A DNA stretch of 64,000 nucleotides. Origin: Candidatus Hydrogenedens sp. Lineage in GTDB: Bacteria > Hydrogenedentota > Hydrogenedentia > Hydrogenedentales > Hydrogenedentaceae. How positions within the stretch are numbered: the stretch's first letter is position 1; each line of letters starts with the position of its first letter. The translations under genes were made by a program, and so were the position numbers. The stretch spans positions 1-64,000 of the forward strand of contig JBMFRC010000013.1 in the NCBI GenBank assembly GCA_049968235.1. Reading direction: 5' to 3'. A model generated the notes under the pieces. The model did no database searches and was not told the origin of the DNA. It saw nothing but the letters and a program-made list of their open reading frames with translations. Shown in pieces: positions 1-64,000 of this stretch.

Positions 1-171
1 AAAGGTGTGTTAATCCTTTCCTTTCTGGGTCTGTATTTTCTGATGCGGTTTGTGGAGGATTTTGTTCGTGCGGATTATACAAAGATTTATGGTAATTTAG
101 ACCTTATGCAGATACTTGCTATTATTTATTATGCCCCTATCCTTTTTCAGTATCCTCCTCATCTATCGTGA
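1..171 (+). CDS. lgt: Prolipoprotein diacylglyceryl transferase, C-terminal fragment (5' end lies outside the window)
   Basis: Frame 1 reads ...FLMRFVEDFVRADYTKIYGNLDLMQILAIIYYAPILF and ends at TGA 169-171. It resembles the Lgt C-terminal R-F-x-VEFFR ... MGQILS pattern, which places it in the Lgt family. Confidence 0.45.
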   Translation, partial: KGVLILSFLGLYFLMRFVEDFVRADYTKIYGNLDLMQILAIIYYAPILFQYPPHLS

Positions 172-822
172 TAAATGATTCCCGCTTTCTCTCCGACAAA
201 AGAAGTGTAATGGAAAAGTAGGAACAGAAAACGAATAAGATACTATCTGCATATCGTACGTATGAAAATATAATTCAGTTTTAATGTTTATCTGATAATA
301 TTTTTTCTCAGGCAGGAATACCGATGTAGAACACATACAGGAGTGCTTGTGTTTCTACAAGCACAATCGGGATGGTTGTGTTAATATTACGAAGTAGCAC
401 AATTGATACAATTGAACTCGCCTTATGGTGTAAACATTCCTGCCTGTAAATATGTATATAGTGGAGGATAAACACAGCTGAAGCAAACAACATCGGTCCT
501 GTTCCCTGCTTATTCCGCTTGTAGATAGGATACAAACTGTAAGATGAACATAAATACGAATGTCTATGCATCTATAATCACAAGCAGGACGCTTGTTTTA
601 CTCTTCTAATGTGTTAATCAAAAAAGCACAAAAATTTGCAAGTAGTTCCTGGCTATTCTGAGAATGGTATCATTATTTATGGTATGAAGAGTGGATATAT
701 GGTTTCTATGAAACATAAAATAGATAGGGGTTGTCTAAAATCAAAAAATTGGAATAGTAATAAAATTCTGTTTTGTTTTTATAGTTTACGAAGAACAATA
801 TATAAGGAAGGTTTTATCGGTT

Positions 823-1785
823 GTGTTTAAATCATATTTATCAAGTTTTCTGGATGGTGTACAAAGCAGGATTTTATGGCAGAGTTTTTTTACAGCCCTT
901 TTTGTATTATTAGCTGTTCAGTTATTTACCATTGGTGTATTGAGTGAGCGGTTGCCTATTGAGGTATCCCGACCTTATTACCAGGAATTAAAAAGTTTTT
1001 CTTTTGAACCGAGGGAAAAATTTGTAATTGATAATGTAGATGGTACAGTAAATATTATACCGAGTAAAGGTTCGAAGATTATAGTTAATGCAGATGCACG
1101 TGGCTATCCCCATCGATATAAGGATAGAGAAAGGGTTAGCCGATTTTCAAAGAATTTATTTCAGATTATAGAAAGTGACCATAGTGTAAGCATAGAAACA
1201 GAACCTCGTCCACGACCGGAGGGAGTAGAATTTCGTGTAGATTATCAGATAACCGTACCAGAAGGTATTAATTTAGAGGTCAATGTTACGGGGAAAGGTA
1301 GTGTTTACATAACCGCAGGGGCAAAAAATGTTTCTGTTCATGCTAATCAAGGGGATATTACTATTATTCAACCCGAAGGGGAAGTTTTTGCCCAGACGAT
1401 ATTAGGTCGAATTGATGTAAGCCAGATAAAAGTATCTGCAGATGTTCAAACAATTAATGGTGCCATATATGCAACCGTGCTTCAAGGAAAAATTAAATCC
1501 AATTCTGTAAATGGAAATATTCAAGCAACTCTGTTAAGTGAGAATATTGAAACTTGTGATTTAAGTGTTACAAATGGTAACATAACATTAGCAATTCCTG
1601 AATTGTTTTCATCTAAAATTTCAGCGAAAACCTATAGAGGTTATATAACTTCGGAGTTCGCATTAGGAGAAATTGCTCCGGGAACTCAGGTTCGCCAGAT
1701 AGAAAAACAGATAGGTAAAGGGGTTGCGGACTTGAAATTAACATCCATGAATGGGAAAATATTAATATCGCGATTGGTTCAATAG
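823..1785 (+). CDS. DUF4097-type putative adhesin / envelope-stress protein (LiaG/YvlB-like) with an N-terminal TM anchor
   Basis: GTG start. It has a hydrophobic N-terminus followed by repeated short beta-strand units (VNGNIQATL, TNGNITLAI, INGAIYATV) typical of DUF4097. It lies immediately upstream of an ECF sigma factor. Confidence 0.55.
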   Translation: MFKSYLSSFLDGVQSRILWQSFFTALFVLLAVQLFTIGVLSERLPIEVSRPYYQELKSFSFEPREKFVIDNVDGTVNIIPSKGSKIIVNADARGYPHRYKDRERVSRFSKNLFQIIESDHSVSIETEPRPRPEGVEFRVDYQITVPEGINLEVNVTGKGSVYITAGAKNVSVHANQGDITIIQPEGEVFAQTILGRIDVSQIKVSADVQTINGAIYATVLQGKIKSNSVNGNIQATLLSENIETCDLSVTNGNITLAIPELFSSKISAKTYRGYITSEFALGEIAPGTQVRQIEKQIGKGVADLKLTSMNGKILISRLVQ

Positions 1786-1839
1786 AAACCAAAATAAATA
1801 TAAATAAGTCAAACTATCTAAAGAACAGAGGAAAAAAGA

Positions 1840-2472
1840 ATGTTTAAATGGTTAAGTTCTTCTTCGCAGTCAAGCGGAGCGATAGTGGCGTGTCCGGGTG
1901 TTGCGGAGAAGGTCTCAGCAGAAACTTCTGAACTTGAACTGGTACGAAAAAGTCAGAAAGGAGATACGGAGGCATTCGCTGAATTGGTGCGAAAATATCA
2001 ACAAATCGTTTATAACATTTCGTATCGGTTCATGCGTGATACAAACCTTGCAGAAGATATGGCTCAAGAATCTTTCATAAAGGCATTCAAACATATAAAA
2101 GGTTTTCGCGGAGATTGTGCCTTTTCGACATGGTTATACCGCGTAACATGTAGTGTTTGTCTGACAGAATTAAACAGAAGGAAGAAAAGAACCGAAGTTG
2201 AACTACAACCCAATACTCCAGTAGGTAGCGTGGAAACAAAAATTAGTGAATATGAAATTGCTGAAAAAATCCGCAAGTGTGTTACCAATCTTTCGGACCG
2301 ATATGCCACCGTTTTAACTCTCTATTATTTGAACGGTATTTCTTATGAAGAGATTGCTGAAATTATGGATATACCTGTGGGAACATTAAAAACATGGATG
2401 TTCCGCGCCCGTAAACAACTGCGGAAAATTGTAGAAAAGGAGATTTTTCCCAATGGTAGAGATTCCTCGTGA
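1840..2472 (+). CDS. ECF-type RNA polymerase sigma-70 family factor
   Basis: The region 2 / region 4 pattern (LVRKSQKGDTEAFAELVRKYQQIVYNISYRF; C-terminal HTH ISYEEIAEIMDIPVGTLKTWMFRARKQL) matches ECF sigma factors. There is an RBS agagga upstream. Confidence 0.85.
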   Translation: MFKWLSSSSQSSGAIVACPGVAEKVSAETSELELVRKSQKGDTEAFAELVRKYQQIVYNISYRFMRDTNLAEDMAQESFIKAFKHIKGFRGDCAFSTWLYRVTCSVCLTELNRRKKRTEVELQPNTPVGSVETKISEYEIAEKIRKCVTNLSDRYATVLTLYYLNGISYEEIAEIMDIPVGTLKTWMFRARKQLRKIVEKEIFPNGRDSS

Positions 2473-2866
2473 AGATGAATTGGATGCATTTATTGAATCG
2501 GTGTTAAAGGAAGAAAAACTTTTACCAACACCGGTTACTTTACATTCCAATGTAGTAAAAAGATTAAAATTACATGAATTAAAAGAAAGGGAACGAATTC
2601 GTTTCCGTTACCTAATGACAGGTTTTGTTATCACAGTTATGACTATTGTTTTAGGTGTTATTTTTTCCATATATTTTTATAAATGGTCTGTCATGTTCTG
2701 GTACGGTTCCGATGCAGGTTGGGGATATTGGGACTACTGCCGAACCTCTTTACAGACTTTCTGGACGAAATATCAGGGGACTTATTCTTTTTTGCTTACA
2801 TTAGGGGTTGCAATAAGCACTTTGGTTATATTACTTACCCCGTGGGCAAAATCTCATAAATTGTAA
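2453..2866 (+). CDS. Putative membrane anti-sigma factor, translationally coupled to the sigma factor by a 20-nt overlap
   Basis: The start overlaps the sigma-factor stop. There is a cytoplasmic N-terminal segment followed by hydrophobic helices (FVITVMTIVLGVIFSIYF). Position and topology are typical of anti-sigma partners. No domain was recognised. Confidence 0.45.
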   Translation: MVEIPREDELDAFIESVLKEEKLLPTPVTLHSNVVKRLKLHELKERERIRFRYLMTGFVITVMTIVLGVIFSIYFYKWSVMFWYGSDAGWGYWDYCRTSLQTFWTKYQGTYSFLLTLGVAISTLVILLTPWAKSHKL

Positions 2867-3012
2867 AATCCATATTATAACGAGGATAATTGCGGACCTT
2901 TTTCCTGTGTTATTTTGCAAAATAATTATGTCTTGTTTTATCTTAATATAATTGTTTTTCGTTATAATAGGGATTGAAAATTATATATAAACATAAAAGA
3001 TGAGACTTATCT

Positions 3013-6000
3013 ATGAGTAAGAAGGTATTTATTCCCCGTGGAATGATTCAAGCGATATTGGTATTGGTTCTTATTGTAATTATAGGGATAGCGCTTGCAT
3101 TTTTATTTGCACCACAAAAGCCCGAAGCCCCTCCGAGGTCAAATATCACTTATGAGAATAAACCTGCAGAGCAGTCCAATAAAAAACCGATGCAACAACA
3201 TGATGAAACCCTTCCCGATATAACTCCGCTTCCCACAGAGGCACAATCGAAAGTTCCCACTACTCAAGAGCCTTCAGGAATACAAGAAACAGCAATAACA
3301 CCGTCCAAAAGTGAGAGAAAAATCTTCACTATTTTAGTAAAGGTAGTAAATGGTCAAAACAATCAGCCTATAGCAGGTTCTATAGTTATGCTGTCATCAA
3401 CAACCGCAAGGAGATATAGACCTTCATTAGCAAGGTTTTCAGTAACATCCGGGCGAACTACTATTGAACCATACCATATACGGGGACCTTTTCGCACAAA
3501 TAACGAAGGTATAGCAGAAGTCATCGTTTATGATACCGATATAAAACAATTTAAGAAAGAAAATCTTCGTCTTATTGCAAAGTATGGAGATTATACTCAG
3601 GGAGAAGAACCCTTACCGGAACTGCAAGAAGAGAAACCAGTTGAAGTAACAATAACATTATACAAAGGCGGGTCAATTGAAGGGAGAGTTGTTGAGGAAG
3701 GTTCAGGGAAAGGTGCCAGTGGAGTTAAAATTATCATTGATGAAGGATTAAATCCCTTTAAACAACAGGGAAAAACTACGCCTTCAATACCTGTTGTAAG
3801 TGATGAAGAAGGGAATTTTAAGTTAGAAGGACTTATCCCAGGCACTTATGGTCTGTTAATCTCTATAGAGGGAACTCCTTATCTCCCCAACAAAAAAGAA
3901 TTTCCCTATAAAAAAGTTACAATTACATCTCCTCAGGATGTGCAGAAAGGGATAATTTTTAAGGTACTACCTGCGGGAATGATTTGGGGATATGTATTGA
4001 ACATGGCAGGAGAACCTGTTTCCGGTGCGGAAGTTTTATTAACTACCTCCCAAAGTATATTTTCACAAGCAGTAAGTGCCTTACTCACCCAAGAAGCACC
4101 TATCTCTACAGTTTCTGATAGCAATGGTTATTATGAAATGGGTGGTGTTCCATTGAATCAGGAATGGCGTTTATATGTAACTGGAACAAAGGGATATACG
4201 CCCCAATTAAGCGATGTGTTCGCTTTAACCCCATCGTATCGAGTAGTTCGTGTGGATATTAATGTTTTTGATGGGACATCCGTTTCCGGATTTGTTCGAG
4301 ATACCGCAGGGAATCCTGTATCACGAGCCGATATTATATGTATGCCCGAATATAGTGCCATTTTTTCACCACTTGACCAGCCCACAACCTTTCAAAATGC
4401 AACCACACAGGAAGATGGTTCTTATTCCATCTCCGGTTTACCCCAAGGAAATTATCAAATTATAGCATGGAAAGCGGGTTATAAAGTCCCCATTTCAGGG
4501 TATAAATTTGCCAGTGATGGATATTCAAAACTTACAGGTATTAATATTACTTTAGAGCCTGTTGAAGCCGGAGAATTATCTGTATTTGGGAAGGTAACAA
4601 ATCCCCAGGGACAGCCTATAAGTGGTGCTGACGTTCAATTGGAAGGAATAACTACTGCAGGGTTCCAGTCCGTAAATGAGTCAACCAAAACGGATAGTGC
4701 AGGAATGTATAAGATTGACGGAGTAAGTATTGGATATTATGAACTGCGAGTATCCTATCCCGGCTATGTAACCCGAACCCTATACAGTGTTCGCTTCAAC
4801 CAGCCCACTGATGTTATTCTGCAAACCTTTGGTGTAATTCGTGGTCAGGTTTTAGTCAAGGAAACGAACTCCCCTCTGGAACAGCCCTTCACAATTGAAG
4901 CGAAACCAGTACCCTTTGGGGCAGAGGAATCCGGTGACATTGCCTTTTCTCAATACACGACAGAAACCACAGAATCTTCATTTACAAACCCGGAAGGTAG
5001 ATTTGAACTTCAATTAGGTCCCGGAGCCTTTGAATTAACAGCAAGTTCCGATGAATATGTAGATGGTAAGACACAGGTAATGGTCCGCGAAGGGGAAACA
5101 GTAGAAGTAAAGATATATGTATCCAAACAGGGAGCGGTTGTTGCAGGAAAAGTTACTATTCGAGGAGGAGGGAATCCACAGGGAGCCAGAGTATTTTTAA
5201 TTCAATCCGAGTCCGAAACAGAAGCAATGACTCGAGCCCTTTTTGCTGAAGATTCCTCCGGTGGAAAAATGCAGATTGTTGGCGAAGACGGCACTTTCCG
5301 TTTTGAGTCGATATCAGAAGGAAATTATGTAATTATAGCCCAGCATGAGGGTTATGCTGTGGGTAACAGTGGTTTGATTTCTTTAAGTGCAGGACAGCGT
5401 ATGGAGAATGTTACAATAACTTTAGGTTCAGGCGGTGGATTAGAAGGTCATGTATATATAGATGGGCAGTTGGCTCCCAACGCAATGGTAATTATTTTAG
5501 GTCCCGGCGGAACAAAAACCACCAATACTGATGCTAATGGTTATTACTACTTTGAAGGGTTAACCAGTGGTGTATATCAGTTAGTTGCATCACCTGTGGG
5601 TTCCGTAGATACCGAAGATATTAATATGAGTGGCTTGTTTGAGACAAGAGGTGTTCCCGTTGAAATTAAAGAGGGACAGACAACCCGTTTCGACTTTGGT
5701 AAAATGGGTGGTGTGCGAATTGAAGGACGGTGTAACCCATCACCTCCCATTGGAGGTATCGCTTTACTCCGACCTCCGTCCGGGCGTCCTTTTGCCTTTG
5801 GACAGGTAGTAAATATGGACGAACTGGTAGGAAGCATGAGTGCGATGGTAAACCCCTTAGGTGGAAATTTTGTTTTTGAAGATGTTCCGACCGGCGAATG
5901 GCAGTTAGATATTTACTATGTTCAGTTTGGTCGTGGGGTTCGATATGTGTTTAGCACGGTCATTTCTGTGAAAGGAGATGAACCTGTTATGAATATTGAC

Positions 6001-6018
6001 TGTATGGTTCGGTTATAA
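3013..6018 (+). CDS. Large (1001 aa) N-terminally membrane-anchored protein with multiple carboxypeptidase-regulatory-like / prealbumin-fold repeat domains
   Basis: There is a TM anchor after the N-terminal K-rich segment. Repeated about 80-aa units end in motifs such as SDSNGYYEMGGVP, TDSAGMYKIDGVSIGYYEL, TDANGYYYFEGLTSGVYQL and GEDGTFRFESISEGNYVI, as in CarbopepD_reg_2 domains. Confidence 0.6.
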   Translation: MSKKVFIPRGMIQAILVLVLIVIIGIALAFLFAPQKPEAPPRSNITYENKPAEQSNKKPMQQHDETLPDITPLPTEAQSKVPTTQEPSGIQETAITPSKSERKIFTILVKVVNGQNNQPIAGSIVMLSSTTARRYRPSLARFSVTSGRTTIEPYHIRGPFRTNNEGIAEVIVYDTDIKQFKKENLRLIAKYGDYTQGEEPLPELQEEKPVEVTITLYKGGSIEGRVVEEGSGKGASGVKIIIDEGLNPFKQQGKTTPSIPVVSDEEGNFKLEGLIPGTYGLLISIEGTPYLPNKKEFPYKKVTITSPQDVQKGIIFKVLPAGMIWGYVLNMAGEPVSGAEVLLTTSQSIFSQAVSALLTQEAPISTVSDSNGYYEMGGVPLNQEWRLYVTGTKGYTPQLSDVFALTPSYRVVRVDINVFDGTSVSGFVRDTAGNPVSRADIICMPEYSAIFSPLDQPTTFQNATTQEDGSYSISGLPQGNYQIIAWKAGYKVPISGYKFASDGYSKLTGINITLEPVEAGELSVFGKVTNPQGQPISGADVQLEGITTAGFQSVNESTKTDSAGMYKIDGVSIGYYELRVSYPGYVTRTLYSVRFNQPTDVILQTFGVIRGQVLVKETNSPLEQPFTIEAKPVPFGAEESGDIAFSQYTTETTESSFTNPEGRFELQLGPGAFELTASSDEYVDGKTQVMVREGETVEVKIYVSKQGAVVAGKVTIRGGGNPQGARVFLIQSESETEAMTRALFAEDSSGGKMQIVGEDGTFRFESISEGNYVIIAQHEGYAVGNSGLISLSAGQRMENVTITLGSGGGLEGHVYIDGQLAPNAMVIILGPGGTKTTNTDANGYYYFEGLTSGVYQLVASPVGSVDTEDINMSGLFETRGVPVEIKEGQTTRFDFGKMGGVRIEGRCNPSPPIGGIALLRPPSGRPFAFGQVVNMDELVGSMSAMVNPLGGNFVFEDVPTGEWQLDIYYVQFGRGVRYVFSTVISVKGDEPVMNIDCMVRL

Positions 6019-6044
6019 TATGAGAAAAAATGAGGAGTTAAATT

Positions 6045-6968
6045 GTGGCTTTCATAGAGGTTGAAAATCTGACAGTATCCTATGGTGATACGGTTGCAAT
6101 TAACGATATATCCTTCCAATTAGAACCCGGTGTTATTGGACTTATTGGTCCCAATGGAGCAGGAAAAACTACCCTCATACGTACTTTCTTAGGGTTTATC
6201 CGTCCTGTAAAAGGAAAAATTATAATTTCGGGTTTATCACTACCCAAAGAAATATTAAAAGTTCGTGCTATTGTAGGACATATGCCCGAACGGGAAGTAG
6301 TAAGTCCAAAAGTAACAGCGGTTAGTTTTTTAGTTTATTGCGGTAGATTGGTCGGAATGTCTTATGTAGATGCACTGGAACGCTCACACGAAGTATTAAA
6401 TTATGTGGGACTGCAGGAAGCACGATACCGTCCTATGCAAACCTATTCTACCGGTATGTTACAACGAGTAAAATTAGCACAAGCCATTCTACATGACCCC
6501 AGAATTTTAATTTTAGACGAACCTACCAACGGATTAGACCCGGATGGTAGATTGGAAATGCTCCAACTGATAAAAGAGATTTCCGAACAACGAGGTGTTA
6601 CGACAATTTTATCTACGCATTTATTACCGGATGTCCAAAATCTATGTTCACAGATTCTTGTATTAAAAAAGGGAAAACTGGTTTACTGTGGAGACCTTAC
6701 TTCTCTGATTGATAGTCGAGTAAATCATTATGAAATTACTGCTCAACCGCCCATCGAACCTTTCAAAGAGGAATTATTAAAAATAGGAATAAAGTTTCAG
6801 GAATTACCTCAGGAGATTTTATCCCTGCAATTACCAGAAAATATTCAACAACAGGAAATATTTCGCTGTGCCCAGCGAGCAGGGACGATAATTCGTTCCT
6901 TTGTTCCTGCAGGAGGAAGTCTGGCGGAATTATTCCAGTCAAAACTTGAGAAGGAAGAGGTAAGTTAA
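6045..6968 (+). CDS. ABC transporter ATP-binding protein (ABC-2 / DrrA-like)
   Basis: Walker A GPNGAGKTT, signature YSTGMLQRV and Walker B ILILDEP are present. The start is GTG, with an RBS gaggag. Confidence 0.85.
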   Translation: MAFIEVENLTVSYGDTVAINDISFQLEPGVIGLIGPNGAGKTTLIRTFLGFIRPVKGKIIISGLSLPKEILKVRAIVGHMPEREVVSPKVTAVSFLVYCGRLVGMSYVDALERSHEVLNYVGLQEARYRPMQTYSTGMLQRVKLAQAILHDPRILILDEPTNGLDPDGRLEMLQLIKEISEQRGVTTILSTHLLPDVQNLCSQILVLKKGKLVYCGDLTSLIDSRVNHYEITAQPPIEPFKEELLKIGIKFQELPQEILSLQLPENIQQQEIFRCAQRAGTIIRSFVPAGGSLAELFQSKLEKEEVS

Positions 6969-6971
6969 TAT

Positions 6972-7862
6972 ATGCCTGTATATTCATTCACTTACAGACC
7001 CTTTGAGGGGAAATATCTTCGTCATTTCCGCTGGTGGGTTATTTTTCTTGAAGAGGTGCGATTATGGAATCGTTCGCGTATCTTCCACTTATTATTCCTT
7101 CTGGGAATGCTACAACCTCTGGCTCGTTTCCTTCAAATTCTTTCTTACAACTCCGCAATGCAGGACCCCAATCATCCATTAGCACCCCTTATTCGTTCTG
7201 TAACCTGGCTAAAAGTCAATGATGAACTTTATTACAATCTTATCCGGTTACAGGCACCTATTGTTTTGCTTCTTCTGCTATATGTCGGAGCCGGAACCGT
7301 ATGCACCGACAAAAAGAACCGTCTCTGGGATATATATTTTTCTAAACCCATTCACTGGTATGACTATCTTGTAGGGAAGTTATTATCTGTTATATTTTGT
7401 GGAATTTCTCTAACCTTTATACCTGCTGTGATACTTATGTTCGTGGACTATGCGACCAAAAAATCATCCACATGGACCGGACTGTTTTCTTATCTTCCCG
7501 TTATGGGCGATAGTCTTATGTTCTCATTGGTGTTGGTTGTCCCTTCCGCCTTAGCCATCATGTCCGCATCCAGTATCTTCCCCACAGAAAATATCACTGT
7601 AATAAGCGTAATAACTATTCTCATAGCCAATACCACTTTAGCAGGACTTCTATCTAACTTTATGAGGGATGGAAATTATATGCAGATTTCATTTCCCGTA
7701 GCCATATATTTTATGGGACAAAAAATCTTTAATGTAGACCGCAATATTTTTTTCCAAACCTCAGATATAAGTACATTGTCTATGTTCCTATACATATTCA
7801 GTGTATCCATTTTTTGTTTACTGATTTGTATACTTCAAGTTCGGAAAGCGGAAAGGGGTTAG
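6972..7862 (+). CDS. ABC-2 family transporter permease
   Basis: A polytopic hydrophobic protein lying directly between two ABC ATPase genes. Confidence 0.55.
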   Translation: MPVYSFTYRPFEGKYLRHFRWWVIFLEEVRLWNRSRIFHLLFLLGMLQPLARFLQILSYNSAMQDPNHPLAPLIRSVTWLKVNDELYYNLIRLQAPIVLLLLLYVGAGTVCTDKKNRLWDIYFSKPIHWYDYLVGKLLSVIFCGISLTFIPAVILMFVDYATKKSSTWTGLFSYLPVMGDSLMFSLVLVVPSALAIMSASSIFPTENITVISVITILIANTTLAGLLSNFMRDGNYMQISFPVAIYFMGQKIFNVDRNIFFQTSDISTLSMFLYIFSVSIFCLLICILQVRKAERG

Positions 7863-7865
7863 TTC

Positions 7866-8804
7866 ATGGATATACAAATTGAATCTAAAGAATTATCTAA
7901 ATGGTTCGGAGAGGTGGTGGCGTTAAATAATGTCTCGCTTCAAATTTCTACCGGTGTTATCGGTTTATTAGGACCGAATGGTGCCGGTAAATCTACATTT
8001 ATTAAATTATCATTAGGTTTATATCGTCCCAGTCGAGGTGAAATTCGTATTTTGGGTGAAAAACCACGCAATAATTTTCATACACTTCAAAAAGTAGGCT
8101 ATTGTCCGGAGATGGACCACTTTGTAGAAGAAGTAAGCGGTTATGAATTTTTATACTGGTTAGCGCGATATTCAGGTTACAAGCCCAAAGTTGCCCGAAA
8201 ACAGGTGGAGTATGCTGTAGAACGGGTCAGTATGACCGAACGGATGTATGACCCTATTGCCACTTATAGTAAAGGGATGCGTCAGCGTATAAAAATCGCT
8301 CAGGCTCTACTCCATGACCCTGCAATCTTATTCTTAGATGAACCTATGAACGGGCTCGACCCAACCGCTCGTGAAGAACTGTTTGAGTTAGTTATTTCTC
8401 TCGGAAACGAAGGAAAAACCGTTATCTTTTCAAGTCATGTATTGCATGAAGTTGAACGCGTTACGGATACTGTAATTTTGATTTATAACGGAAGAGTGCT
8501 GGCTTTCGGAAAAATTCGTGAGATACGTGACCTCATTAAGAATCACCCCCGCACCATTGTTATCGAAACATTAGAACCAAAGAAGGTTTATCAAATATTA
8601 AGTGTAGATGAAAATATCACTACGGTAAATTTTGATACCCAGTCTTTAACAGTGCATACATTAGACCCTATGCAAACATTTAAACATATCAATGAGATAT
8701 TCCTGGATGGGAAAGTCACTATATATAGTTTCCGTTGTGCGGACGAAGATTTACAGTCCGTGTTCCGATACTTAATTTCAACTCATATCCCACGAGGGTT
8801 ATAA
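7866..8804 (+). CDS. ABC transporter ATP-binding protein (second copy)
   Basis: Walker A GPNGAGKST, signature YSKGMRQRI and Walker B ILFLDEP are present. Confidence 0.85.
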   Translation: MDIQIESKELSKWFGEVVALNNVSLQISTGVIGLLGPNGAGKSTFIKLSLGLYRPSRGEIRILGEKPRNNFHTLQKVGYCPEMDHFVEEVSGYEFLYWLARYSGYKPKVARKQVEYAVERVSMTERMYDPIATYSKGMRQRIKIAQALLHDPAILFLDEPMNGLDPTAREELFELVISLGNEGKTVIFSSHVLHEVERVTDTVILIYNGRVLAFGKIREIRDLIKNHPRTIVIETLEPKKVYQILSVDENITTVNFDTQSLTVHTLDPMQTFKHINEIFLDGKVTIYSFRCADEDLQSVFRYLISTHIPRGL

Positions 8805-8810
8805 AATCAA

Positions 8811-9661
8811 TGAAGATATTGAAAATTAAAAACATAGGTAGTCTTCTTTTTGATATAAAAACATCTTTCCTTCATGCTTTAACAATTACCCTGCGACGCG
8901 ACCGTTTTTTACTGATGTCCGCAATATGTGTTCTTCCTGTGGTAATTCCTATCTTTGTGGCATTATTTTCCCGAGCCATGTTCCGCGAAAGTGGTCTGGA
9001 AATTTTTATCCGCCTATCCGAACAAATATATGTTCACACACTTACTCCATTACTGGCGTTGTTTATCGGTTTGATTGGAATTCGTGAAGAAGTAGATTCT
9101 TTAACAATCGTGTATCTACTTACAAGACCTGTATCGAAATTAGCATGGATACTCGGTCGGTTCCTTGCTTATATGCTTATTTCTACTTTTCTACTAACCA
9201 TAGGGCTTTTCTTAACATTTTTTGCCTGTGTCGTTTTGGGGAGTATCTATGTAGATTTTATTGGTATAGGTATGTTACTGCAATATTTAGGTGTAGGAAT
9301 TATGGGATTGATGGGGTATGGTGCAATCAGTTTTATGTTAGGCTGTGCTACAAATTACCCTATTATTATTGGTGTTATACTATTCTTCGGTTGGGAGAAA
9401 ATCGCAAATGTAATTCCCGGCATAGCAGATTTCTGGACGATACAAAAGTATTTAGACTCTATGTTTCCGGTTCTTGCCTCTCAGCGATACAATCGAGCAG
9501 TAATTACTGTTATTGGTAGTTTCCAGAAAGAACTGTTTTTCGTTAGTCCACAACGGGCTTTTATGACTATCACGATTATGAGTATTTTATTCCTGATGTT
9601 AGCAATCTGGTTTGTCCTCTGGCGTGAATTTACAAAAGACCGTGTTGTCGGCACTCGCTAA
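8811..9661 (+). CDS. ABC-2 family transporter permease (second copy)
   Basis: The ATG at 8811 lies just after the ATPase stop. The ORF-track start at 8735 overlaps the ATPase and is probably an over-extension. The product has multiple TM helices. Confidence 0.55.
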
Positions 9662-9670
9662 AATCTATGT

Positions 9671-10147
9671 TCAGGGAATGCTTGCCAGCACTTCCCGGGC
9701 ATGTCCTTCCGGTTTTACTTTCCTCCAGACTTTAATTATTTTCCCATCAGGACCAATCAAAAATGTGGAACGAATAATCCCATAACTAATCTTACCATAC
9801 ATATTTTTCTCACCCCAGGCACCATATTTTTCAGCAATCTGATGTCCTTCATCAGAAAGCAAATGGAAACTGAGACTATATTTATCGGCAAAGGAACAAT
9901 GAGATTCCAAAGAATCAGGACTAACCCCCAGAACAACTACGTTCCTCTTCTCAAATTCTGATGTGAACTCTTGAAATCCCTTTGCTTCTATTGTACAACC
10001 TGGGGTATCATCCTTCGGATAAAAATACAACACAACATATTTCCCACGGAAATCTGATAACTGAATTTTTTCACCACGATGGCTTTTTAATGAAATTTTT
10101 GGGGCAGAATTTCCTTCTTTTATAGGTTGAATTTTGGGTTTGCTCAT
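9671..10147 (-). CDS. bcp: Thiol peroxidase Bcp (peroxiredoxin, thioredoxin fold)
   Basis: YFYPKDDTPGCTIEAKGF contains the peroxidatic Cys in a TPGCT motif. The 158-aa size matches Bcp. Confidence 0.8.
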   Translation of the reverse strand: MSKPKIQPIKEGNSAPKISLKSHRGEKIQLSDFRGKYVVLYFYPKDDTPGCTIEAKGFQEFTSEFEKRNVVVLGVSPDSLESHCSFADKYSLSFHLLSDEGHQIAEKYGAWGEKNMYGKISYGIIRSTFLIGPDGKIIKVWRKVKPEGHAREVLASIP

Positions 10148-10283
10148 AGTAATTTCTCCTTACATTCAATTAACATAGATAACAAGGTCTGATAATAATT
10201 CATTCCTGAATTTATTTTCTGCACAGAATTTGGTAATATACATCATATATATTTATATTAAAAAAAATAAAAAGGTGCTCATT

Positions 10284-11135
10284 ATGGCTGAATGGAAACC
10301 GATGCAAATTGTAGAAAAGATTTCTACACTACCTACATTACCAACTACAGTATCCGCAATACTCAAAGAGATGGCAAATCCGGATAGTTCTGCCATCGGG
10401 CTTGCCAAATTAATTAGTTCTGACCAGAGTTTGGCTGGAGGGATTCTTCGTGTGGTTAACTCTGCTTATTATAATTTCCCACGAAAAATAGGTAGTCTAA
10501 CGGATGCTATTGTATTATTAGGTTATAAAGGTGTCCGTAGTATTGTTTTATCTGTAACAGCCTTTCGTTTCTTTTCCAATTCTTTCGACTACCTCGATAG
10601 AAAAAAATTATGGAATCATGCCCTTGCCTGTGCAATTATTTCCGATTTGTTAAATCGGAAATTAAAAGTGGCAGAAAACAATGCTTTTGAAGCAGGTCTG
10701 CTTCATGATATTGGGAAGGTTGTTTTTGATTATCTTGACCCGGAATTGTTTCGGGGTGCAATTAAAGAAGCAAAACGGAAAGAACTCCCGTTAATATCTG
10801 TAGAACCATCTCATTTTGGGACAGACCATTCCGAAGTAGGCTCCTTATTGGCAAATCATTGGAATTTGCCTGAAAACATTGTACAGGCAATTCGTTTTCA
10901 TCATCATCCTGAAAAATCCACTCCGGAATTCTTACCCGTAACATGTTTGGTGGCTTTATCCAATGCAATTACATACGCATTAGAAATGGGTGATTCTGTT
11001 AGTGAAACTATGCCCGAATTACCTCCAATAGTGTTTGAAACTTTAAAAATAGAAGAAACTTTTATAGAAGAGTCCCATGAAGAGGTAAGTCAAAGAGTAG
11101 AAACAGGGCTGGAAGCATTTGCTTCTATTAGTTGA
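10284..11135 (+). CDS. HDOD domain signalling protein
   Basis: LPTLPTTVSAILKEMANPDSSAIGLAKLISSDQSLAGGILRVVNSAYY and downstream HD-like histidines (HDIGKVV, FHHHPE) match HDOD. The likely true start is the ATG at 10284 with an RBS aaaggtg; the track start at 10230 is an AT-rich extension. Confidence 0.7.
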   Translation: MAEWKPMQIVEKISTLPTLPTTVSAILKEMANPDSSAIGLAKLISSDQSLAGGILRVVNSAYYNFPRKIGSLTDAIVLLGYKGVRSIVLSVTAFRFFSNSFDYLDRKKLWNHALACAIISDLLNRKLKVAENNAFEAGLLHDIGKVVFDYLDPELFRGAIKEAKRKELPLISVEPSHFGTDHSEVGSLLANHWNLPENIVQAIRFHHHPEKSTPEFLPVTCLVALSNAITYALEMGDSVSETMPELPPIVFETLKIEETFIEESHEEVSQRVETGLEAFASIS

Positions 11136-11266
11136 TTCATAGCCTGATAGAAAAATATCTCTTCATTTTGATATAATAAAAACATCATATAAAAAAATTC
11201 TTCAATTGGGAATATTTAGATAAGATAGGATGTTTTGTTTTAAAATCGAATAAAGGAGTTCAAAAC

Positions 11267-11446
11267 ATGCCAGCAATAGTTGACCCGGAAAAATGCACCG
11301 GTTGTGGAAGTTGTGTAGATGTATGCCCTACAGAGGCTATTCATTTAAATGATGACGGTAAAGCAGTCGTTGACCCCGATAAATGTGGCGATTGCGGTGC
11401 CTGTGTAGATGAATGCCCTTCTGAAGCCATTACATTACCTGAATAA
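11267..11446 (+). CDS. 2[4Fe-4S] ferredoxin (59 aa, below the ORF-track length cutoff)
   Basis: I translated this by hand: MPAIVDPEKCTGCGSCVDVCPTEAIHLNDDGKAVVDPDKCGDCGACVDECPSEAITLPE. It has two CxxCxxCxxxCP motifs and an RBS aaaggag upstream. Confidence 0.8.
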   Translation: MPAIVDPEKCTGCGSCVDVCPTEAIHLNDDGKAVVDPDKCGDCGACVDECPSEAITLPE

Positions 11447-11493
11447 TAATTCTTTTCTATTTATAAATTACTTGTAACTAAAAAGAAAAACAA

Positions 11494-12423
11494 ATGAATC
11501 ATGTCTTCGGACCTGTCTATTCCCGAAGATTAAGTAAATCGTTGGGAATAGACTTGGTTCCATTTAAAACTTGCACTCAAGACTGTGTATATTGCCAGTT
11601 AGGTCCAACGACCTGTAAATTGTTGGAACGGGCCTCTTTTTATAATGTTGGAGAAGTAATCAGCGAATTAAGATTGAAACTGGAAACGGTTTCTCCCAAT
11701 TTTATAACTATAGCAGGTTCAGGTGAGCCTACTTTATGTAAGGAATTAGGAACGGTAATTTCAGAAATAAAAAAAATTACTCCTATTCCTTTGGCTGTCC
11801 TCACAAATGGTTCATTGCTATATCAATCGGATGTTCGAAAAGATTTAATTCAAGCAGATATTGTTTGCCCTTCGTTAGATGCAGGGGATGACTATACTTT
11901 CCAGAAAGTCAACCGACCTATTCCTACCATTGATTTTGAAACTTTTTTGAATGGATTAATTCAATTTCGTAGTGAATATTCAGGAAAGATATGGCTGGAA
12001 GTATTATTAGTAAGAGGGATTACGGATACACAGGAAGAGGTTATTAAAATTGCTCAGTGCTCTACCCAGATAAATCCTGACCGCATCCATTTAAATACAG
12101 TAACCCGTCCTCCCGCGGATGCTTCTATAACAGGTTTAACCCCTTCCGAACTGGATAAGTTTGCATCGTTATTTACTCCAACGGCAGAAGTAATAGCAGA
12201 ATATCCAACGGTTGCCGAAGTTATATCTTCACTAAAAAACATACAGCAGGAAGATATTTTAAATGTAATCCAGAGACATCCTTGTTCTTTACCAGAATTA
12301 TCCTTTGCCCTGGATGCTTCAGAGGAAATGATAAAACCGGTATTAAAAGATTTAATACAACAAGGAAAGGTAGAAGTTTTTAATATTCGGGGGAGAGAAT
12401 TATTTCGTTATAGAAACAAATAA
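11494..12423 (+). CDS. Radical SAM protein with a C-terminal winged-helix-like tail; function unknown
   Basis: The N-terminal CTQDCVYCQ is a CxxxCxxC radical-SAM cluster motif. GSGEPTL is a SAM-binding-like motif. It lies adjacent to the ferredoxin. Confidence 0.7.
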   Translation: MNHVFGPVYSRRLSKSLGIDLVPFKTCTQDCVYCQLGPTTCKLLERASFYNVGEVISELRLKLETVSPNFITIAGSGEPTLCKELGTVISEIKKITPIPLAVLTNGSLLYQSDVRKDLIQADIVCPSLDAGDDYTFQKVNRPIPTIDFETFLNGLIQFRSEYSGKIWLEVLLVRGITDTQEEVIKIAQCSTQINPDRIHLNTVTRPPADASITGLTPSELDKFASLFTPTAEVIAEYPTVAEVISSLKNIQQEDILNVIQRHPCSLPELSFALDASEEMIKPVLKDLIQQGKVEVFNIRGRELFRYRNK

Positions 12424-12479
12424 ACTAACCCACTAAAGTGACGGTTTATATGTATTTCAAGAATTATTTTTACCGTGGA

Positions 12480-13424
12480 TTACTCTACCACAAAAATATA
12501 GGGTCCCCAACTATTGGCTTCATCTGCTTTGGGTAATTTATTTGTTGCGTGAATCTTTACACCCGGTCTCACTTCTACATCGTATTCAAGACCCGCTTCA
12601 CCTTTACGCCTCGCTTCAAAATGGAAATCCAATTGCCCATTATCATTCAAATCACGCGTGGCTAAGAAATAAGTCCGTAGCGCAAGAATGTGATATACAT
12701 TCCTCGGAGGTTCTGTCCCTAAGGGTTCCGGAACAACACCTGCGGTTGAGCCTCCTGGTCCTACACTAATAAGGACATACGCATCGTAAACCGAAGCAGG
12801 AAAGGTAATATCGCTTATCATCGGATGCGTCGGGTCCCAGGACTCTGCATAAAAGAAGCCATTCTCAATCCAATAACGGCGGGCTTTTTGAAATTGCCGT
12901 TTGTTCACAGGAGCATATACAAATGGCCGATTTTCCATATCTCTTAAGCGAGTTAACTCTCCGCCGGGATTGTTGTTCCCACGATACAATTCATCCGGAA
13001 AAGTATAAACACCAGTCGCCTGACTTTTTATCCCTATAGGTAAAAATTCCATAAGACCAATTCGACCATCACGATTGGTATCAAAACCATCGGAGAACTC
13101 ATCCAGATACTTACGGTCCCCATGAACTTTCACGAGAGCGGTATAAGGTCGTAGCATAAATAATTGTTCATCAGATATTTGCCCTACCTGATAATCTTTT
13201 GAGTCCCATTTCACAAAACCATAGCCCGGGGGATAAGTATTGTTGTCTGTAAAGTAAGATGTCATTGCTGTGCGAAATTGTAAAAATGTATTATCCATCC
13301 GCCGTAATTTAGCTCTTTCCCGAACCCGGGGCAAAATTGCAAAAGTAAATCCTGCGAGAATCGCAATTATTGCTATTACCGTGAGTAATTCAATAAGTGT
13401 AAAACCTTTTATCCTCTTTTTCAT
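12480..13424 (-). CDS. Prepilin-type N-terminal cleavage/methylation domain protein with a DUF1559-like body
   Basis: The N-terminus MKKRIKGFTLIELLTVIAIIAILAG is a class III signal / N-methylation motif (G-FTLIELL). The following domain resembles DUF1559 of the PVC superphylum. Confidence 0.7.
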   Translation of the reverse strand: MKKRIKGFTLIELLTVIAIIAILAGFTFAILPRVRERAKLRRMDNTFLQFRTAMTSYFTDNNTYPPGYGFVKWDSKDYQVGQISDEQLFMLRPYTALVKVHGDRKYLDEFSDGFDTNRDGRIGLMEFLPIGIKSQATGVYTFPDELYRGNNNPGGELTRLRDMENRPFVYAPVNKRQFQKARRYWIENGFFYAESWDPTHPMISDITFPASVYDAYVLISVGPGGSTAGVVPEPLGTEPPRNVYHILALRTYFLATRDLNDNGQLDFHFEARRKGEAGLEYDVEVRPGVKIHATNKLPKADEANSWGPYIFVVE

Positions 13425-13610
13425 AAATTAGTCCTTTTTCTTTCGGGCGTGCGGATTGCTTTAATATTTTCCTATTACATAATAACATAAAAAGGGAATA
13501 ATTGGGCAACTTGTTTCGTTCTATTCAGAAAATTTTTTATATAATCAAATAAATGATATAATATAATTCACACATATTTATAAATTAAACTTTAACATAA
13601 GGAGTAAATC

Positions 13611-13892
13611 ATGGGAGCAAAATACTCTGTTGAACACATTTTTGAACAGGCGGCAAAATTTGTCGTAAAACAAAAAGGTGAATGGGAACATAATGACTGG
13701 GAAAATTTCTTAGGAAAGGTTTCCGAATACCAGATTGAATTACATGATGAATTAATTGTAAAGTTGGGTACTCTTTTAGAATTGGGCAAATATTTTTATT
13801 TCAATTTACCCGAAAGTGTAGAGAAAAAACAAAAAAAAACAAAAAAAAGCACGACAAAGAAAATAAAAGAAGAAACAGTGATTGAAGAGTAA
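13611..13892 (+). CDS. Hypothetical small protein with a Lys-rich C-terminal tail
   Basis: A good RBS aaggag lies 7 nt upstream. There is no recognisable domain. The KKQKKTKKSTTKKIKEE tail is encoded by A9 and A8 homopolymer tracts. Confidence 0.4.
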   Translation: MGAKYSVEHIFEQAAKFVVKQKGEWEHNDWENFLGKVSEYQIELHDELIVKLGTLLELGKYFYFNLPESVEKKQKKTKKSTTKKIKEETVIEE

Positions 13893-14040
13893 AATCTTAA
13901 TTTCATCAAACACACTTAAAAATTTCTTTTGTAGATGTTGCTCTATAAAAGGGTATTTGTTTCAAGTTTTAATTTTATATCCGGATGTATTTTTTTTCAT
14001 ATATTCTATTCATCTCCTTTATTTGAGATGGATAACTGTT

Positions 14041-15477
14041 TTATTCTTCTACCACAGTTATCTGTATTCTACCGACGAGGGGTATTAATTTTATTTGTTC
14101 GATAATATCACCCTCTCCAATTTTGATATGAGTTACATCTACCTGTGGTTGATTGAATGTTGGGTCAACATCAATCCACTTGCCTATCCATACTTTTGCC
14201 CATTGATGGAAATAAAAACCGGGCTTGGGTGAATCGACATAAATTAAACCAGCCACTTCGCGTGCAGGAATCCCTAAGGCACGGGTCAGACCCACAAAAA
14301 GTAGACTGTGTTCTGTGCAATCCCCTTCGCGATGTTTCAGGACATCCAGAGCATTGGTCAATTGTGCGGAATAAGAGGTCTTCATATTCTCTTTGACCCA
14401 AACACATATTTTTTGAACTGCTTCCCATGTATCCGTCGTATCCCCGATAATTTCCTTTGCAGTTTTTATCATATCCGGATGGTCACTTTGCACAAAACTA
14501 CTCGGTTCTGCCCAACGTTTTACCTCATCATCCTTTATGGGAAATGTCAGTTTGGGTATGGATTCTATGTTTAATTTCGTAGCGGTAAAGATAAATTTTT
14601 CTCCTTCGGCAGTTATTTGTTGTCGTTCATCGCAAAACAAGTGATTTTCTTTTAAGGGACCGTTCAATATTAATTTCAAGTGTTCGCGTTCACGGGGATT
14701 TTTGATAGGTTTGTCCACTATTGCAGCATTGGAGACCAGCACATCATTACTATAATTGATATCCTGTGCCACTTCTTTAGGTTCTAACCGCATAGTAAAA
14801 ATTTCACCTGCGATATCTTCCAATACCAGACCCTCTTCCGTAACATACGATGTCTGTTCCAGATTCAAAATATTTACTTTTGTCTGGATTTTGTATAATT
14901 TCGTTGTTACACCATTAAATAGCCGTTCTTCGGTTCCTATAATCGTGGAAATACAGGTAAGTTCCTGTTCATACAACGGCTCAAAAAGGAAAGAAACCAA
15001 TTCATCCCCTACTTTCGGTTTTTGAGCCATCCATAACTGGAATTTCAAAGTATCCTTCAATTTTTCTTGAGGTATGGGGAAATAGCGTTCTATGCTTTGT
15101 CCTGCCATCTTTTTTACTAATTTCAATTGATTGTCCTGCACTTGAGCATGAAATTCAGTCGTCGAAAGCAAGTCCACCAATGTATAGTCAATAGAAATGA
15201 GTTCTCCTGTATGTGTGTATGTTCGAACCGAACTCACTTTCATTTCCTGTTTCACTCCGCTCATATTCATACGGAAAGTCCCCTCTTCTGTGAAATAAAC
15301 ATGCCCCCCTTCACCTAAGGATAGTACCTGTTGCATAAATCCTACCTTCCCTTTATTCAGATACAATCCAAACCATCTTTCTCCTACAAATCGTGATGGG
15401 TCTATATTGTCCTGTGCCATAGCACCTGCACATAATAAAATCAATACAGTTTGCAATATTGATAATCTTGTATCCAT
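14041..15477 (-). CDS. Secreted transglutaminase-like cysteine protease domain protein
   Basis: There is a signal peptide. The C-terminal region GDCTEHSLLFVGLTRALGIPAREVAG ... YFHQWAKVW matches the transglutaminase-like core Cys/His pattern. Confidence 0.65.
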   Translation of the reverse strand: MDTRLSILQTVLILLCAGAMAQDNIDPSRFVGERWFGLYLNKGKVGFMQQVLSLGEGGHVYFTEEGTFRMNMSGVKQEMKVSSVRTYTHTGELISIDYTLVDLLSTTEFHAQVQDNQLKLVKKMAGQSIERYFPIPQEKLKDTLKFQLWMAQKPKVGDELVSFLFEPLYEQELTCISTIIGTEERLFNGVTTKLYKIQTKVNILNLEQTSYVTEEGLVLEDIAGEIFTMRLEPKEVAQDINYSNDVLVSNAAIVDKPIKNPREREHLKLILNGPLKENHLFCDERQQITAEGEKFIFTATKLNIESIPKLTFPIKDDEVKRWAEPSSFVQSDHPDMIKTAKEIIGDTTDTWEAVQKICVWVKENMKTSYSAQLTNALDVLKHREGDCTEHSLLFVGLTRALGIPAREVAGLIYVDSPKPGFYFHQWAKVWIGKWIDVDPTFNQPQVDVTHIKIGEGDIIEQIKLIPLVGRIQITVVEE

Positions 15478-15504
15478 GGGTTTCCTTTTCTTTTTTGAGT
15501 TTGC

Positions 15505-16977
15505 CTATTTATTTAGACCGGTGATTTTCATTAAACGGACAAATAAATATTCAAAGGGAATGAGTTTAAAATAATAGGATATTATAAATAAAACGAGAAT
15601 GAACGCGAAATTGATAGCAAGCGAACTCGGGTAAAAAACATATAACAAAAGATAGCACAGAAAAAAGCACTGAGGGAGTAATACTTTTCCCCAATCAAAT
15701 AGAATACAGGTTTTCCTTACCCAGATGGTTTGCATCAGATATGAGAAAAAGAAACTCACCAGCGAAGCCCATCCTGCCCCGACCATACCTATATAAGGTA
15801 TTAATAAGAAATTCAGCCCTAAGTTAATACCTACGGTCCCTATATTCGTTATTGTAACTACATAGGGACGGTTCGTGGCGATAAGTGTTTGCCCAGAGAT
15901 ACCAGATAACACCGCAAACACAATCCCTGCTAATAATGGGACCAATATGGTGGTGATGTCCATATACTCTTTAGAAAATAAAAACAAGATAATGTATTTT
16001 TGAATAAAAGGTAAGAATAAAATACCTAAGAAACTTAATATAGCAATAACATTTTGCGATTGGATAAAAAACTTTACTGCCTCTTTTTCTTGTTTCGTAG
16101 CAAACAATTCTGAAATATGTGGGAGATAGGGCAAAAGCAGTGAATTTAACATACGCGAAGCAATATGACAGAGCCTTTTTGCCATTTCATAAACCGCAAC
16201 TTGAACAGGACTGCCCGTTAAAAATAATAGGACTACTGTATCAAAACGTTGAACCAGATAATTAAGAATCGTATTCACCCATAGCACCCAGCTAAATTTT
16301 ATTGCAGATGTAATTTGGGCTATATCCAATCGGAATGAGCGTCCTGATGGTAGAGACCACCATAATAAGATAACCGTCAAAAGATAACTTATAATATATG
16401 CAAAGGATAGTGGGACAATTTTCCCCTTTAAAACAATCAGAACAATAACTGAAAAAATAACCTGTAATACGGACGCAATCGCAACGCCTATTGCTCTTTT
16501 CCCAAAAACCTGAAAACCGGAGAGGTTTGCAAGTAGAACATCCCTTAACAAGCCTGCAATAAATAGGAATGGCACTATCCAGAAATAAGCGAGCATAAGA
16601 GATGTGTGGGAAAAACCCTCCTGAAAGGAAGTAATTCCGTAGAATATTCCCCAGAGAATAAGTGTAATCAAGGATATTACGATGGAATTTAATAAGGAAA
16701 AAGTAAACAATGAAGACGATAAATTCCCCTTTAATTCATCGGAGGCTCCACCAATAAGTTTCGGGATAGATACCTGCAAACCATAACCGAAAAATAAGAC
16801 AAATCCGTCGGACCAGACCAGTAGTAACGAAAAAACCGCTACCTCTTCTTTGTTCAGGGAAATTGCAAACAGTTTGCCAACAATTAACAGGGCTATGAGA
16901 TTAATAACTGTACTTAACCATGACCAGAATGCCCCCTCTAATACACCTGATTTCTTTGTCTGTAAAGTATTGTTCAT
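15505..16977 (-). CDS. Polysaccharide biosynthesis flippase (Wzx / MOP superfamily)
   Basis: 490 aa with about 12-14 TM helices and the typical Wzx-like organisation. It lies adjacent to a PCP gene. Confidence 0.65.
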   Translation of the reverse strand: MNNTLQTKKSGVLEGAFWSWLSTVINLIALLIVGKLFAISLNKEEVAVFSLLLVWSDGFVLFFGYGLQVSIPKLIGGASDELKGNLSSSLFTFSLLNSIVISLITLILWGIFYGITSFQEGFSHTSLMLAYFWIVPFLFIAGLLRDVLLANLSGFQVFGKRAIGVAIASVLQVIFSVIVLIVLKGKIVPLSFAYIISYLLTVILLWWSLPSGRSFRLDIAQITSAIKFSWVLWVNTILNYLVQRFDTVVLLFLTGSPVQVAVYEMAKRLCHIASRMLNSLLLPYLPHISELFATKQEKEAVKFFIQSQNVIAILSFLGILFLPFIQKYIILFLFSKEYMDITTILVPLLAGIVFAVLSGISGQTLIATNRPYVVTITNIGTVGINLGLNFLLIPYIGMVGAGWASLVSFFFSYLMQTIWVRKTCILFDWGKVLLPQCFFLCYLLLYVFYPSSLAINFAFILVLFIISYYFKLIPFEYLFVRLMKITGLNK

Positions 16978-17005
16978 GAACCCAAATTCATTGGTTAATT
17001 TTCAT

Positions 17006-18226
17006 CTACTCCATTTTCGATTCGGTTTCAGAAAGGTAATGTAAGTCCCTTTCAAACTTATTAAGATAATAATTGGCTACAAGAAGTCCAATATATATTG
17101 TTGGCACTGCAACAAATGTTAGAATCATAACAGATAAAATATAAAGAGTCCGGGGGGGACCTGCCTTTTGACGCGGGGTTAATGCTTTGGAGGCAATTCG
17201 TAATTCACTCTGGGATTTCTCAAGATTTGCCAATGAATTCTGGTAAGTTATTTTAAGATTTTCAACGATTTGCCTTAATTGTATCTGTTCATCTTCTAAT
17301 GTTTGTTTTTCACGCTTTTTCTCTGCATAAACTTGTCTCAGATGTGTAATATCCTGTTCTAAATCTGCAATCTGTTTTTGCAGGGCTTCTTTTTGACTGG
17401 TTTTTAAGATTTGTTCCTTTTTATATTGTTCTATGTCCGTAGTAGGAGTATTTTCTGTTCCAGGTATGGGGGTTCTATCGGTGTTCCCTTTTACATTTAA
17501 TTCTATCTCTTTGGCTAATTGCTCAATTTCCAAATTCAAGTTTGTCTGCTGTATCTTGAATGATGTAATTTGATTCTCCAATTCCTGAATTCGCATTTCC
17601 ATTCCGGGTAAATAATATCCTGCTTCTAATTGTTCCAACGCTTTTCTACAATTCGCAAGTTCAGATTTTTTCTCGTTTAGTGTTTTTTCAAGATAGGCAA
17701 TACCATCTTTTAATGGTTCCTGACGGAGGCTTTCAATCTTTGACATTCCCAAATCAGCCCAATAATTACAGACATCTGCGGATAGTTCTGGGTTCTTAGA
17801 GGTAAATTGCAATTGGATTATCCGTTGATATTGAATCTGGTTCGTCCCTTGAAAAAAGATTTTTGATTTTATGGACATAGATTTCCGCAATTTGGTCCTA
17901 CTTAACTTTACATCTTTATATTCTTCCTTTTGTAAAAGATAAAGAAGAACCTGTTCAATGATTTCATCCGAGTTGTATATCTGTTCATAATCCGGCATAG
18001 GAAAAGTAGGAATATCATTTAAAGTAAGGAAACTTACACGGTAAGGAGTATCTTCCCTACCATCTAAAATACTGGGAATGTAATCGCGTACATTCAATGG
18101 TACAGGCGTCATCACCAGCAGTGTAATCGCAGTATAGTAGTCGTCCATCATAAATGTAAATCCTGCAGCGAAAATTCCAACAATCAATGTAGCACCAATA
18201 GTAATTAAAATAATTTTTCGTATCAT
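17006..18226 (-). CDS. Polysaccharide co-polymerase (Wzz/GumC-like chain-length determinant)
   Basis: An N-terminal TM and a C-terminal TM flank a long coiled-coil periplasmic region. It is in a cluster context with the flippase. Confidence 0.5.
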   Translation of the reverse strand: MIRKIILITIGATLIVGIFAAGFTFMMDDYYTAITLLVMTPVPLNVRDYIPSILDGREDTPYRVSFLTLNDIPTFPMPDYEQIYNSDEIIEQVLLYLLQKEEYKDVKLSRTKLRKSMSIKSKIFFQGTNQIQYQRIIQLQFTSKNPELSADVCNYWADLGMSKIESLRQEPLKDGIAYLEKTLNEKKSELANCRKALEQLEAGYYLPGMEMRIQELENQITSFKIQQTNLNLEIEQLAKEIELNVKGNTDRTPIPGTENTPTTDIEQYKKEQILKTSQKEALQKQIADLEQDITHLRQVYAEKKREKQTLEDEQIQLRQIVENLKITYQNSLANLEKSQSELRIASKALTPRQKAGPPRTLYILSVMILTFVAVPTIYIGLLVANYYLNKFERDLHYLSETESKME

Positions 18227-18565
18227 GGCTTTCCCTTAAAAATAAATTGTAAATTTAAAAATACACAGGTAGAATTATAAGTTAAACTGCATAAAATTAC
18301 AAAATAAATGACTTCAGATAAAATCCGAGTATATCTCTTTCACTGAAGTTGTAAAATAGGAAACTCCCCATATGTTGTGTATTATAGATACTTCTGCTTC
18401 ATGAACATAAAATAAATGTGCAATATCCTCACAAATACCGATATTAATAAATTTAGGAGGGGAAATTAATATTTTTATACCTACATATATTTTTATTATA
18501 ATATTACCTGTGAATGTATCTTCATAAAAGTTTTTTCCATTGATGTAATTAGAGGCTGGATATAT

Positions 18566-19069
18566 ATGACATTTACAGAATTTTACAATCTTATTTACGG
18601 TCATTTTGAGGATAATTGGAAAATCTATGCTATTATCCTTGCCTTTATGATACCAACTATCATTATTACTCGAAAATGGTCTCTTCCTGTAATTTTCTAT
18701 ACGATAGAGACCACAATTTACCTTGTTTTTATGCATATCATCGTCCATGTATTTGTTATTGTGGTTGTCTGGTTTAAAGTTAACACCAGTATGAGAGCCC
18801 TCCGTGAAGATGGTACCCCTGCTGAAGTCCCTGATTGGGCAACCCCCCTTTATGATTTCTGGAATTTAGAAGCATATATCCCCAAGTGGATTTCCTATGT
18901 GGAAATTGCCTTTGCAGTAACTATTATTTTGCTTGTTATCTGGTTACGTCCACCTGTCCTAGGTCCCGTCAGGTCAAAAAGAGCAAAAAGAAGGATGAAA
19001 GAACAATCCGCTGTCCGCGAAGAAATGGAAAAGAAGAAAGCCCGTTATATGGATGACATTATGCCATAA
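18566..19069 (+). CDS. Hypothetical membrane protein
   Basis: It has three predicted TM helices and a basic C-terminus. I prefer it over the overlapping antisense ORF 18314..18748, which has low-complexity composition and no RBS. Confidence 0.35.
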   Translation: MTFTEFYNLIYGHFEDNWKIYAIILAFMIPTIIITRKWSLPVIFYTIETTIYLVFMHIIVHVFVIVVVWFKVNTSMRALREDGTPAEVPDWATPLYDFWNLEAYIPKWISYVEIAFAVTIILLVIWLRPPVLGPVRSKRAKRRMKEQSAVREEMEKKKARYMDDIMP

Positions 19070-19215
19070 CCAGACAAACCAACCTTTGTAGCATTATTCG
19101 CATATTACCTTATCGCTTTATTTCTCTGTTATTGATTTTTGCTGGTGGACAAATTTATAATTAAGATATCACCATAAATAAAAACGAAGTTGAAGGGTTC
19201 TTTTTAAATTAAGAT

Positions 19216-19692
19216 ATGAATTCAGAAATTAAGAAAATTGAAGATAAAATATGGTCTTTAATAAACGAAAGTCATTCGGAAAAGGTATCCAAAACGGTTA
19301 TTCGGCGGAAATTGAGCCGGCAGGGATATAAACTTTCGGATATTGAAAGTGCTATAAACCGAGTTTGGGAAAAACGGAAGGGAGCAAAAGTAAAAAGGAT
19401 AAGTAACATGAATTTACCCAGATTAGTTCCAACGACCTTTTATCTCCCCGATAATGACCAATTAAAGTTAACGGATGAAGCATACTGTGCATTACAGAGG
19501 TTGCACTATTACCAGATGCTATCACCGATAGATAGAATTATACTTCTTGAGCAGATAGATAATGTTCGTGGAAGAATAGATTTAGAAAAATTGGTAGAGA
19601 TTATCGAAACAGTCCTTGCTGAACGCTATCCTGTTGAAAATTTGAAAATTATAATTGCTGTGGCGGTTGGAGATAATTCCATTTTCATGTAA
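19216..19692 (+). CDS. Hypothetical protein
   Basis: A clean 158-aa ORF with no recognised domain. Confidence 0.4.
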   Translation: MNSEIKKIEDKIWSLINESHSEKVSKTVIRRKLSRQGYKLSDIESAINRVWEKRKGAKVKRISNMNLPRLVPTTFYLPDNDQLKLTDEAYCALQRLHYYQMLSPIDRIILLEQIDNVRGRIDLEKLVEIIETVLAERYPVENLKIIIAVAVGDNSIFM

Positions 19693-20012
19693 TTTTAACC
19701 TCTTTATCAAATCATTTGACCCCCTCTATATTCTCCCATCTGTTTAAATAAATAATGAAATATCTGAACAATTCGTGTAAGAGGTTAGGTTATAAGTTAA
19801 CATGTTTTTACGAGATAAAATCCCGATGAGAAATCAAAATACAAAGGTCTGTATCTTTACTTGTATCCATTTTATTTTTTATTTTCTGTCAGTTCTTCTA
19901 TCTTTTTATTACCTATGCATAGTTCCCCTCTTACTCCCTTAATCCCCCATACATCCGTTTCAAATTATATGCAGTCATTAGCAAGAAATGATATACTCCT
20001 CTCTCTATGCAC

Positions 20013-20090
20013 CTCCGTGCCCTCCGTGGTGAAAAAAAATAAAAATATCTCCGTGCCTCTCCGTGGTGAGAAAAAAATACTTCACCACAG
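20013..20090. repeat. Two tandem copies of a roughly 36-bp unit CTCCGTGCC(C/T)CTCCGTGGTGA(G)A7-8, followed by an inverted partner TCACCACAG
   Basis: Read directly from the sequence: ctccgtgccctccgtggtgaaaaaaaa ... ctccgtgcctctccgtggtgagaaaaaaatacttcaccacag. It lies in a 560-bp gap between convergent genes. Confidence 0.5.
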
Positions 20091-20254
20091 CGAACACAGA
20101 GATACCCGGAGAAGAAAGGAAAGGATTTTTTCAATGCACAAAACACAAACTTCACCTTTACAACCCCCTATCTCAAATATGATTTTATCCTTGTAATGTG
20201 GCAGAAATTTTTTTAGGATAGGAAAGGGATTGTTTTAATTGCTTACCCGGGGGA

Positions 20255-21748
20255 TTATTTCTCTTCTCTGTTTTTGAAAAGATAGTCTGTCATAGATTGT
20301 TTATGTTGAAATAAGACTATAGGTCTATAGGCTACTCTTTTCCCACCGGAATAAGGGCTTTTATCTTCCTGAAAAGCGTCAGATGAATAGAATTTAAAAA
20401 GCAGGTCTATATCTAAGGGAGTATATAAAGATAAACATATCCCATGGTTGGATGATGGTTGTTCAAGCCATTGATTGGTAAAATCAGAAATGTTTATTTT
20501 TATCCATCCTGTCCGAAATGGTAATTCCCAGATATTGAGAGGGTCATCCGAAGTATGAATTGGGGTATTCCAATTTGTTTCTAAAGAAGGAATACCATCA
20601 ATACCTTCAAACTCATCCGAAAGCCCATCTCCTTCTTCCCATACATCATTTATCTTTTGAACTTTTATACGAACAGGCTCAGACCCAATTCTTTTTATCT
20701 CTGCCAGATATAACCAGATAATGGCTTCTTTCAAATCTTCCTTTTTCCATTCTTTCGGCAAATCAAATTGAATTAGAATTTCTCGTCTTTGATTTTGTTC
20801 TATCCCGAGTGTTAGGTAAGGTTCTTTACCTGCATTATTTTCTGGTTTTCCTTGTATGATGGTGGTATCGCGAATGGACTGGATAGGAATAAAATCATTA
20901 TTCTTCCGGACATAAGGTGCATATTCCAGACTATTCTGGATAAAATAATCTCCCACAATTTTTGCGAAATAAAATTTCATAAATGTACTTACCGCAGATG
21001 CATTATGGTCAATACCCCCGTAATAATAATCTTTGTAATGCTGATATACCCAGTTATGTTTTTGTTTCATTATGTAAAATTGGGTCATGGCAACAAGTGG
21101 TCCGGAGGCAAGATAGCCCTGTTCACGGGTACAGCCTGCTTTTAATTGTTCTAAAGTTACCTGTTTATTTATTTTCTGGAAGCATGACAATATCGTTTCA
21201 AAGGGCCAGAATAGTTGTAAGGGTATGGGAGGAACAATTTCCTTTTCTGCGAACAGAAAAATATCCGTAGAGAATTCTGCTTCTCCATGAGAAGTTCCTC
21301 CTTCTTCTCGTGCAGAGGTTAAGAAGGAACGATGCTTTGCTTCATCGAAGTGCCAGGGAATATCGGAAATATCATGCACAATCATCCCGAGAAAAAATGC
21401 CAACTCTTTCCGTGCTTCTGCAGGGGGTAATTGGGGAAGTTTTTGTTGCAATACTTCCACGTATGCGGTTATAAAAGGGTTCCAGTGGGAAGTTTCTGCA
21501 CAATCGGGATTTATTTCTCCATAGCCCCAATCAGGGAAGGAACAACCTGCATAGAAAGCGGGATATACTTCTTTATCTTTGAACAACTCTGCTAATTCAA
21601 GATACTGTTTTTCCCATTCCATAATATATTTCTGAATAGCCTCCATGCCTATCTCTATATGAGCCCGAACACCAATGGCATCAGTCCTGATACATAGAAA
21701 TAAACAGAGGAGAATGAATAAGTATATATTTCTGTTTTTCATTCGCAT
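20255..21748 (-). CDS. Secreted protein with an N-terminal zinc-dependent phospholipase C / P1-nuclease-like domain and a C-terminal DNRLRE-like domain
   Basis: There is a signal peptide. Motifs CSFPDWGY, SHWNPF and GMIVHDISDIPWHFDE parallel the STYPDYD / HFWDPD / HYFGDIDTPYH metal-ligand motifs of Zn-PLC. The C-terminal NQRREILIQFDLP resembles the DNRLRE motif. Confidence 0.45.
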   Translation of the reverse strand: MRMKNRNIYLFILLCLFLCIRTDAIGVRAHIEIGMEAIQKYIMEWEKQYLELAELFKDKEVYPAFYAGCSFPDWGYGEINPDCAETSHWNPFITAYVEVLQQKLPQLPPAEARKELAFFLGMIVHDISDIPWHFDEAKHRSFLTSAREEGGTSHGEAEFSTDIFLFAEKEIVPPIPLQLFWPFETILSCFQKINKQVTLEQLKAGCTREQGYLASGPLVAMTQFYIMKQKHNWVYQHYKDYYYGGIDHNASAVSTFMKFYFAKIVGDYFIQNSLEYAPYVRKNNDFIPIQSIRDTTIIQGKPENNAGKEPYLTLGIEQNQRREILIQFDLPKEWKKEDLKEAIIWLYLAEIKRIGSEPVRIKVQKINDVWEEGDGLSDEFEGIDGIPSLETNWNTPIHTSDDPLNIWELPFRTGWIKINISDFTNQWLEQPSSNHGICLSLYTPLDIDLLFKFYSSDAFQEDKSPYSGGKRVAYRPIVLFQHKQSMTDYLFKNREEK

Positions 21749-21930
21749 ATTTTATTTCTACATAAAATAATTTTGTATATAAGACTACCTGTTTACCTTT
21801 TTAGTTTCCTTTTTGTTAAAAAAGAATAGGTAAAACGGATGACAACAGATAAAAAACATCTCCATATAAACGATACTTCATAGTTACAAATAGGCAATAT
21901 TTTGCAAGGTAAATAATGATTAAAGAGTAT

Positions 21931-23091
21931 TTATGGAGGGGTAATTTTTCCTAAAACTACTGGATGAGATGCTCCTGTAACCTGTGGTATATTGGCAGGT
22001 GTTCCACATATGGTTTCATTCCCGAGGATAGCAAAAGAAAGTGCCTCACGCGAAGAGTTTGGTATTCCATATTGGTCACTTGTAAATACCGGAATGGGTG
22101 CCAGACTTTTTGATAGCCACTTATGTATGGTTCTATTTTTCGCACCACCACCACCAATAATAATATGGTCGATTGTATATTGAGTTTTCACAAATCTTTC
22201 ATAAGCATCAACAATGGTTCGAACTACCATAGTTGTTACCGTAGCGACAAGGTCTTCTACTGGATATTCCTTACGACTGGCTAAAGCATCTCTTAAATAA
22301 TTTTCTTCACTGAAATCGTCTCTACTGGCTGTTTTAGGCGGAACTTTAACAAAAAAGGGATGGTCTAATAAATATTCAAGAAATTCATCAATAACCTTTC
22401 CATGTCTTGCCATACGACCATCACGGTCCATATTTTCCGCTCCGCGTGTAAGAAGACGGACTGTTGCATCGATAGCCATATTTCCCGGACCTGTATCGAA
22501 GGCGAAGATTTTTTGGAAATCCGGGTCTATCACCGCCATATTAGATATACCCCCAATATTTATACAAAGAATAGTGCGGTTAGACCTGCGGAAAAGTATC
22601 CAATCCGCATAGGGCATTAAAGGAGCTCCCTGTCCACCAGCTGCCATGTCGCGGGCTCGAAAATCTGAAACCACAGGCAGACCTGTTCGTTCCGCAATTA
22701 CCGCAGGTTCTCCAATTTGAAGGATACCCGTTTTTGAGAAGGTTGGTGGAGCAAGGTGTGCAATGGTATGCCCGTGAGAAGATATTAAATCCACTTCAAT
22801 ATTCTGCTCTTTGGCTATCTTCATCATTTCCAGCGCCGCCTGTGCCAATAACTCTCCCAGTTGAAAATTTAATTGGCAAATTTCTCGGTCCGTTTTATGT
22901 TCTGACAACAAAGCCAACCGAAAATCTTCGTCATAGGGAAATGTATTCGAAGCAAGTAATCTCATTGCCATTTCCGGACCGGAACCTTTCAGACGGACTA
23001 ACACCGCATCAATACCATCACAAGAAGTACCGGAAGAAAGACCTATTATATAACGCGGTATTTTTTGCTGAAGTGCTCGCAAATCAAACAT
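21931..23091 (-). CDS. anmK: Anhydro-N-acetylmuramic acid kinase
   Basis: The N-terminus YIIGLSSGTSCDGIDAVLVRL matches the AnmK GLMSGTSLDGID motif. Length is 386 aa. Confidence 0.85.
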   Translation of the reverse strand: MFDLRALQQKIPRYIIGLSSGTSCDGIDAVLVRLKGSGPEMAMRLLASNTFPYDEDFRLALLSEHKTDREICQLNFQLGELLAQAALEMMKIAKEQNIEVDLISSHGHTIAHLAPPTFSKTGILQIGEPAVIAERTGLPVVSDFRARDMAAGGQGAPLMPYADWILFRRSNRTILCINIGGISNMAVIDPDFQKIFAFDTGPGNMAIDATVRLLTRGAENMDRDGRMARHGKVIDEFLEYLLDHPFFVKVPPKTASRDDFSEENYLRDALASRKEYPVEDLVATVTTMVVRTIVDAYERFVKTQYTIDHIIIGGGGAKNRTIHKWLSKSLAPIPVFTSDQYGIPNSSREALSFAILGNETICGTPANIPQVTGASHPVVLGKITPP

Positions 23092-23224
23092 AAATCACTT
23101 TACCTTATGTATAGATTCAATTTATTTACATACTTATTATATAATTTATTGACACCATTGTCAATAATAAATATTCTCTAAAAAACATTTATTTAAGATA
23201 ATATATTAATAATAATGCTCTTTT

Positions 23225-24214
23225 ATGATTTATAGTTCCTTTTCATCAAAAAAGAATGCCTATTTTATAACTTCTCTCTGTTTATCCATTCTAAAAAAAA
23301 CAAAGCAATCATGGAAAACAGTTCATTCACTACTTTCTATGGATGAAGAAAAAATACTCGATATTTTTAACAATCTGGAAAACATTAAACAACTCGATTA
23401 TCAAAACATTCACATTTCAAATATTATTTTTCAAGAAATATCCACAATTACCCCGAAAGATATAAAAGAAGCAGAACAATTATTAATTAAGGTGCAAACA
23501 GAAGGTTGGAATATCTCTTTTTATAATGCAAAATATTATCCCCAACAATGGCAATATTTACAGGGACAACCACCTCCATTGATATTTTTTAAAGGAACAC
23601 TCGAATTAAATAACAACAACACAGGTATTGCCGTAGTAGGAACTACACAACCTACTGTAAGATGTGTAGAAAAAGTTAAAGAATTAGTTAAGTTCATTAT
23701 CGATACTGGTGCTTATCATATTTCAGGGGGTGCTTTGGGTGTTGACCGAACAGGACATGACACAGCCCTTCTGCTGGGTGGCACAAGTCAGGCAATTCTT
23801 CCCTGTGGTATTTTTCATTACACCATTCCTTATTATTGGGAAGAGGCGATTAAACACGATAAAATGCAAGTCATTAGCCCATGGCTCCCTACTGCAAAAT
23901 GGGAATCGCAACAAGCAGTCCGAAGAAATCTGTTCATTGCAGTTCTTGCTAAAATAGGATGTATTTTACAACCAACCCATGAAGGGGGAAGTCTGCGCGT
24001 TGCTCAAGATATATTGTCGCGTAATTTACCTGTGTTTATATACGAACCTCAGTATTACGCAAAAGTATTAAGACATCTCCCCCAGGTATTACCGCTTGTA
24101 AACGATGAAGGAACAATAAACTTTACTTTGGTGGAACAAGCCATAATAAAAGTCAGAGATATAATAGAGGAATCACCGGGAAATTTATTTGATTTGTCGA
24201 ACAGGTCAGGTTAA
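23225..24214 (+). CDS. DprA/Smf-like DNA-processing protein (Rossmann-fold DprA domain)
   Basis: GIAVVGTTQPT ... HISGGALGVDRTGHDTALLLGGTSQAILPCG fits the DprA core. The start is uncertain; the ATG at 23339 is an alternative. Confidence 0.55.
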   Translation: MIYSSFSSKKNAYFITSLCLSILKKTKQSWKTVHSLLSMDEEKILDIFNNLENIKQLDYQNIHISNIIFQEISTITPKDIKEAEQLLIKVQTEGWNISFYNAKYYPQQWQYLQGQPPPLIFFKGTLELNNNNTGIAVVGTTQPTVRCVEKVKELVKFIIDTGAYHISGGALGVDRTGHDTALLLGGTSQAILPCGIFHYTIPYYWEEAIKHDKMQVISPWLPTAKWESQQAVRRNLFIAVLAKIGCILQPTHEGGSLRVAQDILSRNLPVFIYEPQYYAKVLRHLPQVLPLVNDEGTINFTLVEQAIIKVRDIIEESPGNLFDLSNRSG

Positions 24215-24239
24215 ATTAACCCTTCCAAATTTATTTAAC

Positions 24240-24986
24240 TTAAATACCTAATCTCTGTTTTAATAATTGTTCTGTCTTCTGGAATACTTCATCGGGTGTC
24301 CCATCTGCAGTAATCGTTAGCAACAATCCCTCTTTTTCATAATAATCCGCTAATGGGGCTGTGCTTTCTTCATAAGTTTTCAATCGCACCCGTATGGCTT
24401 CAGGTTGGTCATCTTCCCGCTGGAACAATTCACCACCACATTTATCGCAAACACCTTCTACCTTTGGAGGATTAAAGATAATATGAGCGGTGCCTTTACA
24501 CTGTTTACAGGTCCTACGACCACTCAAACGTTTTACGACTTCCTCGGTATCCAATACATAGTTCAAAACAACATCTAATTGGATATTTAATTCTGCTAAT
24601 AATTCCTTTAATGCTTCTGCTTGATGTACTGTTCGGGGAAAACCATCCAGTAAAAAACCATATCCACTGCTCAAACAATTTTTTCGTTCCCGAACAAGGT
24701 TAATAACGGTATCATCGGATACAAGTTTACCTGCTTTCATTGCAACCATTGCTTCTCGCATAGCAGGACTTAAGGATTCTTCAGGTGTATTTTTTGCTGC
24801 ACGAAAAACATCACCTGTGGATAATTGAACCGCTCCATATTTTTTGCTAAGATACTCCGCCTGCGTCCCCTTACCAATTCCCGGCGCCCCTAAAAGGACA
24901 ATGTGCAAAGGGCGAGCAGGTTTGGGAAGTTCACTTTTACATTCTGTTCCATAAAGCCATGCGTTTATGACACCTTCATTTGCCAT
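24240..24986 (-). CDS. adk: Adenylate kinase with a zinc-binding lid and an unusual roughly 27-aa N-terminal extension
   Basis: It has a P-loop LLGAPGIGKGTQ and a Cys4 lid CKQCKGTAH ... CDKCGG. A strong RBS aggaggg supports the upstream start. Confidence 0.9.
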   Translation of the reverse strand: MANEGVINAWLYGTECKSELPKPARPLHIVLLGAPGIGKGTQAEYLSKKYGAVQLSTGDVFRAAKNTPEESLSPAMREAMVAMKAGKLVSDDTVINLVRERKNCLSSGYGFLLDGFPRTVHQAEALKELLAELNIQLDVVLNYVLDTEEVVKRLSGRRTCKQCKGTAHIIFNPPKVEGVCDKCGGELFQREDDQPEAIRVRLKTYEESTAPLADYYEKEGLLLTITADGTPDEVFQKTEQLLKQRLGI

Positions 24987-25156
24987 AAGGATACCCTCCT
25001 GATTATTTAAGGTTTTATCTTTTATTAATTAATGGAATGTGTATTAGTATAACAAAAAAGAAACTTTCTTTCATTTTTAAAGTCTTTTTCTTGAATACTC
25101 ATATAAGATTAAATATACTCATAACAGGGGTAAACAAAACTATTATAAGGAGTGAA

Positions 25157-27826
25157 ATGATGAAAACAACAAAAAATTTATTAGGAACTTTACTCATTTG
25201 TGTAATTCTCATTCCATGGTATAGTTTTGCAGAGATACTACCTCTGGAACAGAACTGGCAGGTCCAGACATCCCGAGGATTGAATCTCGAAGGGAATGTA
25301 TTATCAACTACCAATTGTGTTACAGATAGTTGGTATAAAACAAAAGTGCCCAATACGATTCTTGCGGTGCTTGAAGATAGTAACGTTTATCCCAATTTAT
25401 ATTATGGAACAAATTTGAAGAAAGTACCGGGCTATCAAGATGACCTCTGGTTAATTATGCCGGAGAATAGTCCTTTCCGTGACCCGTGGTGGTATCGAAC
25501 AGAGTTTTCTGTCCCTGCAGAATGGAACGGGATGGAATGCACACTTCATTTTGAAGGTATCAATTATGAGGCGGAAATTTGGTTGAATGGACAAAAGATA
25601 GCGGACCGCTCTGAAGTGCGTGGTATGTTTCGTCGGTTTGAATTTTCTGTCTCCCAAAATCTGAAATATGGCGAAAAAAACGCATTGGCAGTGAAAATTT
25701 ATCCGCCGGGTCTTTTACCGTATAAAGATTATGATACAAAACAGATAGAAGCAACTACGGGTTGGGATGACCATAATCCACAACCACCGGATTTGAATAT
25801 GGGAATATGGCAACCTGTGTATATAAAAACACAGGGAAGCATTGCGTTACGACACCCGTATGTTGAAACTCAATTGAACCTTCCTTCATTGGATTCTGCA
25901 GATTTGACTGTATCTGCATGGATAACAAATATGAAGGGGCAAGAAGTAGAAGTTACTGTGAGAGGGACTATCGAAGACCGTGTTTTTGAACAGAATGTTA
26001 AATTAAATCCCGGGGAGAAACGGGAAATTATTTTCAAGCCAGAGGAATATCCTGTCCTGCACGTTCGATCTCCTCGTATCTGGTGGCCCGCACCGTTAGG
26101 GGAACAGAATTTATATATTCTTTCTATGGAAGCAATTACTCAGGGGAAAGTTTCTGATACGGCACAAACCCGTTTTGGAATTCGGGACATTCGTACCGAA
26201 CTGAACGAAGAAGATTGGCGTGTTTATTATGTCAACGGGGAAAAAATACTTATTCGGGGTGGAGCATGGATGACTTCTGATATGCTCCTCCGTCTTACTC
26301 GAACCCGATATGAAGCATTAATTCGCTATGCAAAAGAAGCCGGACTGAATATGCTCCGTTCGGAAGGTTTCTCTATACGTGAAACAAATATATTCTATGA
26401 CCTCTGTGATGAATATGGGGTTATGGTAACACAGCAAATTTTCGGTAGAACAATATTAGAAGAGGACCTGGCAATTCAATGTGTTGAAGATATGATGCTT
26501 CGTATTCGCAATCATCCAAGTCTGGTTCATTTCTTAGGACATGACGAAACCTTTCCATCTGAAAAATTAGATACTGCATATCAGGAACTGATTGCCCGAC
26601 ATCGTATCCACCGAACCTATCAGCCCCATTCCGGAACATTTGTAACAACAACGCGTCGCTCCACAGGAGGAACACGCACAGGCACACGAGAACTATGGAC
26701 CTACGCAGGACCTTCTCATTATTACCTGAGAACTCACGATGGAGCATGGGGATTCGCACAATCCGGAGGGATTGGCGGGATTATTGCAAGTCCTACCAGT
26801 TTAAGAGAGATGCTTCCTGCAGACCAACTCTGGCCTGCATTAGACACCGAAGCATGGTCATTCCACACAGTCATTCAAGGTGGAAGTTACTTCTACGCTT
26901 TGCGGGAGGCAATGAACAGTTGTTATGGTTCTGCAAAAGATTTCAATGACTTTTCAAGGAAAATAGAAGCCATGAACTTTAACAGTGCAAGAGGAATGTT
27001 TGAAGCATATGCAAGGAATAAATATAAAGCCACAGGAATTACAACATGGAAATATAACACCGCCTGGCCCGCGAGTATAACCTGGCAATATGTGGACTGG
27101 TATCTTCGTCCAACATCCGCATATTACGGCGCTAAGAAAGCGTGTGAGCCAATTCATGTTTTATATGCCTATGATGATGAGTGTGTATGGGTGGTAAATA
27201 GTTATCGAAAAGAAATAGCAAATTTGCGACTATCCGCAGAAGCGTTTCATCTTAACGGAGGAACCTTCTGGTCTCAAACAAAAGATAACATTACAGTAAG
27301 CCCGGACGGGAAAACAAAGATTTGTGAAGTAAATATCCCCGAAGAACAGCGGAGACCCATGTTTTTCCTTCGTCTCCAACTATTTGATGAAACGAATCAC
27401 CTCATCTCCACAAATACCTATTGGCTTTCAGCGACCCCGGATATTCCCGGTGTTAGCGGGCATAATCTTAAAGGAATTTTTTATACTCGACCCAAATCCA
27501 AAGCGGATTTTACAAAATTAAACGAATTGGAGAAAACAAAAATACATATCCGAGGGGAAGAAATTTTAAAAACAGAGAAAGAGCGTATTTTTAAAGTTCA
27601 TGTAAAGAATACGGGTAGTAATATTGCATTTATGCTCATCCCTGAATTATATGCCCCTGATAAACCCGGTTATGAACTTCCACGAGTTTATTGGTCAGAA
27701 GGAGGGATTATCCTGCGTCCATCTGAAGAAATTACGATACAGGCAAAAGTCCCACTGGATACCTTACCCGAAAAGATATCGCCTTTGTTCAACGTTCGTG
27801 GTTGGAATGTAGAACAAATACAATAA
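25157..27826 (+). CDS. Glycoside hydrolase family 2 protein (beta-mannosidase / exo-beta-glucosaminidase-like), secreted
   Basis: A signal peptide follows the ATG at 25157, with an RBS aaggag. GH2 sugar-binding and TIM-barrel signatures (WWYRTEF ... NGQKI ..., NMLRSEG) are present. The track start at 25037 is probably an over-extension. Confidence 0.7.
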   Translation: MMKTTKNLLGTLLICVILIPWYSFAEILPLEQNWQVQTSRGLNLEGNVLSTTNCVTDSWYKTKVPNTILAVLEDSNVYPNLYYGTNLKKVPGYQDDLWLIMPENSPFRDPWWYRTEFSVPAEWNGMECTLHFEGINYEAEIWLNGQKIADRSEVRGMFRRFEFSVSQNLKYGEKNALAVKIYPPGLLPYKDYDTKQIEATTGWDDHNPQPPDLNMGIWQPVYIKTQGSIALRHPYVETQLNLPSLDSADLTVSAWITNMKGQEVEVTVRGTIEDRVFEQNVKLNPGEKREIIFKPEEYPVLHVRSPRIWWPAPLGEQNLYILSMEAITQGKVSDTAQTRFGIRDIRTELNEEDWRVYYVNGEKILIRGGAWMTSDMLLRLTRTRYEALIRYAKEAGLNMLRSEGFSIRETNIFYDLCDEYGVMVTQQIFGRTILEEDLAIQCVEDMMLRIRNHPSLVHFLGHDETFPSEKLDTAYQELIARHRIHRTYQPHSGTFVTTTRRSTGGTRTGTRELWTYAGPSHYYLRTHDGAWGFAQSGGIGGIIASPTSLREMLPADQLWPALDTEAWSFHTVIQGGSYFYALREAMNSCYGSAKDFNDFSRKIEAMNFNSARGMFEAYARNKYKATGITTWKYNTAWPASITWQYVDWYLRPTSAYYGAKKACEPIHVLYAYDDECVWVVNSYRKEIANLRLSAEAFHLNGGTFWSQTKDNITVSPDGKTKICEVNIPEEQRRPMFFLRLQLFDETNHLISTNTYWLSATPDIPGVSGHNLKGIFYTRPKSKADFTKLNELEKTKIHIRGEEILKTEKERIFKVHVKNTGSNIAFMLIPELYAPDKPGYELPRVYWSEGGIILRPSEEITIQAKVPLDTLPEKISPLFNVRGWNVEQIQ

Positions 27827-27954
27827 TAAAATCCGCAATCATTATCCCTGATAAGCCATAGAACAAATAAGAGTGATGAGATAGATAAAAAAGAATTTAA
27901 ATCATTATCCATACATTACGAAGCATTTATATTACTTATCCAAAAGAGTTTCGT

Positions 27955-29466
27955 TTAGTACACTTCTATTTCTACCACTTGAAATAAGGATTGATGTGTG
28001 GAATTGTATGTAGGAACAATACGCAAATAACGAGCAATCTGTGGTGAAATTATATCTATTTGCCAACCCCGATTTTCTCCCTCGGTTTTATCTACAACCG
28101 TTTTCCAGTTATGACCATCTTCAGAAAGGTCTATATGATATTGGTAATAACGCTCATCCAGATTGAAAAGTAATAACTGTATCCGATGAACCATTATATC
28201 TTTTGAGAAGTCCAGAATAATTTCTCCGGGAATACCACAACAGCCAAACCCTGCTGTTCCTGAATAGTTCGTTATATCCCCATCAATCATCCATTCCGGA
28301 TTTAAGGATGAACAAAAACCCACATCCGGTTTTATTATTTTCGTGCCATTATCCCGGTAAGCATAGTTATTACCATTGCGGTCAGGAATTTTGTATTCAA
28401 CCATCGGTGGTAAATAGGAAGGCGGTTGATATGTTCCATGAATGAAATATGCAATGTCACGATAAATACTCTTCAATCTATCATCTTCACTATGAGCCAA
28501 TTTATAAATGGTATCATTTGCCTGATACCAGGCTATAGGCTTCTTTCCCCATTGAAAATATATCCCAGCCTGCAAATATTGTTGAAAGCGTAATTGATGC
28601 GTTTCGGATGTAAGAATCCTATCATCCAGTTCCATTTCTACACTACATTGAAACTGTTGAATACGATAGCCTGCCAGAACAAGTCGTTTTTCACCTCCGT
28701 CTCCCTCAAAAAAATAATTGGGTTGAAGAAACATAAAATCAAAGTTGAGGTCTTTCCATAACCAAACATTGTTCCCTGTAAAATAGGGTATCCAGAAGAA
28801 TTTTAATTTGTTGTTGTGAATTATTTCCGCTACAGACTTTATTAGATTTTCCCTGCCTGATGGAATAGACTCTGCAAGGTAGTAAAATCCCATGAAGTTC
28901 AAATGCTCATAATTTTCATTATGAATTTGGTAGCAGACATCATCGATATACCATTGTAATGCCTTTAAGGCATCTTCCGTTTTCCGAAAATTTAGTGGGA
29001 CTTCAGAACCCGGTAATGTCCCAAAATTTATGCAGTTTATATCCGGTTCCGGAATTGTAATGATGATATTTATTTTGTTTTGTATTTTCCCTTCGTTTTT
29101 TATTTTGCCGACGCATTGATTGATAACATTAAGACATGATGTCCATCTAGTGATAAGCCATTTCCACTGCTCAATTGTTGTAATTTCCTGTTCCTTGTCG
29201 CCACCCCAGAAAAATTTCCCATCCGAAGAACGATACTCAATCAAAAGAAAAGTATCAAACAAAGGAAAAGACTTTCCTGTTACGTTATCCATATAAATAA
29301 GATATGGTTCAAAATCTTCTGACTGCCAATTCCTTCGTTGGTCTGAACCATAATAAATTAAACAAATATTCTTTATATTTTCCTCTCCATACAAATGATT
29401 ACACAAAAAGAGAATTACGATATTTGTTATCAGGACAAATTTTATAATGATAACTTTTTCTTTCAC
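27955..29466 (-). CDS. Secreted protein with a C-terminal F5/8 type C (discoidin) domain; the N-terminal region may be glycoside-hydrolase-like (DUF4855-like)
   Basis: The C-terminal WMIDGDITNYSG ... GWQIDI ... YLRI pattern is typical of discoidin domains. The N-terminal assignment is tentative. Confidence 0.45.
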   Translation of the reverse strand: MKEKVIIIKFVLITNIVILFLCNHLYGEENIKNICLIYYGSDQRRNWQSEDFEPYLIYMDNVTGKSFPLFDTFLLIEYRSSDGKFFWGGDKEQEITTIEQWKWLITRWTSCLNVINQCVGKIKNEGKIQNKINIIITIPEPDINCINFGTLPGSEVPLNFRKTEDALKALQWYIDDVCYQIHNENYEHLNFMGFYYLAESIPSGRENLIKSVAEIIHNNKLKFFWIPYFTGNNVWLWKDLNFDFMFLQPNYFFEGDGGEKRLVLAGYRIQQFQCSVEMELDDRILTSETHQLRFQQYLQAGIYFQWGKKPIAWYQANDTIYKLAHSEDDRLKSIYRDIAYFIHGTYQPPSYLPPMVEYKIPDRNGNNYAYRDNGTKIIKPDVGFCSSLNPEWMIDGDITNYSGTAGFGCCGIPGEIILDFSKDIMVHRIQLLLFNLDERYYQYHIDLSEDGHNWKTVVDKTEGENRGWQIDIISPQIARYLRIVPTYNSTHQSLFQVVEIEVY

Positions 29467-29738
29467 AGGTAAGGTCCCTTTATAAGAAAAAACAAAACAA
29501 AAAATATGTTTATACTTTGCAGTTATTATACTTACTTGATGCTTCTTTTATAAATCTTTGTTATTAATCCCGGAATAACATTAAAATATATAAAAATATT
29601 ATTTACATCTTGACTTTTACAATATATTGTGGTATTGTAATAATTTGCACTCTATATAATGTGATTTTTGCTATAATATTAAAAGTTTGAATATAGGAAG
29701 ATAAATATTGAAAAGTAGAACATCATAAGGTTTAGGTT

Positions 29739-30011
29739 ATGTCACCTGATATTCTTGTTGAAGTGGGAAGAAAAGCTATCTGGATAACGCTAATGGTTTC
29801 TGCTCCAATGTTGCTTACAGGAATGTTGGTTGGGCTTCTTATCAGCATTCTGCAATCCGTAACGCAAATCCAGGAAATTACCCTAACATTTGTGCCAAAG
29901 ATATTAGCAGTTTTTATTGTCTTCTTAATTGCAATACCGTGGATTTCAAGTGTACTGATTATTTTTACACAAGACCTATTTAATCAAATTCTCGAATTTT
30001 CTCGACTATGA
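29739..30011 (+). CDS. fliQ: Flagellar / type III export gate protein FliQ
   Basis: 90 aa with two TM helices. VGLLISILQSVTQIQEITLTFVPKI is the canonical FliQ/SctS motif. Confidence 0.85.
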   Translation: MSPDILVEVGRKAIWITLMVSAPMLLTGMLVGLLISILQSVTQIQEITLTFVPKILAVFIVFLIAIPWISSVLIIFTQDLFNQILEFSRL

Positions 30012-30025
30012 AGGGTTAATTATGG

Positions 30026-30820
30026 ATGGATGAATTTTTACCGACACAAATATTTGAAGTAGATGTTTTTTTGTTCTTCATCCTTGTATTGATGCGGGTA
30101 TCGGGTCTTTTTGTTTCTATGCCGATTTTAGGGTCGCAGAATGTTCCCATGATGGTTAAGGCAGGATTAGCAGGTTTAATAGCAATTATCCTTGTTTCAA
30201 CAATGTCTCCCTTACCCCAGGGGATTCCTCGTAGTTTTGGGGCATTTCTGGTTGTAGGTGCTTATGAATTTCTTATCGGTGTCGGGATAGGTTTCATTGT
30301 TACTCTGATGTTTTCGGCTGTCCAAATTGCCGGTGAAATCATGGACTTACAGAGTGGCTTTGGAATGATGAACATTTTCAATCCTGCTATGGAAACGCAG
30401 TTCCCTATTTTTGGTTTTTATCTATTTATTCTCTGGGCAATGTTTTTCTTATGGATAAATGGTCATCTGGTTGTATTACAAATATTAGGGGATAGTTATA
30501 AAACGCTTCCTATAGGCTTGATGGGGCGAATGGATAATAACTTCGGATGGGAAATAACCAAATGGGGACAAATAATGTTTATGTACGGTGTCCGTCTTGC
30601 TGGACCTATCATTGTAACAATGATATTGGCATATGCAGTTATGGGAATATTAGGTAGGGCTATTCCTCAGATACATCTTTTAGTTATTGGCTTTCCCATT
30701 ACCATTGGTTTGGGAATGATTGTTATAGGAATTTCTTTAGGTGTTTATATAGGTGTTTTCGAGGATATGGCACAGGAAATGGTTCGTGAAGTTCAACTAT
30801 TTATACGAGGTTTAGGATAG
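30026..30820 (+). CDS. fliR: Flagellar export gate protein FliR
   Basis: 264 aa and polytopic. It sits in the fliQ-fliR-flhB order. Confidence 0.8.
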   Translation: MDEFLPTQIFEVDVFLFFILVLMRVSGLFVSMPILGSQNVPMMVKAGLAGLIAIILVSTMSPLPQGIPRSFGAFLVVGAYEFLIGVGIGFIVTLMFSAVQIAGEIMDLQSGFGMMNIFNPAMETQFPIFGFYLFILWAMFFLWINGHLVVLQILGDSYKTLPIGLMGRMDNNFGWEITKWGQIMFMYGVRLAGPIIVTMILAYAVMGILGRAIPQIHLLVIGFPITIGLGMIVIGISLGVYIGVFEDMAQEMVREVQLFIRGLG

Positions 30821-30826
30821 TATCTT

Positions 30827-31945
30827 ATGCCAGAAGATGTCGGAGGTGAAAAAGTATTTCCGCCTACTCCACGAAAAAAGGAGCGGGCTCGGGAAGAAGG
30901 TAATGTAACACGAAGTCAAGAATTGACGTCTGCTATCGGCTTAAGTTCTGCTATGGTGGCATTATGGTTTATTGCACCTTTGACTTTTCAACATTTATTA
31001 AATGTAACAAAACATTACTTTGAGGAACCCTGGCAATCTATTTCTGATGCTTCTGAACTTCAATCTTTGATGCTGGAAGTTGGAATTTATATTGGGATAG
31101 GTGCTTTGCCTTATATCTTAATTATGATGTCTGCAGGTCTGGCTATTGCTTACGCACAGGTGGGCTTACTCTGGACAGGAAAACCTCTTATTCCAAAATT
31201 AAATCGAATAAATCCTATTTCCGGGTTTAATCGGTTTTTTTCTCTACGGGCTTTATACGAGTTGGGGAAAAACATTGCGAAACTGGCTCTTTTATTGGTT
31301 ATGGTTTATTATGCCCTTCGCAATCGCTGGACAGAACTCATCCTTCTTCCGAATTACTCTATCGTTGATATTTTATATGTTAGCGGTGAACTATTTCTTG
31401 CGGTATGGTGGCGTATAACTCTTGTTATGTTGGTTCTGGGTATAGCGGATTACGGATTTCAATGGTGGCAACGTGAACAGGATTTGCGTATGACAGTTCG
31501 TGAGATGCGGGAAGAAATGAAAGAGATGGAAGGAGACCCGGCAATAAAAAGACGTGTTCGTCAGATGCAACGGCAAATTGCTTATCAACGAATGTTACGA
31601 GAAGTACCCAAAGCAGATGTTATCATAACGAACCCAACAGAATTTGCTGTTGCCTTACAATACGATATGAATACAATGCCTGCACCCATCGTGATAGCGA
31701 AAGGTGCGAGACTTATAGCCGACCGAATCCGCGAAATTGCAGTTCGGCACCAGGTCCCGATTGTGCAGAAACCAGAACTTGCACGGACCTTGTATAAAAC
31801 GGTTGAGGTCGGTCAAACCGTCCCTGAAAATTTATTCCGTGCAGTGGCGGAAGTATTAGCCTTCGTATATCGCATCGACCGCAGAGAGGAAAAGCAAAAA
31901 GAGCGTCAAGAATTTTTATTAAAAGAAAACCGTAAAACAGCATAG
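30827..31945 (+). CDS. flhB: Flagellar export switch protein FlhB (autocleavage site variant NPTE)
   Basis: The N-terminus EKVFPPTPRKKERAREEGNV has four TM helices. The C-terminal domain has NPTEFAVAL at the position of the NPTH autocleavage motif. Confidence 0.85.
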   Translation: MPEDVGGEKVFPPTPRKKERAREEGNVTRSQELTSAIGLSSAMVALWFIAPLTFQHLLNVTKHYFEEPWQSISDASELQSLMLEVGIYIGIGALPYILIMMSAGLAIAYAQVGLLWTGKPLIPKLNRINPISGFNRFFSLRALYELGKNIAKLALLLVMVYYALRNRWTELILLPNYSIVDILYVSGELFLAVWWRITLVMLVLGIADYGFQWWQREQDLRMTVREMREEMKEMEGDPAIKRRVRQMQRQIAYQRMLREVPKADVIITNPTEFAVALQYDMNTMPAPIVIAKGARLIADRIREIAVRHQVPIVQKPELARTLYKTVEVGQTVPENLFRAVAEVLAFVYRIDRREEKQKERQEFLLKENRKTA

Positions 31946-31953
31946 GATAGGAT

Positions 31954-34050
31954 ATGGCGGTAGCACCGGCAACACGCGTTCAACCGACAAATCTCTGGAA
32001 TCTGGCACGCAGTCCAGACATCGCACTGGCTATCTGCGTTGTCGGAGTACTGGTAGTGCTTATTATTCCTATTCCAAAAGTACTGATGGATTTACTATTA
32101 ACATTAAATATTTCTCTTTCTGTGGTAGTGCTTTTGTCTTCCATGTATCTGCAAAGGGCAGTTGATTTTTCAATTTTCCCGTCATTATTGCTCATTCTTA
32201 CGCTATTCCGACTAAGTCTAAATGTGGCTTCAACTCGATTAATTCTAGCTCAGGCAGATGCGGGTTCGGTCATTCGTGCTTTCGGAACTTTCGTTACTTA
32301 TGGGAATATCTTTGTTGGTATTGTAATTTTTATTATACTCGTTGTTATTCAGTTTGTTGTAATTACTCGAGGAGCAACGCGTATTTCGGAAGTTGCAGCA
32401 CGGTTTACCTTAGATGCAATGCCCGGTAAACAGATGGGTGTTGACTCCGATTTAAATGCAGGACTCATAACAGAAGAACAGGCGAGACAACGGCGACATG
32501 ACATTGAGAGGGAAGCAGACTTTTATGGAGCTATGGATGGTGCTACAAAATTTGTTCGTGGCGATGCTATAGCAGGGCTTATTATTACCATCATTAATAT
32601 CTCCGTAGGGCTTGTCATTGGCGTGTTAATGAACGGTATGTCTTTAGCCGATGCGGCTCGGATATATACACAACTCACTATTGGTGATGGTCTGGTTTCG
32701 CAAATTCCTGCGTTGATGATTTCTACCGCAGCAGGTCTGGTTGTTACACGCACCGTGTCAGAAGAAACCAGTTTAGGTGCAGATTTTACTATTCAATTCA
32801 GTCGTTATCCACGAGCATTAGCCGTCTCTGCAGGTTTATTAGCACTTTTCGGTATCGTACCCGGTATGCCTTTTGGTCCGTTTATTATAGTTGCATTTGT
32901 GCTTGGATTTATTGCATATATGTCCGTTCAGGTCCAAAGAGAAAAAGAAGCAAAAGCAAAACAAGAAGAGGAACTTACTAAAAAGGCAAAAGAGAAACCA
33001 GAAAGTCCCACAGAACGAGCGGAAGCATTATTAACTATCGACCCCATTAAGGTTGAATTGGGTTTTGCTCTTATAAAATTAGCAGACCGCTCTCAAGGAG
33101 GAGATTTGCTATCTCGCGTTCAAAAAATTCGTGAGCAGATGGCATTGCAAATGGGCTTTGTTGTTCCTGTTGTTCGCATTGTAGACAATCTTCTATTGAA
33201 GCCCAATCAATATAGTATTAAAATTCGTGAAGCAACGGTAGGTTCCTATGAATTACTTCCCGACCATTACCTCGCTATGAATCCCGGAATTGTTGATAAG
33301 AATATACAGGGGATTGAGACAACGGAACCGGCTTTTGGGCTTCCGGCACTATGGGTCCCTGCAAGTCAGAAAGAACAGGCAGAAAGTGCGGGATATACCG
33401 TGGTAGAACCGTCTGCGGTGCTGGCAACACACCTTTCTGAAATTCTTTCTACCCATGCCGGGGAATTGTTAACCCGTGAAGAAGTGCAACGATTGTTAAA
33501 ACTATTAAAACAGACTTCCCCCACTGTGGTCGATGAACTTATACCGAACATTCTCTCATATGGTGAAGTTCAGAAGGTATTGCAAAATTTACTTCGTGAA
33601 CGAGTGTCTATTCGTAATCTCGAAGTTATATGTGAGGTTTTGTGTGATTATGGTCCGAGGACCAAAGATACCGATGTATTAACGGAGTATGTTCGTCATG
33701 CACTGGCGAGAACCATTTGTGCACCGCTTGTAGATGAAAACAATACACTGCGAATTGTTACGCTTTCTCCTGCATTGGAGCAGGAAATATTAGATGCTGT
33801 AAAAAGAAGTGAAGGAGGTGAATATGTCCCTGTTTCGCCTCAGCGTTCACAACAGATTTGTGAAAATACAGCTAAAACTATTCAGCGTCTTGTGTTGGAA
33901 GGGTACGAACCTATCGTAGTTTGCACGGCTAATGTGCGCCGGTTTCTATACCGAATTTTAGAACGAAAATTACCTAAAGTTCGTGTTCTTTCGTATAATG
34001 AGATAGATAGCTCAGTTAAAGTCGAGATTGAAGGACAAATCGAAGTCTAA
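31954..34050 (+). CDS. flhA: Flagellar export apparatus protein FlhA (FHIPEP family)
   Basis: 698 aa with an N-terminal TM region and a large cytoplasmic domain. The FHIPEP signature region RGDAIAGLIITIINI is present. Confidence 0.9.
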   Translation: MAVAPATRVQPTNLWNLARSPDIALAICVVGVLVVLIIPIPKVLMDLLLTLNISLSVVVLLSSMYLQRAVDFSIFPSLLLILTLFRLSLNVASTRLILAQADAGSVIRAFGTFVTYGNIFVGIVIFIILVVIQFVVITRGATRISEVAARFTLDAMPGKQMGVDSDLNAGLITEEQARQRRHDIEREADFYGAMDGATKFVRGDAIAGLIITIINISVGLVIGVLMNGMSLADAARIYTQLTIGDGLVSQIPALMISTAAGLVVTRTVSEETSLGADFTIQFSRYPRALAVSAGLLALFGIVPGMPFGPFIIVAFVLGFIAYMSVQVQREKEAKAKQEEELTKKAKEKPESPTERAEALLTIDPIKVELGFALIKLADRSQGGDLLSRVQKIREQMALQMGFVVPVVRIVDNLLLKPNQYSIKIREATVGSYELLPDHYLAMNPGIVDKNIQGIETTEPAFGLPALWVPASQKEQAESAGYTVVEPSAVLATHLSEILSTHAGELLTREEVQRLLKLLKQTSPTVVDELIPNILSYGEVQKVLQNLLRERVSIRNLEVICEVLCDYGPRTKDTDVLTEYVRHALARTICAPLVDENNTLRIVTLSPALEQEILDAVKRSEGGEYVPVSPQRSQQICENTAKTIQRLVLEGYEPIVVCTANVRRFLYRILERKLPKVRVLSYNEIDSSVKVEIEGQIEV

Positions 34051-35363
34051 TGGGAAATAAATTTTTAAAAATACGATGCAAACATTTAAGTGAGGTAGCC
34101 AACAAGATACATGAATTGTTCGGTCCACACGCCATCGTTGTTGGAACACAGGAAGTATATGAAAAAGGGATACGAGGCTGGTTCGGACAAAAAACTTATG
34201 AGGTAACTGTTTCCATACCGGAAACAAATGCGACAGAGGAACGAAAAAAATCTGTTATTGAAAAGAAATATCTCGAACATTCCGCTTCACCTGTTGTAGA
34301 GGATGAAACAAAGAAGAAAAAAATTGAAGAATTTGAGCGTATCATTCGTGAGACACAACAGCGATTGAAACAAAAACCTATCACGGAAGGGGAAAGCATA
34401 ATTCCCCAGAAAGCAAAGGTTTCCGGCGAAACAGAAACACCTGTGCTTCCTTTCCCTAAAGAAAAATTACGAGAAGCACCTCCTCGAGAAGATATTGTAA
34501 AAGCATTACGAGAGATTAGGGAACTCTTACAGGTTATGTCCGTAGAAACTGCACCAACAGGAATACCTAATGAAACAATTCCCTTTTATAAAGACCTTGT
34601 CCAGCAGGGAATGTCTAAACGGTTATCTGCCGATTTGATACATACTGTCCTACAAAATATGAGTCCGGAACATGCACGCGACCCAAAAATATTTATTGAA
34701 CGCCTGGCTCTGGAATTAAGAAAACGAATTGTTACCACCAACGGTATTCCGGTTTGTAGCGGTGTCCCACGATGGATTGTCTTTTGTGGTCCTACAGGCG
34801 TCGGGAAAACCACATCCCTTGCAAAAATATCCGCTCACTTTGCCATTCATGAAAAAGTGCGTGTAGCCCTTGCCTCCACAGATACCTATCGTGTTGGGGC
34901 AACCGAACAACTTAAAATTTACGCACAAATAATTGGTGTCCCTCTAAAAATTATTGATGACAAGAAAACCGCATGGGAAACAATGCAGGAATACTCAAAA
35001 TATGACCTGATATTTTTAGACACCGCCGGCAATAGTCCTTTCAATACACGACAAGTAAAGGAACTTCGCGAGATATTACAGATAATAAAACCCTATGAGA
35101 CGATTCTTGTCCTGGGAGCACATACACCCTTAGAAGATTTGAGATACAGTGTTGCCGGTTTTTCTTCTCTCAATCCGACAAGTCTCGTTTTTACAAAACT
35201 GGATGAAACACGCCGTTTCGGCTCTATGTTAAGTTTAATTTTAGAAACAGGCTTGCCTGTGAGTTACCTTACACATGGACAAAATGTTCCGGATGATTTT
35301 ACTCTGGCAACTCCGGGCGGAATTGTTGAATTACTAATAGAAGGGAAAAGAAATCGTGGCTGA
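34050..35363 (+). CDS. flhF: Flagellar biosynthesis GTPase FlhF (SRP-like)
   Basis: The C-terminal NG domain has G1 CGPTGVGKTT, G3 DTAG and a TKLDE motif. The start overlaps the flhA stop by 1 nt. Confidence 0.8.
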   Translation: MGNKFLKIRCKHLSEVANKIHELFGPHAIVVGTQEVYEKGIRGWFGQKTYEVTVSIPETNATEERKKSVIEKKYLEHSASPVVEDETKKKKIEEFERIIRETQQRLKQKPITEGESIIPQKAKVSGETETPVLPFPKEKLREAPPREDIVKALREIRELLQVMSVETAPTGIPNETIPFYKDLVQQGMSKRLSADLIHTVLQNMSPEHARDPKIFIERLALELRKRIVTTNGIPVCSGVPRWIVFCGPTGVGKTTSLAKISAHFAIHEKVRVALASTDTYRVGATEQLKIYAQIIGVPLKIIDDKKTAWETMQEYSKYDLIFLDTAGNSPFNTRQVKELREILQIIKPYETILVLGAHTPLEDLRYSVAGFSSLNPTSLVFTKLDETRRFGSMLSLILETGLPVSYLTHGQNVPDDFTLATPGGIVELLIEGKRNRG

Positions 35364-36228
35364 CCAGGCAGAAAAATTAAGGAAATTAGCAGGACAAACA
35401 AAAAAACAATGTCGTGTCATTGCCATTACCAGCGGTAAAGGCGGTGTTGGGAAAACCAGTGTCAGTGTGAATCTGGCTCTGGCTCTGGCAACACAGGGAG
35501 CCCGTGTCGTTCTTGTGGATACCGATTTGGGGTTGGGCAATGTCGAGGTTTTAATGGGTCTGCACTCGTTTTACAATCTGGCTCATGTAATTGAAGGGAC
35601 AAAAACCTTAGAAGAAGTAGTCATAAAAGCACCCTTAGGGCTGGAAGTAGTACCAGGTTCGTCGGGACTATCCCGCATTGCAGACCTTGTGGACCGTGAC
35701 CGTGAACGATTAGTCGAAGCACTAATGTCCCTTTGTGAACGAAGTGATTTCTTGCTTTTAGACACCATGGCAGGAATTGGGAAAAATACCGTTTCATTTT
35801 GCACCTCTGCTGATGAGGTGCTGTTAGTAACCACACCCGAACCCTCTTCGATTGTAGACGCTTACGCTATGCTAAAAACTATCCATTATCAGAGAAGCGA
35901 TGCCGTTATAAAGTTGATTGTAAATATGGTACTGAACTCTGCACAGGCACAAGCAGTAGCAACTAAATTAACAAATGTGGCACAACAATATTTAGGGCGT
36001 GGTTTAATCTATCTCGGACATATTGTTCGTGATACTCATGTCAACCAATCCATTATGCAAAGTCAGCCCTTCTTTATTGCCTATCCAAATGCCTCTGCAA
36101 GTCGTTGTGTTGAAGCAGTATCACAACGACTATTCTATCAAGCACCTGCTATAGAACCTAAAAAGAAATTGGGGTTCATGAAACGATTAGCACAGAACTT
36201 CGGCTGGGTTGTAGGTGGCGAAATATAG
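35356..36228 (+). CDS. flhG: Flagellar number regulator FlhG/FleN (MinD-like ATPase)
   Basis: A deviant Walker A SGKGGVGKTS is present. The N-terminal MADQAEKLRKL matches the DQAxxLR FlhF-activating helix. GTG start. Confidence 0.8.
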   Translation: MADQAEKLRKLAGQTKKQCRVIAITSGKGGVGKTSVSVNLALALATQGARVVLVDTDLGLGNVEVLMGLHSFYNLAHVIEGTKTLEEVVIKAPLGLEVVPGSSGLSRIADLVDRDRERLVEALMSLCERSDFLLLDTMAGIGKNTVSFCTSADEVLLVTTPEPSSIVDAYAMLKTIHYQRSDAVIKLIVNMVLNSAQAQAVATKLTNVAQQYLGRGLIYLGHIVRDTHVNQSIMQSQPFFIAYPNASASRCVEAVSQRLFYQAPAIEPKKKLGFMKRLAQNFGWVVGGEI

Positions 36229-36279
36229 AAGATCTGCTATCATAAAAAATCATGCACATAACAGGAAAGGATAGTTTTA

Positions 36280-37764
36280 ATGAAACGGTATTTTATTCGG
36301 CTCATTCAGATAACTTTAATTTTTATATTGATATTGGTTTTTATTATTCTCTTTAAAACAGAACAGGCACGATGGAAAAGAGCCATTCCTGTCCGTGAAA
36401 AAGAACCTCTTTCTTTAGCCCATAAACAGGAATATGCCTATCGTCTGGCTAAGGCACTTACATTTAAAACAATTTCATATCAGGAGGAACAGAATAATAA
36501 TTGGGATGAATATAAAAATTTTATCCATTACCTCGAAGAAACATTTCCACAGGTCCATTCAACCTTAAAAAAGGACATCGTTAACAAATATAGCCTATTA
36601 TTTACCTGGGAGGGAAAAAAACCATCACTTCCACCTGCATTGTTTTTAGCCCATTATGATGTGGTCCCCGTAGAAGAAGGAACAGAAAATCAATGGAAAT
36701 ATCCTCCTTTCGGTGGCATAGTTGCTGAGGAATATATCTGGGGACGAGGGGCAATTGATATGAAGTGTAATGTTATCGCTTTATTGGAAAGTGTGAATTA
36801 CTGGATTCAACAGGGCTATCAACCCGAAAGGACATTATTGTTCGCCTTCGGACATGATGAAGAAGTAGGAGGAAGAAACGGTGCCCAAAAAATAGCCGAA
36901 TTCCTGAAAGAACGAGGCATATCGCCGGAATTTAGTTTGGATGAAGGCATGGCAATTAATGAAGGAATTATTCCAGGAATAAACGGACCTGTCGCTCTTA
37001 TTGGCATTGCAGAAAAAGGGTATCTATCTCTGCAACTATCTGTGTCCACACAGGGGGGACATTCCTCTGCTCCATCGGCTGAAAGTTCTATAGGGATTCT
37101 TGCCTCCGCTATATGTAAGATAGAACAAAACCGTATGCCTGCAAAATTAGTAGGACCTATTCGCTGGATGTTTGAAGACCTTTCCCCTTATATGAATTTC
37201 CCTATGCGTATGGTATGTTCCAATCTATGGTTATTTGATAGATTAATGACGCATGTCTTTGCAAGAATTCCCAGCGCCAATTCCGCAATTCGAACCACTT
37301 TCGCACCCACACTTTTCCACGCCGGTGAAAAAGAAAATGTTCTCCCCACGAATGCCTATGCTGTCGTCAATATTCGTATGCTCCCCGGTGATACCACCGA
37401 AAAAGTAACCGATTATACTCGTAAAGTGGTAAACGATAAGAGAATAGAAATAAAACAATTTTCACCTGAAAAAACCGATGAAGCCAGTCCTATATCCGAC
37501 AGAAATGCAGAAGGATATAAAACCATTGTAAAAACCATTCATGAAGTATGGGGAGATATCCCTGTTGCTAGTGCTTTAACCTTAGCAGGAACTGATTCTG
37601 TAAATTATGTTGGCGTGGTAAAAAATCTATATCGATTCCAGCCATTTAAGTTTACAAAAGAAGATATAAAACTTATTCATGCAACCAATGAACGCCTTCA
37701 TATAGATAATTATATGAACGGAATAGAATTTTTTATCCGTCTCTTAAAAAATGTCGGTAAGTAA
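36280..37764 (+). CDS. M20/M28-family metallopeptidase (carboxypeptidase / desuccinylase-like), N-terminally membrane-anchored
   Basis: AHYDVVP ... FAFGHDEEVGGRNGA and later GHSS match the M20 metal-binding motifs. Confidence 0.7.
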   Translation: MKRYFIRLIQITLIFILILVFIILFKTEQARWKRAIPVREKEPLSLAHKQEYAYRLAKALTFKTISYQEEQNNNWDEYKNFIHYLEETFPQVHSTLKKDIVNKYSLLFTWEGKKPSLPPALFLAHYDVVPVEEGTENQWKYPPFGGIVAEEYIWGRGAIDMKCNVIALLESVNYWIQQGYQPERTLLFAFGHDEEVGGRNGAQKIAEFLKERGISPEFSLDEGMAINEGIIPGINGPVALIGIAEKGYLSLQLSVSTQGGHSSAPSAESSIGILASAICKIEQNRMPAKLVGPIRWMFEDLSPYMNFPMRMVCSNLWLFDRLMTHVFARIPSANSAIRTTFAPTLFHAGEKENVLPTNAYAVVNIRMLPGDTTEKVTDYTRKVVNDKRIEIKQFSPEKTDEASPISDRNAEGYKTIVKTIHEVWGDIPVASALTLAGTDSVNYVGVVKNLYRFQPFKFTKEDIKLIHATNERLHIDNYMNGIEFFIRLLKNVGK

Positions 37765-37881
37765 TTTTATACATTTCTACAAATTGAATTATTCAATGGG
37801 TTACTTTCATATTTGCATAGTCCACCACCATTCAGTAAAATGTTAAATCGAAAAGAAATAAACACAATAAGGAGAAATGTT

Positions 37882-39372
37882 ATGAAATATTTCTTGAACA
37901 AACAAAACCCGATGTTATTTTCTATTTCTTTGTTTTGTATTACAGTTCTGACACTAACTGCTTCCGCGAAGAATCTCGCAGAAGGTCTTGCTGATGTTAA
38001 GAATCATACCGCACACCGCATATCCAGTTATGACCGCACAGGTGGCAATGCGGATGGAATGCAGGAAAAACCCATTGCAATAGGTGAAACAAGAACATTA
38101 GCAAAAATTGAAGGGGCGGGAGCCATTACTCATATCTGGGTTACCATTTCAAGTAAGGATAAATACCACTTAAAAAATTTGGTATTGCGTATGTATTGGG
38201 ATGATGAGACAACGCCTTCTGTGGAATCGCCTATTGGCGACTTCTTCGGACTTGGACACGGGCAATACTATACATTTAGCAGTTTTCCTATTCAGATTGG
38301 AACATCTAACGCACTCAATTGCTTCTGGTATATGCCCTTCGCAAAAGGAGCTCTTATTACTATCACCAATGAGGGGACCGATGTATGCGGTGCTTTTTAT
38401 TATTACATTGATTACAATGAATACGAATCTATTGATACACCTCTTCGTTTCCACGCACATTACAGACAGGAATATCCCTGCACGGAAGGTAAAAATTATA
38501 CTTTCCTCGAAGCACAAGGGATGGGACATTATGTTGGTGTGAGTTTATCCATTCACAATCGTGCCGATGGTTGGTGGGGGGAAGGCGATGATATGTTTTT
38601 TGTTGATGGTGAAAAAGAGCCCTCCTTGCATGGAACAGGTTCGGAGGATTATTTCTGCGGAGCATGGTGTTATGGTCCTGCTTTCAGTTATCTGTTCTTT
38701 GGCTGCCCTCTTCGTGGGGAACATAAAAAAGGCGAGAAATGGAATGTGTATCGTTTCCATATACTCGACCCTATTCCTTTCAAAAAGTCCATCGTCGTAA
38801 ATATAGAACATGGACATGCCAATGACCGCTCTGATGATTTCAGTTCAGTAGCCTACTGGTATCAAACGGAACCGCATGTTCCCTTTGAACCGTTACCTCC
38901 TGCAGAAAAAAGGCTTCCGGAAAAAGTGGCTTCTCAGGCAATACATTTTGAGCCCGGTGCTTTTGAGTTAGAAGGGGGATTGGTCGCTTTCCAGAATGCC
39001 GATAATACAGTTGTAGAACAGGATTTAAGCGGTTTTGGAAATGAATGGAGCAATAACAAACAATTATGGTTTACACCGGAAGGTCCTAAAAATTACTCTA
39101 CAACGGTAGATGTCCCTTCGGACATGGCAGGAGAGAAGAAAGTAACACTCTGGTACACCAAAGCACCGGATTACGGACAAGTTCAATTGTGGGTTAACCA
39201 GCAAAAAGTGGCAGAATGGGATGGTTATAATGAAGGGAAAGTAGTTCGTGCATCTATTCAGTTTCCCGTAAAATTAGTAGAAGGTCCAAATATCCTTGAA
39301 TTGAGAATCGTTGGTAAGAACGAAAAATCTACCAATTATATGGCAGGTTTGGATTGCATTAAAGTTGAATAA
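37882..39372 (+). CDS. DUF2961 / glycoside hydrolase family 172 protein, secreted
   Basis: A signal peptide follows the ATG at 37882, with an RBS aaggag. The hallmark HGTGSEDYF motif is present. There is a C-terminal beta-sandwich-like tail. Confidence 0.65.
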   Translation: MKYFLNKQNPMLFSISLFCITVLTLTASAKNLAEGLADVKNHTAHRISSYDRTGGNADGMQEKPIAIGETRTLAKIEGAGAITHIWVTISSKDKYHLKNLVLRMYWDDETTPSVESPIGDFFGLGHGQYYTFSSFPIQIGTSNALNCFWYMPFAKGALITITNEGTDVCGAFYYYIDYNEYESIDTPLRFHAHYRQEYPCTEGKNYTFLEAQGMGHYVGVSLSIHNRADGWWGEGDDMFFVDGEKEPSLHGTGSEDYFCGAWCYGPAFSYLFFGCPLRGEHKKGEKWNVYRFHILDPIPFKKSIVVNIEHGHANDRSDDFSSVAYWYQTEPHVPFEPLPPAEKRLPEKVASQAIHFEPGAFELEGGLVAFQNADNTVVEQDLSGFGNEWSNNKQLWFTPEGPKNYSTTVDVPSDMAGEKKVTLWYTKAPDYGQVQLWVNQQKVAEWDGYNEGKVVRASIQFPVKLVEGPNILELRIVGKNEKSTNYMAGLDCIKVE

Positions 39373-39460
39373 TTTAAATTAAAAAGGTATTTTTTCATTC
39401 TTTTAGGGAAGATGCCCACTTCCTTTTACATGAATAATATGCTCTAATGAGGTTATTTCC

Positions 39461-39922
39461 ATGAGTAAAAAAAGGATAGTTGTTGCTGGTGGTGTAGTTG
39501 TTGATACACAAAATAGGGTACTTCTATTAGAGCGTAATGTAGTTAGAAATAATAAATATATAAATGAGATACGTTTACCTAAAGGACATGTAGATAAGGG
39601 AGAAACACATGAAAAATGTGCCTGTAGAGAAGTAGGCGAAGAAAGCGGGTATTGGGAAACCGAGATTATTGCCGATTTAGGATACGACCTGAGTAAATTT
39701 AAATATCAAGGTAAAAATATTATACGAATTGAGCATTATTTTCTTATGAAAACAGAACCTGACAATAAAGGAAATCCCTCACCTATGGGGGACGAGGAAG
39801 CCCTTTTCCATACTATCTGGGTCCCCTTAGATACAGCAGAAGCGATGATGACTTACCCATCGGAAAGACACTTCATCCGTCGTGCCAAAGAATGGCTAAA
39901 AAGTCAGACCAGAAAAGTCTGA
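39461..39922 (+). CDS. NUDIX hydrolase
   Basis: The Nudix box GHVDKGETHEKCACREVGEESGY matches GX5EX7REUXEEXGU. Confidence 0.8.
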   Translation: MSKKRIVVAGGVVVDTQNRVLLLERNVVRNNKYINEIRLPKGHVDKGETHEKCACREVGEESGYWETEIIADLGYDLSKFKYQGKNIIRIEHYFLMKTEPDNKGNPSPMGDEEALFHTIWVPLDTAEAMMTYPSERHFIRRAKEWLKSQTRKV

Positions 39923-39944
39923 ACTGTCCTATCTGTTCGAACCA

Positions 39945-40835
39945 CTAAATTAAAACGCCATCTTCCCAGCCTAATTTAACCAGTTCTATACGGTTATCAT
40001 CGGCATTTCCCAGATGATATTTGTCCTGTGCCACCTGTATGTGATGAGGAGAAACAGCGAAAGGTTGTTCATTACCAAAATATTGTAATCGTTTTGCTTT
40101 TAATATTCGTAATCCTGTGGCATCACAAGCAACTGGATCCGTGCCAATAACCAACCCCTGATAGTTCCATGTATACTCCTTATTATAGTGATGCGGTCCT
40201 TTCCCATGAAACAACGGGGTAATCATAACAAGAATATTAAGTCGTGTTTTCCCTTTAACAATCGGCAGATCCCATAATCCTGCCAAATTTGCGCACGAAT
40301 CCGCATGCCAGGTTGGAGGTTTTTCAGAAAACATAATGTAATTTTTCAACAGACTGCCAACACCTGCCCAATGATGTGTCCGCATGGGACGAACATTAAT
40401 TAATGCAGTACTATTCTGGAAAATAGGATTTCGTAACACTCCACGGTCATCAACGGAAACTTTATCCGATGGCACCCCTGCCGATAGCACTCTGGTTTTT
40501 AAAATATCTTCCAGTTCGACAGGAGTACGAGGTGGCCCCGATACATTGCTTTTAATACCTACAATATCTTCAGGCTTAATTACCTTCTTCCAGGCTTCTT
40601 CAGGGGTAGTTGTTTGAAATAGATTTTTCACACCTTCATCAACCATTTTTTCCAGAACGGTTTTATTGATATTTCCATCTGCGTCCAGCAAATCCTTATC
40701 CCGTATAAGAACAACACGGGATTTTTCTCCTGCTTGCGGAGATTGTGACTCGGAACTATAATGTGGTATGCCAAACAAGAATGCCGTGCCTAAGGCTCCT
40801 GTCTGTAAAAACTTTCTGCGACTCGTTTTAATCAT
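39945..40835 (-). CDS. Tat-exported protein, DUF362-like
   Basis: There is a twin-arginine signal, SRRKFLQTGALGTAF. The body loosely matches the DUF362 pattern (RVVLIR ... IKSN ... TDPVACD). Confidence 0.4.
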   Translation of the reverse strand: MIKTSRRKFLQTGALGTAFLFGIPHYSSESQSPQAGEKSRVVLIRDKDLLDADGNINKTVLEKMVDEGVKNLFQTTTPEEAWKKVIKPEDIVGIKSNVSGPPRTPVELEDILKTRVLSAGVPSDKVSVDDRGVLRNPIFQNSTALINVRPMRTHHWAGVGSLLKNYIMFSEKPPTWHADSCANLAGLWDLPIVKGKTRLNILVMITPLFHGKGPHHYNKEYTWNYQGLVIGTDPVACDATGLRILKAKRLQYFGNEQPFAVSPHHIQVAQDKYHLGNADDNRIELVKLGWEDGVLI

Positions 40836-40846
40836 AATTCTGGCTC

Positions 40847-41788
40847 CTATCGTTTTATCCTTGTTTCTATATCTTTAACATATAAGTCTGCAGTCTCTCT
40901 TTTCTTCCAATCGATAATCAATATAAGATATTTATCACGGGAATGTATAAGTATCGAATTAAAGCCAAATTTCTTACTTCTTTCCTCTTTGCCCATTTCC
41001 TTTTCAGATTTATCAATAAAATTTTTAAAATTTTGACCGACAAGCAAAGCCTTTTTCTTATCCTTATAACGAACAAGGATTATTTGAAACCGTTCATCCT
41101 GTTCAGGTAGAAAATAGCGAACTAAAATTCCTTCTGTATCCTTGCCCAACTGCAATATATTTTCATCTGTGATGAAAAAGTGCACCTTTAAAAGGTCATA
41201 ATCCTTAAAATAATGCACATGACTTTTAACCTGTCCTTTTTCAGGGAGCAGATGTATAATTTCAGGTGGATTTCCTTTTTTGGGTATTTGATGGTCAATT
41301 ATTTTGCCTAACTCCATTACTGTCTGATTTATCTCCGGAGAATCGCCCATTCCTACAATGGATATGAAATAACGGTCCTTCCAGAAAGCAAGTGAATTAT
41401 TCATTCCTTCCGACTCAACCCCTAAACCCACATCTTTCTGGTCACGAATGTCATGATGATAGGCACCATACGCTAATGCGGAATTGCCCATATCAAAAAT
41501 ATCCATAAAAATCTCTACTTGCTGAGGATTAGACCAGCGATAAGCCAACACCTCTCTTACACCTAAGGAACGATAAACTTCTGCATTCCCATCGATATAA
41601 TCGTATAACGTTTCCGAATCATAACGGTCCGGATTTGTCTTTTCTAATTTCCATTGATTTACATTTTCCGGAAAAGAAAATACTATTGTTTCTTGTGTAT
41701 TTTTATTTGTTGAATTCATAGTGGCACATGAAATACCTAAACATAGACATAAACAAACCATACATATTTCTATCTTTATTATATGCAT
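40847..41788 (-). CDS. Hypothetical secreted protein / lipoprotein
   Basis: There is a signal peptide with a Cys-rich lipobox-like region. No domain was recognised. Confidence 0.4.
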   Translation of the reverse strand: MHIIKIEICMVCLCLCLGISCATMNSTNKNTQETIVFSFPENVNQWKLEKTNPDRYDSETLYDYIDGNAEVYRSLGVREVLAYRWSNPQQVEIFMDIFDMGNSALAYGAYHHDIRDQKDVGLGVESEGMNNSLAFWKDRYFISIVGMGDSPEINQTVMELGKIIDHQIPKKGNPPEIIHLLPEKGQVKSHVHYFKDYDLLKVHFFITDENILQLGKDTEGILVRYFLPEQDERFQIILVRYKDKKKALLVGQNFKNFIDKSEKEMGKEERSKKFGFNSILIHSRDKYLILIIDWKKRETADLYVKDIETRIKR

Positions 41789-42093
41789 TCACACAAACTT
41801 CCTAAAAAATTTATCTTGTGTCATTATACATCAATTCTTTAATTTTATAAAAGGAATCTGTTTCCCTAAAATTAAAATGAACATTATTTAATAACAATTT
41901 TTTATTGCATGAAGAATAAATAAGAAATAGAAAGAAGGGAAAGAATTCTTATTAACACACATTACGATTGAGCGAATTTGTGGTTTATCATATAAAGTAT
42001 TATTTAACTACCGTTCGGTACTTTTTTAATAATACCTTATATTTCATTACAAATAAAATGGTAAACTTTCAACGAATTACCTGGAAATACAAA

Positions 42094-42471
42094 TTATTTA
42101 GCAAACTGCATATCTGAATATGTATTATCATATAGATTGTTTCGGAACTTGGTCCCATATTCCTGTTCATACCAGGAATTAAACACATGGGCATACTTGA
42201 TTATCCAGTCGTATGTAGCTTCAGTTCTAACATTTCTCCCCTGCTTTTCAGATTCAATCCATATATGTTTTTCTATCTCCTGTTTCTGGAGAATATTTTT
42301 GTGCAAGACCTTGATGTGATTCGGTGAAAATTCACATAAGTACCTTATCATTTCATCAATTATGTAGTTTTCAAGGGGGAAATTAAAAAACTGGCGAAGA
42401 TTACATAAGAATAGTTCACGATTACAACCTACGGATAAGAATGCTCTACCGTAACAACATTCACTATCCAT
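42094..42471 (-). CDS. Hypothetical small protein inside an AT-rich island
   Basis: A 125-aa ORF with AT-rich flanks and no recognised domain. Confidence 0.3.
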   Translation of the reverse strand: MDSECCYGRAFLSVGCNRELFLCNLRQFFNFPLENYIIDEMIRYLCEFSPNHIKVLHKNILQKQEIEKHIWIESEKQGRNVRTEATYDWIIKYAHVFNSWYEQEYGTKFRNNLYDNTYSDMQFAK

Positions 42472-42644
42472 AAAACATACTCCTTTATAAAAAATAACAT
42501 TATGAAAACATATATATAATCTATCAAAATTTTATACTAAATTCAACATTATTTGTCAACAATTATCAATAAATTTTTCCCATACTTTTGGTTAATTTTG
42601 TATTATTTCTATAAGTCGTTGATATACCGCATATTATAACATTT

Positions 42645-44219
42645 CTATTGATGTGTCGTTTTTATAATTTTACTGTCGAGTTCTGCTATCCCTGCAATTT
42701 TTAACCGCCCTTTGTTAAGACTTATTGTGATTTTGATTTTTTTGAATAACTTAATTTTATTGAATAAATCATTTATTTTTTCCGGGTTTTGAAATTGTAA
42801 TACATTTGATTCCATTAGAACTGCGACTGCATTGTTAATTTCTGTAATAAGTTTTTCCGGTTTCACCTGTAGAATCAATGAATAATTACCTTCAGATAAG
42901 GTGTTCTTATTTTTTATATGTTCTATTATCTGATTTTGTAATTCTCGGTTATTCGCAAATAGCAAAGAATCTTCTGCACACTGGATATGTAAATCTGTCT
43001 GAGAACTACCAATAAGAGGGACAATATATTCATTGGAATTGGGAGAAGAAAGAGCCTTATTTTTCTCTCCAAGAACAATGATGGTAGGGTCGATAATTGC
43101 TTGAACAATATCTTCGCACATATTGGGGTTTGTTTTTGCAATAACACAATATCTGGGTATAAAGGGAATAATTTCATCTGTATAAAAAGAATCTACCGCA
43201 ATATAAAACTCATTATTAACAAAAGGAGAAAAAGATTTTAACCAGTCTGCAAAGGGAATTTCTGTTGGATTGGTAAAGGGTTGTATAAGACTGGCTTTTG
43301 GTATGGTTTCAAAAGCACGGAGCCATGTTTTAATCGGTACACCTGTGTTAATAGAACAAGAAAAAAGTGTATCTACAGGTTCCTGTAAGGGGGATGAGAC
43401 AACTTCCGAAAGTAAAATTGTCCACGGTGTTTCCATATCCGGAGTTATTTGTGTTTCACATTTAAGTCCCAATTGGTCTCTTGTTAAGGCAAGATAGAAA
43501 TAAATTTGAGAAAAGAGTCCCTGAAAATCCTCATGTTGAGGTGTGAAAGTTCCCCATGCTAAATGCCTTTCCTGATTCCTCATGAGTTCAGCAGTGATGA
43601 CTGTCTCTGTTTTTTTGTCTCCCTTTTGTGTTATGGATTGCACCAGTGTTTCGCGATTGGGTGATAAGAGCAGGACCCTTCCCTTACGTGCATAATATAA
43701 TTTCTGTTCCGGTAGGTACCGCAGATTTAGACCACCTGCCCAATCTACTTCTATAGGCTGTGTCCATGAATAAAGTTTTTCAATAACACAACCAATGCAT
43801 GATAGCCGAACAATTAACAGGGCATCTTCAAATGTTTTCAGGTCGTTCACAGAAAAATAGAAAAAGTCATAAATAAGATGTTTTATTACCCATAAAGGTA
43901 TTCGTTGTTGGTCAGATAACAATTTCTTTACTTCAAGTATCATTGAAGAAGGTTCTGCCAATTCCCAGAGAGGAGAGGCTATAAGGGTCTGGTAATTCTG
44001 CATAATTTGTGGACTGAAAACTTGAAAGGCAGGTGCATTAGGAATAAATCGTTCCACAGGATATATATCTCTTGTTGACCATGTGAACCAGACGAAGAAA
44101 AGGAAAATAATCAGGGTAAATAACTTCAATAAAAACTTTAAAAAACTTTTTTTAGGTCTTCGCCTTCGCATACCAGATACACGATATACACGCATAGTTT
44201 CACTCATAAAAATAATCAA
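42645..44219 (-). CDS. Hypothetical N-terminally membrane-anchored protein
   Basis: It overlaps the upstream gene by 4 nt, which suggests an operon. An RRRRPKK segment is followed by a TM helix. No domain was recognised. Confidence 0.45.
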   Translation of the reverse strand: MIIFMSETMRVYRVSGMRRRRPKKSFLKFLLKLFTLIIFLFFVWFTWSTRDIYPVERFIPNAPAFQVFSPQIMQNYQTLIASPLWELAEPSSMILEVKKLLSDQQRIPLWVIKHLIYDFFYFSVNDLKTFEDALLIVRLSCIGCVIEKLYSWTQPIEVDWAGGLNLRYLPEQKLYYARKGRVLLLSPNRETLVQSITQKGDKKTETVITAELMRNQERHLAWGTFTPQHEDFQGLFSQIYFYLALTRDQLGLKCETQITPDMETPWTILLSEVVSSPLQEPVDTLFSCSINTGVPIKTWLRAFETIPKASLIQPFTNPTEIPFADWLKSFSPFVNNEFYIAVDSFYTDEIIPFIPRYCVIAKTNPNMCEDIVQAIIDPTIIVLGEKNKALSSPNSNEYIVPLIGSSQTDLHIQCAEDSLLFANNRELQNQIIEHIKNKNTLSEGNYSLILQVKPEKLITEINNAVAVLMESNVLQFQNPEKINDLFNKIKLFKKIKITISLNKGRLKIAGIAELDSKIIKTTHQ

Positions 44220-46588
44220 ATCCCTGATTCTATGGATATAAATTCTGAAGGCTTTCCTTCATTATCTCTGACTGATAGCCAGACTTTATTTTCCGTCGGT
44301 TCAAAGATTACACTTAAACGACTATTCCCATTCCATATTTGGGAAGGAGAACTATCTTGATTATCGGAAGATGTCATAATCGTTTTGAGTTCTTCCGGAC
44401 TAATAATCCGTTCATCTTCTATTTTTTTTATGAGATTTGAATATCTTTTTACAGTAGATTCCGAGGCAGTTGCAATGGAACCACAACCCAATAAGATACC
44501 CTGTTTAGAAAGGTCCTGAGCAATAGTATCTTCCGGTTTGAGCGAAGGGAATAGTAATGCAGACCATTTCCCTTTATTATCCTTCCCTGCAAGGAGTACA
44601 TGGTATGCTTGTGGGATAATTATTTTAGATATTTCTTCCACTGCCGACTCGAGGGTATTACATGTAGATAAAATATGTTTCATTGTAAATTCAGGACCCG
44701 GCGTATCCTCCGATAGATTTGTTTTTATAGAGGCATCCCGAGTTATAGACAAAACGATACCAGATTGATTCATCCCACATAGGGTTCCATCAAACCATGG
44801 AAAACCAATCTCAATAAAATTTACTCCATGGACAGGTTTATGTCGGAATATAACCGGCAATTCATTTATTGCCCAATCAACCGTATGAGCAATAAGAATA
44901 TCCTTTGCTCCTGCTCGTTCTCCCAAAATAGCAACAGCGGTGCATAAGGGCGTATCAAATAGCGGATTATAAGATTGAGCATTCTGTATATTTATAGCAT
45001 TTTGAAGAAGCCAGATTTTATCGAACGGCATTTCCGCACCATCAGATATGCCTATGAGTTCATCTACTATTTCTGGATGCAATTTCTTTGCCCATGGTCG
45101 GATGCTAATTGCCATAGCAGGCAAGATTAAAGAACTAATATTTATCCATGATGATGGGATGAAGGAAAAGAAACCCTGTTCTGGCAGGTATCGTCCCTCC
45201 AGTATAGGTCTTTGTATTAATTCATCAAATCGCTTCTGAATCTGCTCCTTTGAAAATTGTCCCCTTGCCGAACCTCTTTCGTAAGAAGTCCCCGATAGAT
45301 TTATAATGGAAATGGAACCTATCTTATCGATTTGAGGAATATCCACGGGAGTAATCTGTAATTCCGGCTTTTCTATTCCTATTAAAGATAAACATGTATT
45401 CAAGACCCACTTTTCTGCCTGAGGCCCAAAAAAATGAGCTCCTGCCTCGTATGTTTTATCAAAAAGGAGATGTTTCGGTACAAAATACACCAGATAATCA
45501 TTTGCCAGACCCACTGTGAAATGTGCTTTAAATCCTGCCTCTAACGCATGTTCACGAAGTTGGAGTGCGTATTCCACACACACTTCTCCGGGGAAAAAGG
45601 AAATAGCCAAACCATTTACCTGGAGTGAATGGAACAGTACCTTTTCCGGGAAAAAGGTCGCTATACTTATGGGTAGAGGTATTTCTTTTGCTGTTAATTT
45701 TAATTTTGCATCGGAAAGAGGAACACTTTTCTGTGCTTCATAAACACGCCGTGCCAAAATCCTCCCTACTTTTTCAGTTCGAGCCCAGCCGGAACTTTGT
45801 TCGGGGGCTTGAATAGTCTGGTTCCCTTCTGCACCGTTCAGAAAGAATGGGACACAACCCGGTGAAGATAACTGTTCTATTTCAAGATAGTAATATCCCG
45901 GATAATCGGAAGAGAAGGAATAAAAATCCTCATCCCCAATGGATGTGGGATGCCCTGCCATATTGGCAATTATTGCAATCTCATTCCCGTTTGCATCTTC
46001 AATCACAATAAAACCAATTTGCGGGTCCATCGGACCTACCGGATAACGGCGATTGCAGGTTAAATCGTTTTGCTGAATACTCCCATACCCCAATACAGCA
46101 TTTTGTGCTTTCTCTTTTGCATCGCGAAGTGCCTGACTGATAATACGTGCTGTGCGTTCTACAAGTTCGGGGATATATCTGCCAGAGACAAAGCGGATAG
46201 GATAATTTTTGCACATTCCCCCAAAACCATTGTGGGTATGGGTCGCAGTCATAATAATATTTTGTGACGGGAAATTTTCAGGTGCCATAATAATAACTTT
46301 TTCTCGCAGTTCTCGGTCAATAACACACAAATCCAAACTAACGAGAAATAGTTCTGTTTCATCATCTGCAAGATAAAGGACATGCGCCCACAAGGGGTCA
46401 TGAACTGCTCTCGCTCCTTTTCCTAATCTCGCACCATAACCATTCAGAGGAACACCTAAATCCGGGGTAATTTCAACTTTAACCGCTCCTGCTTTAAGAG
46501 CCTCCGTACAAAATGGATAAAATAACAGCAAAGAAAATATAAAACAGATAATAAAGACTTTATTTAAAAAGATACTCTGCTTTTTCAT
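44216..46588 (-). CDS. Fusion protein: N-terminal neutral/alkaline ceramidase domain plus C-terminal Ntn-hydrolase (peptidase C45 / acyl-CoA:6-APA acyltransferase-like) domain
   Basis: After the signal peptide, AGAVKVEITPDLGVPLNGYG ... LVSLDL ... MTATHTHNGFGGM parallels the neutral ceramidase GAGKADITGP ... SATHTHSGPGGY motifs. The C-terminal PLCTAVAIL ... GMNQSGIVLS fits the Cys-nucleophile and GxNExGL pattern of C45 Ntn hydrolases. Confidence 0.55.
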   Translation of the reverse strand: MKKQSIFLNKVFIICFIFSLLLFYPFCTEALKAGAVKVEITPDLGVPLNGYGARLGKGARAVHDPLWAHVLYLADDETELFLVSLDLCVIDRELREKVIIMAPENFPSQNIIMTATHTHNGFGGMCKNYPIRFVSGRYIPELVERTARIISQALRDAKEKAQNAVLGYGSIQQNDLTCNRRYPVGPMDPQIGFIVIEDANGNEIAIIANMAGHPTSIGDEDFYSFSSDYPGYYYLEIEQLSSPGCVPFFLNGAEGNQTIQAPEQSSGWARTEKVGRILARRVYEAQKSVPLSDAKLKLTAKEIPLPISIATFFPEKVLFHSLQVNGLAISFFPGEVCVEYALQLREHALEAGFKAHFTVGLANDYLVYFVPKHLLFDKTYEAGAHFFGPQAEKWVLNTCLSLIGIEKPELQITPVDIPQIDKIGSISIINLSGTSYERGSARGQFSKEQIQKRFDELIQRPILEGRYLPEQGFFSFIPSSWINISSLILPAMAISIRPWAKKLHPEIVDELIGISDGAEMPFDKIWLLQNAINIQNAQSYNPLFDTPLCTAVAILGERAGAKDILIAHTVDWAINELPVIFRHKPVHGVNFIEIGFPWFDGTLCGMNQSGIVLSITRDASIKTNLSEDTPGPEFTMKHILSTCNTLESAVEEISKIIIPQAYHVLLAGKDNKGKWSALLFPSLKPEDTIAQDLSKQGILLGCGSIATASESTVKRYSNLIKKIEDERIISPEELKTIMTSSDNQDSSPSQIWNGNSRLSVIFEPTENKVWLSVRDNEGKPSEFISIESGI

Positions 46589-46718
46589 AATAATTTCTCA
46601 TATCTATAATCTCTTATTGTATCACTGATGATAAGCAATAAGCGACTATATTACAGATGAAACAAATTCGCGAGAAAGATGCCCAACCGTCAACAGATTA
46701 TCTTTTTATTAGCCTACA

Positions 46719-47126
46719 TTAATGATGATGATTACATGTCAAACCCTCTTCATGCTTCAAAGAACCTTGAAGAAAAAGAGTAAGGGCTGTTTTTATATCT
46801 TTTTCTGATGTGATTATCGTTCTTATATTAGCAGACTCGAATCTGCTTTTCATCCCGTATCCCATTCCACCCGCAATTACCACATCAATATTCGCAAATC
46901 TTTGTGCTACTTGTTCGTGCGTATCTATAGAATGATTATGCTCATGGGAATGCGGTTGTGAATGTTCTGAATCATGAGAATGTTGGGCATGCCCGGTAAT
47001 TGTATTCGGGATATACTCTTCATTTACGATATTACCGTTCTCAATCTCGACAATTAAAAAACCTTTCGTTCGCCCAAAATGTGCTGAAATTGTTTTTTTA
47101 TTATTTGTTGGAATAACAACTTTCAT
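46719..47126 (-). CDS. NifB/NifX-family dinitrogenase FeMo-cofactor-binding-like domain protein with a His-rich insert
   Basis: MKVVIPTNNKKTISAHFGRTKGFLIV ... VVIAGGMGYGM is the typical NifX/NafY-like fold signature. It has a His-rich loop HAQHSHDSEHSQPHSHEHNHS. Confidence 0.7.
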   Translation of the reverse strand: MKVVIPTNNKKTISAHFGRTKGFLIVEIENGNIVNEEYIPNTITGHAQHSHDSEHSQPHSHEHNHSIDTHEQVAQRFANIDVVIAGGMGYGMKSRFESANIRTIITSEKDIKTALTLFLQGSLKHEEGLTCNHHH

Positions 47127-47159
47127 AATAGTTCCTCTCGAATTTCAGATTAGTAATTT

Positions 47160-47486
47160 TTACAGTTCTATGTTTTTCACCTTTGAAGCATGCAGGATGT
47201 TCCCTCTGGAACTGCGATAAAATGCATGGGGTCCTCTACCACAGCGACATGGACCGATATAAGTCCATTCGGAAGATTCTGTTGTTTCGTTCGACAAATT
47301 GCTTTCCGGTGGGTTATCTGCTGGATTGTTCGGAGACATCCATCTCCAACCTTGACGATAATAACCCGGTGAAGATAATCCGGGGGTCGGACTGTTAGTA
47401 GACATCCATCTCCGACCTTGACCACCACCGAAACGGAATTGTCCACGATTATTAAATGAATTAGCAAAATTTCTTTGGGTTCTCAT
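47160..47486 (-). CDS. Gly/Arg/Trp-rich small protein with an internal 22-aa tandem repeat (possibly DUF5320-like)
   Basis: A strong RBS aaggag lies 7 nt upstream. The composition and the position between the DUF134 and NifX-like genes match the DUF134 / DUF5320 / NifX neighbourhood of anaerobes. Homology is not certain. Confidence 0.4.
   Translation of the reverse strand: MRTQRNFANSFNNRGQFRFGGGQGRRWMSTNSPTPGLSSPGYYRQGWRWMSPNNPADNPPESNLSNETTESSEWTYIGPCRCGRGPHAFYRSSRGNILHASKVKNIEL
47325..47456. repeat. 66-bp tandem direct repeat inside CDS 47160..47486
   Basis: ggattgttcggagacatccatctccaaccttgac recurs 66 bp later as ggactgttagtagacatccatctccgaccttgac. It encodes the GRRWMSTNSP / GWRWMSPNNP repeat. 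Confidence 0.5.
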
Positions 47487-47510
47487 TGTTAATCTCCTTA
47501 TTATTAAAGT

Positions 47511-47906
47511 TCATTGTTTACTTTCATTTTTATTCCGGTCTGATTCTAAAAAATAAGCCTTCTGTTTACAATGCCTATGGCAATGTCTACCACCACCACG
47601 CTCCTTCTGTCTGCAAACAAAATTGACAGGTCCCCCCATTATCCGAATGGGCTTCCCCTCTACAATAGCACCAACAATCTTCCTGCGTGCCTGCTCAATG
47701 ATTCGTGAAAATGTGGGGCGTGAGACTCCCATTTCTTGCCCCGCTTCTTCATGATACATTCCCAAATAATCAGCGAGACGGAGTGCTTCAAACTCATCCA
47801 GAGAAAGCACTACTGGCTCTCTTTCCATTCCTCCCTGTTCACAAGGAATGAATTCCTTAACGGGCGGGCATGCATTCAATCTTCGGGAACAATAGGGTCT
47901 TGCCAT
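47511..47906 (-). CDS. DUF134 (UPF0251) putative DNA-binding protein
   Basis: The N-terminus MARPYCSRRLNACPPVKEFIPCEQG matches the DUF134 M-P-R-P-x-K-x-R-R-V ... F-K-P signature. The central region has a sigma-70 region 4-like HTH. The C-terminus is Cys/His-rich. Confidence 0.7.
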   Translation of the reverse strand: MARPYCSRRLNACPPVKEFIPCEQGGMEREPVVLSLDEFEALRLADYLGMYHEEAGQEMGVSRPTFSRIIEQARRKIVGAIVEGKPIRIMGGPVNFVCRQKERGGGRHCHRHCKQKAYFLESDRNKNESKQ

Positions 47907-47935
47907 TATAATTCCTTTTTAATTTTCACGATTCA

Positions 47936-47955
47936 TTATGAACATATGTTCATAA
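47936..47955. promoter_or_regulatory. 20-bp perfect palindrome TTATGAACATATGTTCATAA, a candidate operator
   Basis: Read directly from the sequence. It lies about 30 bp upstream of the DUF134 start codon, in the divergent region shared with the aceE operon. Confidence 0.4.
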
Positions 47956-48115
47956 TTATAACGCAGTTTCGTAGCAAAAGTAAACAAAAATAACTAATTT
48001 TTTAGAAAGATACTCAAAAAAAAAAAAATAAATTAATCAATTAATTTGTTAGTATAATTGGATAATTAACATGGAATATTTAGTAAAATAAAAAAAAACA
48101 GAGGGGACGCTATTT

Positions 48116-50809
48116 ATGAGTAGTTCTGATTATAAAAATGAGATGCAAGAACAAATCAGTGCAATGACTTTTCCGGATGAAGAATGGATTGATGCATTAA
48201 AAGCCTATCTGGAAGAACGAGGTCCTCAGGCAACAGCAAAGTTGATTCGAAGACTTCAGGATTATACTTACCTTTTAGGTATTCGCAAGCCCTGCCCCGC
48301 AACTACGCCGTATGTTAATTCCATTCCTGTATCGGAACAGCCGGAATATCCAGGTAATCGTGAATTAGAACGAATTATTAAATCATATATCCGCTGGAAT
48401 GCAATGGCAATGGTAGTTCGTGCAAACCGCGAAGCAGATGGTATTGGGGGGCATATATCTACTTATGCTTCTGTAGCCACCCTATATGAAGTAGGATTTA
48501 ACCATTTTTTCAAGGCACGAACTGAAGACTACGGTGGTGATTTAATTTATTTTCAGGGACATGCTTCACCGGGAATATATGCACGAGCTTACTTAGAGGG
48601 ACGGCTTTCCGAGAATGACCTAAAAAACTTTCGACGCGAATTAAATAAAGGAGGAGGCTTGCCGTCATATCCACATCCACGACTTATGCCGGGATTCTGG
48701 CAATTCCCAACCGTTTCTATGGGACTGGGTCCTATTATGGCAATATATCAGGCACGGTTTAACAAATATTTAGAGAATCGGGGTTTGAAGCCTAAAAATG
48801 GTGGATATGTTTGGGCATTTTTGGGAGATGGCGAGACCGATGAGCCGGAAACATTAGGTGCTATTGGTTTAGCCAGTCGCGAGAAATTAGATAACCTAAT
48901 TTTCGTCATCAACTGTAACTTACAACGTTTAGATGGTCCTGTTCGTGGCAATGGAAAAATTATACAGGAGTTGGAAGCCATATTCCGCGGAGCAGGCTGG
49001 AATGTAATTAAAGTGGTTTGGGGTAGTGATTGGGACCCGCTATTTGAGAAGGATGAACATGGTTTATTGGTAAACGCATTAGGGGATATTGTTGATGGTG
49101 AGTATCAGAAATTTTCTGTTTCATCCGGGGAATATATTCGCAAAAAAATGATAGAACATGAACCGCGTCTGGCTCCGTATCTCGAACAGGTTTCAGATAT
49201 TCAATTACGCCAATTGCGTAGGGGTGGACATGACCCGGTAAAGGTATATTCTGCGTATTATCATGCGTTACAAACACAAGGGACTCCTACGGTAATATTG
49301 GCAAAGACAATCAAAGGATATGGACTTGGTGAAAGTGGCGAAGGGAAGAATATAACCCATCAACAAAAGAAACTCAATGAAGATGAACTACGCGAATTTC
49401 GGGCTCGCTTCGGGATTCCTGTCTCCGATGATGAGATTGCCTTCGCCCCGTTTTGTAAACCACCGGAAGACCATCCCGCTATGATATACCTCCAGGAACG
49501 ACGCAAGGCATTAGGCGGGTATTTGCCCCATCGCGATGTATTGGCACCGCCTTTACCTGCACCTGAAAACGAGCTGTTTGATGAGTTTTATAAAGGGACA
49601 CCTCGTCCCGTCTCCACAACGATGGCATTTGTTTCTATTTTACGAAAATTATTACAACATGAACGGATTGGCAAATTAATCGTTCCTATTGTGCCAGACG
49701 AAGCACGCACTTTCGGTATGGAAGGATTATTCCGTCAAATAGGAATTTATTCTTCGCAAGGACAAAAATACGAACCTGTAGATTCCGAATCGGTTCTGTA
49801 TTACAAAGAAACAACAGATGGGCAAATCCTTGAAGAAGGGATTTCAGAAGCAGGTTCAATGGCTTCTTTTATTTCTGCAGGAACCGCTTATGCCAGTCAT
49901 GGAATTAATACCATTCCTTTTTTCATCTTCTATTCTATGTTCGGATTTCAGCGGATTGGTGATTTAATCTGGGCATCTGCAGATATGAAAGTACGTGGAT
50001 TTCTCGTAGGTGGCACTGCGGGCAGAACAACCCTTGCCGGGGAAGGTCTGCAACATCAGGATGGACACAGTCACCTCCTCGCTATGTCTGTTCCCTGCCT
50101 TCGTGCATATGACCCCGCGTACGCCTACGAAATAGCCATTATTGTGCAGGAAGGCATTCGTAGCATGTATGAAAAGCAGGAACCGGTATTTTATTATTTA
50201 ACTGTGGGCAATGAAAACTACACCATGCCACCTATCCCGGCGGGGAAAAAAATACGCGATGGGATTATTAAAGGTTTATATCTACTTCGACCTTCTTCCT
50301 TAAAAAAATCAAAAATGAAAGTAAATTTATTAGGCAGTGGTTCATTACTTAATGAAGCACTAAAAGCACAGTTCGTTCTCGAAGAGGAATTTAATATCTC
50401 TGCAGATGTATGGAGTGCCACGAGTTATAAAATGCTCCGTGAAAATGCCCTGGAAACAGAACGCTGGAATCAGCTACATCCAATATCTACCAAAAAAATT
50501 CCGTATGTAACCGAATGCCTGAACAACAATGCACATGCAACCATTGCCGTTTCCGATTATGTAAAACTTGTTCCGGACAGTATATCCCGATGGGTTCCGC
50601 AAAGGTTTATATCCTTAGGAACAGATGGTTTTGGGCGTTCCGATACACGAGAAGCCCTGCGACATTACTTTGAGGTAGATAGCCGGTATATCATACTATC
50701 TGCCCTGTCTGCACTGGCTCAAGATAAGAAAATAGATACAAATATCGTAAAAAAATACATGCGGTCCGCAGATATACCTGCAAATAAAAAGTCTCCTATG
50801 GACTTATAA
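48116..50809 (+). CDS. aceE: Pyruvate dehydrogenase E1 component, homodimeric type
   Basis: 897 aa. A ThDP-binding GDGETDEPE region and overall E1p architecture are present. It is followed by E2 and E3. Confidence 0.9.
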   Translation: MSSSDYKNEMQEQISAMTFPDEEWIDALKAYLEERGPQATAKLIRRLQDYTYLLGIRKPCPATTPYVNSIPVSEQPEYPGNRELERIIKSYIRWNAMAMVVRANREADGIGGHISTYASVATLYEVGFNHFFKARTEDYGGDLIYFQGHASPGIYARAYLEGRLSENDLKNFRRELNKGGGLPSYPHPRLMPGFWQFPTVSMGLGPIMAIYQARFNKYLENRGLKPKNGGYVWAFLGDGETDEPETLGAIGLASREKLDNLIFVINCNLQRLDGPVRGNGKIIQELEAIFRGAGWNVIKVVWGSDWDPLFEKDEHGLLVNALGDIVDGEYQKFSVSSGEYIRKKMIEHEPRLAPYLEQVSDIQLRQLRRGGHDPVKVYSAYYHALQTQGTPTVILAKTIKGYGLGESGEGKNITHQQKKLNEDELREFRARFGIPVSDDEIAFAPFCKPPEDHPAMIYLQERRKALGGYLPHRDVLAPPLPAPENELFDEFYKGTPRPVSTTMAFVSILRKLLQHERIGKLIVPIVPDEARTFGMEGLFRQIGIYSSQGQKYEPVDSESVLYYKETTDGQILEEGISEAGSMASFISAGTAYASHGINTIPFFIFYSMFGFQRIGDLIWASADMKVRGFLVGGTAGRTTLAGEGLQHQDGHSHLLAMSVPCLRAYDPAYAYEIAIIVQEGIRSMYEKQEPVFYYLTVGNENYTMPPIPAGKKIRDGIIKGLYLLRPSSLKKSKMKVNLLGSGSLLNEALKAQFVLEEEFNISADVWSATSYKMLRENALETERWNQLHPISTKKIPYVTECLNNNAHATIAVSDYVKLVPDSISRWVPQRFISLGTDGFGRSDTREALRHYFEVDSRYIILSALSALAQDKKIDTNIVKKYMRSADIPANKKSPMDL

Positions 50810-50834
50810 CACATAATTAAAGAAGGAATAGACC

Positions 50835-52160
50835 ATGCCAAAGGAATTCCGATTACCCTCGCTGGGGGAAAATGTTGCAGAAGCAACTATTGGTAAGATT
50901 TTAGTAAAGGTTGGAGATATTATCCGTAAAGGACAGACTGTCTTGGAAATTGAAACGGATAAAGCGGTGGCAGAAATACCCTCTTCGCAGGAGGGTAAAA
51001 TACTAGAAATCCATGTGAAGGAAGGGCAAAAAGTAAAGCCCGGCATCTTAATTTTTACTATAGAGGAGATAACAGGGACGAGCACACCACCTCCTGAGCC
51101 TGTTTCTACACCTGAAGGGGGAAAAGTATCTCCACCAAAACAAGAAAGGCTTGTTTCTCCTCTTGTCGAAAAACCTGTGCCATTACGACCTTCTTCAGTT
51201 TCGGTAGTCGCAAGTCAAAAAGCAACATCGAATATTCCCATTTTGGCTTCCCCATCGGTTCGTAGATTGGCACGCGAATTAGGAGTTTCACTTGAAGAAG
51301 TCCCTGCATCGGACACGTCCGGAAAAATCTCTACGGAAGATGTTATTGCGTATCATAAGAGAAAGACAGAAAATATAGCGATAGTGGAAACGGAGATAAG
51401 CCATGATATGCCCACATCTGAATCTGCAGAAGAGATAGATATATCATCTTCCAAAGATTCCTGGGGACCTGTGGTTATTGAACCGATGAGTACCATTCGC
51501 AAAAAAACCGCGGAACAAATGATGCGTAGTTGGTCTGCTCCACACGTAACCCATTTTGATAAAGCGAATATAACGCAATTGGAAGAACTCCGTGAGGCAT
51601 GGTCAAAGAAAATTCAATCCGCCGGCGGTAGATTAAGCGTACTCATTTTTACATTGAAAGTCGTTGCCGAAGCATTAAAAAAATTCCCAAAGTTTAATAC
51701 CAGCATTGACCTCGAAAAAGAACAAATTATCTATAAAAAATATTATCATATCGGTGTTGCGGTTGATACAGAATACGGACTTCTGGTTCCTGTCCTGCGA
51801 AATGTGGATAAGAAGTCAATTAAAGAACTTTCTATTGAACTCCCAAAATTAGCGGAGAAAGCCCGACAACGGAAATTAACTTTAGAAGAATTGCAGGGTG
51901 CCACATTCACTATAAGTAATTTAGGCGGTTTAGGGGGTACTGGCTTTACACCGATTATAAATGCGCCACAGGTGGCTATTTTGGGGATGTCCCGTTCCAG
52001 TATGGAACCTATATACCAAAATGGTAGTTTTATTCCACAACTCATGCTACCTTTAAGTTTGTCGTATGACCATCGTGTTATCGATGGAGCAGAGTCCGCT
52101 CGTTTTGTTCGCTGGATTTGTAATGCTCTTGAAAATCCATGGAATATATTTCTTGAATAA
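50835..52160 (+). CDS. aceF: Dihydrolipoamide acetyltransferase E2 (single lipoyl domain)
   Basis: A lipoyl-lysine motif EIETDKAV, a peripheral subunit-binding domain (SPSVRRLAREL), and the catalytic C-terminal DHRVIDGA are present. Confidence 0.85.
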   Translation: MPKEFRLPSLGENVAEATIGKILVKVGDIIRKGQTVLEIETDKAVAEIPSSQEGKILEIHVKEGQKVKPGILIFTIEEITGTSTPPPEPVSTPEGGKVSPPKQERLVSPLVEKPVPLRPSSVSVVASQKATSNIPILASPSVRRLARELGVSLEEVPASDTSGKISTEDVIAYHKRKTENIAIVETEISHDMPTSESAEEIDISSSKDSWGPVVIEPMSTIRKKTAEQMMRSWSAPHVTHFDKANITQLEELREAWSKKIQSAGGRLSVLIFTLKVVAEALKKFPKFNTSIDLEKEQIIYKKYYHIGVAVDTEYGLLVPVLRNVDKKSIKELSIELPKLAEKARQRKLTLEELQGATFTISNLGGLGGTGFTPIINAPQVAILGMSRSSMEPIYQNGSFIPQLMLPLSLSYDHRVIDGAESARFVRWICNALENPWNIFLE

Positions 52161-52188
52161 TTAAGAATTACAAACAGAAGGAGGTCTT

Positions 52189-53616
52189 ATGCCCGAAGTA
52201 ATTCAAACACAGGTTGCAGTCATTGGTGCAGGTCCGGGTGGTTATGGATGCGCCTTTATGTGTGCCGATTTAGGACTACAAACGGTTCTTATCGATGTAG
52301 AAAAGAATCCAGGCGGGACATGCCTCTATCGAGGTTGTATCCCAACAAAATCTTTACTCCACATATCTCATGTAATTTCCAATGCGTTAGAGGCAAAAAA
52401 ATTTGGCGTTCACTTCCAGAAACCAAAATTAGATATTAATGAAATACGAAAAAATGTGCAGGGTGTCGTCGAACACTTAACCGGTGGTTTGGGTCAACTA
52501 ACGAAGTTACGAAATATTAATTATGTTCAGGGACGAGCCAGTTTCCTGGATTCAAACACATTAGAAGTTTTCTTGATGGATGGTCGAGAATTACGTATCC
52601 ATGCAGAATATACTGTCATTTCTGCTGGTTCGAGACCCGCCTTATTTGGACAACCTATTGATTCGCCAGATATTATGAATTCCAATACTGCTATCAACAT
52701 AGAGGATATACCCGAACGATTACTGGTTATTGGTGGTGGATATATCGGGCTGGAATTAGGTACTGTTTATGCCACTTTAGGCTCTGAAGTAACACTCGTG
52801 GAGGTTACTGATGGACTACTCCCCGGTGTTGACCGTGATTTAGTGCGTCCTTTAGAAAAACATTTAGAAAATGTTATATATCAAATCCATTTAAAAACAC
52901 TGGTCAAACAATTAAAACCGCAAAAGAAAGGTATTTCTGTTGAACTGGAAGGTGCGGAAATAAAAAAAACACAACAGATTTTTGATAAGGTTCTTGTATC
53001 AGTTGGCAGAAAACCCAATAGTAGCGGTTTAGGTTTAAAAAATACAAATGTGTCTGTGGACGAAAAAGGATTTATCCGTGTTGACGAACAAAGACACACA
53101 ACTGACCCCTATATCTTTGCCATTGGCGATGTTGCAGGAGGACCTATGTTAGCCCATAAAGCAACACATGAGGGACGAGTTGTTGCAGAGGTCATCTCCG
53201 GCAAGAATGTCGCCTTTGAACCGCAAGCTATCCCTGCTGTTGTTTTCACTGACCCTGAAATTGCGTGGTGTGGACTTACCGAAGAACAAGCACGCTCAAA
53301 AAATATACCCGTTCAAGTATCAAGATTCCCATGGTCTGCTTCTGGCAGAGCCATGACAATGTTCCGTGGGGAGGGATTGACAAAACTCATAACCCATGCA
53401 GAAACACAACAAATTCTCGGTTTCGGTATCGTCGGAGCCAATGCTGGTGAACTTATCGGTGAAGCTACATTGGCTATTGAGATGGGTGCGACGCTCGAAG
53501 ACCTCGACTTAACCATACACCCGCATCCTACTCTCAGTGAAACCATCATGGAATCTGCAGGTGCTTTACTCGGTAAAAGTACCCATGTTTACCGCAAACC
53601 CCAACGAAAAGAATAA
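52189..53616 (+). CDS. lpd: Dihydrolipoyl dehydrogenase E3
   Basis: FAD-binding VIGAGPGGY, a redox-active disulfide GGTCLYRGCIPTK, and a C-terminal HPHPTLSE are present. Confidence 0.9.
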   Translation: MPEVIQTQVAVIGAGPGGYGCAFMCADLGLQTVLIDVEKNPGGTCLYRGCIPTKSLLHISHVISNALEAKKFGVHFQKPKLDINEIRKNVQGVVEHLTGGLGQLTKLRNINYVQGRASFLDSNTLEVFLMDGRELRIHAEYTVISAGSRPALFGQPIDSPDIMNSNTAINIEDIPERLLVIGGGYIGLELGTVYATLGSEVTLVEVTDGLLPGVDRDLVRPLEKHLENVIYQIHLKTLVKQLKPQKKGISVELEGAEIKKTQQIFDKVLVSVGRKPNSSGLGLKNTNVSVDEKGFIRVDEQRHTTDPYIFAIGDVAGGPMLAHKATHEGRVVAEVISGKNVAFEPQAIPAVVFTDPEIAWCGLTEEQARSKNIPVQVSRFPWSASGRAMTMFRGEGLTKLITHAETQQILGFGIVGANAGELIGEATLAIEMGATLEDLDLTIHPHPTLSETIMESAGALLGKSTHVYRKPQRKE

Positions 53617-53632
53617 ACTCCGGACAAATTGA

Positions 53633-54154
53633 CTATCCTTCATTATCGTTCATCTTATCTTCCTCATCAGGTCTTTTTATATACGTATCAATCCCATATT
53701 TATCATAAACATTAAAAATCTCCTCGCAAAACTGTATAATCCGCATATCACTTTTCTCTTTTGCTTCATTATAAAGCCTTATTATAAACCGTTTCCCAAA
53801 CTCCGTTTGAGAATAATTCTTCTTTAAATAATTATTCACCGAACATAATGTTTGTCCATTTTCAACAGAATTTGTCCCTCCTTTATCCAGCGGAATCCTA
53901 TGGTCCACATGTATCTCCACACCATCTTCCCTACCCCTTACACAAACCACACAACGATAATTGTCCCTCTCAAATATTTCTTCCTTCACTGAATCAGTAA
54001 ATTCAAATAACTCCCTTTTCTGAACCAAATCGGGGTCATATTTATAGACCCCTTTTTTTTCCTTTATTAGCCACCCACTTTGATGTAATTTTCGAATCCC
54101 CCACCAGGGATCTCTCGGTTTTCTCCCATACAACTTTTTATATTGTTCTTCCAC
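53633..54154 (-). CDS. HNH endonuclease
   Basis: The HNH motif is CVVCVRGREDGVEIHVDHRIPLDKGGTNSVENGQTLCSVNN. GTG start. It lies 100 bp downstream of the methyltransferase pseudogene on the same strand. Confidence 0.7.
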   Translation of the reverse strand: MEEQYKKLYGRKPRDPWWGIRKLHQSGWLIKEKKGVYKYDPDLVQKRELFEFTDSVKEEIFERDNYRCVVCVRGREDGVEIHVDHRIPLDKGGTNSVENGQTLCSVNNYLKKNYSQTEFGKRFIIRLYNEAKEKSDMRIIQFCEEIFNVYDKYGIDTYIKRPDEEDKMNDNEG

Positions 54155-54255
54155 CTAATCTACAACGGGTCCATGAGATAATTATTTTTTCGGATGAGAA
54201 ATAAAATATTCCATTATCAGGTCTTCAATACTAATATACTTCGACTCTTCCACTT

Positions 54256-55058
54256 CTATTCAGCCTTCCTTACCATATCGAACCTTAACTGGTCAATCTC
54301 TACCTCTTTTAACAACCGTTGTTTTGCTATTTTGCAATAGTTTTCATCTATTTCAATACCAATTCCTTTCCTATTCGTTGTGGCACATGCAAGAAGAGTT
54401 GTCCCGCTTCCTAAAAAGGGGTCTAATACCGTATCCCCGACAAAAGTAAACAATTTAATACATCGTCTTGGCAATTCAAGTGGAAACGGTGCCGGATGAC
54501 CAATTCTCGTTTTGCTTTCTCCCATAAAAGTCCAAAACCCATTGGTCCACTGGACAAATTCATCTTTTGTTATGTCTGACTCTCCACTTCCACTTGTTTT
54601 TTTCCAATTATTTTTATACAGCACTGCTATCATTTCCACAGGAGCAATTACATACGGTGCCGAAGCAGATAACCATGAACCCCATGCGGTTCTTCAGGAA
54701 ATATTTTGTTCATTCCAAACAATTGCAGAATGGTATTTATAACCTATCTTTTTTGCGATAGTTATTACATCCGCAAATACACTTTGCTGTCCACCTTTGT
54801 TCTTATCCAATGGAATATTTAAACAAAACCTTCCGTCTCCTTTTAATACTCTATACGCTTTATCAAGCCAATTTGCCGTAAATGCCAGATATTCTTTATA
54901 CGAAACTGTATCGTTATATGAATTATAACTAATATCTACATTATACGGAGGGGAAGTTATAATCAAATCGATAGAATTCTCTTCAACACAATCCGTTACC
55001 AGGAAATCTGCATTGTAAATCTGCAGATTATTTCTTTCAAAATAAGTTTTTCTTTCAT
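54256..55058 (-). pseudogene. Disrupted beta-class DNA methyltransferase (SPPY motif IV followed by motif I DPFLGSGTT; probably N4-cytosine type)
   Basis: Hand translation shows NEQNIS-TGA-RTAWGSW, with the TGA in the same frame between ORFs 54694..54966 and 54256..54639. The expected N-terminal strand IYNADFLVTDCVEENSIDLIITSPPY is out of frame with the only upstream ATG (MKEKLILKEIICRF ...), which indicates an additional frameshift near an A-run. Confidence 0.6.
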
Positions 55059-55197
55059 GCTAAACACACCTCAAATCATTATTAACACAATCATACCATT
55101 ATAATACCCCTTTTAACTTGCCTATACAAAATATTTACCTACCCGATGTATTGCTTCCTATTTACTATCATCTCATTTTCTTGTATCCCATTTTACT

Positions 55198-56952
55198 TTA
55201 TTTATTTTCTGCAATCCTTTTTACTTTATCCGGCAATTTTTCTCTGTATTTGTCGGTGTATAGTCCGATTTGAGCAAAGGGGATGGGGTCGAAATTAAAT
55301 CCTGATGTGATTAATATATCTTTATTTATCTCAAAATTTCCCTGTGTGAATTGAGGAAATAAGGCGTCGTCGTTATTAACTAGATTATCCTCGAAAATAA
55401 TTTGGGATGCTTCCATTTTTCTCATGACTTCGTTGCATTTCCAGAATATATTTCTTCTCACGGTATTCTTATTTCTGTCCTCATAAATGTTTACTATTTC
55501 CGGATATTTTTGAACATACAAGTTGTAATCTATATCGGGCTTATTAAGGGCATCATTCACAATGTTTCTCCATTCTTCTTCGGTGCAGGTCTGAAAAGTA
55601 ACGCCAATAAAACAATCCGCAAAGATATTATTTTCTATCAGGTTATCCTTACCTCCATTTACCTGAACGCCACCGAAAATGCCCTCCTTAGCACATGCTT
55701 TATAAAACACATTCCCGTAAATCTTCACACCTGAGATAGGAAAATCCAGCCGAACTCCTCCCTGTAAAGGCAGACCAGGCTTGTCCCAATTCCCGATATG
55801 ATGCCAGTAGTTGTAGCGATATATCATACCGCGATAAGTGGGATTCCCATAACTATCCAAGCCACCCTGGTCATCTGATTCCTGAACCACATCGCAAACC
55901 TCATTATATTCAACAAGAATATCATTTCCATCCATACGGAAAGCACTGCTCGGATTCTTATGCACAAAATTATGGGAAATCACATGTCCTACACCTTCTC
56001 CATACACCGCTGGTTTGTAAGTATGGTCAACACGGGCTAAATCATAAAAATAGCAGTTATCTACTTTGAACCCACTTGAGGTTAACGTTTTACGGTTACC
56101 CCCTTTCAAAAATACACCCCCTTTCCCTAAAGTCTCGAAGTCACAAGATTGGACACAATGGTTTTTTCCTCCATCTACGGCAACCCCATAGCCTCCACTC
56201 TGGCTAAAAGAACAACCCAATATTCGGATATCCTCTCCCTCAAAAATCTCTATTAGATTTCCAGAACTCAGTTTAAAATGTAATCCTTCTACATAGATAT
56301 GGCTCGCATCTTCAAATGTAAACATGGGTCCCTCAAACCATGAAAACTCAATAACTGCTCCATCCATATTTGCGGGCGGATAAAAATATAGGAGCATATT
56401 TTCCCTATCCAGATACCATTCACCGGGCTGGTCCAATTCACACAATAGGTTAAGAGCATAAAATCTTGCCCCTTCCTTATACCCATAAGCCGAAGCAGAT
56501 TGAGCCAATTTTATTTCCCTTTTATCCAGGTCAATCGAACCTATATATTCATAAGAATCCGACCAATCGTAATGCCAATATCCATGCAATAGAACATTAG
56601 GCTCATTTACCCAATTTTGAAGTGGGCAGTTCTCTACTTTGATTTTTACATTTGTCATTGTAGAAAATCCCGGTAATCGTTCAACAGTCTCTCCTTCTAC
56701 TCCCGCAACATGAAGGAAACCCTCATTGGGATACCTTGCTAATGTCATAGCCTGCCCATTGAAAAATATCTCTACATATGGGAAAGCGGTATATCCTTTA
56801 TAACCGCGGTCCTTCTGACGTAATTCCAGATTTCCAAATCCACCTAACTTCAACGGAGGGAGAGATTTTAATCCATACTCTTTCATATCTGCCACATAAA
56901 GTTTCTCCCATATTTCCTTTTTAATCCTACCTGAGGCATCTACTTCTCTCAT
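55198..56952 (-). CDS. Right-handed parallel beta-helix repeat protein (pectate-lyase-fold, probable glycan-active enzyme)
   Basis: 584 aa with repeated beta-helix coil motifs (NCYFYD, HNFVHKN, GNVFYK, NNIFAD). Confidence 0.6.
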   Translation of the reverse strand: MREVDASGRIKKEIWEKLYVADMKEYGLKSLPPLKLGGFGNLELRQKDRGYKGYTAFPYVEIFFNGQAMTLARYPNEGFLHVAGVEGETVERLPGFSTMTNVKIKVENCPLQNWVNEPNVLLHGYWHYDWSDSYEYIGSIDLDKREIKLAQSASAYGYKEGARFYALNLLCELDQPGEWYLDRENMLLYFYPPANMDGAVIEFSWFEGPMFTFEDASHIYVEGLHFKLSSGNLIEIFEGEDIRILGCSFSQSGGYGVAVDGGKNHCVQSCDFETLGKGGVFLKGGNRKTLTSSGFKVDNCYFYDLARVDHTYKPAVYGEGVGHVISHNFVHKNPSSAFRMDGNDILVEYNEVCDVVQESDDQGGLDSYGNPTYRGMIYRYNYWHHIGNWDKPGLPLQGGVRLDFPISGVKIYGNVFYKACAKEGIFGGVQVNGGKDNLIENNIFADCFIGVTFQTCTEEEWRNIVNDALNKPDIDYNLYVQKYPEIVNIYEDRNKNTVRRNIFWKCNEVMRKMEASQIIFEDNLVNNDDALFPQFTQGNFEINKDILITSGFNFDPIPFAQIGLYTDKYREKLPDKVKRIAENK

Positions 56953-56970
56953 CTTCTTAAAATTCTTTAT

Positions 56971-57345
56971 CTAAATTCCACCGCTGATTATGTTTTCTGA
57001 TTTATCTTCTGTGGTAATAATAATCGGTTTCCCTTCTTCTCCACTATGCTCTTTTGTAAAAACTACTCTATCGGTTATTTTATATTCCCCTTTTTGCAGG
57101 ACAATTTTTACCCCTTTTTCTGGGAATTTACCATTCTTTTTCAGTCCACCTATATAATTCAGGACTTCTTGAAATGTATTAAAAGATACCCCTTTATCAA
57201 ATGCTTCCTTGTTATCATTTACAGGCAAAACGCGGATTCTTTTTTGATAGGATAGTTCAGAGGCATACAGGAAATATCCATTTCCCATAAGAAAAAGTGC
57301 ACAAACCCAGAGCACACCAAAACGAAAAATATCCTTCGGCTTCAT
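56971..57345 (-). CDS. Hypothetical secreted / membrane-anchored small protein
   Basis: It has a hydrophobic N-terminus and lies 18 bp upstream of the beta-helix gene on the same strand. Confidence 0.4.
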   Translation of the reverse strand: MKPKDIFRFGVLWVCALFLMGNGYFLYASELSYQKRIRVLPVNDNKEAFDKGVSFNTFQEVLNYIGGLKKNGKFPEKGVKIVLQKGEYKITDRVVFTKEHSGEEGKPIIITTEDKSENIISGGI

Positions 57346-57443
57346 AATCCATCCTTTACAAATTGCTTATTATAAATTTATGGTATCCATAACAAATCAT
57401 CCTCTTTCATTATTTTCCCATGTCGCAAATAACTGAGAACTTG

Positions 57444-58367
57444 CTATCTCTTACCTTTTATAAATTCTACCGTTTGGGTCAAACCTGTTTTAAGGTCAGT
57501 TTTGGGTTGCCAGCCTAAAATTTGATATGCTTTCTCACCTGTAATAAAGATAGTTTGCACTTCACCGGGACGTAACGGTGCTAATTCCGGTTCTTCGTTA
57601 TACCCTACAACCTTGGCAATAATATCAAAGATTTCGCGGACTGTCGTCCCTTTTGCCGAACCTAAATTCACTGTTTCATTTACTCCCTTTTCCAGCCCTA
57701 ATAAAAACGCTCGTGCTATATCCTTCACAAAGACATAGTCGCGTTTGGGTGTGCCATAACCATACAAAACGGGTTTTTTCCCTTTCAACATAAGACCGGT
57801 AAGTATGGAACAAACACCGGCTTCCCCTTCGGGGCTCTGCCTCGGTCCATATACATTCGGTAATCGCAAAATAAGATAGTTCAGACCATGAAGTCGTTGA
57901 TACAAACCTAAATAATGTTCAAAGGATAACTTACTTGTCCCATAGGGGGACATCGGTTTGGGGAAATAAGTTTCTGGCACAGGTAAAAGTTCCGATTCAC
58001 CATATATAGCCCCACCTGTAGACGAAAAAATAAATTTACTTACACCATATTTCACAGCATTATTTAACAGATTAATCCCACCTAATATGTTTACTTTTGC
58101 GTCAAATATCGGGTCTGTTACACTTTTTCGAACATCAATTTGAGCTGCTAAATGTGCCACAAAATCTGGACGAAATTCGTTAAATACCATATCCATTTGC
58201 TCTGAACATACATCCATTTCGATAAACTTCGCTTTCGTATTTAAATTTTCAAGTTTCCCTGAACTTAAGTTATCAACAACAAGTACCTCGTGTTGATTTT
58301 CGAGCAATATATCTACCACATGCGAGCCAATAAACCCTGCTCCACCTGTAACTATTACTTTTGACAT
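57444..58367 (-). CDS. NAD-dependent epimerase/dehydratase (UDP-sugar 4-epimerase-like SDR)
   Basis: The N-terminus VIVTGGAGFIGSHVV is a Rossmann motif. The YxxxK catalytic pair is in YGTSK. Confidence 0.8.
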   Translation of the reverse strand: MSKVIVTGGAGFIGSHVVDILLENQHEVLVVDNLSSGKLENLNTKAKFIEMDVCSEQMDMVFNEFRPDFVAHLAAQIDVRKSVTDPIFDAKVNILGGINLLNNAVKYGVSKFIFSSTGGAIYGESELLPVPETYFPKPMSPYGTSKLSFEHYLGLYQRLHGLNYLILRLPNVYGPRQSPEGEAGVCSILTGLMLKGKKPVLYGYGTPKRDYVFVKDIARAFLLGLEKGVNETVNLGSAKGTTVREIFDIIAKVVGYNEEPELAPLRPGEVQTIFITGEKAYQILGWQPKTDLKTGLTQTVEFIKGKR

Positions 58368-58733
58368 AAGTAAACCTTTCTTTTTACAAAATTGCTGGAT
58401 AAAATGAAATTAGATAATACCAAAAATATCTATTTATTTTCACAGAACATACTAAATACTCCACCCACAATAGATATTTTTTATATAGGTAATTTACCCA
58501 TGATACTAATAAAACACAAATTGTGGAAATATGAATAAAGAGCAAATTATAAAAAGATAATGCTAAAATCGTTGGGTTTCCTTAACAATATAAATAATTG
58601 GGTTAAAAATCAGTAGCCAAGGGAAGTGATGTTTGTAATAAGGTATATGGATTGAGAAAAATGCGTGTTTTGGTCGTATAGGTATCTATAACATCTTTTT
58701 CATTATTGTGTTATTGGGGAAATATATCTCTAC

Positions 58734-59876
58734 TTATTTCTCGATGGAGTCGATGGTCCCGGCACCTAATACGATATCGTTATCATAGAAAACTGCGGTT
58801 TGTCCCGGGGTAATTGCGGATTGGGGTTCATCGAAAATAACATGGACGATTTTTCCATAGTCATCAACTTTTTCTAATTGTGCGGATGCAGGTTCATGGC
58901 GTAATCGTATCTTGCAGTGAATTTTCATAGGTGTTTCGGGCACATCAGGAATGGAAACCCAATTGCAATCTATAACTTTCATGGTTTGTTTTAATAGAGC
59001 AGATTTACGACCTACAATAACACGGTTGTGAATGGGGTCCAATCCGACAACATAATACGGTTCACCGGCTCCCCCTATTCCCAGACCTTTGCGTTGACCA
59101 ATGGTGTAATGGATAATTCCGTGATGTTTTCCTAAAACATGTCCCTGCTCATCCATAATATCTCCTTCTTTCACTTCATCTTCTTGAAATAGCACATCGT
59201 ATTTATTGCTCTCTAAAAAATCCTGACTTTCACTTTGTTCGGCAAGTTCTGGGAAGCCCGCGTTTCGTGCTAAAATTCGGATTTGTGTCTTGGTCAAATT
59301 GCCTAATGGGAAAACAATCTTTTTCAATTGTTCTTGTTGTAACATAGCCAGGAAATAACTCTGGTCTTTTTCTAAATCTACACCACGGAGCAATAAATAT
59401 CGATTTTGCACAGGGTCAAAATGGACACGGGCATAATGTCCCGTTGCAAAATAGTCAAAGGGGATACCCGCTTTTTGTGCTCGTTCTATCAGAAATCCGA
59501 ATTTTATTGTGCGATTACAACGAACGCACGGATTGGGTGTTCTACCGGAGAGATATTCCTGACGAAAATATTCTAATACTGCTTTATTGTATTCATCTGC
59601 GAGTCGGATAACATAAAAGGGAATTTCTAATCGTTTTGCGACGGATTGTGCCATTGCAATTTCCTGTTCTTCACCGGGACCGAAACATCCTTTTACACCA
59701 GTATCCTGCAATGGGAACCGATTATCCCATAGAGACATAGTCAAACCGATAACTTCGCATCCCCGCCGTTTCAATAGCCAGACCGCCATAGAAGAATCCA
59801 CTCCACCACTCATCCCTACCGCTACTTTTGCTCCTGGCGAAGGTAGTAAGTCTAATATTTGCTCCGCAAATTCCAC
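58734..59876 (-). CDS. mnmA: tRNA 2-thiouridine(34) synthase
   Basis: A PP-loop VAVGMSGGVDSS and a conserved Cys (NPCVRCN) are present. Length is 380 aa. Confidence 0.9.
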   Translation of the reverse strand: MEFAEQILDLLPSPGAKVAVGMSGGVDSSMAVWLLKRRGCEVIGLTMSLWDNRFPLQDTGVKGCFGPGEEQEIAMAQSVAKRLEIPFYVIRLADEYNKAVLEYFRQEYLSGRTPNPCVRCNRTIKFGFLIERAQKAGIPFDYFATGHYARVHFDPVQNRYLLLRGVDLEKDQSYFLAMLQQEQLKKIVFPLGNLTKTQIRILARNAGFPELAEQSESQDFLESNKYDVLFQEDEVKEGDIMDEQGHVLGKHHGIIHYTIGQRKGLGIGGAGEPYYVVGLDPIHNRVIVGRKSALLKQTMKVIDCNWVSIPDVPETPMKIHCKIRLRHEPASAQLEKVDDYGKIVHVIFDEPQSAITPGQTAVFYDNDIVLGAGTIDSIEK

Positions 59877-60106
59877 TATTTCATTGCCCTTATAATTTTT
59901 TATTCAACGGATGAAATATTATAAAAGGATATTTCTGAAAACACTAATTCTTCTTTTAAAAGTTTTTGCATACTCTAACCTTAATATAAAATAGGAACCC
60001 ATAACCTCCGCTTTTACTACTTAAAGAACAAATAAATCTTATAAACATTCGCACATAATGTTTTTGGGGACATAAAAAATCTACTATTGTGGGGATTGTA
60101 AAAAAA

Positions 60107-60183
60107 TGGTGGGCGGTGCAGGACTCGAACCTGCGACCCCCTGCGTGTAAAGCAGATGCTCTAACCAGCTGAGCTAACCGCCC
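60107..60183 (-). tRNA. tRNA-Val (anticodon UAC), 77 nt with encoded CCA
   Basis: I folded this by hand into a cloverleaf: acceptor GGGCGGT/ACCGCCC, D-arm GCTC-AGCTGGTTA-GAGC, anticodon stem TCTGC/GCAGG with loop TTTACAC, T-arm GCAGG-TTCGAGT-CCTGC, discriminator A, then CCA. Confidence 0.85.
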
Positions 60184-60301
60184 CTATTTACCCTAATAGG
60201 GACTAATATATTATCAAAATAAAAATACTGTTATCAATTTTCATAATTGTATTATTTCATTTTCCAGATTGAAAATAGCATATAGATAGAAGTTATCAAT
60301 G

Positions 60302-61693
60302 TTACTCAGAAGGAGAAATCATTTTGTAGGGGTTAACAATCTGGTCAAATTCTTGTTCCGTGATTAAGCCTGTTTTTAGTGCTTCTTCTTTGAGGGTAGT
60401 ACCGTTTTTATGTGCATTACGGGCGATTTGAGCGGAAACTTCATAGCCAAGTTTTCTATTTAGTGCAGTTACTAACATTAATGAATTTTGAAGGTAGTAT
60501 GCTAATTTTTTGCGGTTAGGCTGGAGACCGTTCAAGCAATTTTGAGTAAAGGACTGGCATGCATCGGATAGAAGATGTATAGATTGAAGGATATTATAGA
60601 TAATCACAGGTTTGTAAACATTGAGTTCAAATTGTCCTGATGAACCAGCAATGTTAATAGCTACATCATTTCCTATTACTTGAGCACATACCATTGTCAT
60701 CATTTCGCATTGAGTTGGATTAACTTTACCGGGCATAATGGAGGAGCCGGGTTCGTTCTCTGGGAGGAACAATTCTGCAAGGCCACAACGAGGACCGCTT
60801 CCCATCAGTCGAATATCATTGGCAATTTTCATGCAGGAACAAGCGATTGTTTTTAATATACCGGAAAGCATAACCAGGGCATCATGTCCTGCTAATGCTT
60901 CAAATTTATTTTCTGCGGGTCGGAAAGGTTGTTGGGTTAATTCTGCAATATAAGCAACTGCTTTTTCTGCGAAACCTACGGGGGCATTTAATCCTGTCCC
61001 GACAGCAGTTCCACCCAATGCCAATTCATACAGGTCTTTTAAGGATAATTGTATACGATTCATATCTTGTTCGATTTGTCGTGCATAACCGGAGAATTCC
61101 TGTCCTAAGGTAATTGGTGTTGCATCCATCATGTGTGTTCTGCCTGTTTTCACTAAATCTTTGTATTCTTCGGATTTGCGGGCAAGTGATTTATAAAATT
61201 CGTCCAGTGCAGGAAGCAAACGGTTACTCAATTCCAGAACTGTTGCTACATGCATTGCTGTTGGGAACACATCATTTGAGGATTGAGACATATTTACATG
61301 GTCATTGGGATGAATCGGTTTTTTTGTGCTATGAGGTGAACCTAAAATTTCATTAGCACGTGTTGATATAACTTCATTCACATTCATATTTGTTTGCGTT
61401 CCACTTCCTGTCTGCCAGACATGCAGAGGAAACTGGTCGTCCCATTTTCCTGTGAGGATTTCATCAACCACAGTAGTGATAATTTCGCAATATTCCGATT
61501 TAAGTAAACCGAGGTCATGATTCGCCTTTGCACAGGCTTTCTTTATAAGTGCCAATGCATATACAACCTCCATAGGCATTTTTTCTTTGCCCACAGAAAA
61601 AAATTGAAGTGAACGAACCGTCTGACTACCGTAGTAGGCATCAAGAGGCACTTGAACTTCACCCAATGCATCTTTCTCTATACGAAATTCCAT
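60302..61693 (-). CDS. fumC: Class II fumarate hydratase
   Basis: The signature GSSIMPGKVNPTQCE is present. QTGSGTQTNMNVNEV favours FumC over aspartase. Confidence 0.8.
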   Translation of the reverse strand: MEFRIEKDALGEVQVPLDAYYGSQTVRSLQFFSVGKEKMPMEVVYALALIKKACAKANHDLGLLKSEYCEIITTVVDEILTGKWDDQFPLHVWQTGSGTQTNMNVNEVISTRANEILGSPHSTKKPIHPNDHVNMSQSSNDVFPTAMHVATVLELSNRLLPALDEFYKSLARKSEEYKDLVKTGRTHMMDATPITLGQEFSGYARQIEQDMNRIQLSLKDLYELALGGTAVGTGLNAPVGFAEKAVAYIAELTQQPFRPAENKFEALAGHDALVMLSGILKTIACSCMKIANDIRLMGSGPRCGLAELFLPENEPGSSIMPGKVNPTQCEMMTMVCAQVIGNDVAINIAGSSGQFELNVYKPVIIYNILQSIHLLSDACQSFTQNCLNGLQPNRKKLAYYLQNSLMLVTALNRKLGYEVSAQIARNAHKNGTTLKEEALKTGLITEQEFDQIVNPYKMISPSE

Positions 61694-61838
61694 CCTTTTA
61701 TCCCTTTATTTGATTGAATAATTTATACTTCTTATCTATTTTACTTCAATGCTGTATGACGAATAAATCTTTTTGTAGAACTTATAGAGGAGGTGTCTAT
61801 GCTTTTTTGTAAAAGAGAAGTTTTAATTGAATGTGTAT

Positions 61839-61879
61839 AAATAAAGTAAAGGCACGGGGAAGTTTCGTTTCCCTGTGCC
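61839..61879 (-). terminator. Rho-independent terminator after the Hsp20 cluster
   Basis: Hairpin ggcacgggga-agtttcgttt-ccctgtgcc (9/10 bp stem). On the minus strand it is followed by TTTACTTTATTT. Confidence 0.5.
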
Positions 61880-61929
61880 CTTGTCCATGTTGTAATGCGG
61901 TGTAGTATTAATACGAACCTGTGTAGATA

Positions 61930-62421
61930 TTATCCGACTTTAATCTGGATACGGTGTGCTTTTGCAGATTCGCTCTTGGGCAGACGAATCTGTAAGACAC
62001 CGTTTTTGTAATTTGCCTCGGCTTTCTCAGCGATAATCTCACAAGGCAAAGGAATAACGCGGGAGAAAGAACCATATTGACATTCCGCATAATAGTATGA
62101 ACGGTCTTTCTTTTCCTGCTGGAATTTCTTTTCACCCCGCAGGATAAGTCTCTGCCCTTGAAGCTCAACCTTAAAATCGTTTTCAGATAAGCCGGGCATT
62201 TCTGCGTTAATAATAACTTCGTCATTGTTTTCTTCGACATCCACCGCAGGGAATGTAGTGGTATTAAACCAGTCGAAGAAAACAGGTTCATGCGTGAGCC
62301 AATTCCCCGAGTCCTTACGGGTTGTTAAGAAACGGTCAAACCAATTGTTGAGGGTTTGACGCAAATCATTTATCTTTTCTTTTATCTGGATAGGGACTAA
62401 TGTGTTACGCATAAACCTCAC
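61930..62421 (-). CDS. Hsp20 / alpha-crystallin family small heat-shock protein
   Basis: Alpha-crystallin domain motifs are VDVEENNDEVIINAEMPGLSENDFKVEL ... GVLQIRLPK. RBS aaggaggtg. Confidence 0.85.
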   Translation of the reverse strand: MRFMRNTLVPIQIKEKINDLRQTLNNWFDRFLTTRKDSGNWLTHEPVFFDWFNTTTFPAVDVEENNDEVIINAEMPGLSENDFKVELQGQRLILRGEKKFQQEKKDRSYYYAECQYGSFSRVIPLPCEIIAEKAEANYKNGVLQIRLPKSESAKAHRIQIKVG

Positions 62422-62440
62422 CTCCTTTTATTGTTCAAGT

Positions 62441-62469
62441 GGGCAGATTCGTTGTATGCGAACCTGCCC
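62441..62469 (-). promoter_or_regulatory. Stable hairpin in the 5' leader between Hsp20 genes 2 and 1
   Basis: gggcagattcg-ttgtatg-cgaacctgccc (10/11 bp stem). On the minus strand it is immediately followed by the RBS aaggaggtg and the ATG. There is no T-run after it on the minus strand, so I do not read it as a simple terminator. Confidence 0.35.
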
Positions 62470-62477
62470 TTTTATTA

Positions 62478-62867
62478 TTAACTAACGGTAATCGGTATTT
62501 GTTTGGGTTTGGCTTCTTCTTTCTTGGGTAAGTGGATAATTAATACACCATTTTTCATTTCAGCCTTGATTTTCTCCTGGTCCGTCTTATCGCTTAACTG
62601 GAACTGACGGAAGTAAGGATATAGGTCAAATTCCTGATAAGTCAGGTCGACATTCAAATTACTTTTTGCACCTGCTTTAATAGTCAGAATGTCGTTCTCC
62701 ACCTGAATCTGGACATCCTCTTTCTGGACACCGGGCAAATCTGCGATGACAGTTAAGCCCTCGGCGGTTTCAAAGATGTCCACAGGTGGTCGGAGTGTCT
62801 TTGAACTGTCCCGTGTATCGGGAACATGTTTGGATTGTGTCTTGACGGGAATTGTTGTTTCTTTCAT
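62478..62867 (-). CDS. Hsp20 / alpha-crystallin family small heat-shock protein
   Basis: Alpha-crystallin domain motifs are VDIFETAEGLTVIADLPGVQKEDVQIQV ... GVLIIHLPK. The ATG at 62867 has an RBS aggaggtg; the track start at 62876 is GTG. Confidence 0.85.
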   Translation of the reverse strand: MKETTIPVKTQSKHVPDTRDSSKTLRPPVDIFETAEGLTVIADLPGVQKEDVQIQVENDILTIKAGAKSNLNVDLTYQEFDLYPYFRQFQLSDKTDQEKIKAEMKNGVLIIHLPKKEEAKPKQIPITVS

Positions 62868-62896
62868 AGCCAACACCTCCTTTTTGTTATGGGTTA

Positions 62897-63361
62897 TTAT
62901 TTTACACTTATTGATATTTGTTTGGGTTTTGCGGATTCGGCTTTAGGTAGAGTTAACAGAAGAATACCGTTCTTATACTCTGCTTTTACTTTGTCAGCAT
63001 CTACTTCGACAGGAAGTGATAATGTGCGGATAAATTTACCAGCACCACGCTCATTGCGATGGAATGCCTCCGGTTTTACATCCTTTATTGCAGGTTTCTC
63101 TCCTGCAATACGCACGGTATTATTCAGCACGGAGACTTCCAACGACTCAGGGTCAATACCCGGAGCCAATGCCTCCACATAAACATTATCCTTATCCTCT
63201 GCAAGATTGACAAGAGGATAAGAGCGAGTGGAGACACCCGGCAAGAACGAGAAACGGAATGACGGGATGTCCCAGACATCCTCATTGAAAATACGGAACA
63301 AATCATCCATCTCGCGTCTGAGTTGCTCTAACTCTTGAATTGGGTCCCACCATCTTCTCAT
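62897..63361 (-). CDS. Hsp20 / alpha-crystallin family small heat-shock protein
   Basis: Alpha-crystallin domain motifs are VNLAEDKDNVYVEALAPGIDPESLEVSV ... GILLLTLPK. RBS aaaggaggt with 7-nt spacing. Confidence 0.85.
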   Translation of the reverse strand: MRRWWDPIQELEQLRREMDDLFRIFNEDVWDIPSFRFSFLPGVSTRSYPLVNLAEDKDNVYVEALAPGIDPESLEVSVLNNTVRIAGEKPAIKDVKPEAFHRNERGAGKFIRTLSLPVEVDADKVKAEYKNGILLLTLPKAESAKPKQISISVK

Positions 63362-63404
63362 AGGTCATACCTCCTTTGGTTAAGGTTTACTTTTTTTCTA
63401 TGTT

Positions 63405-63424
63405 ATTCAATTTTCATATTGAAT
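63405..63424. promoter_or_regulatory. Perfect 7-6-7 inverted repeat ATTCAAT-TTTCAT-ATTGAAT in the Hsp20 operon leader
   Basis: Read directly from the sequence, about 45 bp upstream of the first Hsp20 start codon. It is a candidate repressor operator. Confidence 0.4.
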
Positions 63425-63711
63425 TTAGCAAACAGCATGCCAGGTCGTAATGAACAAAAATCAATTGAAAATATGAAGGTTTATGCAGACCGTTCCTAAG
63501 ACAAAAACGCTCCTGTTTCATTTCTTTGCTGAAAAATGAAACATTCGTTTCACTATGCTACGAAAAACCATGCCCAACCCTGGCTGATTTGTCCGACCTG
63601 TATGACCCTAAACTTAACTACAAGATTTTAAATACAATGCAAAATATGTTATCATATGTATAATCCCTCTAAATTTATCCCATTCAGCAATATAAATCAG
63701 GTGTTTTTTTT

Positions 63712-64000
63712 ATGTGGTATCGTTCTATTCCAATTATTTTGTTGATATTATCCAATCTGTTCATGACTTACGCATGGTATGGACACTTAAAAGATTTAAA
63801 AAACAAACCTTTGTTTATGGCAATTGTATTCAGTTGGTGTGTGGCATTTTTTGAGTATTGTCTGCAAGTTCCTGCCAACCGTATCGGATTTCAGTTCCTA
63901 AATTTAAGTCAGTTAAAAGTTCTTCAAGAAGTAATTACAATGATTGTGTTTGCTATATTTTCTGTCGTATATATGAAAGAGCAAATCCGCATGGATTTTG
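63712..64000 (+). CDS. DMT-superfamily small membrane protein (DUF486-like), 5' partial; it continues beyond the window
   Basis: I translated this by hand: MWYRSIPIILLILSNLFMTYAWYGHLKDLKNKPLFMAIVFSWCVAFFEYCLQVPANRIGF ... It has hydrophobic helices and no stop before the window end. Confidence 0.5.
   Translation, partial: MWYRSIPIILLILSNLFMTYAWYGHLKDLKNKPLFMAIVFSWCVAFFEYCLQVPANRIGFQFLNLSQLKVLQEVITMIVFAIFSVVYMKEQIRMDF

What the first reader, a model, noticed from the sequence alone, without database searches (positions are those of the whole stretch)
53617..55197. Degraded restriction-modification remnant: a methyltransferase with an in-frame TGA and N-terminal frameshift next to an apparently intact HNH endonuclease
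Hand translation of the minus strand shows the beta-class MTase (motif IV SPPY then motif I DPFLGSGTT; SPPY suggests an N4-cytosine type) is interrupted by TGA in the same reading frame (...NEQNIS * RTAWGSW...). Its conserved N-terminal strand (IYNADFLVTDCVEENSIDLIITSPPY) is out of frame with the only upstream ATG. TGA is a genuine stop in this genome: it ends lgt, the sigma factor and fliQ, and it is the stop of many ORF-track genes. So recoding is unlikely. The HNH nuclease gene 100 bp downstream looks intact. An active restriction enzyme without its methylase would be lethal, so either the HNH protein is inactive or methyl-dependent (Type IV-like), or the MTase is expressed by readthrough or frameshifting. 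The island sits between lpd and a beta-helix gene, consistent with horizontal acquisition.
Basis: seen in the sequence. Interest (0 to 1): 0.5.

Follow-up and report, generated by a model that had tools for sequence, protein, structure and literature searches.

The report
Dead restriction-modification gene pair

Summary
There is an in-frame TGA at 54694-54696, where homologues have Arg, and a 1-nt deletion in codon 5 (CCT to CT, at 55046/55047). The claim that the neighbouring HNH nuclease is intact is wrong. Intact homologues are about 197-211 aa and start 2 nt after the MTase stop. The window copy has in-frame TAA (codon 24) and TAG (codon 33) in its winged-helix domain. It also has substitutions at near-invariant HNH positions (G105V, A116V, E139V, H140N). 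The "100-bp gap" is the dead 5' end of the nuclease gene.

A second assembly (GCA_049971155.1, 99.86% identical) has all four lesions, so they are not errors of one assembly. Related Candidatus Hydrogenedens genomes carry the intact pair at the same syntenic place.

On the window's branch the nuclease shows 14 amino-acid changes to 3 synonymous, and the MTase 4 to 18 (Fisher p = 9e-5). The nuclease therefore decayed first, the MTase persisted under selection, and it died recently. Among 32 related loci, 3 have only the nuclease broken, 2 have both broken, and none has only the MTase broken.

This is the textbook decay route for restriction-modification systems. There is no lethality paradox and no recoding. 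Interest is low.

The parts
54256..55058 (-). Pseudogene of a beta-class N4/N6 DNA methyltransferase. The ancestral gene had 267 codons. The ATG is at 55058-55056 and the stop TAG at 54256-54258.
   Evidence: Pfam PF01555 at 3e-49. It is 92% identical to the intact 267-aa P0121 of Candidatus Hydrogenedens sp.. tblastn with the intact relative covers residues 4-267.
55045..55047 (-). Frameshift site. One C of codon 5 is missing (CCT to CT). The ATG frame then runs into TAA at 54996-54998 after 20 codons.
   Evidence: DNA alignment to L002. Codon 5 is CCT in L002, L005 and L007. Translations.
54694..54696 (-). In-frame TGA replacing the Arg of NISRRTAWGSW (codon 122). The relatives have AGG, AGA or CGT.
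53633..54253 (-). Pseudogene of a winged-helix + HNH restriction endonuclease. The ancestral GTG start is at 54253-54251, 2 nt after the MTase stop. The stop is at 53633-53635.
   Evidence: Homologues of 197-211 aa align from residue 1. The junction is identical to that of the intact relative L002. Pfam PF01844 scores 31.5 bits.
54182..54184 (-). In-frame TAA at HNH codon 24 (GAA/GAC in the relatives).
54155..54157 (-). In-frame TAG at HNH codon 33 (TGG, a conserved Trp, in the relatives). The GTG immediately after it begins the 173-aa residual ORF.
53834..53842 (-). Mutated core of the HNH motif: CSEHNF has become CSVNNY. E139V and H140N (CAT to AAT) hit positions that are invariant in 119 homologues.
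53906..53941 (-). Two further substitutions at conserved nuclease positions: G105V (CVVCG to CVVCV) and A116V (IHADH to IHVDH).
53633..54154 (-). Residual 173-aa ORF.
   Evidence: P0001 is named 'HNH endonuclease' in GCA_049971155.1.

Best explanation
The interval holds a fully decayed Type II restriction-modification operon. It comprised a beta-class amino-methyltransferase (SPPY motif IV, so probably N4-cytosine) followed 2 nt later by a small nuclease made of a winged-helix domain and an HNH domain. Neither gene can now make a full-length protein.

Shown:
- The MTase has a 1-nt deletion in codon 5 and a nonsense codon at position 122.
- The nuclease has nonsense codons at positions 24 and 33, and it has replacements at near-invariant HNH positions.
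- The same lesions are present in a second assembly of the same species.
- Related species keep the intact pair at the same locus.

Inferred order of events:
1. The pair was acquired by an ancestor of these Hydrogenedens lineages.
2. In the window's lineage the nuclease was inactivated first and then drifted neutrally.
3. The MTase was kept under purifying selection as a solitary methylase for most of the time since the split from the nearest intact relative.
4. The MTase was lost only recently.

Because the nuclease died first, the later loss of methylation carried no cost.
For: **Lesions and homology.**

**Second assembly.** L001 is 99.86% identical over 7.2 kb. It has 6 SNPs of its own, and none of them removes a lesion.

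**Intact syntenic pairs.**
- L002, L003 and L004 carry an MTase of 267 aa and an HNH of 209 aa.
- L005 and L007 also carry the intact pair.

**Conserved-column test.**
- The nuclease differs from the consensus at 6 of 90 columns that are at least 95% conserved. The mean for the 120 other sequences is 1.37, only 1 of them reaches 6, and the intact sister has 0.
- The MTase differs at 2 of 133 such columns, against a mean of 1.46.

**Changes unique to the window's branch (amino-acid : synonymous).**
- Four taxa: MTase 4:18, HNH 14:3 (Fisher p = 9e-5), neighbouring epimerase gene 12:15.
- Three taxa: MTase 8:26, HNH 24:9, epimerase 21:43.
- Pairwise dN/dS against L002: MTase 0.043, HNH 0.19.

**Structure.** The AlphaFold2 model of an intact homologue (pLDDT 82) places codons 24 and 33 inside the N-terminal winged helix, residues 9-71.

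**Family survey.** Of 32 loci with a linked HNH:
- 27 are intact;
- 3 have only the HNH broken;
- 2 have both genes broken;
- none has only the MTase broken.

**Literature.** The 'nuclease first, then methylase' decay route is the published model (PMC3424554).
Against: - The branch counts are small.
- Synonymous sites are saturated between the more distant lineages, so the timing is semi-quantitative.
- No reads, methylome or expression data were available.
- The role of H140 as a zinc ligand is inferred from the CxxC...CxxH-N pattern of zinc-containing HNH nucleases. It was not measured.
- The 173-aa residual ORF is still open, so a residual activity is not formally excluded.
- The independence of the two assemblies is inferred only from their SNP differences.
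Confidence: 0.9

Rival explanations
1. The stops and the frameshift are sequencing or assembly errors, and the organism has an intact, working R-M system.
For: The frameshift lies next to a short A5 run. The sister assembly does have one extra A in an A6 run elsewhere, so homopolymer errors or polymorphisms occur in these data.
Against: - All four lesions are shared by a second assembly that differs at 6 SNPs and a 4-nt indel.
- Three of the four lesions are base substitutions, not homopolymer indels.
- The nuclease also carries an excess of missense changes at invariant positions, which errors would not produce.
Confidence: 0.02
2. The MTase is still expressed, through programmed readthrough of TGA plus ribosomal frameshifting or through phase-variable slippage. 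The system is switched rather than dead.
For: The MTase coding sequence is otherwise nearly unblemished: dN/dS is 0.043, and it differs at only 2 of 133 conserved columns.
Against: - No relative has a stop or a shifted start at these positions. Nearly all of 120 homologues have Arg, with Lys in a few.
- Two independent lesions would both have to be bypassed.
- The tract at the deletion is only A5 followed by C, far shorter than known contingency tracts.
- TGA is an ordinary stop in this genome.
- The good preservation is explained equally well by recent inactivation.
Confidence: 0.02
3. The 173-aa HNH remnant is a functioning protein. It could be a methyl-dependent (Type IV-like) or non-specific nuclease, or a DNA-binding protein, retained after loss of the N-terminus.
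For: The ORF is still open for 173 codons and keeps the D-H general-base pair and N141. Public annotation calls it an HNH endonuclease.
Against: - It lacks helix 1, the first strand and half of helix 2 of the winged-helix domain.
- Positions 139 and 140, invariant Glu and His in 119 homologues, are changed.
- Its own branch shows 14 amino-acid changes to 3 synonymous, close to the neutral expectation of about 4:1.
- Intact relatives lie directly behind the MTase gene, as in Type II systems. They are not standalone like McrA.
Confidence: 0.05
4. Both genes were inactivated at about the same time. An example would be relaxed selection on the whole island, which includes the neighbouring beta-helix gene. 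In that case there was no solitary-methylase phase.
For: Five disabling mutations cluster in three adjacent genes between 53.6 and 57.0 kb.
Against: - The amino-acid:synonymous ratios of MTase and HNH on the same branch differ sharply (4:18 against 14:3, p = 9e-5).
- In the family survey, broken HNH with intact MTase occurs 3 times and the reverse never occurs.
Confidence: 0.1

Closest known systems
Type II restriction-modification systems with an HNH (beta-beta-alpha-Me) nuclease, e.g. KpnI, Hpy99I and PacI (recalled from general knowledge, not tested here)
   Same: - A small HNH nuclease is encoded directly next to, and co-oriented with, its methyltransferase.
- The sequence pattern is CxxC ... 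DH ... N ... CxxH-N.
- The intact relatives have this architecture.
   Different: - No detectable sequence similarity to any solved restriction enzyme. The best PDB sequence hits are the HNH domains of IscB at E about 1e-3.
- Fold search matches only at domain level: Gme HNH (4h9d), EcoKMcrA, and winged helices.
- The recognition sequence is unknown.
- The window copy is a pseudogene.
Beta-class N4-cytosine/N6-adenine DNA methyltransferases (Pfam PF01555). The nearest solved structure is the Thermus thermophilus putative modification methylase, 2zie.
   Same: - Motif IV lies before motif I, and the match to the Pfam model is full length.
- The profile matches 2zie at 4e-32.
- Motif IV is SPPY, as in cytosine-N4 enzymes, whereas the adenine enzyme CcrM has DPPY (PMC10406627).
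   Different: - The reading frame is broken twice.
- Target base and target sequence are untested.
- All NCBIfam equivalog scores are far below their cut-offs.
Published decay pathway of R-M systems: nuclease lost first, then a solitary methylase, then full loss (Seshasayee et al. 2012, PMC3424554)
   Same: The window shows the end state, and its substitution pattern records the order. Sister loci in the same family show the intermediate states.
   Different: Nothing in kind. This is one more instance, in an uncultured Hydrogenedens lineage.
EcoKMcrA-type (Type IV) modification-dependent HNH nucleases
   Same: Several sources label the homologues 'McrA'. There is a weak domain-level fold match to 6ghc.
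   Different: Intact relatives are encoded directly behind a methyltransferase gene. They have a winged-helix N-terminal domain, not the McrA N-terminal reader domain. The PDB sequence match to McrA has E = 0.97.

Membership tests
Type II R-M system (MTase + cognate nuclease operon) | Methyltransferase and nuclease genes are adjacent and co-oriented | tested here: met
   In the window the MTase stop is at 54256-54258 and the ancestral HNH start is at 54253. The same 2-nt junction occurs in L002. The linked pair occurs at 32 of the 76 surveyed loci that have enough downstream sequence, and on plasmid pCALNI01.
Type II R-M system (MTase + cognate nuclease operon) | Both genes have intact reading frames able to give full-length enzymes | tested here: not met
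   The MTase has a 1-nt deletion and a TGA. The HNH gene has a TAA and a TAG.
Type II R-M system (MTase + cognate nuclease operon) | Sequence-specific cleavage that is blocked by the cognate methylation | not testable with these tools
   This needs biochemistry on the intact relatives.
Beta-class amino-MTase (PF01555 N6_N4_Mtase) | Profile match above the curated threshold, with motif IV (S/D/N)PP(Y/F) N-terminal to motif I (FxGxG) | tested here: met
   168.4 bits against a cut-off of 26.7, covering profile positions 1-221. TSPPY precedes DPFLGSGTT.
N4-cytosine-specific MTase | SPP(Y/F) rather than (D/N)PP(Y/F) in motif IV | tested here: met
   TSPPYN is conserved across the 121-sequence alignment: T, P, P, Y and N are invariant, and S is at least 90% conserved. 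The contrast between SPPY and DPPY is described in PMC10406627. This is a heuristic only.
N4-cytosine-specific MTase | Demonstrated m4C product | not testable with these tools
   This needs a methylome or an enzyme assay. JGI labels the homologues 'adenine-specific', so the target base is unresolved.
HNH nuclease (PF01844) | Profile match above the curated threshold | tested here: met
   31.5 bits against a cut-off of 21.4.
HNH nuclease (PF01844) | Conserved metal and zinc ligand set of this family (C101, C104, D117-H118, N132, C137, H140, N141) is retained | tested here: not met
   H140 is replaced by Asn, and the adjacent E139 by Val. Both are invariant in 119 homologues. Assigning H140 as a zinc ligand is an inference.
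Type IV methyl-dependent nuclease (McrA-like) | Standalone nuclease without a cognate MTase, with a modification-reading domain | tested here: not met
   Close homologues sit directly behind the MTase gene. The N-terminal domain is a winged helix. The McrA sequence match has E = 0.97.
Programmed recoding (stop readthrough or frameshift) | The same stop or shift is conserved in relatives | tested here: not met
   Relatives have Arg (a few Lys) at codon 122 and CCT at codon 5. Only the conspecific second assembly shares the lesions.
Phase-variable (contingency) R-M gene | A long homopolymer or short tandem repeat at the frameshift site | tested here: not met
   The site is A5 followed by a single C. 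The additional nonsense codon cannot be reverted by slippage.

The most novel reading that the evidence does not exclude
After its nuclease died, the methyltransferase was retained under strong purifying selection for most of the divergence from the nearest intact relative (dN/dS 0.04). It may therefore have had a host function of its own, either epigenetic regulation or protection against re-invasion by the same R-M family, which this lineage gave up only recently. A weaker variant is that the 173-aa nuclease remnant, or the clustering of five disabling mutations in three adjacent genes, has a biological cause.
Probability: 0.15. Interest if true: 0.3.

Novelty: new member of a known kind. 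Interest (0 to 1): 0.12.

Why it matters
It matters little beyond annotation hygiene, for three reasons.

- **Annotation.** A residual ORF with a good HNH Pfam hit was called an intact endonuclease by both a careful reader and a public annotation pipeline. The length and start position of homologues show that it is a pseudogene.
- **Evolution.** The locus is a clean, datable example of the accepted decay order of restriction-modification systems: nuclease first, solitary methylase next, full loss last. Intact, half-decayed and fully decayed copies are all available in the same protein family.
- **Uncharacterised family.** The underlying winged-helix-HNH + SPPY-methylase pair is widespread in Bacteria and Archaea and has no characterised member that I could find. 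The intact relatives, not this copy, might interest enzyme hunters.

Tried and rejected
- **Assembly error.** Rejected. The sister assembly GCA_049971155.1 shares all lesions.
- **Alternative genetic code or recoding.** Rejected. All three stop codons terminate long ORFs, and relatives have sense codons at the lesion sites.
- **A second, intact copy in the window that could supply methylation.** None found by tblastn. The rest of the genome could not be searched.
- **A close solved restriction enzyme.** None found. PDB sequence search gave only weak HNH-domain hits to IscB and a maturase. Foldseek gave only domain-level matches, all with E > 1e-3.
- **NCBIfam.** It gave only sub-threshold hits. 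The 'guided_IscB' hit of 42.8 bits against a cut-off of 175 reflects the shared HNH domain only.
- **Phage origin.** No phage record covers at least 80% of the nuclease.
- **Exact look-up of the window's own 173-aa product.** It found nothing, so the window's source assembly was not identified. The species assignment rests on 99.9% identity to GCA_049971155.1.
- **Failed control.** A codon comparison of the Cys/Met-metabolism gene was set up with the wrong orientation (row 'CYS') and is disregarded.
- **False positives in the survey.** L017 and L070 were flagged as 'MTase broken / HNH intact'. In L017 the alignment ran over the true stop codon. In L070 the MTase is cut by the contig end.

Full report
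**What is in the sequence**

On the minus strand between lpd (stop at 53614-53616) and a beta-helix gene (stop at 55198-55200) lie two co-oriented genes.

The upstream gene is a beta-class amino-methyltransferase (MTase).
- Pfam PF01555 scores 168.4 bits against a cut-off of 26.7, over the full length of the profile.
- Motif IV (TSPPY) lies upstream of motif I (DPFLGSGTT).
- The conserved frame reads ...VWNEQNIS*RTAWGSW..., with TGA at 54694-54696.
- That frame has no start codon upstream of the SPPY strand.
- The only ATG (55058-55056) is in another frame and reaches a stop after 20 codons.

TGA is also a normal stop here. Among 36 open frames of at least 250 codons in the window, 22 end in TAA, 11 in TAG and 3 in TGA.

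**The nuclease gene is not intact**

Translating further upstream in the same frame gives VEESKYISIEDLIMEYFISHPKK*LSHGPVVD*VEEQYKK.... A database search with this 206-residue reconstruction found 1331 homologues.
- Nearly all are 196-211 aa long and cover 92-97% of the query. They therefore include the region that holds the two stops.
- In the alignment the TAG (54155-54157) replaces a conserved Trp, and the TAA (54182-54184) replaces Glu or Asp.
- The ancestral start is the GTG at 54253, 2 nt after the MTase stop. The junction sequence is identical to that of an intact relative.

The "100-bp gap" is therefore the dead 5' end of the nuclease gene.

The remaining ORF also carries substitutions in the conserved core.
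- CVVCG has become CVVCV.
- IHADH has become IHVDH.
- CSEHNF has become CSVNNY.
- E139 and H140 are invariant in 119 homologues.

By analogy with zinc-containing HNH nucleases (pattern CxxC...DH...N...CxxC/H-N; general knowledge, not tested here), H140 is probably the fourth zinc ligand.

An AlphaFold2 model of an intact homologue was built (mean pLDDT 82).
- It shows a winged helix at residues 9-71, the HNH domain at 87-146, and C-terminal helices.
- The two stops fall inside the winged helix.
- The 173-aa ORF lacks helix 1, the first strand and half of helix 2.
- Fold search returned only domain-level matches: Gme HNH (4h9d), EcoKMcrA, and winged helices of cullins and forkhead proteins.

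**The lesions are real, not errors of one assembly**

The closest database protein, P0001, is a 173-aa "HNH endonuclease" from a Candidatus Hydrogenedens sp. MAG.
- Its contig (GCA_049971155.1, JBMFLO010000114.1 = L001) aligns to window 47845-55093 at 99.86% identity, with 6 SNPs and one 4-nt indel.
- None of these differences touches the frameshift, the TGA, the TAA or the TAG.
- All four lesions, and the missense changes, are therefore present in a second assembly that has SNPs of its own.

**What the ancestral state was**

The best MTase homologue is P0121: 92% identical, 267 aa, intact, from Candidatus Hydrogenedens sp..
- It lies on three contigs (L002-L004).
- On each of them it is followed after 2 nt by an intact 209-aa HNH gene.

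Two further lineages also carry intact pairs: L005 (ERZ6864144) and L007 (GCA_900175155.1).

In the lineages whose contigs reach that far (L002/L003, L005, L007), and in the window, the upstream neighbours are the same:
- a PALP-CBS enzyme;
- a Cys/Met-metabolism enzyme;
- an NAD-dependent epimerase;
- the beta-helix gene, except in L007, which lacks it.

The pair is therefore an old resident of this site and has decayed only in the window's lineage.

Codon comparison identifies the individual events.

| Gene | Codon | Relatives | Window |
|---|---|---|---|
| MTase | 5 | CCT | CT (one C lost) |
| MTase | 122 | AGA / AGG / CGT | TGA |
| HNH | 24 | GAA / GAC | TAA |
| HNH | 33 | TGG | TAG |
| HNH | 140 | CAT | AAT |

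**Order of decay**

Three tests bear on which gene was inactivated first.

1. Conserved columns. I counted differences from the consensus at alignment columns that are at least 95% conserved among 120 homologues.
   - The window nuclease differs at 6 of 90 columns: R51W, V65E, A116V, E139V, H140N and H191Y.
   - The other sequences average 1.37. Only one of the 120 reaches 6. The intact sister L002 has 0.
   - The window MTase differs at 2 of 133 columns, against a mean of 1.46.
2. Branch-specific changes. In four-taxon codon alignments I counted changes unique to the window where the other three agree. A three-taxon version gives the same picture.

   | Gene | Four taxa (amino-acid : synonymous) | Three taxa | dN/dS vs L002 |
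   |---|---|---|---|
   | MTase | 4 : 18 | 8 : 26 | 0.043 |
   | HNH | 14 : 3 | 24 : 9 | 0.19 |
   | Epimerase (control) | 12 : 15 | 21 : 43 | 0.088 |

   MTase against HNH gives Fisher p = 9e-5.
3. Family survey. I surveyed 80 species-representative genomes that carry an MTase of this family. They span many bacterial phyla and several archaeal groups. Of these, 32 have a linked HNH of this family.
   - 27 pairs are intact.
   - 3 have an intact MTase and a broken HNH: L032 (frameshift), and L034 and L040 (only the N-terminal part remains).
   - 2 have both genes broken: L058 and L061.
   - None has a broken MTase with an intact HNH.

Together these indicate that the nuclease was inactivated first and then drifted. 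The MTase stayed under purifying selection as a solitary enzyme and was disabled only recently. This is the decay pathway already proposed for R-M systems (PMC3424554). It removes the "lethal nuclease without methylase" paradox.

- Recoding or readthrough is not supported. Relatives have ordinary sense codons at both MTase lesion sites. Two independent lesions would have to be bypassed. The tract at the deletion (A5 then C) is too short for phase variation.
- A Type IV-like, methyl-dependent nuclease is not supported. Intact homologues are encoded immediately behind the MTase gene, including on plasmid pCALNI01 of Calditerrivibrio nitroreducens next to an IS256-family transposase. The window copy is in any case truncated and mutated.
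- The SPPY-to-N4-cytosine inference is a reasonable heuristic. The cytosine-N4 enzyme N4CMT has SPPY, whereas the adenine enzyme CcrM has DPPY (PMC10406627). It is untested here. The nearest solved structure is the T. thermophilus putative methylase 2zie, at E = 4e-32.
- Horizontal acquisition is true of the family as a whole but ancient in this clade. G+C is 0.36-0.38 in the pair against about 0.39-0.44 in the flanking genes.

**Comparison with what is known, and verdict**

This locus works like, or rather once worked like, a Type II R-M system with a beta-class amino-MTase and an HNH nuclease.
- It meets the sequence-level criteria for both protein families.
- It fails the criteria of intact frames and a complete HNH ligand set.
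- It is therefore a pseudogenised member.
- The nuclease family (winged helix + HNH + helical tail) has no close solved or, as far as I could find, characterised relative. That concerns the intact homologues elsewhere, not this remnant.

The finding is ordinary: a fully decayed R-M cassette that followed the expected order of loss. Its main practical lesson is that the residual 173-aa ORF is mis-annotated as an intact HNH endonuclease in the public sister assembly.

Noticed in passing
window 55198-57345 (minus strand); stop codon at 56971-56973: The neighbouring beta-helix gene (PF13229 in the relatives, where it is 695-701 aa) is split into 124-aa and 584-aa ORFs. The cause is an in-frame TAG where relative L002 has CAG (SGGI*IKNFKK against SGGIQIKNFKK). 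This is a third disrupted gene, directly adjacent to the dead R-M pair. The sister assembly shares the TAG and also has an extra A (A7 against A6) near window 56167. The amino-acid:synonymous ratio on the window's branch (77:85) is only mildly higher than in the relatives. L007 lacks this gene altogether.
   Followed up: partly
window 53616-53633, compared with L002-L004 and L005: Synteny breaks exactly at the 3' end of the HNH gene. The window has the convergent lpd gene of the pyruvate dehydrogenase operon 16 nt away. The nearest relatives have a FAD-linked oxidase and a glutamine amidotransferase there, and L005 has an ankyrin-repeat gene. The oxidase and the amidotransferase are not anywhere in the window (tblastn). 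The upstream flank is conserved in the lineages whose contigs reach it.
   Followed up: partly
L001 940-1461 (GCA_049971155.1, JBMFLO010000114.1): The public annotation of the sister assembly calls the truncated 173-aa remnant an 'HNH endonuclease' CDS and calls no MTase gene. The pseudogene state is therefore hidden in the database record.
   Followed up: yes
L061 116-3951 (CALITO010000007.1): In this uncultured bacterium the homologous MTase is interrupted after about residue 72 by a 2.7-kb insertion. The insertion carries two genes, of 216 aa and 619 aa. The 619-aa protein has a GHKL-ATPase-like N-terminus as judged by eye. The 3' part of the MTase is fused in frame to the C-terminal HNH domain in a single 323-aa ORF.
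   Followed up: no
L058 3001-4390 (WOR-3 bacterium, CBFGJO010000014.1); L032, L034, L040: These are other decayed copies of the same R-M family. L058 has a scrambled segment with six stops in the MTase and two in-frame stops in the HNH gene. L032 has a frameshifted HNH gene. L034 and L040 keep only the N-terminal part of the HNH gene next to an intact MTase.
   Followed up: partly
L007 2008-4278 (GCA_900175155.1): A second gene pair lies a few kb upstream of the intact R-M pair in this relative. It comprises a 427-aa protein with a faint PF01555 hit and a 327-aa protein without any Pfam hit. It may be another R-M system inserted in the same neighbourhood.
   Followed up: no
window 61900-63400: A cluster of short, partly overlapping ORFs (118-163 aa) on both strands stands out from the long, densely packed genes elsewhere in the window. 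I did not check whether these are small genes or further gene fragments.
   Followed up: no

What the first reader, a model, noticed from the sequence alone, without database searches (positions are those of the whole stretch)
61839..63560. Three tandem Hsp20 paralogs with their own strong RBSs, a palindromic leader operator, a sigma-32-like promoter candidate and inter-cistronic hairpins
Three alpha-crystallin genes of 163, about 129 and 154 aa sit head-to-tail on the minus strand, each with an aaggagg-type RBS. The leader carries the perfect inverted repeat ATTCAAT-N6-ATTGAAT (63405-63424) and, further upstream, overlapping GTTTCA / TGAAAC arms. One is the 9-bp stem gtttcattt / aaatgaaac at 63515-63542; the other is the palindrome tgaaac-attc-gtttca at 63537-63552. 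On the minus strand a CTTAGGAA-N15-CCTTCATAT arrangement at about 63500-63468 resembles a sigma-32 -35/-10 pair. That resemblance is weak. Between genes 2 and 1 a 10/11-bp hairpin (62441-62469) sits immediately 5' of the RBS, positioned like an RNA thermometer or processing site. The cluster ends in a clean terminator (61839-61879). None of the inverted repeats matches CIRCE, HAIR or CtsR consensus, which suggests a different heat-shock regulator.
Basis: partly seen in the sequence, partly recalled or inferred. Interest (0 to 1): 0.5.

Follow-up and report, generated by a model that had tools for sequence, protein, structure and literature searches.

The report
Sigma-54 enhancer-driven small heat-shock operon
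Three small heat-shock protein genes in a Hydrogenedentota bacterium are very probably switched on from a sigma-54 promoter with an upstream enhancer; this design is conserved across the phylum, also serves dnaK, dnaJ and probably clpB elsewhere, and extends a known kind of chaperone-gene control to a new phylum.

Summary
It is the best sigma-54 site in the whole window. It is conserved upstream of the orthologous operon in 60 of 80 related loci, and essentially all loci labelled Hydrogenedentota have it. The upstream GTTTCA/TGAAAC palindromes are half-sites of a conserved enhancer made of tandem 17-bp dyads, TGTTTCA-N3-TGAAACA, centred at -119 and -138. In other loci the same enhancer lies between divergent sigma-54 promoters for hsp20 and dnaK or dnaJ. 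The sigma-32-like motif matches no better than chance and is not conserved. The leader palindrome spans the inferred start site, and only its downstream arm is conserved. An RNA thermometer is not supported. The gene 2-3 hairpin is conserved in position but does not cover the RBS. The activator protein was not found. Sigma-54 control of chaperone genes is already known (E. coli ibpB) or predicted (Planctomycetota, Bacteroidota), so this is a new member of a known kind.

The parts
63545..63563 (-). Distal enhancer dyad (site A): TCGTAGCATAGTGAAACGA on the minus strand, centre about -138 from the inferred start site.
Evidence: Scores 14.0 bits against a dyad PWM derived from orthologous loci.
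63526..63544 (-). Proximal enhancer dyad (site B): ATGTTTCATTTTTCAGCAA, centre about -119, 19 bp from site A.
   Evidence: Scores 16.9 bits, the best hit to this PWM in the 64-kb window. Orthologous loci usually carry two dyads 19-23 bp apart.
63514..63523 (-). Extra TGAAACA half-site (AAATGAAACA).
   Evidence: Inverted repeat I3. L003 has an intact TGAAAC at the same place, while L004 and L005 have only degenerate versions (TGGGAC, TGCAAC).
63458..63513 (-). A+T-rich spacer between enhancer and promoter. It holds a weak IHF-like site (TTTCAATTGATTT, 63470-63458, 2 mismatches to WATCAANNNNTTR).
   Evidence: Across loci, an IHF consensus match with at most 1 mismatch occurs in 17 of 47 spacers, against 6% of shuffles. 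The sigma-32-like motif is not conserved.
63427..63442 (-). Sigma-54 promoter TGGCATGCTGTTTGCT (GG at -25/-24, GC at -13/-12). The inferred start site is near 63416.
   Evidence: One of two exact TGGCA-N6-TTGCW matches in the window, and the only intergenic one. It is the top sigma-54 PWM hit in the window, 20.3 bits against 13.6 for the next. TGGCA and TTGC are invariant among close relatives while the spacer varies.
63405..63424 (-). ATTCAAT-N6-ATTGAAT palindrome spanning about -8 to +12. Only the downstream part (TGAAAATTGAAT, about +2 to +13) is conserved.
   Evidence: As RNA the stem would be only -4.1 kcal/mol, and its 5' arm lies upstream of the inferred start site.
63362..63416 (-). 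Inferred 55-nt 5' UTR. ACCUU (63386-63382) can pair with the SD (AAGGAGG, 63376-63370).
   Evidence: The fold is not stronger than shuffles, z = -0.39. The SD is 27% unpaired against 56% in shuffles here and in 3 close relatives, but SD masking is not a family-wide feature.
62897..63361 (-). sHSP gene 1 (154 aa).
   Evidence: PF00011, E 2.2e-21. Orthologs at 53-96% identity were found in 80 loci.
62478..62867 (-). sHSP gene 2 (129 aa from the ATG).
   Evidence: PF00011, E 1.3e-21. It lies directly downstream of gene 1 in 79 of the 80 related loci.
62441..62469 (-). Hairpin between genes 2 and 3: GGGCAGGTTCG-N7-CGAATCTGCCC.
   Evidence: The segment folds at -21.5 kcal/mol, z = -3.26. In about two-thirds of the g1-g2-g3 loci a strong stem-loop of different sequence follows the gene 2 stop. 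It has no U tail, and the SD is not in the stem.
61930..62412 (-). sHSP gene 3 (160 aa from the ATG).
   Evidence: PF00011, E 6.1e-21. A gene 3 ortholog was detected as the third gene in roughly half of the related loci; several other contigs end before that position.
61839..61882 (-). Operon-terminal hairpin followed by a U-rich tail.
   Evidence: 13-bp stem with one internal mismatch, centroid -18.8 kcal/mol, z = -3.5. The simple terminator scanner did not call it.

Best explanation
The three sHSP genes form one operon transcribed from an enhancer-dependent sigma-54 promoter (63442-63427), with an inferred start near 63416.

**Proposed mechanism**
1. RNA polymerase carrying sigma-54 sits on the -24/-12 element in a closed complex.
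2. A bacterial enhancer-binding protein (bEBP), encoded elsewhere in the genome, binds as dimers or a higher oligomer to the tandem TGTTTCA-N3-TGAAACA dyads centred at -119 and -138.
3. The A+T-rich, weakly IHF-like spacer lets the DNA loop so the bEBP reaches the polymerase.
4. ATP hydrolysis by the bEBP opens the promoter.

In other members of the phylum the same enhancer-plus-promoter module drives dnaK and dnaJ, and probably clpB. The module therefore most likely defines a sigma-54-dependent protein-quality-control (heat-shock) regulon.

The hairpin after gene 2 most likely protects or defines a 3' end, so that genes 1 and 2 are expressed more than gene 3. A terminal hairpin ends the operon.

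**Shown:** the motifs, their positions and their conservation. **Inferred:** the start site, activator binding, the inducing signal and the role of the hairpin.
For: **Promoter**
- The perfect -24/-12 match is the only intergenic one in the window.
- It scores 20.3 bits with a PWM built from other loci; the next best site in the window scores 13.6.
- The 99th percentile of random 420-nt stretches is 9.5 bits, and 60 of the 80 related loci score above 11.
- TGGCA and TTGC are fixed while the 6-nt spacer varies freely. Information content is confined to those two blocks.
- Orthologous operons outside the phylum (NC10, Binatia and others) lack it. At least three of them (L048, L050, L062) show sigma-70-like TTGAC-type promoters instead.
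- No convincing sigma-70-type promoter lies upstream of gene 1.

**Enhancer**
- GTTTCA/TGAAAC is the most enriched hexamer at -230 to -30: 54 seen against 7.2 expected, present in 38 of 51 loci.
- PWM refinement gives cTGTTTCA-N3-TGAAACAg, usually as two copies 19-23 bp apart.
- 47 of the 81 sequences scored (80 loci plus the window) have both the promoter and the dyad motif.
- Two of the three best dyad hits in the window are adjacent at 63526-63563.

**Regulon**
- In L038 and L082 the dyads lie between divergent sigma-54 promoters for hsp20 and dnaK. In L036 the partner gene is dnaJ.
- A metagenome scan for dyad plus promoter found further HSP20, ClpB and DnaK genes downstream.

**Spacer**
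- IHF-like sites are enriched between enhancer and promoter.

**Precedent**
- E. coli ibpB has a sigma-54 promoter (PMC2831329).
- Sigma-54 promoters are predicted to be enriched at GroEL, IbpA, GroES, GrpE, DnaJ and DnaK genes in Planctomycetota and Bacteroidota (PMC12316311).
Against: - No transcript data exist, so the start site and heat induction are inferred.
- No bEBP gene lies in the 64-kb window or beside the operon in any Hydrogenedentota locus. The presence of rpoN in this genome was not checked.
- The dyad core is not specific to chaperone genes. In metagenomes it also precedes prpB-like, Nitro_FeMo-Co and fumarase genes that have their own adjacent bEBPs.
- The window's two dyads are each imperfect: one good half-site plus one degenerate half-site.
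- The window's own IHF-like site has 2 mismatches.
Confidence: 0.8

Rival explanations
1. A sigma-32-like (or sigma-70) promoter at about 63500-63468 drives the operon, and the palindromes are operators for a novel repressor.
For: - CTTAGGAA-N15-CCTTCATAT loosely resembles the sigma-32 consensus.
- Palindromes are enriched in the intergenic region.
Against: - The best sigma-32 match has 5 mismatches in 14 positions, the same as shuffled sequence. Its position is not conserved in the closest relatives.
- No sigma-70-type promoter above chance lies upstream of gene 1.
- The palindromes lie 75-125 bp upstream of a perfectly conserved -24/-12 element. That is enhancer geometry, not operator geometry.
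Confidence: 0.05
2. Control is mainly post-transcriptional. An RNA thermometer in the leader and/or the hairpin before gene 3 melts at high temperature to allow translation.
For: - In the window and three close relatives (L003-L005), a 5-bp ACCUU:GAGGU pairing lowers SD accessibility to 0.06-0.27, against 0.49-0.62 in shuffles.
- The hairpin between genes 2 and 3 is strong and conserved in position.
Against: - No Rfam thermometer family matches.
- The 5' UTR fold has z = -0.39.
- Across 57 loci the SD is no more masked than in shuffles, 0.59 against 0.54. Predicted accessibility hardly changes from 25 to 45 C in the window, 0.26 to 0.30.
- The intercistronic hairpin ends 16 nt before the SD and leaves it free.
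Confidence: 0.1
3. The conserved -24/-12 element binds sigma-54 holoenzyme without productive activation. It would act as a roadblock or an orphan site, and the GTTTCA dyads would bind an unrelated factor.
For: - No cognate bEBP was identified.
- Non-productive sigma-54 binding sites are widespread in E. coli (title of PMC4591121, seen).
Against: - The element lies at a fixed, sensible distance upstream of the first gene: 68-148 nt in all but 2 of the 60 loci with a sigma-54-type promoter (the 2 are at 245 and 363 nt).
- It always faces the operon.
- It is always accompanied 90-200 bp upstream by dyads, and duplicated divergently for dnaK and dnaJ.
- No alternative promoter is evident.
Confidence: 0.05

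Closest known systems
E. coli ibpB sigma-54 promoter (Kuczynska-Wisnik et al. 2001, cited and used as a ChIP positive control in PMC2831329)
   Same: A small heat-shock protein gene preceded by a -24/-12 promoter that sigma-54 holoenzyme binds.
   Different: - In E. coli it is a secondary, internal promoter beside the main sigma-32 promoter of ibpAB. Its sequence is less canonical (TGGTAA-N5-TTGCT).
- Here it is the only recognisable promoter of the whole operon. It has a defined tandem-dyad enhancer and is conserved across a phylum.
Predicted sigma-54 promoters at chaperone genes in Planctomycetota and Bacteroidota (PMC12316311, PLoS One 2025)
   Same: Sigma-54 promoters upstream of IbpA-type sHSP, DnaK, DnaJ, GrpE, GroES/EL and Clp/Lon-type genes, in phyla outside the Proteobacteria.
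   Different: - A text search of that paper for the phylum name found no mention of Hydrogenedentota.
- The passages I read on chaperone genes do not describe an enhancer motif or an activator.
- Here the enhancer motif and its shared use by divergent hsp20 and dnaK/dnaJ promoters are defined.
Myxococcus xanthus HsfA/HsfB control of lonD (recalled from memory, Ueki & Inouye 2002; not checked here)
   Same: A sigma-54 enhancer-binding protein activating a heat-shock gene.
   Different: - HsfA is a response regulator encoded with its kinase.
- No such pair is linked to the operon here, and the activator's domain structure is unknown.
PspF/PspA phage-shock system (established knowledge)
   Same: A stress regulon run by sigma-54, upstream dyad sites and IHF-assisted looping. 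It is a possible model for an activator held in check by a product of its own regulon.
   Different: - No PspF- or PspA-like gene is linked here.
- Chaperone titration of the activator is pure conjecture for this operon.
Two-protein sHSP systems such as IbpA/IbpB (established knowledge)
   Same: Tandem, divergent sHSP genes co-transcribed in one operon.
   Different: - There are three genes here.
- The gene 1-gene 2 pair is conserved across several phyla, and gene 3 is set apart by a conserved hairpin.

Membership tests
Sigma-54 (-24/-12) enhancer-dependent promoter | GG and GC doublets exactly 10 nt apart within the TGGCAC-N5-TTGCW consensus, upstream of and facing a gene. | tested here: met
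   TGGCATGCTGTTTGCT lies at 63442-63427, 81 nt upstream of the gene 1 ATG. It is the top PWM hit in the window.
Sigma-54 (-24/-12) enhancer-dependent promoter | Conservation of the two blocks, but not of the spacer, in orthologous loci. | tested here: met
   60 of the 80 related loci score above 11 bits, against a background 99th percentile of 9.5. Information content is restricted to TTGGCA and TTGCT.
Sigma-54 (-24/-12) enhancer-dependent promoter | Upstream activator sequences (dyad sites) roughly 80-200 bp upstream. | tested here: met
   Tandem TGTTTCA-N3-TGAAACA dyads are centred at -119 and -138. They are conserved and enriched across loci.
Sigma-54 (-24/-12) enhancer-dependent promoter | A cognate enhancer-binding protein (AAA+ Sigma54_activat domain) identified. 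| tested here: inconclusive
   None is in the window or beside the operon in any Hydrogenedentota locus, by motif regex and by an HMM built from 11 bEBPs. It must be unlinked. Following up an autoregulated short bEBP (L097) gave no link.
Sigma-54 (-24/-12) enhancer-dependent promoter | An rpoN gene present in the genome. | not tested
   Only a 64-kb window and loci of up to 12 kb were available.
Sigma-54 (-24/-12) enhancer-dependent promoter | A transcription start about 12 nt downstream of the GC that depends on sigma-54 and ATP hydrolysis. | not testable with these tools
   Needs 5'-end mapping and genetics or in vitro transcription.
Hsp20/alpha-crystallin small heat-shock proteins | An alpha-crystallin domain (PF00011) above the gathering score. 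| tested here: met
   All three proteins score 75-77 bits against a cut-off of 20.8.
Sigma-32 (RpoH) heat-shock promoter | CTTGAAA-N13-17-CCCCATNT above chance and conserved in orthologs. | tested here: not met
   The best match has 5 mismatches in 14 positions, equal to shuffles. Its position is not conserved.
RNA thermometer (ROSE, fourU, Hsp17-type) | A match to a known family, or a conserved structure that masks the SD or AUG. | tested here: not met
   No Rfam hit even at E up to 10. The UTR fold has z = -0.39. SD masking is not conserved across 57 loci. The intercistronic hairpin leaves the SD free.
CIRCE/HrcA, HAIR/HspR and CtsR operators | The consensus operator sequence near the promoter. 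| tested here: not met
   With up to 3 mismatches there are 0 CIRCE matches, and the HAIR and CtsR matches are at chance level, with none in the promoter region.
Intrinsic (Rho-independent) terminator, for the gene 2-3 hairpin | A G+C-rich stem directly followed by a U run. | tested here: not met
   The stem is followed by ACUUGAACAAUAAAAGG. The relatives' hairpins also lack U tails.

The most novel reading that the evidence does not exclude
Hydrogenedentota may run their whole cytoplasmic heat-shock response (sHSPs, DnaK/DnaJ, ClpB) through sigma-54 and one dedicated, still unidentified enhancer-binding protein that recognises TGTTTCA-N3-TGAAACA.

That activator might sense unfolded protein directly. 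One possibility is that the chaperones it induces hold it inactive, as PspA does for PspF and DnaK does for sigma-32. This would be a third general logic for bacterial heat-shock control, beside RpoH-type sigma factors and HrcA/HspR/CtsR-type repressors.
Probability: 0.25. Interest if true: 0.65.

Novelty: new member of a known kind. Interest (0 to 1): 0.4.

Why it matters
- The result gives a concrete, testable regulatory module (promoter, enhancer motif, target genes) for stress control in a candidate phylum known to me only from metagenome-assembled genomes.
- It adds evidence that sigma-54, rather than an RpoH-type sigma factor or a repressor, can be the main switch for chaperone genes outside the Proteobacteria.
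- The defined dyad motif makes it straightforward to find the regulon and its activator once a complete genome is scanned.
- The case also carries a caution: AT-rich palindromes read as operators or RNA hairpins can be halves of tandem enhancer sites.

Tried and rejected
1. **Sigma-32 promoter.** Scored against the consensus in 57 sequences with shuffles as control; at chance level.
2. **Sigma-70 promoter scan.** Nothing above chance upstream of gene 1.
3. **Known RNA families.** Rfam at E up to 10 gave only a tRNA in the 60000-64000 stretch.
4. **Leader thermometer.** Partition-function SD accessibility at 25, 37 and 45 C in 57 loci showed no family-wide masking.
5. **Alifold of the gene 2-3 spacer.** The MAFFT alignment of eight relatives was not structure-aware and gave a poor consensus, -2.6 kcal/mol. 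Per-sequence folds were used instead.
6. **Looking for the activator.**
   - GAFTGA/Walker A regex and a purpose-built HMM over the window and all loci found none linked to hsp20, except in L058. That locus has a sigma-70-like promoter and is unrelated.
   - An autoregulated short bEBP with the same dyads (L097) was followed through a protein search and four context look-ups. Its closest relatives use a different upstream motif and have no chaperone neighbours.
7. **OrpR as a possible match.** OrpR-type neighbours were considered for the dyad motif, but published OrpR sites are GGGCGYRTTTTGCGCCC, which is different (PMC8359166).
8. **Literature.** Searching for sigma-54 together with Hydrogenedentes returned nothing.
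Full report
**1. What is in the sequence**

The minus strand of 61930-63361 carries three ORFs. Each hits Pfam HSP20 (PF00011) at E about 1e-21.
- Gene 1 is 63361-62897 (154 aa).
- Gene 2 is 62867-62478 (129 aa from the ATG).
- Gene 3 is 62412-61930. It is 160 aa from the ATG, as in the public gene calls on L001 and L002. The 163-aa GTG start overlaps the RBS.
- Each gene has an AAGGAGG-type RBS.

The three proteins are only 30-36% identical to one another. An exact copy of gene 1 occurs in two NCBI MAGs. The best named relatives are Candidatus Hydrogenedens and Hydrogenedentota.

They are somewhat more frequent than in dinucleotide shuffles of the 349-bp, 33% G+C intergenic region. No CIRCE, HAIR or CtsR box lies in the promoter region.

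**2.

A perfect sigma-54 promoter, TGGCATGCTGTTTGCT, lies 81 nt upstream of the gene 1 ATG at 63442-63427 on the minus strand. GG and GC are separated by exactly 10 nt.
- It is one of two exact TGGCA-N6-TTGCW matches in the 64 kb. The other lies inside a polysaccharide-synthesis ORF.
- With a PWM built only from other loci it is the best site on either strand of the window, 20.3 bits against 13.6 for the next.

**3. Comparative evidence**

Eighty loci encoding orthologs of gene 1 were fetched from one-genome-per-species contigs.
- A strict sigma-54 pattern lies within 400 nt upstream in 50 of the 80. Most of the Hydrogenedentota 'misses' are one-base variants such as TGGCATGCAGATTGCG.
- By PWM, 60 of the 80 score above 11 bits, against a 99th percentile of 9.5 in random stretches of the same loci.
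- TGGCA and TTGC are fixed while the six bases between them vary freely. Information content in the promoter-anchored alignment is confined to those two blocks.
- Orthologous operons in NC10/Methylomirabilota, Binatia and similar lineages lack the motif. At least three (L048, L050, L062) show sigma-70-like TTGAC-type promoters instead.

**4. The palindromes are an enhancer**

- In the 200 bp upstream of these promoters, the most enriched hexamer is GTTTCA/TGAAAC: 54 occurrences against 7.2 expected, in 38 of 51 loci.
- Iterative PWM refinement yields a 17-19-bp dyad, cTGTTTCA-N3-TGAAACAg. It is usually present twice, 19-23 bp centre to centre, centred about 95-225 bp (mostly 120-190) upstream of the inferred start.
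- 47 of the 81 sequences scored (80 loci plus the window) have both the promoter and the dyad motif.
- In the window the two dyads are TCGTAGCATAGTGAAACGA (centre -138) and ATGTTTCATTTTTCAGCAA (centre -119).
The 10-bp stem is the left half of the proximal dyad plus an extra TGAAACA half-site. That half-site is intact in L003 but degenerate in L004 and L005.
- Two of the three best dyad-PWM hits in the whole window are these adjacent sites.
- The A+T-rich spacer between enhancer and promoter is enriched for IHF-consensus matches across loci: at most 1 mismatch in 17 of 47, against 6% of shuffles. The window's own best match has 2 mismatches.

**5. A regulon, not just one operon**

- In L038 and L082 the same dyads lie between two divergent sigma-54 promoters, one for the hsp20 operon and one for dnaK. 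In L036 the divergent partner is dnaJ.
- A metagenome scan for 'dyad, N105-135, TGGCA-N6-TTGC' returned 51 loci. Downstream genes include seven further HSP20 genes, a ClpB and a DnaK.
- The same scan also hit prpB-like, Nitro_FeMo-Co and fumarase genes, mostly with a bEBP gene next door. The dyad core is therefore shared by several activator families and is not diagnostic by itself.

**6. What is not supported**

- *Sigma-32.* The CTTAGGAA...CCTTCATAT motif has 5 mismatches in 14 positions, the median of shuffled sequence. It falls in a non-conserved part of the spacer.
- *Sigma-70.* No sigma-70-type promoter above chance precedes gene 1.
- *Leader palindrome.* With GC at -13/-12, the start site falls at about 63416, inside the loop of ATTCAAT-N6-ATTGAAT. 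The 5' arm would not be transcribed and is not conserved even in 92-96%-identical relatives. The 3' part (TGAAAATTGAAT) is conserved.
- *Leader thermometer.*
  - The 55-nt leader is not unusually structured, z = -0.39. No Rfam thermometer matches.
  - A 5-bp ACCUU:GAGGU pairing reduces SD accessibility in the window and three close relatives. Across 57 loci, however, the SD is no more masked than in shuffles (0.59 against 0.54).
  - Predicted accessibility in the window barely changes between 25 and 45 C.

**7. The hairpin between genes 2 and 3, and the end of the operon**

- The 11-bp hairpin at 62441-62469 is strong: the segment folds at -21.5 kcal/mol with z = -3.3.
- In about two-thirds of the g1-g2-g3 loci a strong stem-loop of different sequence follows the gene 2 stop. 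The gene 1-gene 2 spacers are short and mostly unstructured.
- The hairpin ends 16 nt before the gene 3 SD and has no U tail. It is neither a thermometer nor a canonical terminator.
- The most likely role, by inference only, is a 3'-end-stabilising or processing element that sets the gene 1/gene 2 to gene 3 ratio.
- The operon ends in a 13-bp hairpin with a U-rich tail, z = -3.5. The simple scanner did not call it, probably because of the internal mismatch.

**8. The activator**

No Sigma54_activat gene is in the window or next to the operon in any Hydrogenedentota locus. A short, sensor-less bEBP preceded by the same tandem dyads (L097) was followed up. Its nearest relatives have other upstream motifs and no chaperone neighbours. 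The activator and its signal remain unknown, and the presence of rpoN was not checked.

**9. Comparison with what is known**

- E. coli ibpB has a sigma-54 promoter (PMC2831329).
- A 2025 survey predicts sigma-54 promoters enriched at IbpA, DnaK, DnaJ, GrpE and GroES/EL genes in Planctomycetota and Bacteroidota (PMC12316311).
- A literature search returned no paper that mentions both Hydrogenedentes and sigma-54.
- The finding extends a known kind of control to another phylum. It adds a defined enhancer motif and shows that divergent chaperone promoters share it.

**10. Verdict**

It is wrong on promoter type, leader operator and thermometer.
- Confidence in the sigma-54/enhancer explanation is about 0.8.
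- Novelty is 'new member of a known kind'. Interest is 0.4.

Noticed in passing
L003-L082 (gene 1-gene 2 pairs), e.g. L046, L062, L053: The gene 1-gene 2 sHSP pair, in that order, is conserved far beyond Hydrogenedentota: NC10/Methylomirabilota, Binatia, Acidiferrales and Nitrospinota MAGs. At least three of those loci (L048, L050, L062) show sigma-70-like promoters. This suggests an old two-protein sHSP module whose regulation has been rewired between phyla.
   Followed up: partly
L060, L070, L061, L064 (upstream of hsp20): These loci have strong sigma-54 promoters (22.9-26.2 bits) upstream of the orthologous hsp20 gene but lack the TGTTTCA dyads. Instead they carry other repeats: an inverted GTCAGGGCGGTA repeat in L061 and L064, and TGCGACA-type repeats in L060 and L070. 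A different activator may drive the same operon in other lineages.
   Followed up: no
window 63404-63415, and the same position in L003-L009, L017-L021, L026, L030: A conserved box, TGA(A/C)A(A/T)TTGAA(T), lies at about +2 to +13 of the inferred transcript. An 'AGTTGAA' motif recurs in the 5' UTRs of more distant loci. No explanation was found; it could be an initial-transcribed-region preference, a protein site or an RNA element.
   Followed up: partly
L097 319-470 and 727-1805 (also L139): A short enhancer-binding protein with no sensory domain (about 360-388 aa) is preceded by the same tandem TGTTTCA dyads plus TGGCATGCAATTTGCT, so it is apparently autoregulated. A small receiver-domain gene follows it. 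The source organism is unknown.
   Followed up: partly
window 16864-16879 (minus strand): A second exact TGGCA-N6-TTGCA match (13.6 bits) lies about 100 nt inside the 5' end of a Polysacc_synt ORF (15505-16977). It is probably chance or an intragenic sigma-54 site.
   Followed up: no
window 60110-60183 (minus strand): A tRNA gene (Rfam RF00005, 70.9 bits) lies just downstream of the class II fumarase gene (60302-61693).
   Followed up: no
window 63712-64000 (plus strand): The divergent neighbour is a DMT_6/DUF486 membrane protein (PF04342, E 3e-40). A weak sigma-70-like site (TTTAAA-17-TATCAT with an upstream TG) lies at 63627-63655. The same neighbour is present in L001 and L002.
   Followed up: partly
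L084, L107, L112, L117, L124; L093, L104, L108, L132: The TGTTTCA-N3-TGAAACA core plus a sigma-54 promoter also precedes Nitro_FeMo-Co-domain genes and prpB-like (PEP_mutase/ICL) genes in metagenomes. Most of these have an adjacent bEBP gene (none was detected in L104 or L132). Several bEBP families therefore appear to recognise GTTTCA-type half-sites.
   Followed up: partly
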